A stretch of DNA of 64,000 nt from Iphione sp. A-MEVVRFRX5 (Eukaryota). The stretch spans positions 72,106,001-72,170,000 of the forward strand of contig OZ320316.1 of assembly GCA_976226885.1 (NCBI GenBank), read 5' to 3'. A model generated the notes under the pieces. That model saw nothing but the letters and a program-made list of their open reading frames with translations, was not told where the DNA came from and did not search any database. The translations under genes and the position numbers were made by a program. Positions 1 through 64,000 of this stretch are shown here, piece by piece (position 1 is the first letter of the stretch; each line of letters starts with the position of its first letter).

Positions 1-3000
1 AGTTGACATGTCTGGTGTCAAATGAGAATATATTGCGACCGCAGAGAGTGGCTGACATGGGAGGAAGATTCTGTCCTACAATCTATGGACCACCGAGCGT
101 GGCATTTGCAGGCAGTTCAGAAATCAACTGTCCCTGCAGCTTAACGTTGACCATAGCTGTGGTTGTCCAGTTGTCTTTCGATCGGGCATCAATGCGATGG
201 CCGTCCCAACTGGCAATGGCTAGGATAGGGAGCCCTACCCACCTCTCCATGCTTCCATCACGGGCATTTCCCCTCCTGCCAGAGGTAATGACCACGGGCA
301 CTGGTAGGTCGTGACTACAGTCGGCGGTCGCACCTTGACGTATTTTATGGGTCGTTTGTGGCGTTATACACCCACATAGGCTTTCCATAGAGGCCTTTAA
401 ACCACAGTCGGCCAAGTGGGTGTCGGGCGCGAGAAGGGTACGTAGGGTAACGGATGGCTCTTTTTCATTTCCGGTGCGAATCGCCATGCTAAAAACGTTA
501 AGTGCCAGAACACGATTTACATTCTCCCCAAATAACACCAGGACGCACGCGCTTCAAGAATTCAGCATGCATTATTTAACGGGAGCTGCTTTGTTACGCA
601 CTTCGCACGATAATCCGATGCCAACAAGTGGCGATCAAGGTTTTTTTTATCATCATTCGTTTAATATTCAGCCGTGCAACACGCTTGAACGGCACACGCC
701 ACCTTCACGGGCCGCGGGTGTTTCTCTGCGTTTAGATGGTAATTATTGTCCTCTTGTTTGATAAATTTTTTGGTCCATCACGCAAAACGCTCATCAAGGC
801 ATCTTCCCCCTACAGTGAACGCTCCTGACACGTCATGTCATGGGATCACTCATCCACCCGGGATGCCTGCGTGGGAGAAAGGGCGCACATCTGGTCCGCA
901 GAGAACCTGCTCATAGGGTCATGTCCTCATTCTCCGCCAAGGCAAACTAGCTTTCTCAGCCGGCGTTATTTTTACCTGCGGAATGCTTGCCGGCAACTGA
1001 GTGCATGACATGACTAACTGTGCTTATATTAATTCATAATACCCAAAATTCAAATCGTGCGGATCGTGTGAAAAAGTAGGCTTTACATACAGAAACGCTA
1101 TTCTTCTATAGGCAGTTTACTGCAGACGAGTCCTGTTTTCTCTTCTACTAAAACTAATAGGTAAGAAATACCACGTAGAGGATGCTAACAGAGACAAAAT
1201 ATGCAATTCACCTCAAAATACAATTTGCTCGTGTAATTGCTTCCCGGGAAATCGATATGGGGCCTTTGCATGAAATTCCCATCAGAACATATTGCCACTA
1301 TCTATTTCGCCGAAGCGTTTTGGGCCCGCTAACGCAACGCAGATGCATCATTTGAAAAGTCAGCGGGTAAACAAGACTGAGATGAATAGTTATGGACCTC
1401 GGCGTTCAAGTATCTCCTTCACCAGAAGAGGCCTTGCATATCTGCGTGAGTGGTGTGAGATTGAACCTGTCGTTCTGCATCTGCCTGCTACCTCCTGGCA
1501 CTTTCCAGGTGTGGACGCACCCAAGCATTGTACGACGGGCCATTAACGTCAATCGCCAAATATTTCAACCATTATCAAGGCATAAATCGCAGACTGTGGC
1601 AACCATCCAATACAAAGAATTAAAGTCCAGACAGACGACATCTATTGGCAAACGTGCAAATTTACACCTTTGCAACACTCCCTAGAGTTGAATCCACAAA
1701 CTGGTGTTGCATTGCACACTGAGTAAGTTATGACCGCGCGTGAGAACGAAGTTGCAATGCATAGAGTCACATTACGGTCACGTGCCTACCCTGTCAGTGG
1801 CACGGCGAATGGTGATTTATCTTCAGTATCGAGCAGAAACGTCCGCCTGCCGAAACAGGTGAGGAGTTCATGGGCACACATGGGTGGTCATACTACCGTA
1901 GTCGGCGCCTCTGCCCTCCACTACTGCTTAACCCCGGGATCTCAATCGTTACCAACACCGCCAGCAGCGAACCTTGCACGTGCAGTCGCTCTTCAACACC
2001 TCCTCCATCCCATACCACACTACGCCTGTGGCAACATACATCGACCTTGCCAATGAAATGGGCCATCTTGAAGCGCTTGACAGACAGGATTGAGTGTGCC
2101 CTGAAATTTTGACTTCTTGGAATATCTGAATACCCCATAGTTGAAACGTCCTGTTCAGCCGACTATGATGTAATGATAGAGAGGACCACAGAACTTGTTC
2201 CAAAGTAAAGAATTGATCAAACGCAGTTGGTTCTTATGCTGGTTGTCCAGTTTACCTTACTGGTTATATCAAATATTTTCAAAGAGAGAGTTTCAGTCAT
2301 TTATACAAAAATTAAATCACTTTTTAAAAAAATTAGTTGCATCAATTTCGGTCCCTGCCTGAATAGCAATAGTAGTTTCACACATTTCTTTCAATGTATC
2401 TGTCGCGAAGTTGTAGTCGAGAGGTTGACTTTTAATTATCAAATTGTTTAAATTCTGCCTTGGGAGATATGATTTAACTTTTGTGCTACAGGACAGATCG
2501 GGATGCTGCGTGCATGGGAGGATATTAATCAGCCTGGAGGCAGTTTACGACTATTACTTATATGACTTCGTAGAACGAATGATGTGCTTTTAATTCGATG
2601 CATATAGAAATTGGCTATGAACGATGATCTCTAGGTGTTATATCATCAAACGTGCTACACTTCATGTATACCTTAGAGAAAGGCACAAAGCTATACATGA
2701 ATACACTAATCAGTTCAAAACCTTACAGCGTTGACCTGTGACATTACAGAAAGATGCTAACGACGCATTACCAATTCATATGAATTCATTTACCACGCTG
2801 TAGTCATCCCGAAGAAAGGATTTTATGCATGAGGCTTGCATAGACCATCTAGGCACTACCATCACGCTAATAACGGAAGAATATTCTTTGAAGATAGTCG
2901 TTATAGCCATGTATGCAAGGGGGGGGTGTGTATGGGCCCGGCAATGGGACCCTGCGGACCCATTGGGGCCGTCCAGACCGCAATTCCATAAAAAGGAGCA

Positions 3001-3399
3001 GTCCTCGAAAGCCCTTGGATTGCGAGTCGCTGTCTGATCCCGCTTCACCTGCTGATGTTTGCCCATTTGTTCCACATACTTTTCTTGTGAACCTCACATT
3101 GGTCTTACATCTAGTTACTGGGTATTTGGTAGTGACGGAAATATGCGGGGGCCACTACCAAACAACGGATTTTGAGAAGTAGTAATATAGCTTGGTAATG
3201 TACACGTACATAGACAATCTTTGCATTGCATTTTCATTCTGGTAGGCTTTTGAGTATCAGCTTTTCCGTTACATCGACTAAAACAAAATGATACATGCAT
3301 CATTATTCAAACAGTTCTAATAAAATGACAAGGCCGGAGTGCGTTTCGGGGACAAATTTATTACCTGTCTCATTTGTCTTATTACGTATTGAATTGAAT

Positions 3400-4260
3400 C
3401 AGGCTTATTGTCTCAAATCTCTCCTCTTTGGAGTTTTCCCGATATGGGCATCATTATATATCTAGACAGATTTGTATACATTAAGCTGGGATGTACATCA
3501 CGACGAGACATGTTATAATTTTGCATGGAATTCTGTCATGGTAATCTACCATCAGATGTCTGAAAACCTAAGACTATCAATAGTTTTAAGTTTACTCACA
3601 TCTGATGGTAGAATATTCTACCATTTGCTACCTGATTCATAAAAGGACATTCTGATAAGCTCGTTCTTGGATTTATATATTGTAATCATTCTTGTTTTTC
3701 CAGTCCTTGTCATTGTTTTTTGTCTTGGGGGTATTGTGCCACTCATTACAAGATAAGGGACAAGCTGTACAGTAATTGTCTTTATATTTTAGTAAATATT
3801 GTCGATGCTATTTATATATATGTATTGGGTATGTCGTAATAATTCATAAAAGTGATGTCCACGTTACCCGCTACTTCAATGTTCAGCGATGGGTCAAAAT
3901 TTGGGATGTCTGTCTGTATATAAGACTCAACAGGCCGCCACATGATGAATAGTGTTCAAAGTAACTCTTCAATAAATTTCTTGATCCATCCATCTGATGG
4001 TCCATGTATTACCATTATGAGGAATGGCTTATATTTCTTATACATTACCTTGAAGGCAAAAGATTCAAATAGATCAGTATTGAGTGATATTTCATTATGT
4101 ATGAGTGTTTTATTGTCATTTTTAACATAAACCAATATACCTCCAACAGTGGACTTTGTATTTGACACTCTGGCTTGTCTGATTACATGATATCCTGACA
4201 GGGTTAAGGCACTATCCTCATGTATATGGGTTGTCTGAACCCACCCCTGGTGGCATGTAA
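3400..4260 (-). mobile_element. Decayed, internally deleted LINE: APE endonuclease N-terminal fragment joined to the ORF2 C-terminus and 3' end
   Basis: The minus strand at about 4230-3960 reads EDSALTLSGYHVIRQAR..VGGILVYVK..LFESFAF..KPFLIMVI, an APE-type endonuclease N-terminus. About 3750-3560 reads MTRTGKTRMITIYKSKNELIRMSFYESGSKW*NILPSDVSKLKTIDSLR, resembling the ORF2 C-terminus of element A (LTRRSMGETLYLYKPKTKKTKDCFWYQGTSTWNSLKPEL). Stops and frameshifts are present. Confidence 0.7.
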
Positions 4261-5299
4261 AGCAGTAGAAACTCTCACATGTATTTTAATAGGACTGTAT
4301 CCATGCATGTTAGTTGTCCAGACCTGCTCCCAGTGGCGGGGAATCTGATTTGGGATGGTCCGGTCTCCCCAGACTATGCCACCTGTTACGGGCTTGGAGT
4401 TGGTATTTGACATACATCACCTAATTTGCACATCATTTGCATAAAAAATACCAGATTTCCACTGGTATGCCTCACCTTAACAAAAGGATGCCAAATGTGA
4501 ACTAATATGCCTCACTTTCAACACAAAGGTATTAATTTTAAAGAATTAACATATGTTAAGGTGTACATATGTGAGTTTTATTATGTGAAATAGTGTTTAT
4601 AACCCATGTACATGGGGATAGAGGCTTGCAACCTGTGACAGCCAGGTGCAGACAGCACAGAATCCACCCCCCCAACGTGGGTTTTTAACAAACATAAATG
4701 GGGATAGGGCTTTAATGTTACTCAGACAAGTTCAAGTAAAACATGTTATGATATTGGCAGATTCAATGATATCATCATGTATCATTTGTAACCTTTTGTA
4801 AATATTTTTTTGCATTGCAGTGACATGTGCTATGTCATGATTTTACATGTACGAAGCACAATACAGTCTACATCGTTATCAATAAAAGCAAGTACAATGC
4901 AAATAGAGGAGGAATCCCATGTGTGGACAATGCCTGATACTTAATAAGTTGGATAGCTCTAATAGACAAAACAGTAATTAACAGCAATAAGCTTTTCAGT
5001 TTCATCTAACCAGTGGTCTGACGAAGCCCGGCAACACGTCATCTGGACTGATGAGTTCATCTCTGAAAATGACTTTATTTCTTAGTACTTCATTTATCGG
5101 TGAACAAGTGTCTGGAGCGCCAAACCCACTGCGGCTATTCATCTATGAATCTGCAGATTCAGGTCTTGCTGCTAACGGGATGAATACAGCAGCAACTTGA
5201 GAATACGACCACCCTGGGTACTGGGCTGATGTGCCCGCCAATACGGGTTGGTCGCCTTTTTGAAATGGCTTAGTAGTGGTCAAACCTGAAAATATAATC

Positions 5300-5303
<4 letters not shown>

Positions 5304-5366
<63 letters not shown>
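5304..5366. repeat. (TC)n microsatellite
   Basis: Perfect dinucleotide run seen directly. Confidence 0.98.
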
Positions 5367-5370
<4 letters not shown>

Positions 5371-5379
5371 TTTCGGGTT

Positions 5380-5900
5380 AAATGCTTATTAAATTACATT
5401 CCGCATGCCCGCAGGAGGCCCGATATCATAAAACAGACCACGACCAGGAGTGTTTAATAGAGGGTTCGCTGATGTCCCCACCTCCGCACGAGCCTAGACA
5501 TCGACCGTATCAAACAGAAAGTGTTAATAGAGGGTTCGTCGATGTCCCTATGCCTGCATCGTATTTTTCAGGTTTAAATCACTAATCCATTCTAGTATGA
5601 AACAGACCACAAGCTGGAGTGTTAGTGGAGGGTTCGCCGATGTCCCCATACCCACAGGAGCCCAGAAATTGATTCTATCAACGACTGAGACTGTTAGTAG
5701 AGGGTTAGCCGATGTTTCCACACCTGCAGGAGGCCAGATATATTGTATTTCAAGTGTAATTCACTAATCCACACTTGGCAGTGTTCATTTTGTAGAGGGT
5801 TCGTCTATGTCCCCACGCCCGCATAATATCAAACAGACCACGAAAACCTGGCTGGACGCTTGAATATATCGTATTTCCGGTTTAAATGCTTATTCAACTA
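5380..5900. repeat. Degenerate tandem array, about five units of 70-100 bp
   Basis: Core TAGAGGGTTCG(C/T)(C/T)GATGTCCCC recurs near 5458, 5528, 5626, 5698 and 5793; AAACAGACCAC recurs three times. Confidence 0.75.
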
Positions 5901-7469
5901 CATGGTCTGAGAGTGAGTTGCCCATTGACACGCGTTGCCCGCCATTCTGAATATCTATGACATTAGATTATAGAGACAACACGTTTGGGACTAAACAAAA
6001 ACATGTCAATTACAAGTCCATGAATGGGCAGGAATATACATGTAACAGTATGGGAATATGGCTTTAGTGCGGGGTGCTGCTTCACCATTTTTGTATATAA
6101 CACATGGGGTTTCTCTCTCAATGTCTTCCCACTGCTTTGTAGTGCACACCGCGTCACACAAACATCTTGTTTTGGCTATATATGGGTCGCATGTTGGTTT
6201 GATTTGCTCTTCTCTGCGTGAGTCGTTGCATACATTAGCCTTGGTGGCCTGCTGCACATGCTCAGCTGATTTCAATACTGTATATCTCACTGTTAGTTCC
6301 ACCATGATTGGATGCATGGGTGACAGCTGGCGCCGCTGAATGCTGACGTGTCGCTATTTTTTATTGTGTTCGCGTCTTCCAACGTTAATCCATATGGCAG
6401 CTTGTTGATTTGAGTGTGATTGTATGCATTCCCTTCTATACGTATCGATAGCCCCGCTACACCTGCCTTTAATCCCTTTTTTCGTGCGAGGCTAGCTAGA
6501 TCTTGTAGATTTTGGTAGATGAACTTTGCTTCCTGGGGGATTTCTTCCTTTATGTAGACATATGCACACTTTTCAATTTTCCTTAGCTTATATGGTCTGG
6601 AATAGATTTTGTTTTAGAGATTTTAGAGAGTTGAAGCTCTCTCCCTTCACCTAGTCTATTAATTCTATATAAAATATTATATATATATCTCATTCTTTTA
6701 TTATTTAGTGCCAAAAGAGTCCATGATATCATAAAGTGCTTCATATAGATCGTATTTAGGACTATCCAGAAGTCCTTTGGCAACGAAATTCCATCTTCTT
6801 TCATTCTAGCTCATGATATTCATGCATGTTTTTTACTTGGGGTTTTTGTTCTGTCACATTATGCTTGTTGCCTTAAATAACGTATCATTAAAGGCGTTCA
6901 AATGTTTTGAATAAGAGTTTGTATAGATAAAAGTAAGTGCACCTTTAATAATATACAATAAATATAGGGTGTAGTGGGTGGGTAAGCAGCGGGAATGCAA
7001 GAGAGAGGTCTGGACGCTCTTATGGTTCCTTTATACAAGTGATAGATATATAACGAATGTGTGGCTGTATGGGAAATATATCCAGGGGGTATAGTCCAAG
7101 GCAAAGCAGAGGATTATACCCTTTTGGGTATATTTCCTGTACACCAATGCACGAGATTATGTATCTCACTTAAAGGAGGGTGCCGAACCATGTCACCTAA
7201 AAACAAAAAATAGAATAAAGCTAATTAAGACAATTTAATCCATTGACACCTCACATTGCATCAACTAACACCAGGAGCACCAGTATGCTCAGTGCACGCA
7301 TGTTCTCTGAAGGGTCAACATGTATATACATGTACCAAATTTTGAGATTGAGAAAGAATATGAGGTATCACAGACACAGAACTCTCAAACTCAACAAGAT
7401 AAATTTCAAAGTCAACAAGATATATATCAAGAAAGAGGAGATCATTTTCCAGAAGTCCAGAGTAACTCA

Positions 7470-8103
7470 TGATGACCATAGCAGCCCACATACCAAAGAA
7501 TACCCAGCAGTCTTCACAGTGGGCATATGGTATTTTCAAGGAATGGCACACATGGCACAATAGCTATTCTAAATCCATGAAAGACCCCCTATGGCTGGCC
7601 CCTGCACTTGACACATAAAATATCGAATTTTTGGACTATCAAGATTCATCACCGAAATTAGGAAGAAGGATGGCAGCCCATACCCTCCTGGTAAGTGAAA
7701 TTCCAACAGATTTTTAGGGATAAGGCTCCTATTCATACATGAAATTAATATGAATCAAATTGATTTTCAGGGACCTTGACCAATATAGCAGCATCCAATC
7801 AATGGTACATGAGGGACATCATGGGTAGAGCCAATATTTGGCTACTAAAGAAGAATAAGGTTAATTTCAAGTGATTCTGAGACACCCTCGACACCTGTAG
7901 GAAGGTCCTCAGAGGCAGCGGTGTTGGAGTACAGCCCAGTTGTGCAGGCCCTGTCAGTGTCTACAAGGAAGCTCAGTTGTGGAGGAGTGGGGTTATTGGA
8001 TTTGAAACAGCCCAAGCGCTATCATTTGCTGTTTACTTTTATAATTGCAAGGATTTTGGTTTCCATGCCAAAGATGAACATGAACATTTGATGGTGGAGC
8101 AGT
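7470..8103 (+). mobile_element. Crypton-type (DUF3504) tyrosine recombinase relic with an 80-bp intron
   Basis: Reads AAHIPKNTQQSSQWAYGIFKEWH, then GLSRFITEIRKKDGSPYPP|GTLTNIAAS across a GT-AG intron (7691-7770, phase 1, frame preserved), then DTLDTCRKVLRGSGVG..KEAQLWRSGVIG..ALSFAVYFYNCKDFGFHAKDEH. In-frame stops are present. Confidence 0.85.
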
Positions 8104-9874
8104 AGAGCAAAACAATCAGTAGCATGTAACTAGTAGGAGAGTCCTCGCTATAGAGTATATAGAGCGAAGCCTGAACATACGAAGCCCTCAATAGGTGAAT
8201 AAGGTTAAATCAGTGGTGAGGGTTTCACTCCAAACCCTGGGCAGAATGGCCATTTATGAACTTGAAGAGAAACAAAAGGACATAACCCTAAAGACTACAC
8301 AAAAATATTCGGTTATTGAAATTACATCTCTAGGGTTCTTAGAGGGATTTATTGGAATTAGGAAGGCAGGGTACTTGGTGTTAGATTAAAGACTCGGTGA
8401 CAATCTTTCTAAATGTTCGTTAATAGTTCGACGTAATACCCACTCATTTATGCCAGGTTTCCTTACCTGCAGGATTGTGTGCGGGAGCTGTCATGTGCAT
8501 TTGTAAGACTCATGTACTAGGTATAGACACGGGCTGGTGAGGTTAGTAACAGATACATCTACCCCGTGAAGTGCATTGATTCTAGGTTTAATTTGAAAAC
8601 TGCAAATTAGATTGAATCTATATTTGACTTGACCATTATGAACTGATAGGTCTTTTGTTTCATATTATCACCGCCAGAGAAAAGGCAGTCCAGACTTTCT
8701 AGCTCTATCTCTAAAACTAGTGGAGAACCCAGCTAATCTCTCTCAGTGGTCTAATGGACAGCCATCACACTTGCAGTGGCAAGCTTCCGAGTGCACAATG
8801 TTTCTTAAAGCCAATTAGCTCACTATCCTCGGCTACTTCTCTCCAGCATGTCGTTCCACATCAAGGTTTGAACTTGGTGGCAACACCTCAGCACTGCTCA
8901 GAACACCCTCACCTACTGGATGACCAATTAATTAAAGACATGCAGCACATTATCATATTCTCACAAAACTCTCAAAGGAGAAGACTTAGGAGCAGCCAGC
9001 AGCTCTCCCTATCTTTCTGTTCCTTCTCCAGCCAGCCCTTCTACTCCAGAGACAGTAACACCATTCATCAACCATACATCTGCAGTGAAAGGAAGGATCT
9101 CATCATCATCAAGGCATCCACCAAGACTACAAGAAAATTCTAGCGCACAAGCACAGCAGGGTAAAATACAACTCACCACTCCACGCACATCACCAGTAAA
9201 CCCTGATCCACTAAACTAAGTAGGTCCTAACTTTCTGTTAGAAATGCAGGGTTATCGGGGGCACCAGCTTGGGGTAGGAATATGGAGCCTAAATGAGCTT
9301 GAGATACAAGATAATATTGCTGGAATGCCTAAAACCTTCCCTACAGATCGTCACCAGGTTCACATGGTTGAGACCTTTCAAGGCCTTTACACTGTCATAT
9401 AATATTTATACTGCTCCTGGTCAGTTGATAAGGCAATGTATCCAAACCAATAGGCACTTGATAAGAAGTAATGCTGCACCACCAATAAATATAGAAAACG
9501 TATTCCCATTCTCATTAAGTACTATCTGACTTGCTATTAAAATAAAATAGAACCTAGGAGTGCCAGCCCCTAAAGCAGGGCACAGACGTTTTGTTGCGCC
9601 CACTAAGCAAAAGAACATGAAACTGAAGTAGAACAAGCACATGAGGACAAAGATGAAGACACCATAGGAGGGATGATATTCAGCCAAGATCCAGTGACTG
9701 AGCCAGTTTGGGGAAATGTCAATAATACAAGATATGTGTGTTTCTGGAACCCAACAGACCCTGGTTTTGGTCCTAAGGGAACTTTTTAAAAATTTCTTTT
9801 TATAAATATCTTCAGAATGAATAAAGCCAGAGACTTATGCAATGCACCACTTTCGTCTTCGGTGCATTAGCTTT

Positions 9875-9938
9875 TTATATGTTTTATAAAGATTATATAA
9901 AGATTATATAAAGATTTATATAAAGTTTTATAAAGATA
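9875..9938. repeat. Short imperfect tandem repeat (TATAAAGAT..)n
   Basis: About five imperfect 11-12 bp units seen directly. Confidence 0.7.
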
Positions 9939-12900
9939 GCAATCAGAGTGATATTTCCAGGCTATCAAAGATTCCATTTGTTGTTTTGGGGCTCCATTCA
10001 CAGTGAAAAAGAGAGAAAAATAAAAAAATCCCACCTCCCTTAAAACCCTCTATTTATTCAGCACGTTACTAGAAACAGGCCGAACAAATTGCTTTGCAGA
10101 AAACAACATGTGAAGTTATTAAAAATGTACACACTATAATATCCAGATAGCAGTGAAAATGCATGACGTGTAGCTTTGCTCTATCAACCACCATACTTCC
10201 ATCCCCCTTACCGACTCACCATACCCAGCGTGCAATAACAAAATTATGACATACAGCTTCACAATACAAACCACCTTACTACCACCTCCTCTACTCCTCT
10301 ACCATACACAAAGTGCACTAAAACAATTGACACACCATTTCATCATACAGCCCTCCCCTATTTGCCCTCCTTCTCTTCCCACTCACCTTAACCAGAGTGT
10401 AATAACACGATTTGCGACACACAGCTCCACCCTCCATCCTTCTTACTACTAGTTCCCATTACTCACTCACTATACCCACAATCCAGTTTAAAAAAATCAC
10501 AACACATAGCTTTGCCCTATCAACCACCATACTGTCTAGCTTCCCTACGCTCTCACTGTATTCGGACTGCACTCAAAACATTATGACATACAGTTTCACC
10601 TTTCCGATCACCTTAGGACCACCACGTCATTTTACCATGAATCATTGACCAAACCTCAAATAGCCACAACTTTCCTGAAAATGCTCAGATTGTACTGAAA
10701 CAACATTCATTGAACATAGTTGTGGTATGGCTCATTCTTTCTTTAGAGTTTTAGGTTTCATATGAACTTTATCCTAGTAAAATCAGTCTATTCTAGGGGG
10801 AAATGCGAAAAAAAACAGAAACAAAACACCCATAATGCAGAGTAAAAATGGCAGCCCCCATGGAGCCGAAGGTCATATCATAGCCATTGCTTTTTTAAAT
10901 AGGAAGGTAATGGTGTAATGCCAGACAGTATATCTGATCTAAACTTCAAACAACTACACCTTCCTTGATATTGGCTGGATGTTAATGAAACAAACTCCCA
11001 TTATGCAAAGTAAATATGGTCATATTGTAGTTCTTGTCTTTTTATATAAGGTAGGTAAGGGTCGCATTGTAGGCGTATTACGGAGGCCTGCTAAACTTCG
11101 GTCGAGGAACGGTCCTCTTACATTACAGTGCCACTTTAGTTCGCATAAGATTATATTCTGTCTATCGTAAACCATTTGCGGAAATTTGTGTACCAATCCG
11201 CGCATTCGGTATTATTTTAATAATCGCTGTCCGAAACCGGATGACGTTAGTACAATTGTGGAGGAACCTCTTTTGACAATATGGCCTGGAGGATTTATTT
11301 GTAACCGCATTACAATCGATACATGATAACATTGCCGACTGGAGTTTAAGCATACAATCACTATATACCCTAGTAGGTTTAATATACACACCCATACATT
11401 GAACATACATCTCGATAGTCAAACCATATATATTTTTACACACAAAAGAATCTCATTGGATGGGAAGTGACAGGACTTTTTATGCCGCTCATAGCGATGT
11501 AGGGACATTGTTCTTTCCTCATCACCGAGATATACATTAGGACGTAGAGTAACAGCTTTGCCAATGGATGGCCATGTATGAAATCAAGACCTCTCTGCTT
11601 GTTATGCATCGATCATAATGATTTGCCGTATGTAGGTCTACCTGTAATCACTCCTGTACCGTTCCTTAGAAAAATACTTTGCCTGTCACGCAATCGAGCT
11701 GATTCATTATCTTTTTGCCAATAGGAGCAACATGACATTGCTGTGTGCATCTTCTGTACGTCTATATTACGCCCTTAATATTTGATGGATGCTATCACAG
11801 CGAATAGAATTATGTGTTCGTCATTCTTTTAATCGATGTATCACACAATGGAGTTTACTGATCTAACATTTGCCCTAGTTGGGAAAAAGGTCGTCTATGG
11901 AAAGTTCCTCGACGCTATGATGGAAATTAATTGATAACAACATTTCTGACTGACAAATTATGTACACGTACTTTAGGTTATTTCCAGATACATCAACATA
12001 CTAGTTAGAAAAAGGATACTGTGTCAACCAGAGAAATATCAAGTTGCCAGGTCACGGCAGGGCACCGCCTGTAGAGGACTCTCACATCAATCTCAGTGCT
12101 GATGGGAAGAGGGAGTGACCACGTTGAATGAAATGAGTGCAAGGGGTGGGGGCAACGTGTATGCGACACGTGTAAGAAAGGGACACTGAGGGCGCTAAAT
12201 TAACTGCGCTAAAGGTTCTTCAAGCTACACTAACATTATACGGACACCAGCATCCAGACCAACCACAGTGGTATCATTTCCGACTAAGGCCCAGTGTCCT
12301 CGTTTACGGATTTTTTTCCATACTCCGTGCTGTGTGCAGAAAATCAGGTGCTTTTCCAGACCTGCACAGACAGCTTCCATGTATCCAAGTTTGATTCTGA
12401 TTTTCATCCTCATTCTCTCACTCTCTCTCATGTATATATATGCTTTTTGCAGAAATTGAAGAATATCAGTGGAAATCATGTGGCTTTTTGTGGAGGTTGA
12501 AGCATATCGGTGGGAATTGTGCAGTTTTTGTGCACGTGATATGCAAATTACAACATATCCACAAAATCTATCATACAATGGACAGTGTCTATCCAGATTA
12601 AAATGTGCATATTCCTATACTACTGTCCATGGGTGTCTGTGGTCTGGAAAAAAAACAAACATTGTCCGTTTTCTGTCTTGTGACCATGGACCATGGACCA
12701 CAGACACGGATACATGGAAACAATTATGTTGAAAGTCATTGTTTCATTTTTTTCTGCATAACCGCATGTATGGTGCTGAAACAAAATCTGGATGCATGGA
12801 AACCCAGCCTAAGCCTGAAGAGACATACAACTTTGATGTGTTGTGGCATTCACGAAAGTTTCTTTATCATTGTTCATCTTTTTAATGAGTAACATGCTAT

Positions 12901-15900
12901 TGGTAACGAGAACTTAAAAGTATTCTTTGCATCATATTGCGATATAAAACATAAATCATACATATCTACATCTGGTTCCAGGTAACGTTTGGGTATTAGC
13001 TCAGGTACAATATTCTCGTTCACACAGGTTTGCATTTTGTGTTGGTATTCCAGCAAAATCATTGTTTTTTCTTTGTCCAATATATTACAAGATAATACCG
13101 ATCTCGCAATTTCCTCCAAATTATATCAGTCCACAGGAAGTATAGACAGCCAACGAGATAGTAATAAAAAAGCACGCAATGAATATTCCCGTTCTTGGTA
13201 CTGGCAATATTTACAGGCGCAGGTGAGGTTGGGATTCTCAGTGAACAGCAAACCCAGAGGCATCATTCTAAAAATAGCCTGCTTACAATCGTGTCCTCAG
13301 AATTCCCCCTGCCGAAGAGACGCGTGCGTTGCCCACGAACTCACGCTCCTTGATAGTCCCTAGGGACATGTCAGCAATCTCCATTCTCCCAGAATCTGTC
13401 TTAAATAATACAGTCCCAACTACCCCGGACAACTCTATTAACCACTGCCATATTAATCGAACACAAAAGCAAACAACAAAAAAGAAACACATGGGGAGCA
13501 AAACGTGAACCCTTTCACTGCTTTGCGTTAAATTCCTTTACATTTCTTGAATACTGATCTTATTCCTATGTCAAGAAACAATGTTCAGATCATTTTGCGC
13601 GTGCAGTCGGTAAGCATTGTAGGTTCGTAGTTAACAACACTTCCGGAGGACGACCTTTCTACTTCCTATTCGACCCTCGATGGCTGTGGGTCCCTGTCCA
13701 CGCGCCGGATGTCTGACAATCAACATGTGTATGTCAAAGGGCTCAGACGCTGGAAGACTGAGAAAGAGGGAATTGACAGCAATGATTTAATCGCCTAAGA
13801 AACTTCTTTCTTTGGGACTATTTTTAAATGGTCTTAATGTCTCAGGGAATAGATGGCCTTATACCAATAGGCGCCTTCGGTGCTGGTTGTATACAGTAGA
13901 GGGGATTTGGCTTTTGAAGAAAGAAATTTAATACAATAAGAAGACTCTTGATTAGACCCATTAACAGGCTTACTTTAATTTATCACCTCCTCTTAACACA
14001 ATGAATCCATTTTAGAGTCGTTCGATTTCTGGTTTAGTGCACATTCGTGACGTTAATTATTGAGAACGTTTACGTCTGGTTTGCGAGTGGCTGACATTTA
14101 CTAAAGTAAGTTTAAAGGTAGAATGTGCGAAGTGAAGGTCATAGGTTCATTGACACTTGTCTCTGTCTCTGTCCCTGTCTCTCTGTCTTTCTAGGTTTAT
14201 ACCACAAATCGGCGGGCTCGTATATGAATCGTCAGGTTTAAATTTGATAAGGTCACATTTGTATAAATGAAACATTTAGGGAATTAAAGCCACCTTTAAC
14301 TACACTTCAGTTGTTGTGTTTGTGTGTTTTAAGTAATTACTTACATTTACACACTTTGTATTTGTCTGTCTATCTCTTTCATACATTTCTCTGCTGGAAA
14401 CTTGAATGGGCAGTGAGGAGAGGCATCTCGCAAAACATTGCACCATTTCTGCTATTACACTGACCGGATCTATTTTCGGGCAACGATTTAAATATATATA
14501 CATATATGAAAGCTGAGGATTTATGGAAGCAAATGGAGGATTGTATGTGTTCGCAGACTTGTTTATTCTCAAGATATTGGCAAAATAATTATAAACAAAA
14601 TTACAATAGTCCAGAAACTAGGGTTGGTCGGATTACCAGAAACCATGTAGAAGGGACCTCCATAACGGTGATACATCTGGAGGGAAGTGGCTTCTTTGGA
14701 TATTTAGGATAGTTTAAACGGTTTTATGAACAGTTGTTTATGTTCCCAAAAAGGCACATATTTGTGAGTGTGTACCCAGTGTGGAAGCATGAGGATCTCC
14801 GCCTGTTAAGAGCCCGTGAATCCAGAGCATCTGATGACAAATGCCGGAATTAACATTAGATGTTCCTATGTAGATGCGATAAAGTATCTACTATGGCTTG
14901 TCAATAGAAGCCAAGTCGGGAGATTTACCTAGTACTATCTTCCATGGGAATGAAGACTACATTTTGAACCATGTTAAAATGTATGTGCATATTGAATAGA
15001 TGTATACCTGTTATAATTTGTTGCTTGGAATACCTTGATGCAGAGAACTATATGAATGAAGTCATGCACCTCTTTACATTGTGTAGTACGTATGAATGAA
15101 ATGGATGAATAAAATGTTACTCTCATATATCCATCTTTTCTTTGATTTTATATCCTCCACTGGGAGACTAAACCCGTTATTTACGCTTATCCGCTGTGCC
15201 AGGTCAGCGGTTTGGGGTCTTTAATTGGCACGATGTCTACCACATGGCCCTCGAGCTTCCAGCGCAGTTGTCTCCTCGCTCCCGGCAGCTAGTAGTCGGG
15301 ATTGAAAGATCAAAGGGTCAGTGCCAGTTCTCGACAGGGGCGGTATCACATGCTATCCTTTAAAGAGCAAGTTATTCAAAATAAAGGTCTTTCCAGATTA
15401 AAGCAGCTCCCGTAAGTAGGTCCGCCATCTTGTTTCGGTGGAATATCGGTCCCGAAGAGCACATACAGCAGAATGGGGTCTTTCTGATCAAATATCATTG
15501 GACCGATTCGATGATATTTTAAGTAGACCTGATTAGAACCGATGTAGCCTATTCCCTTTATTAATATCATACTGCCTTAAGACTGGATTGAATGAGTCAC
15601 ATCAGGATTTAGGAATTACATCATCCTTCATGATTCATGTTGTGCGTTGGAACACAGGTATCTTTCGACCTCCCTATCTGTTAGCTATTGCTGGCTGACC
15701 GTGCGGGAGGGGCATTTGGTGGTAACAGGCAGACTTGGACAGGGTTATTAGATGCGAGATGATTTGGAACGGGAAGACGAGAAAAAACTAACGGTTGTTC
15801 GGTGTTAGGATTGACAGTCAGAAAAAGGGAGGAAGTAGATTATGTGAGAAGGATGAAGGTAAAAGATGGGCAGACAAAAAACTAGAAAAGGTGGAAAAGT

Positions 15901-18900
15901 TGTGTGTGAACAGGAAATAGACACGATAGATAAGAAGAGGGATGCACACGTTGAGTTAATGGGATAGACACACTGAAAGAAGTAGACAGCATGGAAAAGA
16001 ACGGGGATTGTAGACCCTAGGAAATGGGAAAGGCATGGCGTTCACTACAGTCGGTCAGTCTTCCTGTTCTCATCGGTTCTCTTATTCAGGCAGCCCTAAA
16101 TGTTGAAGACCAGCCGTATTTACGTCTGTTTGTGTCGACGAATCGTCGCGTCACCAAATTGTCATAGGCCCATTTAAACAGGCGCCATGGGCCTTCACAC
16201 ATAAATGGCCTTCCGATGCACTAGGTGATGCAGAAGAAAATGCCTGACCATGGGTCACTCAGGATACGTAGAGCAATGGACAGGCCCAGCGATTTTATCG
16301 AAAAGTCATCAGCGACCACGTCAATCCAAGGTTATCCTTCCATGACCTAGGGTCACAATGTTAGAGGCAGGCAGAGTTGGTGACGTATGATCTCCAGAGG
16401 GCGCGACATGCACCAAGGCGAAAGGAAAAGGCTCTCCTGAGTGCATGAAATATTCGGAAAGCTGGAGATAGGAAACCAGGATCGCTGATGCTAAGGTTTA
16501 AAATTCGGTGACGACAGGTTCAGTAAGCAGAAGCAAAGTGAAAATTCAGAAAACAAGCTTTGTACGGGAGTACAAAATTCACAGACAAAAAGAGATACAT
16601 CTACGTTACATTATCAAAGCAAATTGATTACCAAGTATTTGAGAAATAGTTTGCTACACTAAAGTTTTTATATTTGGGGCTCCCTTTCCTGCAAGCAGTT
16701 TTACTAATATTCTAGAATACATATATTGCAAGTTCTTTCCTTGTTATTAGTTAAAGCAAATACCTGGAATCCTTATGGATAACTACGATTCCAGTAGCAC
16801 TCTTAAAGCGGCAGTGCGTTATCGACTGGTCTTAACCTGGTGGAGGTTTGGTAAACCTTCAAGGCAGCACCTGCAGGTGATCTTTCCTATTTACCTCTGT
16901 AATGCGTGTCTTTTCCTTTTTAGGACCCTATCATGATAGCATGACTGTAATATGCTTTCGGTAAAAGCGAATGGAGTTAAAAATAAAATTTTCTTATATG
17001 CTTTAAATATTCAACTAACCTAATGTTATATCTATGATTGGAAGTGTTCATTCGAAAAATAAAAAGAGATATATAGGATGTTTGATTTGCACATATACCA
17101 TTTAAGAAATACAATGCACCAGCTGACTTTTGTACGGTATCTGCAGTTACGATGTGAGGCGATTAGCTCTATTTCCAAATTAGAATATCAGAATTACCCG
17201 CTGGTTCGTAGCTACATCTACCCAAACTATTGTATAGCGCTACTACGAATATTCAATAAAACTAAGGTATGTGGCTTTGCATAGTTGTGTTCGAATTGCC
17301 GCAATAGAATTTCGATGTATTAGAGATAGTATCGGGGAAATAACCATGGAATGCAATTTTACAGGAGAGGATTGGCTTCTGCTCAAGGTACATTCTATAC
17401 TGCTGGTCAATAGATGAGACGTCGTGTTAACCTTTGTCTTGATAGATAGCGGCCTTTATGATAGAACCAGACGGAATGCAAGGGACAACAGAGCCGGCGA
17501 CGGTTTCAGTTGCAGCAATTGTGTAGAGTCTACCAAGCATTGGAGAGTAGAACATGCCTGCCCGTACATCATCTTTACAGCAGCCAGCCAAAGGCAGCAG
17601 GCATGTCCTTTGAAACATAGTTATGATGAATGGTATAGAAGTTGCCACAGAAACACCATTACAGAATATTATCCGACGGAAAGACAGAGTGAATATACTG
17701 GTAGTTTCCGCGAATTTATATGAATCATTTAATAGAACTCTTGTTCTTTACAGTCACTCGAAACTTTTCATCCTGCTCGCTCAGAATTCAGAATAGGCGA
17801 GAATTGAGGACACGTGTGTTCAGAACAGCGTCACTTCCCTTCGTTGAGAAACTGACCAAAAATCAGGATGGACCAGCAACCAGGCTAGATGAGCACGAAA
17901 TCAGTGGTGCGCCGGTTTTTATGGTCCCTATACTTGCAAGTACAATGTACATAAATCATACATCTGTTCATTTTTTTTCAATACCTTTAAGGATACTCAA
18001 TACAAGCTACGTACCACGGTTAAATGTAACTGAGAATACCAGAATGAAAAGCACAGCGTATCTAATAGGTGGTCCATATAAATTAAACAATACTTTTTGT
18101 AAAGTGTCAAATTAACCTAATTGAAATGCTACATTATCCTAGAAAGCTGGGTAACAGTTTGACGTGGATCGTCTAAAAGCAAGTTTCCAATAAAATTTTA
18201 TTTGTGATATAGCATTATTGACCGAAGATGCCGATGGATAAATACAAATGGCTGAACCCTTGTGATAATGTCTGGGGTCCTTTTGTCCCAGTTGTAGTAA
18301 GAAATAAGTTTTAGCGTACGCTATATATGTATCAGAGTCATTTTATTTCAGGCACTTCTTGTTGACAACTCAGCATTTTATGTTTTCCAGGATGAATGAT
18401 ATAGTGAAGGCATTAATTCCTGGCGTTTTGTGTACGTATTTTATACAAGGCTCCGAAGTGTCTCTGTGGAAACCACATGATTCACCTGAGACTTGGGGGA
18501 GGGTTATAATGGATGATGTACTGGTTCATTTCACCACATGAACAATTAATTGTTCCTTTGTTATGTGCAACAGATTCGTCACTGATGTTGGTGCGCAATA
18601 TACTACTTTATTGCATTTTCTGGAATAAATATTGCCCCCTCCCTCACAAATTAAATAAATAATCCGAACTCTCCTTGAAATGGTTAAGCCAACACAGAGG
18701 ATTGCACGACTCGACGACGAATCGATAGGTGGCGACTCTGGACAACCGAGGTGCATTCAATGACTCCATTCACGAAGTATAGAGGCTTACTCTTCCATAA
18801 AATAATAGCGCGTAGTGCAAATGAACGTTCCATTAACCATAGTATGTAAAAGCACAGGTACGTGCAATGTTATCGAAGGTCAGCACCGGATAAGGGACAG

Positions 18901-19059
18901 CTGTCTGAAGCAATCTTTGTCATTATAAGATTTCATTCCGTTTATGTTCTATTTTTTGTACTTTTTGTGCACGCTTAGTGTCCTTCAAATATCCTAAATC
19001 ATTTGTTGTGATCACTATCCAACCTGAGTTATGGTCCCAGACTGACTGAAACAGAAATA

Positions 19060-19238
19060 CAGTGGAACCCCTCTTCTAAGGACCCTCTATAAAGAACGCC
19101 CCATAATAATTATGTACAAGCTAGAAAGAGAACCAAGTCTATATGAGCGTGTTTAAATAACCCTGCTATAAAGGACAGCCCTCTTTATGGACACTTTTGG
19201 TCAGTCCCTTTGCTGTCCATATAAGAGATGCTCCTCTG
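19060..19238. mobile_element. Tc1/mariner-pogo (Tigger-like) MITE
   Basis: Imperfect TIRs CAGTGGAACCCCTCTTCTAAGGAC and reverse-complemented CAGAGGAGCATCTCTTATATGGAC, with TA on both flanks. Confidence 0.7.
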
Positions 19239-20554
19239 TACATCTGTCCTAGAAATCTCAAGTAAATCTAGGTGTGTTGTTAACTTCAACCATCACCTTC
19301 GCATTCAAGTCACAGAATGTTGCAATTCATATCAACTGCACCACGCACAAGTAAAACTTGCATAGAGAAAATGTTACAGATGTTCAAGAAGAGGCCCTTC
19401 ATTCTACGGGCAGCTGACAAATTCGTAGCTGGTAGTTTAACAATAGGGGATAGGATATCATATCTTTAATTTTGTATTAAATTAAGTTCGAATCCACTCG
19501 TTCGTCCATTACATAGATTTTAACATGAAAGATTTCTCCTTAGACTATCAATATAAAGACTGTAACCAAAATGAGTCGACACCTACATGAAAACAACTAC
19601 GAATCCGGATACAATAGTCATCTGACAATGGGTGTGTCAGCTAAAAGGTTTTATTTTATAAAAAGGAAAAGGACGGGGTACAATCAACCTCGAAATCGGA
19701 AAACTAAACAACAAAAATGTTGATCTGTAACCTCCATACCAAACAAAATGTGATTAGCAAACACTGGTTGCGAATATATGTATCATGTATGAGAAAACCA
19801 GTATAAATAAAATCATGTGCATATATATAAGTGTGTAATCCACTGAAGAACATCCGTACACCTTTTACTAAACTATAAATTCACTTTATCAATAGACAGC
19901 GTGGTGACGGTCTCTGTGAGTCTCATTATAAATAGACATGCAAGTAATATTTTTGGGTCAGGCAGCTTCTCGTTTATGTTTATCATCATAGAGAGGCGGC
20001 CTCTACTTGACTTATCCAGTGACCAGATGACCACATCGTCTGAAAACGGGGATCTTGAATACAAGAAATTTTCGGACTAAGATAAATTTACTCTTATTTG
20101 TTCGATAGGAAAAAGACTCGGTCTATATAACACAACAAAAGTAGTTCTTTTTCGGTCTTGAAATAAACCCACACATATACGGGAGGTTTAGGTCGTTTAC
20201 AAGCGAACATGCAGGACACTAAACCACTACATGGAAAGATTCAACGCGATGATTAGGTTCATATTCCGGATAATGCCCCTACAAAAATCTAAATATATCC
20301 GTATTATGTTTGTACTAATTTCTACTCGAATACCATATTTCTCCGTAACATGCTATATTTCGTTTGAAAAGTAGGAGGAGTGATTAGATGACCATTTGTC
20401 AATTCATCCCGAATATCCTCCCGAGGAGTTTGCTCTGAATTAGTCCGTCCCGTTCATTTATCTCTGTATTTAAGTACAACTAGCATAAAATAAACGAAAA
20501 CAAGAGAAGGGACAGGTAATATTATGAAGTTATTTAACCCTCCACAAATCTAAG

Positions 20555-21286
20555 CTACATGTGAGTATCGACATAGCCTTTGTTCATATGTACCTCAGCG
20601 TGAGGGGGATTGATGATTTCAATATAGCCTTCCCTTGAGTCAGTTGAGGAACGTGCTCCTCTAATAAGTGATTGGTATGGACCATTAGATTCTTGTGGAT
20701 CGGGGAGAACTGTGGACACCTGTTCCATGTGAGGTTCTGCACTCGTTTCTTCCATGCTTTGGGTGTTTGGGTTGTAACGGAAGTGATAGGTGAGAGCAAC
20801 AATGGCCACCATGACGATGAAGCCTCCTGCAGCGCTCAGTCCGATGATGGTGTTCATACGGTAACGTTCCCACAAGTCTCCGAAATAGGCACCGTTATAG
20901 TTCAGCCCTCTCTTGATGACAACCTGCTCGCCCATCGAGCTCTTTTTTCCGACACAATAATAAAGACCAAACTGGCGCTCCTGTACATGAATAATGAGCA
21001 GTTCCATGCCATCCGAGCTGACCTTCCAGCCAGCTGCACCGTCCAGGATCCGGAATTGTTCCGAGAAGTCCTCAGTCATGACTGTGGTATCCGGACGGAT
21101 CCAGTACTGGAAGTGGAAGGTGTCTGGGAGTGAGCTATCGTTGCAGTATATGCTCACGTTCTTCTCAAATTCGGCGAGTGTATTGAAACTTTCGTCGGTA
21201 TATGGCTGCTGGCGCCAATCGAAGAGACCGAGCACATCGCCAACCAGGAGGCCCAGCGTCAACACTAGGAAGCGCGCAGTATGCAT
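20555..21286 (-). CDS. Type I membrane protein with one Ig-like domain (243 aa, single coding exon)
   Basis: ATG start; signal peptide (RFLVLTLGLLVGDVLG); Ig pattern SIYC...YWIRP...LLIIHVQERQFGLYYC; transmembrane helix TIIGLSAAGGFIVMVAIVALTY; about 70-aa tail with three Tyr motifs. A polypyrimidine-CAG acceptor lies just upstream (about 21310), implying a 5' UTR intron. Confidence 0.85.
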   Translation of the reverse strand: MHTARFLVLTLGLLVGDVLGLFDWRQQPYTDESFNTLAEFEKNVSIYCNDSSLPDTFHFQYWIRPDTTVMTEDFSEQFRILDGAAGWKVSSDGMELLIIHVQERQFGLYYCVGKKSSMGEQVVIKRGLNYNGAYFGDLWERYRMNTIIGLSAAGGFIVMVAIVALTYHFRYNPNTQSMEETSAEPHMEQVSTVLPDPQESNGPYQSLIRGARSSTDSREGYIEIINPPHAEVHMNKGYVDTHM

Positions 21287-22740
21287 TATGGTAGACTGTG
21301 GCTCCGACTGGATGAAAATAAGGAACCTTGTTTAGATGCAAGCAGTGTCTCTGACAACAAAAATCGACCGTATTAAAGTCAAGTCACGACAAATACTTAC
21401 CAACAGTTACTCCATTTTAACATGTAACCCTAAGTTTGATTAGGATGTAAAGAATAGTAGACCTAAGTGTGTACGCAATGTTCAAAGTGTTTTATTAATG
21501 TGTATCATAGTCTTTCATAGGATTTCAACATGACATGATTGATTCCGACTACATATTTACAGCTGCATGCAAATCATGGCAACCCCTACTATTACATATA
21601 AACTGTTATAATCATTCGTAGGTACACGAAAGCTCTAGGACCATTTATTTATATCAACAACAACATGAAGTAGATTGTATTGGCAAACGGCGACCTTCCT
21701 GGAAACCCAACGTGATATATGTAGATGGAACTGTAGGGGTGTGGGCTTGATACAGGATCAAATATGTGTACGATTAATAATGTAGAAAGCACTTAAATAA
21801 CATGACAGGCACGATACAGAAACTCATTTACCAGCATGTAAGAACTGCCTGTACATATACATAATTCGAATATTTGTGTTGAGGATATCCTTAACGTGCT
21901 CCTCCTGATATGCGTGTATGACACTTATCAACACGATATTGTATGGAAGATACGAGTGATACAGCTTTGTGACTTTTAAGAAACATGCAGCGATGGTCTG
22001 ACTATTAGATACTTCTACATGCAGATCTAAATATTATGCTGTAGTGATAGGACAAACATAATCGATAACTGGTGAAAACGGCCTAGGTGAGTACTTCATT
22101 AACGGCTTACCTGTGTTCGAATGAAGCTGCCCAGTTCTACTGGTGAACTTTTCATATGTTTAGATATATGTTTCGAAGTTTGCCCTGTTCGTTGGCCTTT
22201 ATAACATGACGATGGTATCTTATCAGCTTTATAGTGTCATCCGGATTAGATAAGCTAGATCTGAGCATACCATGACTAGTGGATGGAAGGAAGGCATTAA
22301 TGGTTTGCGGGTTTTTTTAACAAGTAAATGTTATAATATTGATATGACTAATAGAAGCTATCTGGTTGCTAGTCACAAAGGGCGATATCTAACTATACAT
22401 GTACAGCAGCTACAGTCAAATTTTACTCGGCTGTACGGCTCGGCTATGACCATCAAAAGACCTGAGGTTGAGGTATACGAAGCTACACCTGTAACGTTAG
22501 TGCGGCTGGCTCTTTCTTTTACAAATCACACGGTTCAAGTGACAAAGAACCAAAAAGAGTAATGATATATCACATGTCAAACAGTACGAATGGTGAATCC
22601 CAATCATCCTGCCCCCTGGTGGTTCCTGCGTGCAAATTCATGAACATGCTTTTCCGTGTCGTGCTACACATAGAAGCTGAAATAAAGACTGAGTTGATTT
22701 TTACTTGATTGTGGAGTTTTCTTCTCTCTCATCTCTCTCA

Positions 22741-22815
22741 CATCATTACATCATTATCATCATCATCATTATCACCACCACCCTTATCAGCACCAGTAGC
22801 AGCAGCATCAGCATC
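22741..22815. repeat. Mixed CAT/CAC/CAG trinucleotide repeat
   Basis: Seen directly; it explains the spurious poly-Ile/Ser and poly-Asp ORFs here. Confidence 0.85.
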
Positions 22816-23739
22816 ACAATTATTTTCGTTAGACGCATTCAGTTGACACTGCCCTTTATTTGTAGCGTTTTTCTCAAGTGGAAAAGATCTGAAATGTATA
22901 CCTATTGTAATCCCCAGCCTCTGAGACATTGTTACCTAGAACAGAGGTCCCACTGAACTGTCCTTGTTGACCCCACAACTGCACTAAGCATCCTTCATCA
23001 GTCCCACCAGTGACCTTTCCCTGTATGGTGGTGCCATTGAAATGCTACTGAGTGACCCCATACTCGTACAATACATCTATCAAATGGACTATTTACAAAA
23101 AACAAAATTTCGAAGACCTGTAGTGCTGTCAGTAGTTCCCATGACTCTGCCTACACAGAGATGATCAGATACGTGGTGTCTATGTTTACTGAATGTTTTC
23201 TTTACTTCAAAGATAAAACAGTGCTCCTTATGTACAAGTACAATAATGTCATGTCACATGAACCAACTGATAATCATTAACAATAATTACACAATCTATT
23301 TGCAATACCAGTTCAGAAATGGTGCCATTGCTACACTATAAAATAACTGAAAGGTTTAAAGCTTAATTTCCACACAAATGTGTATCATGTAGCATGTCTG
23401 AACATGTGAAGCACTATGACAAAATGATGACGCTGTGCATGTGTGTGCTTATATAGCATGTTCATCATGTAACATCTTGGTAGATAGCCATAGTTTCTAT
23501 TCAATACACTGCATTACAGCCATAAGTGGAAAGTACGCATGAAACACATTGATATTATAACAAACATCTTTCTAGTTCCCTCCTATATTTTGTCCAAAGC
23601 AGTTACTCTTAGTGAATAGAGTTTCCATGACTTTGGTGGTTTTTTGCTCGCCACATTAAGATAATATAGTGGACGCAACATCATAGCATTGCGCCATTGA
23701 TATACATGTCAGGTCTTAGGCCTGCCAGAGAGGCCTCCA

Positions 23740-24300
23740 TTACATCTATAGAGTGATGGATTTATTGAACATAGTTTTCATAATATGAACACGCTACTGA
23801 GAGCGGCGCTACAATAACAAGACAGGATGGATGAAATTGTTCCGTTTATTCTCATGGTGTATCTGACAACCCATCATTCTATTACTAAAATTACACCAAT
23901 TGTATAGTGTTTGGTCGAGAGATGATGTTTAGCTATGAAATGCTATCAGAAGGCCTTATACCAGAAGAAAAAGAATGGACCTAGGATAAATATACTCAGA
24001 AACCCTGGCAACAACTTTGCTCGGCATCCGACCTAGCTAGAGAACACCTTAAGATATCTGATAAGGCACAAAAACCACACTATTATGCAGAGTAAAATGA
24101 AGGAAGATACTGATGGCATCAATGAGGTCAGAAGAAAAAGTTGGTTTCCCTTGGAGAGGTCTGTATTTACATCTATAGGAATTGGATGTTGGGCGACATG
24201 TATTATAGAAAACAAATACAGGGAAAGGTTTATGCAGAAGAAGTTTAAGCAGACTGATCACCTCCGTTGAACTTATCAATCCATAGAAGAGAAATCCTTA
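23740..24300 (+). mobile_element. Gypsy/Ty3 LTR-retrotransposon integrase relic
   Basis: Reads SDGFIEHSFHNMNTLLRAAL*QDRMDEIVPFILMVYLTTHHSITKITP, then after a frameshift FGREMMFSYEML..QQLCSASDLAREHLKISDKAQKPHYY, then a PWRGLY (GPY/F-like) motif. Multiple stops. Confidence 0.8.
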
Positions 24301-24764
24301 GTGGTCACCCTAGTTCTCTGACCAGGTGGATTGTTCACTGGAGAATGGTCCCCATGGACCAGGACCTCAAGGCCATCACCCTTGGTAACCAATGAAGAAC
24401 TCAATGAAGTCTGGCAGATGCCCAGTATTCAATGGCACTAGACGAAAGGACTAAAGCCTTGAAAGAGGCCTGGCCATCAGGATATAGCAAATCTATGGCC
24501 GGATCTGACAACATGCTTACTGGCACCACCCCATCCTATTCATCGGAAGACACCTCTGCCATGTAGATAGATAGATAGATACATATCGCTTTTATTCACA
24601 TTCTCGTGTACAGGGTTGGAGGTCTTCCGGTGAACACTCAACTGTTTGGTAACAATTAAACAAGGTTTAGAATAGGAGATAGAAGTGTATACAAAAAATG
24701 GCAACTCAAATATGTCTAGTTACATTCGAGAGTACATGAACTTATACAGTCAATACGATGCATG

Positions 24765-27554
24765 TCAAAACAAGCTTAATTTATCCAATTCCTTCTTGAA
24801 CTTGGAAATTGAGCCTTCTGCTCTCAGTTCAGGTTTTAAGGAGTTCCAGGTTGATGTCCCCTGATACCAGAAACAATCCTTGGTTTTCTTTGTCTTTGGC
24901 TTATAGAGATACAGAGTTTCTCCCATGCTCCTCCTGGTTAACCTTTTTTGTTTAGTAGGCACACATAGGTTCAAATTCACAAGTTGATGTACCAAAACAA
25001 TACCCTGCTTTTTACCCCTGTGTTCCAGTCCACCCAGGTTCAAGTCTCTACGTAGGGATTTAGCAGATTTCACACTTTTTCTCTTGCACACCATCACTCT
25101 ACGCAAAGCTCTATTATACTCTATCTGCAGGTTCGTCAACATGGTTTTGCTACAATGGATGAGATGACATAATGCATAATCGAATTTAGGTGCAATAAAT
25201 GCTTTAAACAAAATGCCCCTGTCACGAAAACTTAAAAGTCCAGACACCTTTGATAAAGCATATGCTCTCTGTCTTGCTTTCTGCTGCGTGGTCCTGCATT
25301 GTGACTTCCAGGTTAGGCCATCGTCCAGTGCATAGCCCAGGAACATACCTTCATCACTTCTATTGATCATCTTCCCATTGATACATAGGTCGAGGTCCAG
25401 TTTAGGTCCTTTTCCAAAGATCATGTAGAAACACTTCTTGGAGTTTATTATTAAGCCACATGACGCACACCATTTACTTACATCAGACAATCCTCGTTGT
25501 AGTTTGAGCCTGAGAGCCATTAGATTACTTGCCTGGCGGTGCAGAGTAATGTCATCCGCGTAGATAGTACAATCAACAATTGATAAGCATTTTGGTAGGC
25601 CATTTATCACAAGGGCAAACAACAGGGGGCCTAAGTGGCTCCCCTGCGGAACACCTCGTTCTATATTCCTTTTTTCAGATGAGTGGCCATTGCAATGGAC
25701 ATATTGGCTACGGCCCTCCAAGTAAGAGGCCAACCAGCTCGCAGAACGTAGTCCTATGCCGAAATTGGGAAGACACTTTAATAGATATTGATGATTGATT
25801 AAGTCAAATGCGGATGAGAGATCAAGAAAGACCGATCCAAAATGCCTTCCATTGTTGATCGACTCATAGCATTGTCTCAAGAAAAACCCTAACGCTGTAC
25901 TTGTTCCTCGGCCCTTCCGGAAACCATGCTGTTCCGGCCTTAAGAGCCCTTCACGTTCTAGATGATCAGACAGCTTGCTATGAACATGCTTTTCCACGAG
26001 CTTACCCATACACGGTATAATTGATACCGGCCTGAAGTTTTCTTTATTATTTAAGGGGCGCTTCTTTGGTACTGGCGATACTCGTGAGCATTTCCACGCT
26101 GATAGAAAATAACAATAAGTCAGACTTATATTTATCAAAGTTAGGAAGTACTCTACGTTGATAGACAGGGTGTCTTTAAAAACCGTCATTGGTACCCCAG
26201 CCATACCAGTGGGTTTACGGTCATCCAACTGTTTTATGCTTTTCCCCAGCTCTGAAGCAGTCATGAGAGGTACCTCCCACCCATCCCTAGCTGGTTGTAT
26301 GTCCTCACAGATGATTCCCTGACTTCCCCCTGCAGCTAAGGTGTCTACCTTATTCAAGAACCAGTCATTCATTACGTTGGCAGTCTCTGATTCTGGTACC
26401 AGTATGCCTGACTCACTAAGCTTGATCTTTGGGCAGTTATTAACATTCCTAAGGACGTCCCTGTTTAGAACCCTCCAGTAATCCCTCCCTGTAGTGCAGT
26501 TTTTTAATTTAGCTCGGACATACTCTCCCTTAGCCTTCCTCACCAATTTCACTACCATCTTTCTATAAAAACATCCTATTCTGTATGAGTCTACATTACC
26601 GCTTGACCTGTACTCCCCTAGATAGTAGTCCCTATTTCTCATAGCCTCCCTAATCTCTGGGTTCATCCACTGGTGCTGCTTCCTAGAAATTCTGCTTGTT
26701 ACAGGACATAATTCATCTGACGCTGCACGCATAGCAGTCTCAATTGACTCCCAACTTTTGTCTAAGTTTTCAATATCTAAGGGGGGTAATTCTCGCATTG
26801 TGGACTCTAGTGTTTCCATAAGCGTCGATCTGCTGTAGTTCCGAAAAGATCTACATTTGTATTCATCCTTTACAAATTTCTCACGTGGTTTCTTATTCAC
26901 AACGTAGATCGGTAGGTGATCACTTGCCCCGTTATCTCTAGTTCCTACATCGCCAATGTAGTCTATGTTCGTGAAAATTAAATCAATACATGAGTGTGAG
27001 GTTCGATGTATCAGAGTTGGAACCTTGATTAATTGAATTAGTTTCATAGAGCTCATGGCGTTGTCCAATCTACTTCGATTCGATGATTCCGCTAACCAAT
27101 TAACATTGAAATCACCAAGGACGGCGATATCTGCTCGCTTGGGTATTTCTTTTATGACATTTGTGAAGTAATCACACACTGCATCAATTTTTACTGGTGG
27201 TGGACAATAACAGGCACAAACGTATAGTGGTTTTCGTTTCCAACAATTGATTTGTACCCATACAGCTTCTATACATTCATTCATAATGTCTAATGAAGTT
27301 TTCTCAACACAGTCACAATTGTCCCTCACATACATACACAGGCCCCCACCCTTACTTTTTTGCCCCAAGACTCTGTCACGCCTGACCAAGGTGTAAGGGG
27401 TAATAGTCACACTCGCATCAGATATACTTGGAGTCAACCACGATTCTACGATACACATCAATAATGGTTTGTTGTTGTTCAGATAATTTTCAACTTCATG
27501 CAAACGGGGCTGCAAACTTCTTACGTTCCAACTGACAAGCTCTCGACCCTTCAT
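24765..27554 (-). CDS. LINE ORF2p: APE endonuclease + reverse transcriptase (929 aa)
   Basis: EN motifs WNVRSL, IVESWL, GDFNVNW, CIDLIF, SDHLPI; RT motifs NFRPVSI, QHGFRKG, FLDLSSAFD, GVPQGSHLGP, YADD. No stops. Confidence 0.97.
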   Translation of the reverse strand: MKGRELVSWNVRSLQPRLHEVENYLNNNKPLLMCIVESWLTPSISDASVTITPYTLVRRDRVLGQKSKGGGLCMYVRDNCDCVEKTSLDIMNECIEAVWVQINCWKRKPLYVCACYCPPPVKIDAVCDYFTNVIKEIPKRADIAVLGDFNVNWLAESSNRSRLDNAMSSMKLIQLIKVPTLIHRTSHSCIDLIFTNIDYIGDVGTRDNGASDHLPIYVVNKKPREKFVKDEYKCRSFRNYSRSTLMETLESTMRELPPLDIENLDKSWESIETAMRAASDELCPVTSRISRKQHQWMNPEIREAMRNRDYYLGEYRSSGNVDSYRIGCFYRKMVVKLVRKAKGEYVRAKLKNCTTGRDYWRVLNRDVLRNVNNCPKIKLSESGILVPESETANVMNDWFLNKVDTLAAGGSQGIICEDIQPARDGWEVPLMTASELGKSIKQLDDRKPTGMAGVPMTVFKDTLSINVEYFLTLINISLTYCYFLSAWKCSRVSPVPKKRPLNNKENFRPVSIIPCMGKLVEKHVHSKLSDHLEREGLLRPEQHGFRKGRGTSTALGFFLRQCYESINNGRHFGSVFLDLSSAFDLINHQYLLKCLPNFGIGLRSASWLASYLEGRSQYVHCNGHSSEKRNIERGVPQGSHLGPLLFALVINGLPKCLSIVDCTIYADDITLHRQASNLMALRLKLQRGLSDVSKWCASCGLIINSKKCFYMIFGKGPKLDLDLCINGKMINRSDEGMFLGYALDDGLTWKSQCRTTQQKARQRAYALSKVSGLLSFRDRGILFKAFIAPKFDYALCHLIHCSKTMLTNLQIEYNRALRRVMVCKRKSVKSAKSLRRDLNLGGLEHRGKKQGIVLVHQLVNLNLCVPTKQKRLTRRSMGETLYLYKPKTKKTKDCFWYQGTSTWNSLKPELRAEGSISKFKKELDKLSLF

Positions 27555-27638
27555 CTTTAAGATATCCTTACGTTAAGCCAAGTAAAGACGCCGCAGAATA
27601 TTTGCACATCTAAGATTGTACCGTTCGCAGGTAATAGT

Positions 27639-28238
27639 CTAGATCAGCCGCAGGACATAATCACCCACATCGCAGGCCCAATTATAGCATACATGGTGAT
27701 TTGCCCTCCCTGTGCTGTCGACCTCCTCTGAGCGAAATGTTATAACCGAGTCCGTACAGTCATTCACAGGCCAGGCCGTTACTGGAGTTTCATGTCCTGA
27801 TAATAGGTTTACTTCCTCTACAGCCAGGTTGAAGTGGCACACTTCAGCATTGAGAAGTGATTGCTCCAGTTGTTGCTCAGCCGGTAGTTGTATCCCATGG
27901 ATGGGAAGGAATAGTACCGCCTGCCCCATCATGTTGGTGAAGTGGTTTGAGATTGACATCAGTTGTGTTGGAATATTGATGTCCACATCAGCATCGTTAG
28001 CATCACGGAGCATCCATCGTCCTCCATGATTTCTTACAAATGTGTGTAGCCCCAGCCTGACGATAGTCAGGCAAGAAGGGACTGGTGGCAATGACGCGAC
28101 GTTGTTGGCTAAGTCCTGTATACCAACACCTGGGTACACATGCGTCGATATGTGGAACCGCTCATAGTAACGCTCCTGAACGTAGTATCCTATCTCGATG
28201 CCTGTCTCATCAGTTATGTAGCGGACCAAGTGATTCAT
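27639..28238 (-). CDS. Middle ORF of element A: degenerate SGNH-hydrolase-like protein (199 aa)
   Basis: ATG start. Aligns by eye to the element B middle ORF (VYPGVGIQDL vs VYPGATIDSI; FNLAVEEVN..HETP vs VNQRIVAIN..VPTP), but the Ser, Asn and DGxH catalytic blocks are not recognisable. Confidence 0.6.
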   Translation of the reverse strand: MNHLVRYITDETGIEIGYYVQERYYERFHISTHVYPGVGIQDLANNVASLPPVPSCLTIVRLGLHTFVRNHGGRWMLRDANDADVDINIPTQLMSISNHFTNMMGQAVLFLPIHGIQLPAEQQLEQSLLNAEVCHFNLAVEEVNLLSGHETPVTAWPVNDCTDSVITFRSEEVDSTGRANHHVCYNWACDVGDYVLRLI

Positions 28239-28295
28239 CTCTGCAAGTAATTCATTTTGTTTTTAACGATTATATAACAGAAGCAAAACAGTCAG

Positions 28296-29834
28296 TTACT
28301 GCGGTTCGTTAGAAATCAGGCCTTTACTACGGAACTCCTCACGTATTGCCATTAGTGCTCTGCCTACAAGGTTCCCACCCCTATGTTCGCGACCCACCTC
28401 ACAAGAGTTCCATAGATTATGACCAGAGCCTAATTCAAGGTCATAGGTTGCTTCAGTCAGATACAGGTCACAAGTTCTCATTAAGTGATCACTGATCAGT
28501 GAGTTGCGCATAAACTTACTTCGATAGATGTCAGCCAGGACAGACAGTCTGTTGTTATCCCAGTTCGGGCTTGTATGTAGTCGATTCCCGATCGATCTGA
28601 TTGTCACCGGATCACATGTGTTCAGTATTCTTTCTGCGACCTCACAGTTATTGGTGGACACCGCTTTGGTATGTTGGAACGCCTGTTCCGCTGACGAGTA
28701 TTCCCTACCCTTGTATTCAACTTCACACCGGTATAGGTTAGAGAGTGGTACGTGAACACCACGAAACGCCAGTGTATCGTCAGAATGATATGTGTTTGAC
28801 TCCACCAGCGTCAGCTCTGGCGGTAGCTCTTCAAGCCTATTGTGTTCATACGCTACCCCGTCTATTGTGAGGCTAATCCCCGTGACACTCGCCCTATGAC
28901 CCAACTCCCGAGCATGCCAGGCAATCGAGTGTAAATCACGGTGAATTGATTGCAAGTTCTTTGGTATGTCTTCATTAATGTAGACGTTCCGGCAGTCTCG
29001 GTGTTTGAATAGTCTGAAACTTCCTTTGTACGCCTGATCTCTTGCCCACTTGCGTTTGAAAACAACCAATATGTTCCTTTCGCGTCCCTCTTTGTAGGCA
29101 CCTAGCCTTTTAGCATCCAATATTTCGTCCCGGTCAAGAATTTCATCTATCACTCCTAGAATGTCCGTTACTTTCTTGACTGTATCTTCATCCTCATTGT
29201 CGTCTGCCCCTTGAACTATTAAATTCCGTTCCCGCTCCCTCAGCAAGGTGTTATAATCCTCATCTGTTTCACTCTCTTGTACTTCTTCCCATCCACTTAG
29301 AGTATTCTGCACTTCTATCATACGTTTTTCCAAGTTGTCAATTTTTGTGTCTAGGATACCTGATCCGTCAACCTGGTTCACTGCTTCTGTGACAACTGGC
29401 TCAGGAGTTTTTCTTTCCAGAGAATTCAGCTTACCTTCAAGGGCTTGTATTTTGTCCGTTAATTTTTTGAAACATATTTCCAAGTCCTTTGAGCAACTGC
29501 ATACCGCGTTCCCTTTATTATCCAATTTGCTCGATAATTCGGTTATGCTGCTTTGTTGAGTTTTCAGGATCTCAATGATTTCCGATATGCTCCCATTCAA
29601 TTGTGTCAGTTGTTTGTCCACGTCATCGTTTGCTAAGCTCTGGCCGTCGTCTTCCACCGGCTTATCCCACGTACGATCACCGTTGGGAGTGGACGGTAAT
29701 AGGTCGCCTTGACCGTTCTCCAACCGTTGAGAGTGACTCGACCTCGTTACAGGTGCATTTGAACCTCCTTGTACTCCATTTCCAGGTGGTTTGTCTTTCT
29801 CTTTGCCTTTTTTCGGTTTTGTCCAGTTTGTCAT
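28296..29834 (-). CDS. LINE ORF1p: coiled coil + L1-type RRM/CTD + C-terminal NADAR (YbiA-like) domain (512 aa from first ATG)
   Basis: First ATG is at 29834 (the track start at 29900 is TTG). Heptad region; RERNLIVQG..AKRLG..NILVVF..VYINEDIP..LTIDG; NADAR motifs AF..PLSNLY, SAEQAFQHTKA, W...RL..SKF, LTEATYDLELGSG, GGNLVGRALMAIR at about 28778-28329. Confidence 0.9.
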   Translation of the reverse strand: MTNWTKPKKGKEKDKPPGNGVQGGSNAPVTRSSHSQRLENGQGDLLPSTPNGDRTWDKPVEDDGQSLANDDVDKQLTQLNGSISEIIEILKTQQSSITELSSKLDNKGNAVCSCSKDLEICFKKLTDKIQALEGKLNSLERKTPEPVVTEAVNQVDGSGILDTKIDNLEKRMIEVQNTLSGWEEVQESETDEDYNTLLRERERNLIVQGADDNEDEDTVKKVTDILGVIDEILDRDEILDAKRLGAYKEGRERNILVVFKRKWARDQAYKGSFRLFKHRDCRNVYINEDIPKNLQSIHRDLHSIAWHARELGHRASVTGISLTIDGVAYEHNRLEELPPELTLVESNTYHSDDTLAFRGVHVPLSNLYRCEVEYKGREYSSAEQAFQHTKAVSTNNCEVAERILNTCDPVTIRSIGNRLHTSPNWDNNRLSVLADIYRSKFMRNSLISDHLMRTCDLYLTEATYDLELGSGHNLWNSCEVGREHRGGNLVGRALMAIREEFRSKGLISNEPQ

Positions 29835-30779
29835 TGTTCCTTTACTGGTTTTTTCCTTTTCAGTGTTGTTTGGAACTGTTTTTGCACTATTTGATAGCAA
29901 TTCTTACGGAGCGACCCTTTTTTCACGTCCGACACGTCTTTAAGGGGGGAAATTTTATTTTATGTCGAGTATATCCTCCTCAGTTCCCATTGTAAAGGTT
30001 GTGAATCCCTTTTGAAGAGGACTAGTGAGAACCCATCGTCCTCTATTGTTGTAGATGATTGGAGACCAAGTAAAGAGAAAACAATCTAAGTTTAATTTGA
30101 CTTTCTGCCTCAGCATGGCATTAGGCCAGGAGGCAGGGTTCTTGTCAGGACCAATGGTACTTATAATTGGAGAGAACATTCAAGTATGGAGGTGGAATAG
30201 CAGGTTCCTGAAAAAGGGCTATAAAGCAAAAATGGATACACATCCAAAAATGACGTCCTTCTCCAGTAGTCTCTGAAGAAGGCAAGAATATCTGTCCGAC
30301 ACTGTTAACTGCCTCCTTCCAAATGAAGGTGACAAGGATCACACCCTCGCAGTAGCATGGGCCAAGCCTCATCTCTGGGATCCTGAAATCACAGGGGAAC
30401 ACGCATGGTGCTTTGAATCATTGAGTACACAAAGATGTGAATATATACCCCCATTCCTGCATCTGGAAGAAAGACCTGTATATCTCCACAGTCACTTTCC
30501 CTAATAACAGATAATTACACCAGTGAAAATTTGTGTCAAATATTTGCCAAATTTCTCCAAAAAGTATTGTACCAGAATGATGTCACATGATATGAGACTG
30601 TGTCATATTACTCTGTCTCTTCATGTCCCTTGAGCGAGATGGAACATATTTGCAACATGTCTAATTTCCCTTTCCACTGCATTAAATCTTCATCAGCACA
30701 AGATAAATTCTCATGGATGACAAGAGAAAATCTGAAGAGGGTCTGCCTCTGGTGTGAGGAAGTACACAAGTAAAGCTTA

Positions 30780-31720
30780 CCTCCTTGATGGCCATATTCC
30801 ATTTGTGTATCCCTGCACTGATATTTTACAGATAAAGGAGCTCCGTATTATCTTTGTTGTGAATCCAAACAAATGAAGGGATGAAACAATTCCTGACAGA
30901 GACGATCATGACTGAAGCTAAAACCCTTGTGGGCAGTTGGAGGGCTAGGACTGGAAAAACCTTAATTCATTTGAAAAAGGCAGAAGCTAGCTTCTGTTAG
31001 AGAAAAAACTCTTTCAGGACCCTCAGGGCTGCAGCAGACCTCAACATGTGCTCTTGCTGCGCCGCAGCAAGAAGAGATCACTTATGATGAAGAAACCTCA
31101 CCTCAGGAAGAAACTCCACCTAAACCCATAAAGAAAACAAGGACACCAGAGGAATCTGCCACAACCAAAGAGTCTTTAGGTGTCAATATTAGTGACTTAA
31201 GATTTAAGCATTACACAAATGATGGTGTATGACGAGAAACCAGTGGATTTATTTATCCTCAGTGGTGACGTTGCAAGAGAAGCGGTTGGAGAAGGTACAA
31301 CTCAGGAAAGACCAACTAATGTGAAGTTTACCCTTGGGATGGCCATTATTGATGTGTGCATCCTTCCATTGACATTTTACAGATAAAGGAGTTCCATATC
31401 CTAAAAGAGATGATCATTAATTGAGGCTTAATACTTTGTGTGGAAAAGAGACCTCACCTCAGGAAGAAACTCCACCAAAACCCATAAAGAACAGAAGGCC
31501 ACCATAGGAATCCACCACAACCAAAGAGTCTTTAGTAATGTGAATATTCCTATGGGCACACCTTCACTGGAATGAATTATTGCACAAATAATTTTGTTTC
31601 ATGAGATGCCACCGGATTTAACTGTCCTCAGTGCTGTAAGAGAAGCAGTTGTCTCCTCTCCTCTAGTGATGGCAGTAGAATGTGTGGAAGAAGGTAAAAC
31701 TCAGGAAAGACCAATTCATG
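30780..31720 (+). repeat. Degenerate duplication of about 350-400 bp modules
   Basis: ACCTCACCTCAGGAAGAAACTCCACC..ACAACCAAAGAGTCTTTAG at about 31096 and 31450; GATGGCCAT..TTTTACAGATAAAGGAG at about 30790 and 31340; AACTCAGGAAAGACCAA at about 31300 and 31698. Confidence 0.75.
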
Positions 31721-32288
31721 CCCCTCTGATGACGAGTGGGCTTGCAGAGGAAGCACAAGCTCAAAAGGTGCCATCTCAAGCATCAGAAACACCTATATAT
31801 CTCCTGGTTGAAGATACTGCTCCGAACAAGGAGAACTAGCTCCAGAAGTGGGCTTTTCTGCCTTTCCCTGTTAGAACAAATGAAAACGTGCCTCCTATAC
31901 CTCTTGATGTGTCGACTGCTGCTATAGCTGATAGATCAGTAAATTCAGGGACTGCTTAGAGAGATCCGGTAAGTGTTGATACAGGTTACCTGGAAACCCA
32001 CCGTGGGGCAAGAGTGGCTGCCCCATTTTTTTTTTTTATATTCAAAACGTTTATTTCGAGACTTATACATGTAAATGTACATTCCAGTCCGAAGTGAAAT
32101 GATGAAACAATAATGAAAATAATTAAAACAAATCATCACAAGGTTAGGTGATAGGGTTAGCCATAACAGTAAACAGAAAAAGTTCAGTCTATAAATCGTA
32201 CGCACAACACAATTTCCACCAGTTCGAGCAAAGACAGCATTTCAACAAATCAAATCAACTATGTCACCTCAGCACACCGCCCCCCCCT

Positions 32289-35102
32289 TTATACATCTCT
32301 TTCCATTACTGCACGTGTAACCATATGCGATCTTCTTCGCAACTTTAAATAACTTCTGAATTGCTTCAGATTCAAAAGAGTTTTCTCCCTGGGTAACCTT
32401 GCCCATAGTAGACATGAATGATAACAGGTGGACCACCTGTATTTCTCCCTTCTGGGCCTATGCGGGATTACTCTAATCCTATCATTCTGTCTCAAAAAAG
32501 TACCGGATGACATCCTAAGTGTACCTGCAGGAGTCATATGTGACGACACCTCTTCAAACATAATTCTCAGTAGGGTAGTGTCCCGAATTTCCTCAAACTC
32601 TCTCTTCACAGATTCTCTGGAAACATCTTCTCTGGGTGTAAAAAGGCTGTATAGACGCCTACGCAGGGTCACAAACTTCTCAAATATTCTACCATTTGTC
32701 TTAACAAGAAGACACGAACCATAATTAATCACAGGGAAAGCAAGGGTCAATACCAGCCTTGAAAGTATCTGTCTATTTACCAAGGGACGAATCCTATTAA
32801 GCGTTCTATATTTATCATAGCCTTTACGAAGTAGCGCATTCAAAAACGGGGTCCAGGTTAGTTGGTCGTCAATAATCACTCCCAAATACTTATATGTATG
32901 GACTCCTTGAATAATTATCCCTTTACCAAGATTAAGTTCCACATCCCTGACTATGTTACTGTAGCTGGGGCACAAGAATTTAGTTTTATCAAAATTTATC
33001 TTGATCCTATTAACTTCAGACCAATTTATAACCTGTATAAGCGCTTCGCGCATTTTTCCCATGCAAGTTGTCCTATCACAATCAGTCGCTACCAGAGCTA
33101 CATCATCCGCATACAAAAAGCTCTCCACACCTTTTACATATTCAGGTAAATCATTAACAAATATCAGAAATAATGTAGGCCCCAAAACAGAGCCTTGCGG
33201 GACCCCTGTATATACTGTAGCATAATCTGAAAATACCTCCCGATATCTAGTTCTTTGACGACGACCTCTTAAATAGGCCCTCACCCATGGGCATATGGCT
33301 CTTAACCCAATTCCACTTAGTTTCTTTAATAAAATGCCATGATCGACAGAATCAAATGCCTTTGCAAAATCAATGAAGGATACACAGACAAACCTACCAG
33401 TGTTTAAGTTATTATGAACTAAGTCCAGCAGTCGAGTTATTGCTTTATCGGTACCAAATCCTTTCCTAAAACCATACTGGCAGTTGGTGAATTTCTTGTT
33501 CGCCTCCATGTATTGATGCACCCTAGAGTTAACCATTTTTTCAATTATCTTCACCCCAACTGATAAGAGGCTAATGGGCCTAAAATTTTTGATTTCAGAA
33601 ACTGACTTCCCTTTATGAATAGGTACTATTATCGCATCCTTCCATTGTTGCGGTAATTCACCCAGGCGGATACTTTTATTATAATACTCCAATAATTCAA
33701 GTGAGAAATCCAAGAAAATGTTTTTAATTAGTTTTGTCGGATACTCTAATATATTAGACGCTTTATTGGGGAGATCTAATATAGCATCCATCCATTCCTC
33801 AACACTAAATTCCGGACAACCCATGTGCATAGTACTGTGCGTTGCTATGTGATATACATACGGAGTACTAGAGTTCATGGGGATCAGCTCTCGGACTATT
33901 CTTACATAATATTCATTAATGAATTTTGCACATTCCTCGTCACCCATTACATTACCTTGATTATCTAATAGAGAAGGATCAACAGATTTAGCTCTTAGAC
34001 CCAGCTCTCTATTTAAATGGGCCCAGAAACGATTGGGAGAGGTCATATCTGCATCAGCCTTATTTACTATGTAATTGCGTCTAGCAGCACGAACTTCCTT
34101 TCTAACTCGCTGTCTCGCCAGATTTCTGATCAATCTGTCATATAAATCACCAGTTTCATTGTATCTTCTCGTTGCACGATCTCTATCCTTGATATATTCA
34201 TGGAGCTTCCCTGTAAACCAAATTGGGGTATTAGCAGATAACTTCCTAGATTTAGTGGGGGCTAAGTCAGTCCTAATCTGTTCCAACTTCGATTCAAACA
34301 TATCCCAGCCAGATTGTATGGAGGATCTATTGAACATATCCCAGTCAAACTCGTTAAGAATATTCCTAACATCCACGACCTTAACAGCAGCCCAGTTTCT
34401 ATAGGATACTTTTAATTTCATTTCAGGGCCGTGATGCTGAATAGTACAACTAATTATGTAATGATCACTTATAGAACAGTCAATCACGGTACAGTCAATC
34501 TTAGGCAAAGGTATATTAGAAAAAGCCAAGTCAATAGTTGTCATAGAACTTCTGGTTACTCTCGTATATTGCTTCACAAGCTGAATGCAAAAGATATTAT
34601 CTATCACTTCCAATAAATCTTCCTTTTGCTTAGAGTCTACCGCCCAATTTACATTTATATCCCCCATTATTAAAAGCTGAATGTCCCCATGGATTTCACG
34701 AATTTTATTAACATCTGCAGTGATAGTTTCCAACAAAACTTGTAATTTACTATTTGGGGGGCGATAAACCATGCCAACATATATCGATTTATTTTTGACA
34801 CAGTCAATTCTCATCCACGCCATCTCAAGATCATTTGAAGTTGATATCATATTATCGATAGAGCTTATATTATTCCTCAAATACGTCTTAAAATAAACAA
34901 GTAACCCACCACCACACTTACCAGTTCGATCATACCGAAAGAAATTATAGCCACATATTTGCAGTAAACCATCGGAGTAAGTATCAGTCAACCAAGTTTC
35001 TCCAACTATGAGACAATCGGGAGAATGGGTTCTGAGCAAAATTCTGATCTCATCCATTTTGCTATATAGTGCACGAACATTCAAATAAAAGATCTTAATC
35101 AT
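32289..35102 (-). CDS. LINE ORF2p: APE endonuclease + reverse transcriptase (937 aa)
   Basis: ATG start. EN motifs LNVRAL, VGETWL, YRPPN, GDINVNW, TIDLAF, SDHYII; RT motifs NFRPISLL, QYGFRKG, FIDFAKAFDSV, GVPQGSVLGP, YADD, YKYLGV. No stops. Confidence 0.97.
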   Translation of the reverse strand: MIKIFYLNVRALYSKMDEIRILLRTHSPDCLIVGETWLTDTYSDGLLQICGYNFFRYDRTGKCGGGLLVYFKTYLRNNISSIDNMISTSNDLEMAWMRIDCVKNKSIYVGMVYRPPNSKLQVLLETITADVNKIREIHGDIQLLIMGDINVNWAVDSKQKEDLLEVIDNIFCIQLVKQYTRVTRSSMTTIDLAFSNIPLPKIDCTVIDCSISDHYIISCTIQHHGPEMKLKVSYRNWAAVKVVDVRNILNEFDWDMFNRSSIQSGWDMFESKLEQIRTDLAPTKSRKLSANTPIWFTGKLHEYIKDRDRATRRYNETGDLYDRLIRNLARQRVRKEVRAARRNYIVNKADADMTSPNRFWAHLNRELGLRAKSVDPSLLDNQGNVMGDEECAKFINEYYVRIVRELIPMNSSTPYVYHIATHSTMHMGCPEFSVEEWMDAILDLPNKASNILEYPTKLIKNIFLDFSLELLEYYNKSIRLGELPQQWKDAIIVPIHKGKSVSEIKNFRPISLLSVGVKIIEKMVNSRVHQYMEANKKFTNCQYGFRKGFGTDKAITRLLDLVHNNLNTGRFVCVSFIDFAKAFDSVDHGILLKKLSGIGLRAICPWVRAYLRGRRQRTRYREVFSDYATVYTGVPQGSVLGPTLFLIFVNDLPEYVKGVESFLYADDVALVATDCDRTTCMGKMREALIQVINWSEVNRIKINFDKTKFLCPSYSNIVRDVELNLGKGIIIQGVHTYKYLGVIIDDQLTWTPFLNALLRKGYDKYRTLNRIRPLVNRQILSRLVLTLAFPVINYGSCLLVKTNGRIFEKFVTLRRRLYSLFTPREDVSRESVKREFEEIRDTTLLRIMFEEVSSHMTPAGTLRMSSGTFLRQNDRIRVIPHRPRREKYRWSTCYHSCLLWARLPREKTLLNLKQFRSYLKLRRRSHMVTRAVMERDV

Positions 35103-35540
35103 TTGTATGCAACTCTACAGACAAAGGTTATCATACAATTATTAATCCCTAACCACCGAACAACACAATCACTTAAATTAATGAAATAATAATGAGTCAT
35201 ACGGTACACTGTAGTAAGAGAAACTCTAGTATACAGCATACTGTATGTAGTGGCATGGCACTGAACGGCAGGACACAGATCGTCCAGTGTTTGGCGGACC
35301 CACATTAAAGTCAGATATGTACAAGTAAGTAAATAATACTCACATAACCACTACGAAATCGACACATTAATCCGTTATTCAAGGCACCTTCCAGTAGTAT
35401 CCGCAGTATGTAGACAACCACAATGGCTCCATCTGTGATACAACTCAGTTACAGAGTATGAACAACAGGTCAACCAAATTGTCAAATTACACCATACAAC
35501 AACGGCGACAGGATAATTTTGGTGGTATAAGAAGCAACAA

Positions 35541-35946
35541 CCACCTTAGCACTCAAAATCAAAATGTAATACATATATATAACTTAACGAGAATATTATA
35601 GTAATTACCAACTAAGACAACTACCTTACTACTCAAAATCAACAAGTAATACCATATATAGAGCTTAACGAGAAAATTAAATTAATTACCAGTGTTCTTT
35701 CATTAATTACAACATATTAATAATAATTTAATGAGACTTCCAGACAGGGCCGACAGCCCATCTAGTTATCCACATTTTCATAAATTATTACAAGAAGTAA
35801 TCAAAAGCCTCAATTTAATTACGCTACAACATTTGCAAGAATAATACCCCTAATAGTGAGCAAATGAGACTTCCAGACAGGGCCGACAGCCCATCTGGTT
35901 ATCCACATATACATACCAAATCCTAGGTATTATGGGCCGACAGCCC
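35541..35946. repeat. Duplicated segments in the inter-ORF spacer of element B
   Basis: A 46-bp unit at 35730-35775 and 35863-35908 (one mismatch), a third partial copy at 35934-35946, and an imperfect pair of about 70 bp near 35541 and 35622. Confidence 0.9.
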
Positions 35947-36165
35947 CTGTATATTTGCAATATATTCACTTGCGCAGCAGAATTTATATGAATTATCAAA
36001 GAACAGCCATACAGATAGGTGCAGATTCAGCTTATGCTATCAGGACAAACTGCTCCAGGGCCAGTTATCGCATGTTCCATCAACATCAGAAGACCATATC
36101 CCACGTCATCCATGGTAAGTCAGATCGGTGGATCTTAATACCATAGGGAACCATCCCCTGCTTCA

Positions 36166-36846
36166 TTAGAAGTAAAGTCGATGGAATAGCCTGATTACAG
36201 AGTCGATCATGTACTTCACCAGGTATAATTTCCATCTGCTGGCAAGATGACATCCATCTTCTAGTCGTCCCATCCGATTTCGCCACATCCCATCTTTCCT
36301 AGAATGCAGCACCTTGTAACACCACGGAGTCGGGACGTGGTGGGCTTCATTAATCGCTACAATGCGCTGATTAACCAAGTAAGTTGCCTCATTAATTACC
36401 CGCTGTACCTGTCGACTATCCCGGGAAGTAGCCACGTAGCCATTCATCAGGTAGTTCATCCTTGAGTAGTCTCGGGTAAAAATCGTTGATATCATGATTG
36501 AGCTAGAGGGATACCGACATTGGATCCTAAATCTTGAGTATCTGTATTTCGTCTCCAACTTACTGGCAGCTTCAAGCGGGGAAAAGTAACGTGGCATTAC
36601 ATACCTTATGCGCTGTCCGTCGTGCCCTGTCAGGCGACGGCGGACGGTAATGTTGTTTGAGCCAACGAGTAGTATTATAACAGATGGAGCCGGCGACAGG
36701 TTGAGCCGAAGAAATTCCTCTGTAATACTATCAATTGTAGCACCAGGATAAACCAAGACTCTGACATTCCAATTCCACCTTGCAAATAATTCCTCCAAAC
36801 CTCGGCCATGACTTGAGGCCACAACATAAATTGAAGTTTGGTCCAT
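36166..36846 (-). CDS. Middle ORF of element B: SGNH/GDSL-hydrolase (esterase)-like protein (226 aa from first ATG)
   Basis: First ATG is at 36846 (the track start at 36909 is GTG). Four blocks in order: YVVASSHGRG (I, Ser), YPGAT (II, Gly), LLVGSNN (III, Asn), EDGCHL (V, Asp/His). Confidence 0.85.
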   Translation of the reverse strand: MDQTSIYVVASSHGRGLEELFARWNWNVRVLVYPGATIDSITEEFLRLNLSPAPSVIILLVGSNNITVRRRLTGHDGQRIRYVMPRYFSPLEAASKLETKYRYSRFRIQCRYPSSSIMISTIFTRDYSRMNYLMNGYVATSRDSRQVQRVINEATYLVNQRIVAINEAHHVPTPWCYKVLHSRKDGMWRNRMGRLEDGCHLASRWKLYLVKYMIDSVIRLFHRLYF

Positions 36847-36936
36847 TTTGCGGTGGTAGCCACGTCGATATCCCGCACGCTTTACAAAAAGTGACCACAG
36901 GGTGAACACACTGTGACCACCGGTCAGGCGAGGTCA

Positions 36937-38379
36937 TTAGGCGCGTTCGGGAACTGCCACCATGGGTTCGGACCTGGCAAGCAGATCCGACCTCACTTGC
37001 TCAAGTAAACGACCAAGGTTGTTTTTGCCAGCAAATGTTCCATCCGTGAGCTCCTTGGCACCCTGAGTATGACCAGCGCCCCAGAAAAGCGAACGGCTGG
37101 ATTCGATCAGGATTTCATTCTGTGTCGATTTAAGGTATTCACCAAGCCATGAAGTATGTGAGAATTTCACTTGTAGGATCTTTAGCATCTCGGCAATTTT
37201 AACTTCATCCCACTTCCCAGAGGGCGGAATTCGATGTTTCACAGCCAGGACCTCATCAATATTTTTCGTTGTCAGTATCTCATTAGCCAGATTGGACACC
37301 TTAGTAAAGTCAGCCTTTCGCCATTGGTAACAATGCTCCACAGAGTGAAATTTCTTGCCATCATAGTTCAGATCCACCGGATATTCATTGGACAATGGTG
37401 ACAATGAAGACGAGAAGAATAGACGCCCCCCGTCATGCACGTGTGAAGCTTCATGGACTTTAAGCCTAGGTGGGGCCTTAGAAATATCCGCGGAGCTGTA
37501 TACTGAGCCATCAATCTCCAGCAGCTCCCCTCGCAATTTTACCTTGGTCGTAGGTGAGGTTCTGGATAGGTATCTTTTTGCTTGCCCAAGAACAAACCGC
37601 CTTCTCCTAAGGGCAGGTGGTTCATCCCTGTAAATCCAAATCTTGGATCCCTTCAGCTTGTTTTTATGTTTCATGATGTCATAGATCAGATCTTGTCTTA
37701 GGAATTTCACCAGGATAGGACCATTCGGTGATGCACCTTGCCTAGTAATACGAAAGGCTGTATCTATATCAGCCGGCGTGATGCTGACGCCGATCGTTAG
37801 GGCAACCTGAATTATCTGTGGAATTACATCACGTCTCACCTCCAGGCCAGGACCATCGACAAATAATGTCTTTTGTCGATTAATCTTATCCATCTCATCA
37901 CGTAATTTCTTAACGGCACTCTCCCCAGATTCATTCCTTAGCTGATTAACCTCATTGCGGAGGGTTTTATTCTGTTCATGGAGGGAATCAACCTCAGCAC
38001 GTAAATTCTGAATACTCAGTTCATGACTCTCAACCCTCTTTGAGATGGTCCCCATCTTCTCAAGGACACTGTCAAGCTTAGTATCAAGTTTGTTCAGTCT
38101 AACATCAAAAGAGAGACGCATACTCTTTAATTCATCCAGCAGAGATGTAGTTACATCAACAGGCTCCTGCGGATTAGGATCGGTTTCAGATTCATCATTT
38201 ATCCGATCGGAAGGAGGGCTATTTATCCGCGGCCTCTTTAGATCTCTCTGATCATTAGTATTAGGTTTCGGAGTTTCAGTCAGGTAGTCTAAAATACTAC
38301 TTTGACCCTTAGCAACAACAGTCGTGTCCACTCTGTCCATTTCAGGGCTCAAAGGTGCATTTACTAACGCACCAGCCAT
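36937..38379 (-). CDS. LINE ORF1p: coiled coil + L1-type RRM/CTD + C-terminal NADAR (YbiA-like) domain (480 aa from first ATG)
   Basis: ATG at 38379 in ACTATGG context. Heptads; NRQKTLFVDG..DIDTAFRI..GPILVKF..IWIYRDEP..LEIDG; NADAR motifs FF..SPLSNEYP, SVEHCYQWRKA, WDEVK..M...KF, LIESSRSLFWGAG, GKNNLGRLLEQVR at about 37428-36982. Confidence 0.92.
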   Translation of the reverse strand: MAGALVNAPLSPEMDRVDTTVVAKGQSSILDYLTETPKPNTNDQRDLKRPRINSPPSDRINDESETDPNPQEPVDVTTSLLDELKSMRLSFDVRLNKLDTKLDSVLEKMGTISKRVESHELSIQNLRAEVDSLHEQNKTLRNEVNQLRNESGESAVKKLRDEMDKINRQKTLFVDGPGLEVRRDVIPQIIQVALTIGVSITPADIDTAFRITRQGASPNGPILVKFLRQDLIYDIMKHKNKLKGSKIWIYRDEPPALRRRRFVLGQAKRYLSRTSPTTKVKLRGELLEIDGSVYSSADISKAPPRLKVHEASHVHDGGRLFFSSSLSPLSNEYPVDLNYDGKKFHSVEHCYQWRKADFTKVSNLANEILTTKNIDEVLAVKHRIPPSGKWDEVKIAEMLKILQVKFSHTSWLGEYLKSTQNEILIESSRSLFWGAGHTQGAKELTDGTFAGKNNLGRLLEQVRSDLLARSEPMVAVPERA

Positions 38380-40459
38380 AGTGGTAAACACAGCGGCAGG
38401 ACAGCTGCACCTAAAAATAACCGGCGCTCAACATGGAATATCAAGGCAATGTCGGTTTTCTCTCCGAATTTCTCCCCAATGCATGAACAACAAAGGCACA
38501 AATTAACTCACAGTATTCCCTGGTTAATAACCAATATCTGTGTCGACACGCAGTGGCCCAACCGCACCATTCATCAAGCGTTCATGTCCATTTTGTGTCC
38601 TGCCGCTCACCGCGCGTCTAACCCGGTCGCGCCATGTCCCATCAGAGATACCTGGCCTCTTACTCCTTGGCCTTAATTGACAAGCTGGCTACCGGAGGAC
38701 TGGAATATGGGAACATCCTTGGCCTTCTTTGTGATAGCCCTCATGTGCTCCTCCCAGGATCCTGGTGCCCGAGAACAGAGGACTAAGGCAACAGGGGAGT
38801 TGAGGTCTCTTGTCACAATGTGACTGTGGGGCACATATCTAAGATCTGGAGGGAGAGCCAGTATTGTGAGTTTCCACCTTCTGTGCTGGACAATCTGCTC
38901 ACGATGACTTTGGATGTAGAGCATCAGACTGCAACATCACTTTGGGGATTCCTGTGTCAATTATTTAAGCCAGTGGTGTTGTCCATGAGGATCGGGAGGC
39001 ATCAATAAACATTAAATTAATGTTTTCTGGACTGTCTTATTTCTCATATTGGATACCATAGCTGCCGGAAGATGGATCCTTTGTACACACTCTTATTCTT
39101 TTCTTTAGATAGTATCATGTAATGCTCTACTTCATAATGATATTTGATTGTTCTTATGAACCTTGCTGGAGGTGCTGGTCTTATTTTTAAAAAATAATAA
39201 ACTCCCTTAAGGAGCAGGAATAAAGCATATCCGTGTTCTTTTTGCATATATGACTGCTTCTATATTCTTTCAAATAAAAGAATATTCTAAAAATCTAATT
39301 AGAATTAATACAGATCCCAAATGTTCCAGGGAAACTCTGAAAGACGTACATTTGGAGGAAATGGAAATTATAGGATCATATCTTCATCAAGTTCTCATTA
39401 TGAACAAGTAAAATCAACATCTTTCATAATTTTTTAAAGTTCTTTATTCATTAAAATCCCTTTTCCTCTTAAAGGAAGGGTGAATGTAGCAGGCACAATG
39501 TTATAACTTCCTGGTACAAGTACTGCATTTTTGATAAACGTGTGGTTTTGGACCTGCCAGATCATGTTCTGGTACTCTGACTCTGTTGATCTTGCAATTC
39601 AGTAAAAGTTGCTGGATCAGGGATTGCAAAATAGGTACTTTGACATATTACATATATTGTGAAATCTTTGTGCAATGTTGCCAAAGCCTGCATGTATATA
39701 TATTAAAGGAAGGACTTTTTGCGAATAAACATTCACTCTTTGCACTTCATGAGAGACACACATAGCAGACACTGCACTTGGAGAGAACCAGATTTCTGTG
39801 CGTGGATATCCTTTATTTCATAGTAACTCAGCAGCTAGACTATGAACCATCACTCTCATACCAGGCCCACGTTTATAATACTAAACCAGGTGGGCATATG
39901 CCTTGCACAAACTAGTGTGAGGTTCCCTGAAATGGCATGAACGGAGGTTGGGAGAGTGTGTGTTATTGCCAGTAGAAGAGGTTATCTGATGGCCGTAGGT
40001 GGCAGGAAAGTGTGCAAGACAACCATCTCGGATTTCCAAAGATCACGCGTTTTTCTTTGATGAAAACATCTTACATAGAATGGTTGCTACCTTTAATTCC
40101 CCAGCTTTTCACTAAGTTAAAGTTTATAACATAGAAAACCCCTAAGCTTTGGATTTTTCAGAGGCAATCGTAATTTACTATTAAACACTGTTGGAATCCG
40201 GAAATAGTTTTTTTTGTCCAGGTTGATCCAGTTTGGATAACGTTACTTAGTAAACCTGCATACTGTCTTCGTCAGTGCTGCAGTCAGTTTGCAGTTGCAC
40301 TCAGATGCTGCAAGTCCTGTAAATACCGAAGTTCCTGCACATTGATACATTGATAGGTTCGATAAATGTCTGTACTTTCAGAAAGATTTGCATAAAAAGT
40401 TCTTTTACTATAAAGAGAACATACAAAAACATCACAAAACACTGGTTTTGAAAAAAAAT

Positions 40460-42460
40460 GAAAACATATATATAGACAATGAATACACAGAACAAGTGGA
40501 ATGAGGTCTCAAACAACATTCTCTTTATTACGAGAAACGCTAAAATTCAAGAGTGGTTGATACATCATCCAGAATAGAATATCTTAGCAACACAGCTGTA
40601 ATCATACACATCTCCATGACACTGACCAATGATATTACATTGTGACTCTATATACAGTAAAACCCCTCCACAACGGACATCGATGGGACTGGCACCTGGG
40701 CGTCCATTGTTGGGGGTGTCTGCTGTGTCCGAGCTACCCCTTCTCCCTCTCTGTTGACTACTGGAGTGATTCCTCCAGGGTGTTGGGACGAGGTCACACC
40801 TCTCCCAGGTGTGGGAACTGATCAAAGGAGGGTCGGGAGTGGGTGTTGGAACGTGTTGGGAGTACTTCTCCAGGGTGTCTGTCCGCTGTGCACACTGTAA
40901 AATGAGGTTTTGGGAATGTCTAGGGACTGTCCAGAGGCGGGTGTCCACTGTATTTGAGTGTCCACTGTGTCTGGGCACTTGTAAACATGTTATTTACTGT
41001 TTATTTTGGGACTGGGGTAAAAAAGTCTGTTGTAGGGGTTGTCCGCTGTGTCCGGGCGTCCGCAGTGAGGGTCCCCACTGTACATATAAACATCATATAT
41101 TACATATAGACAATGAATACACAGATCAAGCAGAATGGGGTCTCAAACAACATTCTCCAGTCCCAAGGAAGACAAATTATTACAAACATTACTATCAAGA
41201 GATACTTTCCGCTCCATCGAAGGAACAAGGTACATAAACACTGCTGAGGATTTCCACCCACCCCTAGCTTTAATGTAGTCAAGTGACATCCCAATATTAG
41301 AAAGATAGGGGGCCCCACCCCTCCTCAAGGAATGTGAGCTGACAAAACCCTTGATACCAGCATTTCTGGCAATTGACTTTAGTTTCTTTTGGAAAGCGTT
41401 GTAATCTAGCAAAAGGCGTTCCTTCCCTCCATCAAAAGAAAACAACAAATCATCTGCTGTGCCTATAGTGTCTAAGGCCAATAAGATCCAGATGCCACAC
41501 AAAGCTTGAAATTACCACAGAATTTGAACATTACCATCCTGCGATCAGCCCAAAATTGGTCTGATTTTGACCTACAAACCATGACTTTAACACCCCAACT
41601 GTAATGCTGAACATCACCTCTCCTAAACCCAGTGTCCAAAGTAAACTTGTTTTCACCTTAAAATGTTGAACATCCGGGGGTACCAAGCCAAGTAACTTGT
41701 GATAATAAACAACATCCGAAAAATAATTCTGGATACCCCCTGAACAGGCACAACTGGTCAACACTACATGGGAAACAAACTAGGCCGAAACTTCTACAAA
41801 AGTCCGCGTAGACCTTCTTCTGCCTCTCCCTCATCCGGATTGTATTGGGTGCTGGCCCCGACAAGATCAACCTCTTCGTCCTTGTCTCCAGATTCCTTAG
41901 TTTGCCTGAAACGAGAGGCCAACCAATCCTTACAGCAGGCCTGACTGGACCAACTCGTATCACAAATCCTAGACAAACTATCCTTAGCATGAAAACGAGA
42001 TACACAATCTGTAATCACATTGTCACCTGTCCTCACATACTCAGATAAAAACACAATGTGCAGACCCAAAACAATTCTCTCAGCCAACCCATACAATCCT
42101 GTTTGCACCTTGACCGGTCCTTATCATATGAAACACCTGTGTATTGTTGACATGCGCAATCACCCTACTATCCCTAAAGAAGTCCTTCCACCTATGAATA
42201 GCCACAACCACTCCCCACAACTCTTTAACATTTATATTCTCATCAATCTCATCAATACTTGGGACACCAACGACATGCAAACAAAAGACATTATCAGTCA
42301 GATTGACCTTCCTCCAACTTCCGACAAACCAATCCTGGACACAATAGCCACCAAAACCCTTTAACGATGAGTCTGTATAGAAGATCTGACAAACACCAAA
42401 GGACTTTAGAATTTTTCGTTTAATGCTGAAAATAGAAACGAACGTACTCCACCACCTCAA
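40460..42460 (-). mobile_element. 3' half of a DIRS/Ngaro-type tyrosine-recombinase retrotransposon (RNase H, YR, split direct repeats), decayed
   Basis: RNase H: YTDSSLKGFGG..NINVKELWGV..HVNNTQV..DNVITDCVSR. YR N-terminus: APNTIR..YADFCRSFGL. YR C-terminus: SSHSLRRGGA..ARGGWKSSAVFMY. A direct repeat of about 60 bp lies at 41103-41157 and 40465-40523. Confidence 0.88.
40655..41080. mobile_element. pogo/Tigger-like MITE inserted in the terminal repeats of the DIRS/Ngaro element
   Basis: Imperfect TIRs CAGTAAAACCCCTC..ACGGAC and reverse-complemented CAGTGGGGACCCTC..GCGGAC, TA on both sides. Confidence 0.65.
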
Positions 42461-42634
42461 TTCGTCCTACACCTCCTCTGGAACTGGCAAACATCTCTTC
42501 TCCCTTTTTCAGTACCCTTAAGAAATCATAGACGTTACAAGTGTAAGTACAACCACCAGATTTTTCAACCCAGATGTAATACGGGTAAGAATATCCTGTG
42601 CATTGCAGTCATGCAATGTTACCTACTGTTTCAG

Positions 42635-44440
42635 TATGCGAGGAAATATGACACATTTGGCTCTGTAAATGATAACTTCTATTTAGTGATTGTTGACCGA
42701 TTAGACAGACCCTCCTTTGGTGGTCAAGATGGAGCGTGGCAAGCTGTGACACCACAGGAAATGTATGCCTTCCTTGTCATTGTCATCCTGATGGGGATTA
42801 TCTGCCTGCCCAATCTTTCTAGGTACTGGGCCACAAATGAGCTGTATTGTGGTGGACTTATCAAATGGCTAATGTCACGGATCAGGTGGGTGCCTGAAGA
42901 TATAGTAGATGTATTATATTCTCATACAGAGGCAATAAATATGTAATGGATCTGCATGATGGTTACAGTGACCAGTTGCCTTCTGCAAAGAAATAGCACA
43001 AGAACTTCACAATTCGGTCAAGTTGAAATTTTTATTGGGAAAGAGAGCAAATCATCTGAAGATGTTGTATGATGTTCTATCTGTAGGTTCAAGGCCCTGC
43101 TTGGTTTCCTCCATGCATCAAATCCTGCATTGGATGTAGCGGGCAACAAGATGAGCAAACTGCAACCACTTTGGGATCATGTGAAGACAATGTCCAGGCA
43201 TCTCCTGCAACCAGCAAAGGCAATTTCAGTTGACGAACACATGGTGAAGTCAAAGGCGCAATCAGGACTTCGGCAGTATATGCCTAAGAAACCTGTCCAC
43301 TTTGGCTTCAAACTATGGTGTCTGTGCAAAAGTCATGGTGGATATACATTAGACTTTGAGTAAGTAGTAGAACACATGTGAATCAAAGAGTGTTTGCTGA
43401 TTTTGCATGTCCTCATTTAAATTTTATTGTTTCCCCCCTGACAGATTGATACAGCATGTAAGGGATGGTTTGCCTTATGTTTTTCAGTCTCTACACGGGC
43501 AAATGAGAGACACCAGGACCCCATGGATTAGCTTATGATGTGGTAACCTGCTTGATCACCCCCTAGCTCCATCAGGGATATACACTATTCACAGACAATT
43601 TCTATACATCCACAGTGCTGTTGAAACATCTGTTTACTAAGGGTATGCTGATGTGTGGGACAACAGTTCCGACTGGGAGAGGTTTTCCTATGTCACTGAG
43701 AGACAAGACCTGGCAGAAAAAATCCAAACGTGGTGCCATGCGGTATGAGAGAGAGGGAGAAGTATTGTACTTGCAGTGGTTAGACACAAAGCCAGTGTAT
43801 GTCTGTTCAACTTTTCATGCAGGGAATAGGTCAATGATGGTGAGAAGAAATGTCAGAGACCCGAATGGGGTGAACAGGAAGGTCTTTGTACGGAAACCTC
43901 AGGCTGTATATGATTACAACAGGGGTATGGGTGGAGTAGACCTTTCGGACCAACTACTCCAGCCATACACTGTGTTGATCAAATCCAGGTGCTGGTGGAA
44001 GACCCTTTTCTTCCACCTGCTTGACATCAGTATTCTCAACTGACACATTGTGTTCAGGGGATGGAGGAAGCAATACCCATTTGATCCCCGACTGGAGTGA
44101 CAACTGGACTACTCTCACCTTGCTTTTCATGAAGAGCTGGTATTCCAATTGGCTTCAGTTGCCTGTTGCGAGGCTGCCCCCCCTTGTATCCCCCCCCTAA
44201 CTGGATCAGGACCTGAGATGTACGTTTCCAACCACATCCCCATCTTGACTGACAAATGACGAAACTGCAAGATCTGCTCTGTGCTTCATGGAAGAGAGCT
44301 GAAAACCAAATGGCTTTGCCCTAACCCAATCTGTCAAGTTGCACTGTGCATGACACCTGATCGCAGTTGCATGACATTGTGGCATTCTGCATCATTCCAC
44401 CAACAGAGAGCACGCATATTGGATTCATGTAGGATGAAGT
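42635..44440 (+). mobile_element. piggyBac (PGBD4-like) transposase relic with introns
   Basis: Reads EMYAFL..LMGI..YW..MSRI|RFKALLGFLH; SVDEHM; QYMPKKPVHFGFKLW; FTDNFYTS; YNRGMGGVDLSDQ; C-terminal CKIC..CPNPICQVALC..C. GT-AG introns at 42886-43086 and 43360-43487 restore the frame. In-frame stops; no TTAA-CCC ends found. Confidence 0.9.
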
Positions 44441-45787
44441 AATACCTCTGGCTTTCATTTCAGTTCTCACTGCAGGGTACTTGATTGCTGCCAATTCCTC
44501 GATGGACACGTGGTACACCTGTGTACAACAACATTGCATGAGTCATAAGAAAAAAACACAAATTTCATAAGTGAACATGGTGTAATACCAATATCAATAT
44601 TTACTTAAATCTGCTAATACATGTTCACATATGATTGCTTGTTACTCACACTTGCATTGTCCACATCATATTGGTAATCATAGGCCCCTGGCTCTGCATC
44701 AGAGAAATGTTCCCTGATAGCCTCCCTCAGCTCTATGGGGAATGACAGGGTTTGTTTTCAATTGCCAAGATGATACATGAACTGGTAACAAATATAGAAA
44801 GACAGCTTTAGGTCACACTGAAGGACAGCAGTCATTTGATTATTGTCTTATAATGTCAGTTCATAATGCTGCACATTTCAGAGAACAGATACATTTCACT
44901 CACAACAGCAACAGCCAACAGGTGCTTGTAGATCTGCTTCCTTGATGTTCTGTTCCGGATGAGGTGAACAAGAAATTCTGGTAACTCGAACCTGGAAATT
45001 AGTGTTTTTGATATCATGAATTCACCAATGTACTAGAACAATTTATATTTATCATTTATTCAATTTCTGTCAAATAACTGCTATGCACTCAAATCGCTGC
45101 AGACTCATGTTGCCTGTATGTAAAATGTCGCAGGAATCGCTAGCCACATGTAACTTCAGAAAGCATTGCATCCAGTATTATTTTGACTGTTGATACATAA
45201 ATGATTATATAGAAATGACTACCATTAGACACCCTTTATCAAGGAGTGCCACACGGAGTGTTTCCATTATAGATGCCTTGTTATTCCAGGGATTTATCAA
45301 ACGATGATACAATTTGTCTTCTCCTGACTCTACGTGAAGTCATAACTGGAAACATTATCAATTTTGGCTATTTGAATTATATCTCAAACATCTGTTTTTT
45401 CCACAATATCATACCTTAACATATAATTGACACATACAAGTATCTAATTATGCCTGTTATCCCATAGAATGATTTTAATAAAAACCTGAAAACGTCATGC
45501 CCCCTTAGACGTGCTACCACAGGCTCCATCTATGATATTGTGCGGGAAGCGTATTTTTTACTAGCACCACCTATCTATATCCACGAAACCATATGATTCG
45601 ATGCATGATTGTTATTGATATGTCATTTTAAAGCTCATTTCAATTATTTTGTCTGCATACATTTATACAGTAAAATTAATATTTATGTCAATTTATGTGG
45701 TTTGAAAAGAACATGTCCCATTTCGGCACCCTGTTTTTGCACTAAATCATCATGGAAATGATCCGATCATTCATGGGGCCCACCACT

Positions 45788-46144
45788 TTACTGGAATTCA
45801 TCAAAGCAAGTATCCATATGATCATTGGAATTGGAATTACCTACTGACCTCGAAAAGTCTGTTATAGGGCGAGGACTGCCGTCCGATTTCTCGACTGCCC
45901 CCATAGCATGGACACATTTGGGTTTACTTGATATCTCAGATACATATCCCTTATCCAACTTCAACCTGACCCTCTCATCCATCTGTAACCTAAAATCGCC
46001 TTCAATGATAGATTTGTAGCTAGCACAATCATATGATACACTAATATCATAATCAACTATTTGGAAACCATCGACCACTCCATTCCAGATGTACATGACC
46101 TCCCAATCAAAGATTAAACCACCCAAGCAGTGTTTAAAGAACAT
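45788..46144 (-). mobile_element. N-terminal fragment of a DIRS/Ngaro-type reverse transcriptase
   Basis: NGVVDGFQIV..KGYVSEISSKPKCVHAMGAVEKSDGSPRPITDFSRSVGNSN..D; the fragment ends before the catalytic motifs. Confidence 0.8.
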
Positions 46145-46176
46145 GCATGGTAATGAGGAGGAGTGTTGCTGTGGGT

Positions 46177-46556
46177 TGTGTTGCTATGATATTCCATTCT
46201 GGATGACATATCAACCACTCTGTTTTGAATTTTGACAACATGCAGATGTGATTACCCTGCTGTGGTGATTTTGGTACATCTTACCCATAATTCAAGTGGT
46301 TTTTTTTTCATTTTGGAGATGGAGACGCACTGCTCAAAGTGTGGTGCCAAGCATTTGACGCTCGTGGGAAGCAAATGTCCTGAGTTTGTTGAGGAGAATG
46401 GAGATTCTGCAAAGGAGACTTCTCAAGATGATGGTTTGGAAGGACATCTGACCAGACTGGAGTCTTAATTGTTCAGCTCCATCCTACCCAAGCTCGAGGA
46501 GAAAAACAAGAAAGAGGGGGATGCGGCTGGGAATTACATCAGCAAGGGTTGTGAAT
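46177..46556 (+). mobile_element. Putative 5' repeat and gag/ORF1 N-terminus of a DIRS/Ngaro element, in opposite orientation
   Basis: 46177-46233 is an inverted, roughly 85% similar (by eye) copy of 40541-40594. ATG at 46319 starts METHCSKCGAKHLTLVGSKCP, a C-x2-C-x3-H-x7-C motif; the gag assignment is inference. Confidence 0.5.
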
Positions 46557-49500
46557 AGTTATTATCCTCAAGTTCCTGCGCTTATTAATATTCTTTAACC
46601 TTCTGGAATTTATATACCAAGGGTGATGTTGGTATCATCAAGCAAACAAGATAAAATCAATACATTTATTAATACTGATCGGTCATCAACCTTTTATATT
46701 TCTTAATCGCATTTGTGACTTTCACCACCGACGTCGACATCGCTGCTACCATGGAACGGGGCACTTCTCTCCATGACTACGAGAGAATCTGATCTGTGCA
46801 TAGACATGGCGTTCAGCCCAGCTACTAGCAAGGTAATCAGCCATGCAACATCCACATTAAGTAGAAAGAGGAGGCGCTTGGCGTGACAGCCTGGCTCGTA
46901 TAACAGAGCCATCAGCGACACGCCGACAAACAGAAGATACTGGCGGCCGATGCTTCACTGGGGAGAGGTGTTATGGCCCTATCCATTTGAAGGCTAACCT
47001 AAAGCCAATTTGCCATGCTTACAACAGGGACGTAGAACCAGTCGCTTTAATGCCATGTCGCCCATTGGAAGGCAGTTTCGAATGGAAGTCCTCTTTATCG
47101 ACATTCCGTCGTCACTTCCCAGTCTGCCTGTTTTCCAATGAATCACAGAGCCGCTGAGACATTACTTAATTAAACAACTCTAGCACATTTATCGGGACAA
47201 AAACAAGCTGTCACTGAGGTGACACTAAATTTGATTGCAAAACGTAAAAAAATCAAATTACAGAGAGCCTACGATCAATAACACAGGTGTCCTTTAGACC
47301 GCGGTCTCTCTGTTGCACGCCTTGGTGGGATATTTGAGAATCCTACAACTCAAATCTTTCGCCAGAATCCCGATTCTTAACAGATTTACTTAGATCTGAT
47401 GCAACCTACCTGGAAGTCATTTCGCATATACGAAAACATTTCCTATATTTTCTGTTAAAAACCTAATTTGTTGTCCCCATCTTTGGTATAGTGGCTGATA
47501 TCAGTGCGGTAGACTGAGAATGTTAGAAGTATATGGAATTATGCCTCAGCATCAGCATCAGCGCAATGCATTAAAAATACAAATTTTGTATTAGAATAAG
47601 TTGATCATATCCTTTGAAACTGCAAAGAACCTATGCATTCGCATTCATGCGTCTAAACTTTAAAATTGACCCTCAACAACTTGAAATAGTTCCAATTACT
47701 GCGCTGTTGTATTTCTATTTGTTTATTTCTTGTTTGATCGTATAGATGTAGACGTACATGCTGTGTCAACGAGTAAGCTTTTCTTTGCACCTGTGTGGGG
47801 ACTTGTTTACAATCCCTTTGGCTGGAGGTTATCAGAGAAATACAGAACTGACATTGCATACAATGACTTTTGTTGAAAGTGGTAAGCTTAGACGGCACCA
47901 GAATTTTTCACAGGCATGTAATATTGCGTTGTACATTACCAATGGTGTGATTTTAATGTCTCTTATCCTGAAAGGTACCTTATAACTGTACAATGTGTAC
48001 TCTTGACTGATTTTCCTGTTTCCTATATAAACCAGGTAGCGAGACAGGCAACTGCACTTGTACATGGTAATGTGTCTCATCGTCCTGTTATGCATTCGTT
48101 GTCTGTCCCTATAAATTGTTAACTATACAGCTGAGTAAATGGCGTTGGCTACACTCTGCTTGATATCAGCCGTACATCGTCCACACACGGTGTTACTGCT
48201 GCACGTGCAAGAATGAGATCTATATACAAAACGCAAAGAAATATATTGTGTGTCGGCGCACATGTTCTTCTGGTCATTCATGCTGTTATGTTCTACGCTG
48301 CAGTGCTCGGCCATTGTCCCAGTGCACATGAGCAATTCAAATTGTTGCAATTAAAAACGTGTTCTACAATCATCGTTTGCTTGTCTTCCCGTAATCCGAT
48401 CAATTTATCATCTAACTTCTCTCCTTCCTATAGTTGAGTAACATTATTTACACGTCATACTGTCTTTCAGACCCCCAGGCCCCAACCGATAAATAGGCCC
48501 CTTATCAGACGGTCTGTCAACATTAAGGCATTGGGCCGTCCTCCCCATGACTAACGATCAAATAACAACCAACGTGGAACTCCCTGCGAAATATTCAATA
48601 TTGCCCACTTCCAAAGAAAAGGTGACTTTCCGTGCGCTTCAATGATATCTACCCTTTCCAGACAGTAGAGGCTTACATGTGGCTTCATGATTACAAATTA
48701 ATCCTAATACGATTGCAATATCATATATTGCTGATTAAGGTAAGATTCCGATAAAGGTAAATACATGTACTTGGAAACCTATCTGTGCTAAAATCGAGAG
48801 AACTAACACGGCAATACAAACATATTCTGCTTCTTTGTGAAGAAAAACTATACTTCTACTTGTTACTGAGATGCATTTTATTCGGTGGCAAGATTGACCA
48901 GAATATGATTTCACACGGTATATTCTTAGTTTCATTAGACTATGAAGCTTGCGATTGACATTCTCTGTGTCATAAATAACGAGAGGATGGCTATCTTTAG
49001 AAAAGTCCTTCATTTCCAATGTTTCATGAAATAGAGCGACAATAAATGTAATTTATTTAACTGATGGGTATATATTTTGCATTGATTTCTATTGGTTTAT
49101 ATCTATATATTTGTCATATAAAGACAAAGGGGCTGTCAGAGAAAAATCGAATGGCCCTTGTGCTGACGATGATTGATGAAGTGGCTAATTTGATTACGAT
49201 GTCGCTCGTCCGAGGATCGATATCTCCCGCGTGTGATAAGCTACATTTTCGATATTTTCATATCAAATGTTTTTTTCGGCAGTTCTGGCCATAATACCTG
49301 CCCAGCAGATGGTCAGATAAGGGCACTTCTTAGACTACAAAGTGGGCATGGCCTATGCTCAGAGGTATATGCATGAACGTAATGCGATTGCATTTATGCG
49401 AGAATAGAGAAAACTCTCATACCTAGCCTTAAATCACACCTTATAGGTTCTTGACGTGTGGTGATTCCTCAGTCGTTATGGCAAATACATATCGAGCAGT

Positions 49501-50108
49501 GAGTTCATGTATGTACTACATCGGCGAATGGTTCTTTTGATCGCCTGCTACCTCTGTATCATCGTTGTAATAAATAAAATCTTGAAAGCATTATATTATC
49601 TCTCAGATGTATAGCCTTTCTGAGAGAGCTATGAGAGCAAGGGCCTTATGTACATATGGTAATCCGAATATGGGGCGCGATGGAACCAGGCATGAATGCC
49701 ATTAAACCTGGTCCTAGTGCTGACGTCAGCCTTGCCCAGCTGATTTACCAGGGACTAACGGGTGTGAAGGACAATGATGGTGCAGCCGATCGGTGCTGCA
49801 TGCTGTCAGATCACCTTACGGAATAAGTGGTACATGGAAACTGAACCGGGAGAACACTACATTTTTAAACCAGATCGCATAAATCCTCACCAGGCATTAG
49901 ACATCCTCTGTCAAATATTTCTGTCTGGGATTTTCAAGAAATGGTGAAATATTTACAAATAAATGAGCAATCCTGTAGGAATGTGTTGGTATAACTGGGG
50001 TACTTCAGGGCCCAGATGGTCATTTCTTAAACTCCGATCTCAGATTGTGGTTGATTTGCCCACTAGCCTTATTTCAATTATCATTAGTTGCATTCGCATG
50101 CATAGTAT

Positions 50109-51324
50109 CACTGAAAAAATGAACTTGTCCTGGCATTGTCAGTATGACAATTTTGAGGGTTGTCATTCAGGTTTTGACAATCTAAATTATCTATGACAAA
50201 GATATAATCAAATAGACAGTACTGCCTTGTCATAAACCTGTCATAGACTTGTCATCTTTTAGGTCTCACTACAGCAGTTATTTTAAAGTGAAGTAACAGC
50301 ATCTAAACCCACATTATTTTAGGGATATCAATCAATATATAACTATGAATTATAGAGTACTATTAGTAGAGTTACTAAACTCAATAAAAAGGTTTCTCTG
50401 AGACCAGTAAAGGAAAGAAAAATATGTCATTCAAATTCAGATGTAACATACCTTAAATAACAGTCATGGAGGTAGGAGCCACTTGTCTAGGGTGAGTGAA
50501 CATTTTAACTGATTACATACCTTTAAAATGGTCCTAGAAAGAAGTGTTTTATACCAAAATGAAGCTAAGAACCTCCTCTACACTACTGTTGCATTGGTTT
50601 TGGTCTTACATGATGTTTAGGACCTAAAATTGATGAAAACGTGCGATCATGATACATCGCAATGTACACTAGCAATGTGTGCTAAGCAGTTTTCAGGGGG
50701 GAAATCCCCACCATTGACAGCCAGCCTGTTTCCTCACTGAAACATGGCCCCAAACTGAGGCATACACAGTAACTTTGACTAAAAAGCCTCACTATTTCCC
50801 ATGCAGTGATCTTTTTGAAAAATTGTACAAGCTGATGAGTGTTTGCCACTAGCTGTTGCAGGTCCACTGGTGCTGCTGTTTGCTGATCATCTGTGTAGAG
50901 CTGGACTACTACTTGTGGTATCCAATAGATTTGGGTGTGAGGAGGTGGGTTACCAAGTGCCAGTGGCAACACCTAGTCAAGTGAGCACTGATTCATGGTG
51001 TGTAGCTCCATATGCAAGGAAAATTGTTATTTTGACAAGTTTGTGACAACCTCTTAGTCACAAACTTTGAGCGACAATGCTAAACTTGTACATTGTATGA
51101 CAGTCAATAGGATGAGGTAAAACTTGTCATTAGAGACAACCCTATGACAAGTTTAGTCCTTCATAGTGACAAATTTAACTTTGTCATATTAACAAGTTTA
51201 TGACAACCTTCCTTGTCACAAACTTTGAGTGACAATGCTAAACTTGTACATTGTATGACCGTCAACTGGACAAGCCAAAACTTGTTACTAGAGACAAGTC
51301 TATGACAACTTTATTTTTTCAGTG
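50109..51324. mobile_element. Non-autonomous CACTA/EnSpm-like (CACTG-ended) DNA transposon
   Basis: TIRs CACTGAAAAAATGAACTTGTC and reverse-complemented CACTGAAAAAATAAAGTTGTC; 2-bp TSD AT; many subterminal TTGTCA/TGACAA motifs; an internal duplication of about 160 bp at 51033-51310. Confidence 0.8.
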
Positions 51325-51902
51325 ATTTGCTTTGTTATAAGAAAATAATGACTGCTTTAATTAATATATCTAAGTGCGAAAGATATGAAATCAGAGCTTA
51401 ATTTCCTATTCTGACAAGCTTTTTAACATTAGGCGAATGGAGCAGTATGCAGCGTGAGCACGTTAAATTGCTCCCGGGGTGATCCATGGTCTTTAAGGGT
51501 TTTAAAGGTGACGGTGCTAGAGGTTTTGAATGTGCCGGTTATAATGCGGCAGTAGATCAGACGGACCGTACCACAGGAGCGGCTCTTATTCGCCCTCCCC
51601 GACCGACCCCCACATCAGCTCCCTCCTGCCAGCCTGAGATCCGCCTACCCACCTAACAGCTCCGGCCACAGAGAGCCGAGCAGCGTTGTGCGCGGCAGAG
51701 AGACAGAACACTCGTTGCTCTCCATGGCCCCCGATAGAGTCTCCTCCCTGAGCACCAACGGAGGAGTGCCGCCCATGTGGTGGAGTTAACGGTGGACCTG
51801 GAGACGCAACCGAAGGTGGACGCCGCGCCAGACGACCGACATACGCCGACCAAGCAGCAGCAGCAGGAGCAGCTGCAGGAGAAACCAGAACGACAGCTAG
51901 AC

Positions 51903-54318
51903 ATGGCCTCTGAAGCAGACTCCGACGGCCAGCTGCAGTCGAAGAATAAAAGCGGACTGGATGAGGCCGATCGTAATTCTGGTAGATCTCCAGCAAAGAG
52001 CAAAGAGCCTGCAAACAAGATCATGGAACAGAGGATTGCATCCCAGACAAAAGCAACAACAGGTGGTGGGCCCTATGACAAAAAGGAGACCAAAGAGGAA
52101 GACAATGAGAAGGACCAGGAGGAGGAGGAGGAAGAAGAGGAAAAACCATTCCATTTCGACGGAGAACACGAGTATCAGGGAGTAATATATCCCGCAAGTG
52201 TTCCGGGTGATATTTTGAGGAAAATACGCGATTTCAAATTTAGGCCAGATGATATCGTTGTCGCAGGGTATCCCAAATGTGGTAAGTCTGCTTTTCAGAT
52301 AGGAAAATAACTCAAGGTGAGATAACAATGTATATTAGCTCAGTACGTGTATAAACAACAAAAGCCACTGGTACTCGGTTTACTCTTGTAATACAATAGG
52401 AACGGGAATTGTATCAAAGAATGTCTTCTTTCTAATTCCTAATAATACCAATACTGTAACAGTAATGGAATGTCCGGAGTACATATCATATATCATCATT
52501 TATTAGAAATAATTAGTACTTTATGCGAGTAATCCTATATTTTCATTGTATAGTCGGTACTAAACTATTGTCGTATGAGACAGACTCTGCGGGGGAAGTC
52601 GTGCAGGTTTTGTCTTGGATCGATGCCGTTTCTGTTGTAGTACATGCAGGTCCTAGTGAACGTCTTTTCCTCTGATTGATCTTTGTCTGTTGGTAAGGCC
52701 TTGGTTGTCTGCCTCTAGGTTTATCATATAGTATCATCACGCACGAACATGCCGATTCGTAATTGTTCTACGTTACGCACAGGAAGTGGGTTGCTGCCGC
52801 ATGGGCTATGAATTTTACATCCCTGTAGCTTATCTGAGAGCATTGCTGATGACACGATGTGCATAATTCAGTGAGCAGCCAGTAGCTGGGCCGGCATCAC
52901 GGCTACCAGAAAGGTGGGAAGCTCGCAGGGAAGCTGGGCGAGCTGGAGCCGGGAGATGGGTGCCGGCGGTGGGGTGGGGTGGGGTGGGAGGGGTTGCATG
53001 CAAGGTTAGGATGGGAAGGGGTTCCAGGCGTGGATGGGGGGGGGGGGGTCGCCCGGACGGAAATCACGCGTGATAACCGGATGAAGCGGCCAGAGGTTTA
53101 CAACACGATAGCTCCTTAGACAGCCTGTAAATATTAAAGCGATACTTGGCTTACATGTAGTCGGACAAGTGGAGGTAGTAGTCTTTGAAGATGTACTTGA
53201 GTCAACCTTCAGCGAGAGTGGCAGTTCAAATCTTAGTCTGATTCATCTATTCGTTTTACTTCATACTAAGTGTCTCAGACAAAGAAAGAAGAATAGTCAA
53301 TATAAATACAAAAGGGCTCTCCAAGATCCTGTCGGCTAATAGTTTTATTTTTTCAAATAGCACTGAATATGTATATTCGTTATTCTCTTGTTACTATCGA
53401 TAAATGGTACGTTCTACATGTAAGTGAACTGTATGCTGTATAACTTATAAGATACTGTAAATGATCGAAGTAATGCTATTTCATGAGCCTTAAGTGAGTA
53501 CAATTGTTGTTAATACATTGTATTGTTGCACAATACTATTAGAGTTGCATCTGCATACATTTCCAGGCACCACATGGATAGAACATGCTACCTACCTCCT
53601 GTTACATAGCGACAAGGGAGAACAAGCGCGGACCCTCCATGAGATGACGCAACACGCTGGCTTCCTTGAGGTGCGTGTGCCTGGTGGGAATGTACCGGTC
53701 TTCCTAGATGTGGCCGATGATATGCCCGGCCCGCGCCTGATCCGCACCCACCTGCCCTACCAGATCCTCAAGGACCAGCTCGCTGCAGCCCGTCCTAAGG
53801 TGCTCGTCTCCTTACGCAACGTCAAGGACTGCCTCGTCTCCTACTACCACTTCCTGCGCAACAACGAGGACATCTTTGGCTTCTATGGCGACTTTGACGC
53901 CTTCTTTGGGTTGGTCCGCGAGCAACGGCTGACGTTTGGTGACTGGTTCGAGTACGTTCTCGGCTGGTGGACCGCCATGCGGGACAGCGACTTTGTTCTC
54001 TTCCTGGAGTTTGAGGACATGGTCGACGATCTGCGGCGGGAGGTACAGAACATCGTGGACTTCCTCGAACTGGACGTGGATGACGCCACTATCGAAGAGG
54101 TAACTCGCCTATCCAGTTTCAAGGAAATGAACAAGAACCCCATGACATTGCTTCGCATCTTCCCATTCCTGGATGCAGACGTCAAGCGTTACATGCGCAA
54201 AGGGGTTGTGGGCGATTGGAAAGAACAATTCAACGACGAGCAGAACGCCTATATTGACGAAATATATAGAGAGCGGGTGAAAGGCACCGGCCTGGAACTC
54301 AGCTTTGGAAATAAATGA
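51903..54318 (+). CDS. Cytosolic-type (SULT family) sulfotransferase, two exons (51903-52281, 53567-54318), 376 aa from first in-frame ATG
   Basis: The GT-AG intron 52282-53566 splits the PAPS-binding motif YPKC|GTTW. Also present: RPDDIVV, RLIRTHLPY, RNVKDCLVSYYH, FLEFEDM and RKGVVGDWK. The start codon is uncertain (see findings). Confidence 0.95.
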
Positions 54319-57300
54319 TATTATTCGCATACGTTAGGAACCATTTTGTTTCGCTTTGAGTCTACGTCTGAAACGTGATATGTAGCATGACTTCCTACCA
54401 CAAAATGTCTGTGATTACTTGCCAGATGCGTCGTGACGAGATGTCTGTAAAGTATTACATGTACATGTACATGCACACAAGTCTATGTATGGCTTACGTG
54501 AGTGTATTTTCAATGTGGCCACAAACATATCTCGGAATATTAGAGAAATATGCATACTGCCAAAATGCGCTGAAGATATTCGTCAGCTATTAGTCGATGT
54601 TTGTAACGCAAGCAAGATATGACATTAAAGGTATATGTTATATATGAAAATGCACAATTGTATGGTAATGAATATGCAAACACAGGTGTGAACGAATATT
54701 ATATTCAAGATTTTGATTTCCTTCCTTACATGGAGCCGCATAACTGAATCCAAAGGAAATTTGAGGAATGTCAGGCATTAATTATTAAAATAGATGCCCA
54801 CTCATGGCTTTATGTATCCCATGGGCACATACGTTGTATGCATGAATTGCGTGTGAATGATAAAATTTAGTACGCGTTCAACCCATACGGTTCCATAGTC
54901 GATCGGTGAACACATTAAGTTCAGATAGAGAAATAATATGGGGAAGATATGGAAGATATATCAACAGGCAAATTTAATTTTTTTATTCTATTTTTTTGTG
55001 TGTGCCGGGATCTTTTGCAGAAGAAACGAAAAGGGAGAGTTAAGCCTGGGTCAAATATAAAGGTATACAAAAATGCACACAATATATAAGATATGCCCTC
55101 TCTCACACGAATGCATTTATGCATGTACATGTATACATATGCAGTCCAAAGGGAACCAAAAGTCACTTGTTCACGAAATTTCGATCAGAAGTCAGCTTAA
55201 TCCCATTTCTATGCCTGCGAGACTCATTGTAACAAAACAAAAATAAATCTGAAGTTGATTTTTACCATATTTTGAATGTTTCGAATTGCATCCTGACTGT
55301 GCGTGTATACATGTACAAAGGTATATCCATGTATGCACCTTTGGATCAACATCACTTTGTGGTGACATGTATGCTCAATAAATTTGATTAACTGGTCGAT
55401 CCATTCATTTATTTTTTTCCTTATTTTCCTTACAGACACCCCCCCCCCAAAAAAAAAATGCGCATGGTCTTGTACTTGCCCACACATTCCCCCACCCTCT
55501 ACGGATTTCATGCCTCTACTAGAGATATACTAGATATGCCCACGTCAATAGTTTACAAAGGGGTAAAAAAGTACACGAATGGCTACTACTGAATCTGGCC
55601 TCTGTCGTATACACAGCAGCAGCCTTCATGCCAGCACAGGGCCTCTAGGGACCTTTCCTTCAGTAGATCCAACCGCTACACTGACGAGTGGAGCCGTGCC
55701 AGACTAGGCCTTTCGAGGCGGCACAAGCAACAACCCCGCCTCGAAGCACCCCGTTCACATACGCATTGCTGTCCAATCAATAGCACCACACAGATCCATC
55801 TGTACGATACATTATGATGGTGTAACAACCGTGTGCTAACTAGACAATTTCACACCTGGTGCAGACGAATCTGATAGCGTATCGCCTAATATTGTTGCTC
55901 ACTGTAAAACAATATTGAATATTGATCGTTATGGCCGGTGTAAAAATAGATCTATATAAGGCATCAGGGATTGATAAACATACACAATTTGGGAAAAATA
56001 TAGACCAAAATGCATATAAATAACAGAAGATACACCATATCAAATCGGATAAGTCTCAGACGTGAACTTCGTGCTCATAAATTAACAGGATCAAAGATCA
56101 TACAAGAATAAATCTGAGCCAATTCTTCTGGTATGCAATTACTATACGATACTGACTATTCCAGACATGGCAACATTGCTTCCAATATATTTAACACCAA
56201 TATATTGACTTTAAACTGCATTCAGCTCAATACAGATGTATATGTATATATGTATCATTCCTTCTTTCTTCATATAGGATATCAAAGTTGCTTGCCTATA
56301 TACATACATTTTAAGCTATGCCAAATTGATTATACCTGCTGCATCAGATTCCTTTATAAAATATATAGCTACGAAAAGAATATGCACTAGTTTCGCGCAA
56401 CACACTACATGTATAATCATAGCACAAATGTGCATCAAACGTCGTAGTTCGGAAAATGACCGCCACTAACCGGTGCAGCTGTCAGGGGTAATTCTTATCA
56501 GGGCTTTCGTCGTGGAACGCCCACTCAGGTCCATTGAATCACTAGACAATCCCATTTATCATGCTTACCTGTGACAGACACTATTGAAACCCCTTTCCAG
56601 TGGGCGTAAAACACTTCCTTGTCTCTGCTGTGGCGTTAGAACGAGCTCTCAATATCTATCTAGTTTAATCCTTATTCTATGGTACTCTGGGTCTCACATT
56701 TCAGACATGAGTTTACAAGGACCGCATGCGCTGTAAAAATAGTTTAGAAAACTAATTTGTCACTAGGCAACCTTTCAGATTATTAAACAGTACTCTTAGA
56801 TTATCTATTTAAATTTCACATAGAAGTAATTATCTCAGTCTCGGAATCATCGCATTAAATTAAGTTTTTCAAAAATTGAACCAAGCTAGAAAATAAATAG
56901 AACGTCCCTCTCAATGAATTTTTCAGATAAAGATACCGTTCAAAACCACATAATAATTCAGCTCTCATTTATTTGATAATCTATCCATGCGGCCTGGACA
57001 TTTTCTTATTTATTTTATTACATTTGTAAAGAGACCAAATTTTATTCGATAGTAAAAATCTTTGGTATTTAAATACTACTTTGTCCTCACGAACCGCTTC
57101 TGGGACCGTGTTAGTTTGGGGCCACGGCAAAGGTCTCTGTTTCATGAATGCATCTGTCAAATCTCCTCCAGTATCAACATAGAAGGCATTACGTAAGTAC
57201 CAGAAGCAGAAACCTAAGAACCAAGGCTAACCAAGAGTCGCTGGAACTCGGTTCCACCCTTCCCTCCGGCTACTTGCTTAGTTCTACACAATTTGTTTTC

Positions 57301-58204
57301 AAGTTTTGATGCATAGAATAAAACAGTATTTCAACTGCAAAACACATTGGACTGGATTTGCTGAATTATGATTGAATATAGATTTGAGTTTCACAATGAA
57401 CGAAACAATTTTCCGAATTTATTAATTTTACATTACAAACCACACAAATTATTGCAGTTAACCTTTTCCCATGCATTTAGGTACGGTGTAGTTGGCCCAG
57501 TTTCCATACCTGCATTTTCCACAATTATGCATTGAGGTATGTTGAGGTACAGTTTTATTAGCATTTCATTGGAGGTTGTCTTCTAAATCCGTATGCGTTA
57601 GGTTGTATTGAGGTGTGTTTGGTATCCATTATTCACTAACATGCCCAATAATTTAATGCACAAACACATGAACACAAGAAAACCCAAGGTAATTTCCCCA
57701 CATTTACTGACCTTTCCTGGTGTTTTATGCACATTTACACACAGTTATGCACAAGTCCATTATTTTCCAAACTTTTTCCAGTCATTAAGCATCCATTGTG
57801 TCATTTTTCAATAGTTTTCCCATTATTTTTGCCATGTTTCATGGCTTTTAGCATGAAATTGGTCCTTATCATCAGTTTTTTCTGTCATTTGTGCCATTTT
57901 TGGTGGCTTTTCTTGTCAAATTCATCCTTTTGGGTACATTTATTTTGGATCTCTCATAGATTTCACAAAGTCTGACTGCAGGATCAAAAGCAACCCATAT
58001 CTGTGAGGCTGTGTTTAGAACAGAATGCATGTTAATGCACATGGACGGCAAATGCAGTAGATCGCTCGCACTGGAATTATTCTTAGTATTCCTTTAAATC
58101 AATCATGTCAAGGAGGACAGTTTGTGTTTTGAGAAACCTGCAGATCGTTCAAAAGTCCCAACCAAGCCCCGTTTTCTGTAGAAATTGGCCAAATATATGT
58201 GCAA

Positions 58205-58411
58205 TGTAATGATAGTGTAGTTTTGTAGCTGTGGGAATAAAGAAATCCCACAACCAATCCTAGTCTCAAGTCTGATTTATTGACACACAAGGCTTATATT
58301 TATAGGCAGTACTGGTCATGTGTTCTAATATGGTTAAGACTGACAAACATATTTAAAAAATCTATAAATTAATTTGAAATCTTTAATATTTTATATTCAT
58401 ATTTGTATTAC
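58205..58411. repeat. LTR-like repeat, copy 1
   Basis: TGTAAT...ATTACA termini with an internal AATAAA on both strands; related to 61733-61903. No TSD seen. Confidence 0.4.
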
Positions 58412-58574
58412 ACTAGACACCAAGATTTCCAGTATTGCAGGTTGCTTTAACATGTTCAGATAGATCATAATTCACCCAGAGTACACTGAGTTGTGATTTA
58501 ACATAGACTATATTGAGAGCACAGTAACAGCTCATTTTCAGTACTTCGGAGTCCTAGATTACCTATATAGTTAA

Positions 58575-58612
58575 CCCCTGAAGAAGAACCTCTACTGTTC
58601 GAAACGTTGGAA
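58575..58612 (+). ncRNA. Candidate minimal hammerhead-ribozyme-like motif (Penelope type)
   Basis: CTGAAGA-A-GAAC(ctctact)GTTC-GAAA-CGTT-GG: core boxes, a 4-bp stem II and a palindromic ACGT stem III. Stem I is only about 2 bp. Confidence 0.35.
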
Positions 58613-59149
58613 ATTGAAAAAACACTAAAATGCATTTCACTGTGTTGTGTTGGTGTGTTCAACTTTTATTACAATATTCTTTAAATGTCCCAGTGACCTC
58701 CCTTAAACCTGAGTCCAAACACAGGAGTGAAAAATACCATCCCAGAATTGTGTCCATGGCAACAATTGGCTAAAACAAAGTTGCTGGAAGCAGAAATAGA
58801 TTGATTCAATTTTGGGGGCGGTCAAGTCACCATAGTGACTGCATTGTGTATAAACCCCATGGCAATATCTCTGCATGAAAGAATTTGCAAATTTGAAGGA
58901 AGAGACATCCTTATAGAGGATTTGTACTGACCCCCAGGTCTGGTGTTTGAGGTTTATTATATGAAAGACGTGTTGGATGGGACAAAGAGCACTGCTAGAA
59001 AAGACCAGCTGATTTTTTCAGAAAATGCCACCTTCAACTGGGCTTGTCTTTGGATGAAGACAGTGCCAATGAATTTCCTCCCAAAAGCCTACAGAACAAC
59101 AGATTTTACATACCAACATCCTAGGAGGTCAAGAAGATGAAACAGGAAG

Positions 59150-60240
59150 TCAGTCGAAGTTTAATGCTTGAGCAGACCTGCTGGGCAGTGAAAATACTAT
59201 GAGGCAGGTGTTTGGGGATTATCCGGCGAACCTATAATTGTATGTAGAATTTGTCTTTGGTAGATTGCTGGACATATGCCTGCTAATTTATATAACATGC
59301 CAAGATGTTCTCTTATGTTGTGTTTTGCAGACTGACTGAACAGCGTGGGTGAAAACTTAAATATTGAAAAATTACCAACATCTGAAATGGTGAGCTTACT
59401 GGAACGTTTTTTACATCACAGTGCAGACAAGAGCAAGCAGATTCACAGCAAGAGTGCATAAAAAAACATTCGGTGTGCGTTACAGCATCACCTCCAAGCC
59501 CTGCCATACTGCTGCAATATAAATATCATGCAGGACACTGAATTTCGCCAAGCAAACCTTGCTTACGCAGGTTACATGGCATAAATTCATAATTCTGGGA
59601 AGGATCAGAATTGGCATAAGCCCCTCATAGAACCCGAGGAAGTAACCCTTTTGTATGAATGTGTGTTCACTGACATGTGCACAGGCCTACAATAATTTGA
59701 TAATACAATTTTTTGACCTTCTGCTGCATTTTGGACATCAGGAATGTGAGGCCTTAAGGGAACTCACCAAGGACTCATTCAAGATATCTAAAGATGCAAG
59801 TGGACATAAATACATCACAATGAGTTACAATGAGGCAGAGAAAACATGCAGTGACCTTAAGCATGATTAAGAGGATGTGGATAAAACTATGTACTCCCTA
59901 CCTTCCAATGAGCTGTGATGTCTGGTAAAATCATTCAAGAAATATGTGTCCTTGTTGAACTCTAAGTGCAGCATGCTAGTCCAACAGCCTAAGTGCAACT
60001 ATGACAGTCAGAGGACCATTTGGTATGACAATATAGCACTCGGGGTGAATACACTGTACAACCTTCTGTCCACGATGAGCAAAGAAGGTGGTCTCTCAAA
60101 GATCTACATGAACCACAGCATCCAATGCACGTGTGTTACAATCCTCAACAGGGCCAGGTTCTCCGTTGACAAAATTCAGAGGGTCACCAGTCATAAGTGT
60201 GCAGATTCCCTCAAGGCGGTCCCAGCAAAAAGATGAAGAT
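59150..60240 (+). mobile_element. Crypton-type (DUF3504/KCTD1-like) tyrosine recombinase relic
   Basis: QTCWAVKIL, an intron-like gap ending at 59330, then LLERF..IRCALQHHL..NIMQDTEFRQAN; FFDLLLHFG..LRELTKDSF..GHKYI; WYDNIALGVNTL..MSKEGGLSKIYMNHSI..IQRVTSHK. Catalytic Arg/Tyr positions are degenerate; stops present. Confidence 0.85.
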
Positions 60241-61732
60241 GGGTATGTCGAGTGAGCTTTCAGCTTATGGCAAGGAGAAAACACCACCAGCAGCAACATG
60301 CACTCCTCTGGTTAACATTCAGGGTGTCGGGGATGATACAACAAAAGAAATATGTCTGTTTCAACATTAGAACCAACCAATGATCACAAACACGGCTCTG
60401 TCGATGATGGAGGGACAAGTTATGCATTCTCTCTTCTACAGGAATACTTCCCTGAATCAGTGCACTATCAATATCAACTATGGAAAGTAAATAGAAACAC
60501 AGAGAAAAAATGTCTCCTTTCCTGTGCTTTGTAAACTTGAACCAGAAGTGACAGTTAACACGGGAAATGGCACTTTTGATTTTTCTGTGCAGAAAACATT
60601 TCTACTAAAGAAGGTGTAGTTTCTTTGTGTTTCAGTGTTTGGGTAAAAACTTATGCAGTTATGGTGTTTTATGCTGTTTATTTTACTATGTACTTTGCCA
60701 GCCAGTGACGCGCATGTTAACTTTTCATGTTGACATTAAAAATCCAAGATGGTGACTAACAATATGTATGAGTTAGTTTTCCTTCTCTGCTATGCATTAA
60801 AATTAAAATAGATTTTAAACTGTATGTTTTTTGGGATGAGAAACAATATAAGAACTGCGATTAATGATTTTGTATCATAAAAGGTGGGGAGATTAAGTCG
60901 CAATGGCTGTGGTCTGGACTTAGTCTTCACCTTTCCCTCTACTCCACTTTTAATTATGTAGGCCCAGTGCAGGTGTGCCCAATCATAATTGAGCATAGAA
61001 TGTTTTAGATACTAAGTTACAATTCTCAAGGCAGATCACATCCATGGTTCCAAGGATGCCCAAAACCTACCAATCACAACATCCCTGATATATCAAAATT
61101 TATTGAGTCTAGGTGGTCATCCATGAGCTATTCCTGGCAAAGTTTCCTCCTAATATGGTATCATGGTGCCATGGATTTGCATTCAATAGCCTCTCCCCTA
61201 ATACAAAGTATCACTATTTCATTGTAGCATGGGTCTGCACTCGATGACCTCCCCTACTTAGTACTGCTGTAATTACAGTCTCTGTACTTGGTGCTACCTT
61301 GTCTACTCTACAATAGGATACCTCTTACTTCATGATGAAGGGCTACATACATTAAACATAAAAAACACCACCCATTATCAACATGTAATCCTACACCTAA
61401 GATACATGCAGCAGGAAAAAATTTTTTTATGTTCCATAGAATGTATTAGTCTACCTGGATTATCTTCTATCAATTGTCCCTGTGTACTTTACCCTTTGGT
61501 GATCAATCTGATCATTCAGCTAGACTCAGTACCATACTCTTGATAAAATCTGCGATCTCCTCAAATCACCTCAAGGACCTAGGCATTGACATCTCCTGTG
61601 TCAATGTATGATGAAGGGCATGAAGGCCAAAACTATTCTCTTGCAGCGGAAGGTCTTGGTCGAGCATTAGACCTTAAGGCTTGTGACGACTGTCAAATAA
61701 CAGACATTTATACTGGATATCTTCAATGGACA

Positions 61733-61903
61733 TGTTAACAAGTATTGTAGTTTTAAGTGAGTTCAATAAAGCACATTGACTCTTCAGTCCCAGTTACAAG
61801 TCTGTTTATTGACCACACAGGCCCCATATATATAGAAAAACTGTCGTCACATGACCAGAAAGAGGTGTGTCCAGTCAAAATCCAGTATACCATATATTTG
61901 CAA
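61733..61903. repeat. LTR-like repeat, copy 2
   Basis: TGTT...AACA termini; TATA-like and AATAAA motifs on the minus strand; shares AAGTCTG(A)TTTATTGAC and GTAGTTTT..AATAAAG with 58205-58411. No TSD seen. Confidence 0.4.
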
Positions 61904-63656
61904 CATTGTAGCCACTTAACCCCAGAATAGAATATTGTAGCTAAATTGTCTCAAACAACAATCTTAGCCATTCAAAATCTCTCAAACTGATACTAAGTAG
62001 CCTTTTCTGCGGTGGTCCTACTGCCACAATATAACTGACTTAATCAGAGCTTAGGAGCTAAGATATATCATAACAATATTTCACCCAGTGGCCACAGTGG
62101 TGCTACTGCTCTGGGGATCCGTTCTTTTATGGAAATAGGCAGACTTTATATGGAAGAGACCCTCTCAGTGGTGCCACTGTTTTGTATTTGGTTGACCCCA
62201 AACTTGTCATTTTGTAGCAAGCTGTGCTAATGGTGCAACTGGCATACACCTGACTTGCAAGTGCAAGTGTACTAAGTCCTCCAGTGTGCTACAGCACATG
62301 CAAAAATGACCTTTAGTTATGGAAATGGTGTTCAAAAAGTATTGGTCCTATGGTACCTAGTATTTTATGACATACAATAGCATGTTCTATATGAAAAGAA
62401 ACCCTAGAAATGTGAGTTTATTTTAGTACCAATGGTCTCTTATTCATTTGGTGATCATAGCAACAGGTCAGGTTTGAGAACAGCAGAATTTTCATAAAAG
62501 TTGCATCAAATTGTTACTTTTTCATAAATTTGGTCATAAAACTTTCAAAATTATTAATAGAAAGATTTTCAATTGCAGGAGTGTAGAGCATGTGATTTGC
62601 AATCTTTTGAGTCCTAAATCATTACTATGTATGGAAAGGGTTACTTTGTATCAAGATCTAGGTCATTATATATGTACTTCATTCAATGTGAGCCTCAGGG
62701 GCATCACTGATGCAGCAATAGCAACTCTGAGGAGATGATAATAGTAATTAAATTTAGACTTAATTATTTATTTTTGTTATAATGTAAGAATTCCATAGAA
62801 CTAAAGCTTTCATATGTGTATATGGTAGAACAAATCATGGGAAGAGAAGTCCAATGGCCTACAGTGGCCTCTTGCTCATGCATATACATCAGGTGAGGTA
62901 TGCCAAAGCACTGATTTGTTATTAAATTTGGCTTCTTTGAAAAATGAGATCAATGTTAAATCTATCAAGAGGTTAGATATATTGAAAGCACAAGTGAAAT
63001 ACATGCACCTTATTCAGGTGTAAGGATGTATAGTAATTTATATAGTTATATACAGTAAAGTCTTAATTTATGAGCATATCGATTTCCAACCTTTCTGCCT
63101 ATTACGACCACCTGAAGCGGGACCCAAAGTAACTATTTCTATTGTTAACAATAATCAATTTACAACCAAACTTGTTATTATGACCATTTTTGGCAGGATC
63201 CGATGACTGGTCGGAAATCAAGATTCTACTGTACAGAGTTTTAGGAATTACTGTGAACTGCAGTATATGTGGTTAGTGGTATTTATGGGTTTTAAGGCAA
63301 ATTATTATATTTCCAAGGTCATTTGACCACTTTTTTAAATCACAACTATTCCTGATAAGACATTTTATCTTTAAATTTAAAGAAGCACTGCACTCCAACC
63401 TTGTTTGATATAAAAAAGATGTGATGATATTATTCATAAAATAATAGCCTAAAGTATGTGCCAAATTTTGCACATTTTGCAGACCTTAACCCCTTACCGT
63501 CCATGTTAATTCATGTTTTTGAAGGTGGGACCAGAGGTAAAAGATTAGCTCTCCTTGTCTGAGTAGTATTCTAATAGAACTGATATTATACCATCCTTCC
63601 CTGTAAACCTTAGGAATTGCATTTTAATTTAGCATCAATTTTGTTCTTATAATTCA

Positions 63657-63966
63657 GTTTCCATGGCAACAGGAGAGCTCTGAGTGTAGATAATTTTTTA
63701 GGAAAATAATGAAAAATCTCCACTCATTGACAATAAATCTCTAGAAAGAGTTATAAATATTGTTTTTAGAGAGAAACTTATTATCAAGGAAATATTCAGT
63801 AAGTGTTTTGCAATCTTTTGATGCCTCATTTGTTATTGTGCATAAATTTAGTATATTGTATCATAATCTGGCATATTGTCTCTATTACCCCTAAAAATGT
63901 TCCATTACATGCATCAGCTGCATCACTAATGCTCCATAGGCAACCTTGAGGTGTTACCATGGTAAC
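63657..63966. promoter_or_regulatory. Cluster of RFX X-box-like motifs
   Basis: GTTTCCATGGCAAC (63657-63670), GCTCCATAGGCAAC (63931-63944) and the perfect palindrome GTTACCATGGTAAC (63953-63966). Confidence 0.35.
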
Positions 63967-64000
63967 AAATTAAATAATTAATCAATGATTGGTCTGGATC

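Follow-up and report, generated by a model that had tools for sequence, protein, structure and literature searches.

Two three-protein LINEs from Iphione sp. that combine a NADAR domain in ORF1p with a separate SGNH-fold protein

The window analysed here, 64,000 nt of Iphione sp. A-MEVVRFRX5 (GCA_976226885.1, OZ320316.1:72,106,001-72,170,000, forward strand), holds on its minus strand two full-length, stop-free LINEs, A (~29933-24568) and B (~38637-32026), which share the order ORF1, middle ORF, EN-RT; all six ORFs are open, just as the original prediction had it. Our preferred explanation is that A and B both belong to a very large and ancient APE-type LINE group of lophotrochozoan-like invertebrates, each encoding three proteins, and that the NADAR domain at the C-terminus of ORF1p would act as an eraser of ADP-ribose; for this explanation taken as a whole, proposed mechanism included, a probability a little above one half (roughly 0.55) seems appropriate. 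The presence of a NADAR domain together with an extra esterase-like gene hints that such elements counter the ADP-ribosylation of their invertebrate hosts or turn it to use.

Element A occupies 24564..29933 (minus strand); a 91%-identical copy (L025) aligns over 29933-24568, and the tail, an (ATCT)n run read from the sequence, closes the element near 24564. Its 5' UTR is about 100 nt long and its 3' UTR about 190 nt. ORF1 of A lies at 28296..29834 (minus strand), giving 512 aa from the likely ATG, a start codon common to L025, L027 and L034, or 534 aa from the listed TTG start at 29900, and is followed on the same strand by the middle ORF (27639..28238; 199 aa) and the EN-RT (24765..27554; 929 aa). 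Element B (32026..38637, minus strand) is likewise full-length with three ORFs, and has in addition a long spacer. Its 5' end at 38637 is the figure originally proposed, copy L014 (90-96% protein identity to B) spans the part from ORF1 to the start of EN, and at the 3' end there is an AATAAA followed by an A12 tail (~32037-32026). Its ORF1 (36937..38379; 480 aa), middle ORF (36166..36846; 226 aa from an ATG common to other copies) and EN-RT (32289..35102; 937 aa) are likewise on the minus strand. That the two elements are strongly diverged was also correctly foreseen: protein identity is only about 27% (by BLASTP, 27% with E 9e-20 for ORF1 and 27% with E 7e-79 for EN-RT, while the middle ORFs give no BLASTP alignment), and the layout is nevertheless common to both.

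Both third ORFs (~930 aa) match the Pfam families RVT_1 (E 1.2e-36 for A, 4.9e-36 for B), Exo_endo_phos_2 (E 3.9e-10 and 2.7e-9, respectively) and Exo_endo_phos (E 2.6e-6 and 3.7e-7), corresponding to an APE-type endonuclease and a reverse transcriptase. Neither gives a Pfam match to zf-RVT, and the similarity of human L1 ORF2p to the window EN-RT reaches only E 5.5e-10, weaker than that of R2; as judged from their sequences, the window EN-RTs are without the hallmarks of L1 or Tx1.

ORF1 had been read as a coiled coil, an RRM and a C-terminal NADAR domain, and profile searches agree on each of these parts. The N-terminal part matches coiled coils, trimeric ones among them. A profile of the middle part, built (as were the residue counts given below) on 60 homologues, matches human L1 ORF1p (2YKP and 2YKO, E 7.3e-10) and an RRM structure (2W7A, E 1.2e-5), and this part, which lies between coiled coil and NADAR, matches 2LDY as well; Pfam Transposase_22 matches none of the 60 members. 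At the C-termini, Pfam NADAR is found at residues 384-524 of the A protein (E 5.1e-20, 72.8 bits) and 333-470 of the B protein (E 1.2e-21, 78.1 bits), in both cases above the curated cut-off of 35.1 bits, and the best solved relatives are a Phytophthora protein (8BAU, E 1.6e-15) and E. coli YbiA (2B3W, E 1.2e-12). On the strength of these profiles ORF1p is classified as an L1-type RNA-binding protein with a C-terminal fusion to a YbiA-family NADAR domain.

Three positions have been shown to matter in NADAR enzymes, namely E43/E88, K50/K95 and E125/D171, and mutating these residues abolishes hydrolysis (PMC11543638). The catalytic residues are kept in the LINE proteins: the equivalents of E43/E88 and of E125/D171 are Glu in 60/60 homologues each, and that of K50/K95 is Lys or Arg in 56/60. 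Of two residues that contact ADP-ribose, the D130 equivalent is Ser or Ala in the B lineage and the W133 equivalent is Leu in the A lineage; in the LINE NADAR the stretch from the E125 to the D130 equivalent is also shorter by a deletion of one residue. Since each lineage has thus lost one ADP-ribose-contacting residue, it is possible that the substrate or activity is unlike that of known NADARs. These same substitutions could be taken to mean that the domain is a non-enzymatic reader of ADP-ribose or NAD-derived marks, guiding the RNP to ADP-ribosylated chromatin or DNA breaks, but this is very improbable given that both glutamates are invariant and the lysine position is nearly always basic, such strict retention being the usual sign of catalysis. 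Removal of ADP-ribose, the predicted activity, is probably what the LINE NADAR domain carries out.

NADAR enzymes remove ADP-ribose from ADP-ribosyl-guanine. In the mechanism proposed here, ORF1p would coat the element RNA in cis, and for that reason the N-glycosidase would be delivered to the RNP and to wherever target-primed reverse transcription (TPRT) takes place; there it may remove ADP-ribose from bases of the element RNA or cDNA, or of the target DNA, and so undo a host modification that would otherwise block reverse transcription or integration. A putative role of this kind for the LINE NADAR, as an ADP-ribose eraser in counter-defence, is plausible; counting against it is that the substrate of E. 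coli YbiA is riboflavin intermediates, not ADP-ribose. The conserved catalytic residues would fit equally well if NADAR served the element's own replication chemistry and no dedicated host restriction pathway were involved, for instance by clearing base- or end-linked NAD or ADP-ribose adducts at the nicked TPRT target, or in RNA-end processing. De Souza and Aravind (as cited in PMC11543638 and PMC12477816) did tie NADAR to RNA processing. In addition, searches of the genome for a host base-ADP-ribosyltransferase, using the pierisin-type ART (PF03496) and DarT (PF14487) profiles, gave no match, which also speaks against counter-defence, although control genomes were equally silent. Against this, most LINEs replicate without any NADAR-like domain, and PARP-type ADP-ribosylation of DNA ends is phosphate-linked and, according to the general literature, reversed by macrodomain, PARG or ARH3 enzymes, NADAR not being known to do so. 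On balance a role confined to replication chemistry seems unlikely, and an eraser directed against a host modification is preferred.

The middle ORF had been called a stand-alone SGNH hydrolase, of which the SGNH-like character holds for both elements and the catalytic residues for B only. In A the evidence is from the fold: an AF2 model (pLDDT 91) resembles GDSL esterases (Foldseek E 1e-6; VIA Z 15-18), but the catalytic Ser, Asn and Asp-His residues are absent in 22/22 A-type copies, spanning 25-90% identity, and the A-type protein was therefore rejected as an active serine esterase. In B, where the AF2 model was too poor for use, the label depends on motifs and a weak Pfam match: SSHG, GSNN and DGCH, together a complete motif set, are invariant in 8 copies, and Lipase_GDSL_2 is seen in 8/8 B-type middle ORFs, weakly and below cut-off (best E 1.3e-4); the Atlas neighbours of the B protein are GDSL clusters. 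The two types are linked by profile comparison, by fold evidence and by a joint alignment that includes relatives with the canonical GDS...N...DxxH. The middle ORFs are one divergent SGNH/GDSL-fold family, with the catalytic set whole in some lineages (B) and lost in others (A).

Complete S, G, N, D-x-x-H sets occur in the B-type copies and in L041, L048 and L049, which would suit an active lipolytic esterase on which membrane-linked steps of retrotransposition depend, the A-type protein then being a decaying remnant; a membrane role has been proposed for the esterase ORF1p of CR1/L2, and ZfL2-1 has an active esterase that binds liposomes, although this binding is independent of its catalytic residues (PMC3905857). 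However, the A-type ORFs, for all their missing residues, are open and have a dN/dS of 0.09-0.18, the same as for EN-RT, and so are not decaying; L046 has lost Ser and Asp independently; and two-ORF relatives without a middle ORF exist, so that NADAR-bearing LINEs do not all need the SGNH protein. An obligatory esterase is, in our view, distinctly unlikely. Most likely the SGNH protein would be a partner that binds lipids or membranes or provides a scaffold, a role of the kind proposed for the ZfL2-1 esterase, and its catalysis may be dispensable in the element, which would explain the repeated loss of catalytic residues.

As to the size of the group, the genome holds at least 4,416 candidate NADAR sites, 150/150 of those scored exceeding the Pfam cut-off, and a public protein library contains 1,573 clusters at E <= 1e-30. 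Linkage of NADAR ORFs to EN-RT is found in other copies also: retained parts are in unchanged order at 38 other loci in the genome (one of them, L039, having no detectable ORF1 remnant), and the three-ORF layout recurs in public samples ERZ25767047, ERR14368248 and ERR14368249, with a two-ORF variant in one further public sample. All three proteins are under purifying selection, dN/dS being 0.05-0.27 in NADAR (which is not evolving neutrally), 0.04-0.23 in the middle ORF and 0.07-0.17 in EN-RT. With the layout kept down to about 27% identity here and in other assemblies, and dN/dS at 0.04-0.27 in every part, the original prediction of an old, selectively maintained lineage is upheld.

In B, 1,063 nt of non-coding sequence (35103..36165, minus strand) separate the middle ORF from EN-RT; no conserved ORF was found in this spacer, and its sequence is conserved only relative to the close copy L014. 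A conserved hairpin with the apical sequence GGGCTGTCGGCCC occurs in it three times (35747-35759, 35880-35892 and 35934-35946), as against 0.15 matches expected in the window. The motif occurs 2-6 times per locus in 12/12 B-type loci, on the sense strand every time, and its stem covaries among them. This array probably acts in RNA, and may bind protein or help to start translation of the EN-RT ORF.

No description of the architecture had been known at the outset, but it is not wholly new: PMC12477816 (Genome Biol 2025), the only prior mention found in the literature, says in passing that several Crassostrea gigas LINE families listed as 'Tx1' in Repbase have a YbiA-family NADAR in ORF1, likewise inside an invertebrate LINE ORF1 protein. 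That account is a single sentence with a supplementary alignment; it describes no middle ORF and does not cover selection or catalytic residues. Those families are compared here on the basis of the paper's description; the window EN-RT is unlike L1/Tx1 in having no zf-RVT match. The window ORF1 has the same fold matches (2YKP, 2YKO, 2LDY, 2W7A) as L1 ORF1p (type II: coiled coil, RRM, CTD), but adds a C-terminal enzyme domain and escapes Pfam Transposase_22. DarG1 antitoxins, Phytophthora nicotianae NADAR (8BAU) and E. coli YbiA (2B3W) belong to the same domain family, with the catalytic Glu, Lys and Glu kept; known NADAR glycohydrolases are, however, mostly free-standing single-domain proteins, whereas the window NADAR forms the end of a retrotransposon's RNA-binding protein and each lineage is without either D130 or W133.

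SGNH esterases have been known in LINEs since 2003, there as ORF1 itself (Kapitonov and Jurka 2003). In CR1, L2 and RTEX an SGNH-fold protein likewise lies upstream of EN-RT (PMC3905857 describes the ZfL2-1 structure), but as a coiled-coil-fused ORF1p without an RNA-binding domain, in contrast to the arrangement seen here, in which it has a second ORF to itself, following an RRM-type ORF1p; by inspection, H191 of ZfL2-1 (four residues before N195 of block III) corresponds to Leu in B. Rotifer Vesta LTR and Athena Penelope-like elements also have a stand-alone GDSL/SGNH ORF (ORF3), which in Athena-L families lacks catalytic residues, like the A-type middle ORF (PMC5408684), although these are another class of retroelement and the ORF follows pol rather than lying between ORF1 and EN-RT. 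Finally, NADAR, YbiA-like and Macro domains occur together in the oyster nidovirus PONV1 (PMC12377751); there they are domains of a viral polyprotein with putative function, as opposed to a domain of a LINE ORF1, but this too is a selfish RNA-based replicator, of a mollusc, that carries NADAR, and the logic would parallel that of viral macrodomains.

The window does contain two LINEs in the same orientation with three stop-free ORFs apiece (ORF1, a middle ORF and an EN-RT ORF, in 5' to 3' order), so the original prediction was accurate as to what it saw and the feature is a real one. Element A lies on the minus strand at approximately 29933-24568, exactly the span across which a 91%-identical copy from this genome (L025) aligns. 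Its ORF1 is an open frame at 29834-28296, followed after 57 nt by the middle ORF (28238-27639) and after a further 84 nt by the EN-RT ORF (27554-24765), all on the minus strand, and its 3' end is an (ATCT)n tail. In element B, also on the minus strand, ORF1 (38379-36937), the middle ORF (36846-36166) and the EN-RT ORF (35102-32289) are likewise open, a non-coding spacer of 1,063 nt (35103-36165) separates the last two, and the 3' end comprises AATAAA followed by an A12 tail near 32030. Inspection by eye revealed no clear target-site duplication for either element. A and B are only about 27% identical in ORF1 and about 27% in EN-RT, and BLASTP gives no alignment at all between their middle ORFs. 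The 2.1 kb between them (29934-32025) holds short ORFs only, with no relation to either LINE seen; a pair of full-length elements separated by 2 kb and facing the same way may mean that this is a LINE-rich region.

Both ORF1s end in a NADAR domain (PF08719, the YbiA family), which scores 72.8 bits in A (E 5.1e-20) and 78.1 bits in B (E 1.2e-21) where the curated Pfam cut-off is 35.1 bits, and for which the closest solved structures found by profile are those from Phytophthora nicotianae (8BAU, E 1.6e-15) and E. coli YbiA (2B3W, E 1.2e-12). ORF1 alignments were made from the window and genomic copies first and then from 60 homologues out of public data, and every one of these homologues carries the domain (best E 4.6e-44). 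Towards the N-terminus there are many Pfam matches to coiled coils, of a generic kind only, and profile positions 58-139 match coiled-coil chains, trimeric ones included. A profile of the part between coiled coil and NADAR matches human L1 ORF1p (2YKP and 2YKO, E 7.3e-10), as well as 2LDY (E 4.5e-9) and the isolated RRM 2W7A (E 1.2e-5); the match to 2YKP ends at chain residue 177, equivalent to profile position 124 out of 160, which is beyond the RRM and short of the whole CTD. Pfam Transposase_22 went undetected in the middle region of all 60 members. Together, the Pfam and structure-profile matches uphold both the presence of NADAR in ORF1 and the proposed order of coiled coil, RRM and C-terminal NADAR, and the protein is predicted on this basis to be an L1-type (type II) ORF1p.

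Hydrolysis of ADP-ribosyl-guanine by NADAR proteins requires (in P. nicotianae numbering) E43, which is E88 in E. coli C7, together with K50 (K95) and an acidic residue, E125 (D171); of these K50 is the phosphate-binding lysine, while a glutamate at the E125 position defines the YbiA family (Schuller et al. 2023, PMC11543638). The equivalents of the catalytic E43 and of E125 are glutamate in 60/60 ORF1 homologues, and that of K50 is basic in 56 of the 60 (Lys in 49, Arg in 7). The two residues that contact the pyrophosphate are more variable: D130 corresponds to Asp in the A type and to Ser or Ala in the B type (Asp in 39/60 of the wider family), and W133 to Leu in the A type and Trp in the B type (Trp in 48/60).

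The host genome, of 1.18 Gb, contains copies in their hundreds to thousands, dispersed over all the large contigs. At least 4,416 NADAR candidates were found, and all of the 150 that were scored exceed the Pfam cut-off, most of them within open frames of 450-700 aa. For the two middle ORFs, a first look gave at least 592 and at least 2,433 candidates; among the copies scored, identity falls from 100% to as low as 27%, and stops are absent from most. In all 38 of the other loci fetched, whatever parts are retained stand in the order ORF1-NADAR, middle ORF, EN-RT, although no remnant of ORF1 could be detected in one of the A-type loci (L039); B-type copies were fetched with 1.5-kb flanks, and the 5' end of B and its full linkage to EN-RT rest on these. 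Selection was gauged by Nei-Gojobori dN/dS for pairs of copies at dS 0.03-1.2, giving ratios of 0.05-0.27 in NADAR and 0.04-0.17 in ORF1 outside NADAR, with 0.04-0.23 in the middle ORF and 0.07-0.17 in EN-RT. Neutral evolution of the NADAR segment is thus rejected by its dN/dS, as is the notion that NADAR ORFs might not be linked to EN-RT by the conserved order of parts, and the description of a selected lineage holds, one of great age and enormous size. One further NADAR match in this genome stands alone (G000:C22:27636416-27636865, minus strand); at 176 bits (E 5e-49) it covers the full Pfam profile within a 329-aa open frame and scores far above every LINE copy, making it a candidate canonical host NADAR gene.

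Both third ORFs have the Pfam domains Exo_endo_phos, Exo_endo_phos_2 and RVT_1, endonuclease preceding RT in a single ORF, and A and B are therefore APE-type non-LTR retrotransposons (LINEs). Few of the RT matches carried a name, and the Atlas names were of a generic kind. ORF2 proteins of the L1 group have some 1,200-1,300 aa and a C-terminal zinc-knuckle region, while the EN-RT proteins here have 929 aa (A) and 937 aa (B) and give no match to zf-RVT or any other zinc-knuckle Pfam domain at E <= 1. The best solved relative is R2 (E 6e-14), with human L1 ORF2p next, more weakly and over the RT core only (E 5.5e-10). Taken with Exo_endo_phos_2, the microsatellite tail of A and a C-terminal W-x-x-L-P...F-K/R...L motif, these features speak against canonical L1/Tx1 membership and would fit an element of CR1/L2/Jockey-like kind.

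Beyond the host genome, a profile run against 1.84 billion representative proteins returned 1,573 clusters of ORF1 relatives at E <= 1e-30, the best 150 of which are almost all full-length and ORF1-like. Word-indexed protein searches with the B middle ORF and B ORF1 found nothing, and are uninformative, since the exhaustive profile search returned thousands of ORF1 relatives and so deprives these blanks of meaning. The three-ORF layout recurs on contigs of ERZ25767047 (L041; also L046, whose spacer is 1.2 kb long) and in the Logan runs ERR14368248 and ERR14368249. A two-ORF variant, seen in ERZ26222911 (L042-L044 and L047), consists of NADAR-ORF1, a gap of 370-600 nt and EN-RT, with no middle ORF. 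The taxon labels, few in number, indicate Annelida and Mollusca. Among the protein records are also some large ones (P0001, P0002, P0003 and P0014) in which 3-7 NADAR-like stretches follow one another in tandem and nothing at the N-terminus resembles ORF1; P0002 (XP_048255699.1, Haliotis rufescens, 4,240 aa) is annotated as an abalone host gene. Such tandem-NADAR proteins could be a host source of the LINE NADAR, or a sink for it.

The middle ORF had been proposed to encode a stand-alone SGNH hydrolase, and this stands as regards the fold in A and the full set of motifs in B, but not as regards catalytic residues in the A type. An AlphaFold model of the A protein, made from a 22-sequence alignment, is of good quality (pLDDT 91, pTM 0.89), and Foldseek gave 101 matches for it in the PDB at E <= 0.001, nearly all of them GDSL/SGNH hydrolases or designs on that fold. 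GDSL/SGNH esterases match its whole length (VIA-align Z 15-18, rmsd about 3 Å, 165-184 residues), and its neighbours among the ESM Atlas structure clusters are GDSL families. In the 22 A-type copies, however, TDETG stands in place of GDS and GLHT in place of GxN, DxxH is absent, and none of these motif positions is conserved, so that the A type has the fold of an SGNH protein and lacks the machinery of a serine esterase; neither it nor the foreign relatives match anything in Pfam. Its dN/dS nevertheless lies at 0.09-0.18, within the range for middle ORFs as a whole.

For the B protein, the link to the SGNH family comes from alignment and from its Atlas neighbours, which are again GDSL. The catalytic set SSHG, GSNN, DGCH (S12, G62, N64, D197, H200) is invariant in 8 copies, all of which match Pfam Lipase_GDSL_2 weakly (8/8; E 1.3e-4 to 0.01, 16-17 bits, below the cut-off of 32.9). 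The AF2 model, from a shallow 8-sequence alignment, is too poor for a fold search (pLDDT 44), and searching the PDB by sequence with the B profile gave a chance match only. The histidine that follows the B serine was considered as a counterpart of the transposon-specific H191 in the L2 esterase ZfL2-1, an idea that was dropped as H191 sits in block III (PMC3905857). Relatives from other samples unite the A and B middle ORFs in one collinear family. The set of Ser, Gly, Asn and Asp-x-x-His is complete in three of them: L049 has the textbook GDS...GGICN...DSLH, L048 has ADS...GGICN...DGLH, and L041 has DSRG...DGIH. In a fourth, the B-like element L046 (7538-8200; ENA ERZ25767047), the block I serine (ADDRA) and the block V aspartate (NGAH) are both lost, a loss independent of that in the A type; catalysis has thus disappeared on no fewer than two occasions, with the protein itself retained. 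Esterase mutants of ZfL2-1 retain liposome binding (PMC3905857), and by analogy the SGNH protein probably acts by binding and not by catalysis. That esterase catalysis has gone more than once from a fold that persists under selection bears on what LINE esterases do, and the family offers natural pairs for experiments, both with complete and incomplete catalytic sets and with two and three ORFs.

Neither a Pfam domain nor a match to HMMs of the middle ORFs was found in the C-terminal extensions of longer ORF1 homologues. One annelid Atlas cluster comprises 449-aa proteins (88 members, every one having Pfam NADAR) whose model also aligns to the SGNH-like fold of the A middle ORF (TM 0.68 over 163 residues); this fold comparison, for a single cluster, suggests that there may be NADAR-SGNH fusions in some species.

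The non-coding spacer ahead of EN-RT in B-type elements (0.9-1.5 kb) varies in sequence between subfamilies. An apical GGGCUGUYGGCMC hairpin occurs in it in 2-6 copies, always on the sense strand, in 12/12 B-type loci; the window's B spacer has it at 35747-35759, 35880-35892 and 35934-35946 (minus strand), the remaining loci being L014-L024, and it is absent from A-type and foreign loci. The stems vary among copies with complementarity kept, 71% of cells being paired as against 59% in shuffles (reached by 0/500), and the covariation score is 0.344, where shuffles give 0.165 and slid controls 0.08-0.18. G-U pairs are numerous, which fits a structure formed by the sense-strand RNA. Rfam gave no match to the hairpin/spacer region; the hairpins may serve as a binding site for a protein or as an element of translation initiation.

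The usual view of LINE ORF1 proteins is that they are RNA chaperones and have no enzymatic domain, with the esterase type as the known exception. Here, an enormous and long-lived group of LINEs keeps a putative N-glycosidase domain with its catalytic residues intact under strong purifying selection, and this retention makes NADAR a specific and testable pointer to nucleic-acid ADP-ribosylation where transposons and animal hosts are in conflict. The hypothesis judged most likely is that ORF1p would deliver an N-glycosidase to the RNP, where NADAR would strip ADP-ribose from bases in the nucleic acids of the element, whether to counter a host restriction enzyme or to clear adducts formed during integration. 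A stronger version, to which we would give perhaps one chance in four, is that NADAR is an active base-ADP-ribose glycohydrolase on the LINE particle, undoing host ADP-ribosylation of retroelement RNA, cDNA or target DNA, and that NADAR erasers arose in response both in LINEs and, separately, in an oyster nidovirus. Were this true, nucleic-acid ADP-ribosylation would be a form of anti-transposon and antiviral immunity in molluscs, annelids and their relatives. The oyster nidovirus PONV1 encodes NADAR, YbiA-like and Macro domains (PMC12377751), which fits with such pressure on RNA parasites of molluscs without proving it. A search of this genome for host ADP-ribosyltransferases (PF03496 and DarT) gave no match, but as the controls were silent too it is uninformative.

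As to novelty, NADAR in a LINE ORF1 has already been mentioned, in one passage of a paper on Ectocarpus transposons, for families of C. gigas under the label Tx1 (PMC12477816), so that this part of the claim to an undescribed architecture falls away; the literature on NADAR, YbiA or DUF1768 in retrotransposons, LINEs or ORF1 yielded no other mention, and no description was found of a LINE that pairs an RRM-type ORF1p with a separate SGNH ORF. The esterase of CR1, L2 and RTEX elements is well known, but there it is the ORF1 protein itself, and stand-alone GDSL ORFs, some of them without catalytic residues, occur in rotifer LTR and Penelope-like elements (PMC5408684). The family is thus a LINE with an accessory enzyme that has been only partly anticipated in print. 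If the reading in terms of host defence is true, host ADP-ribosylation faced by the erasers of NADAR-LINEs and the nidovirus would resemble bacterial DarT countered by DarG.
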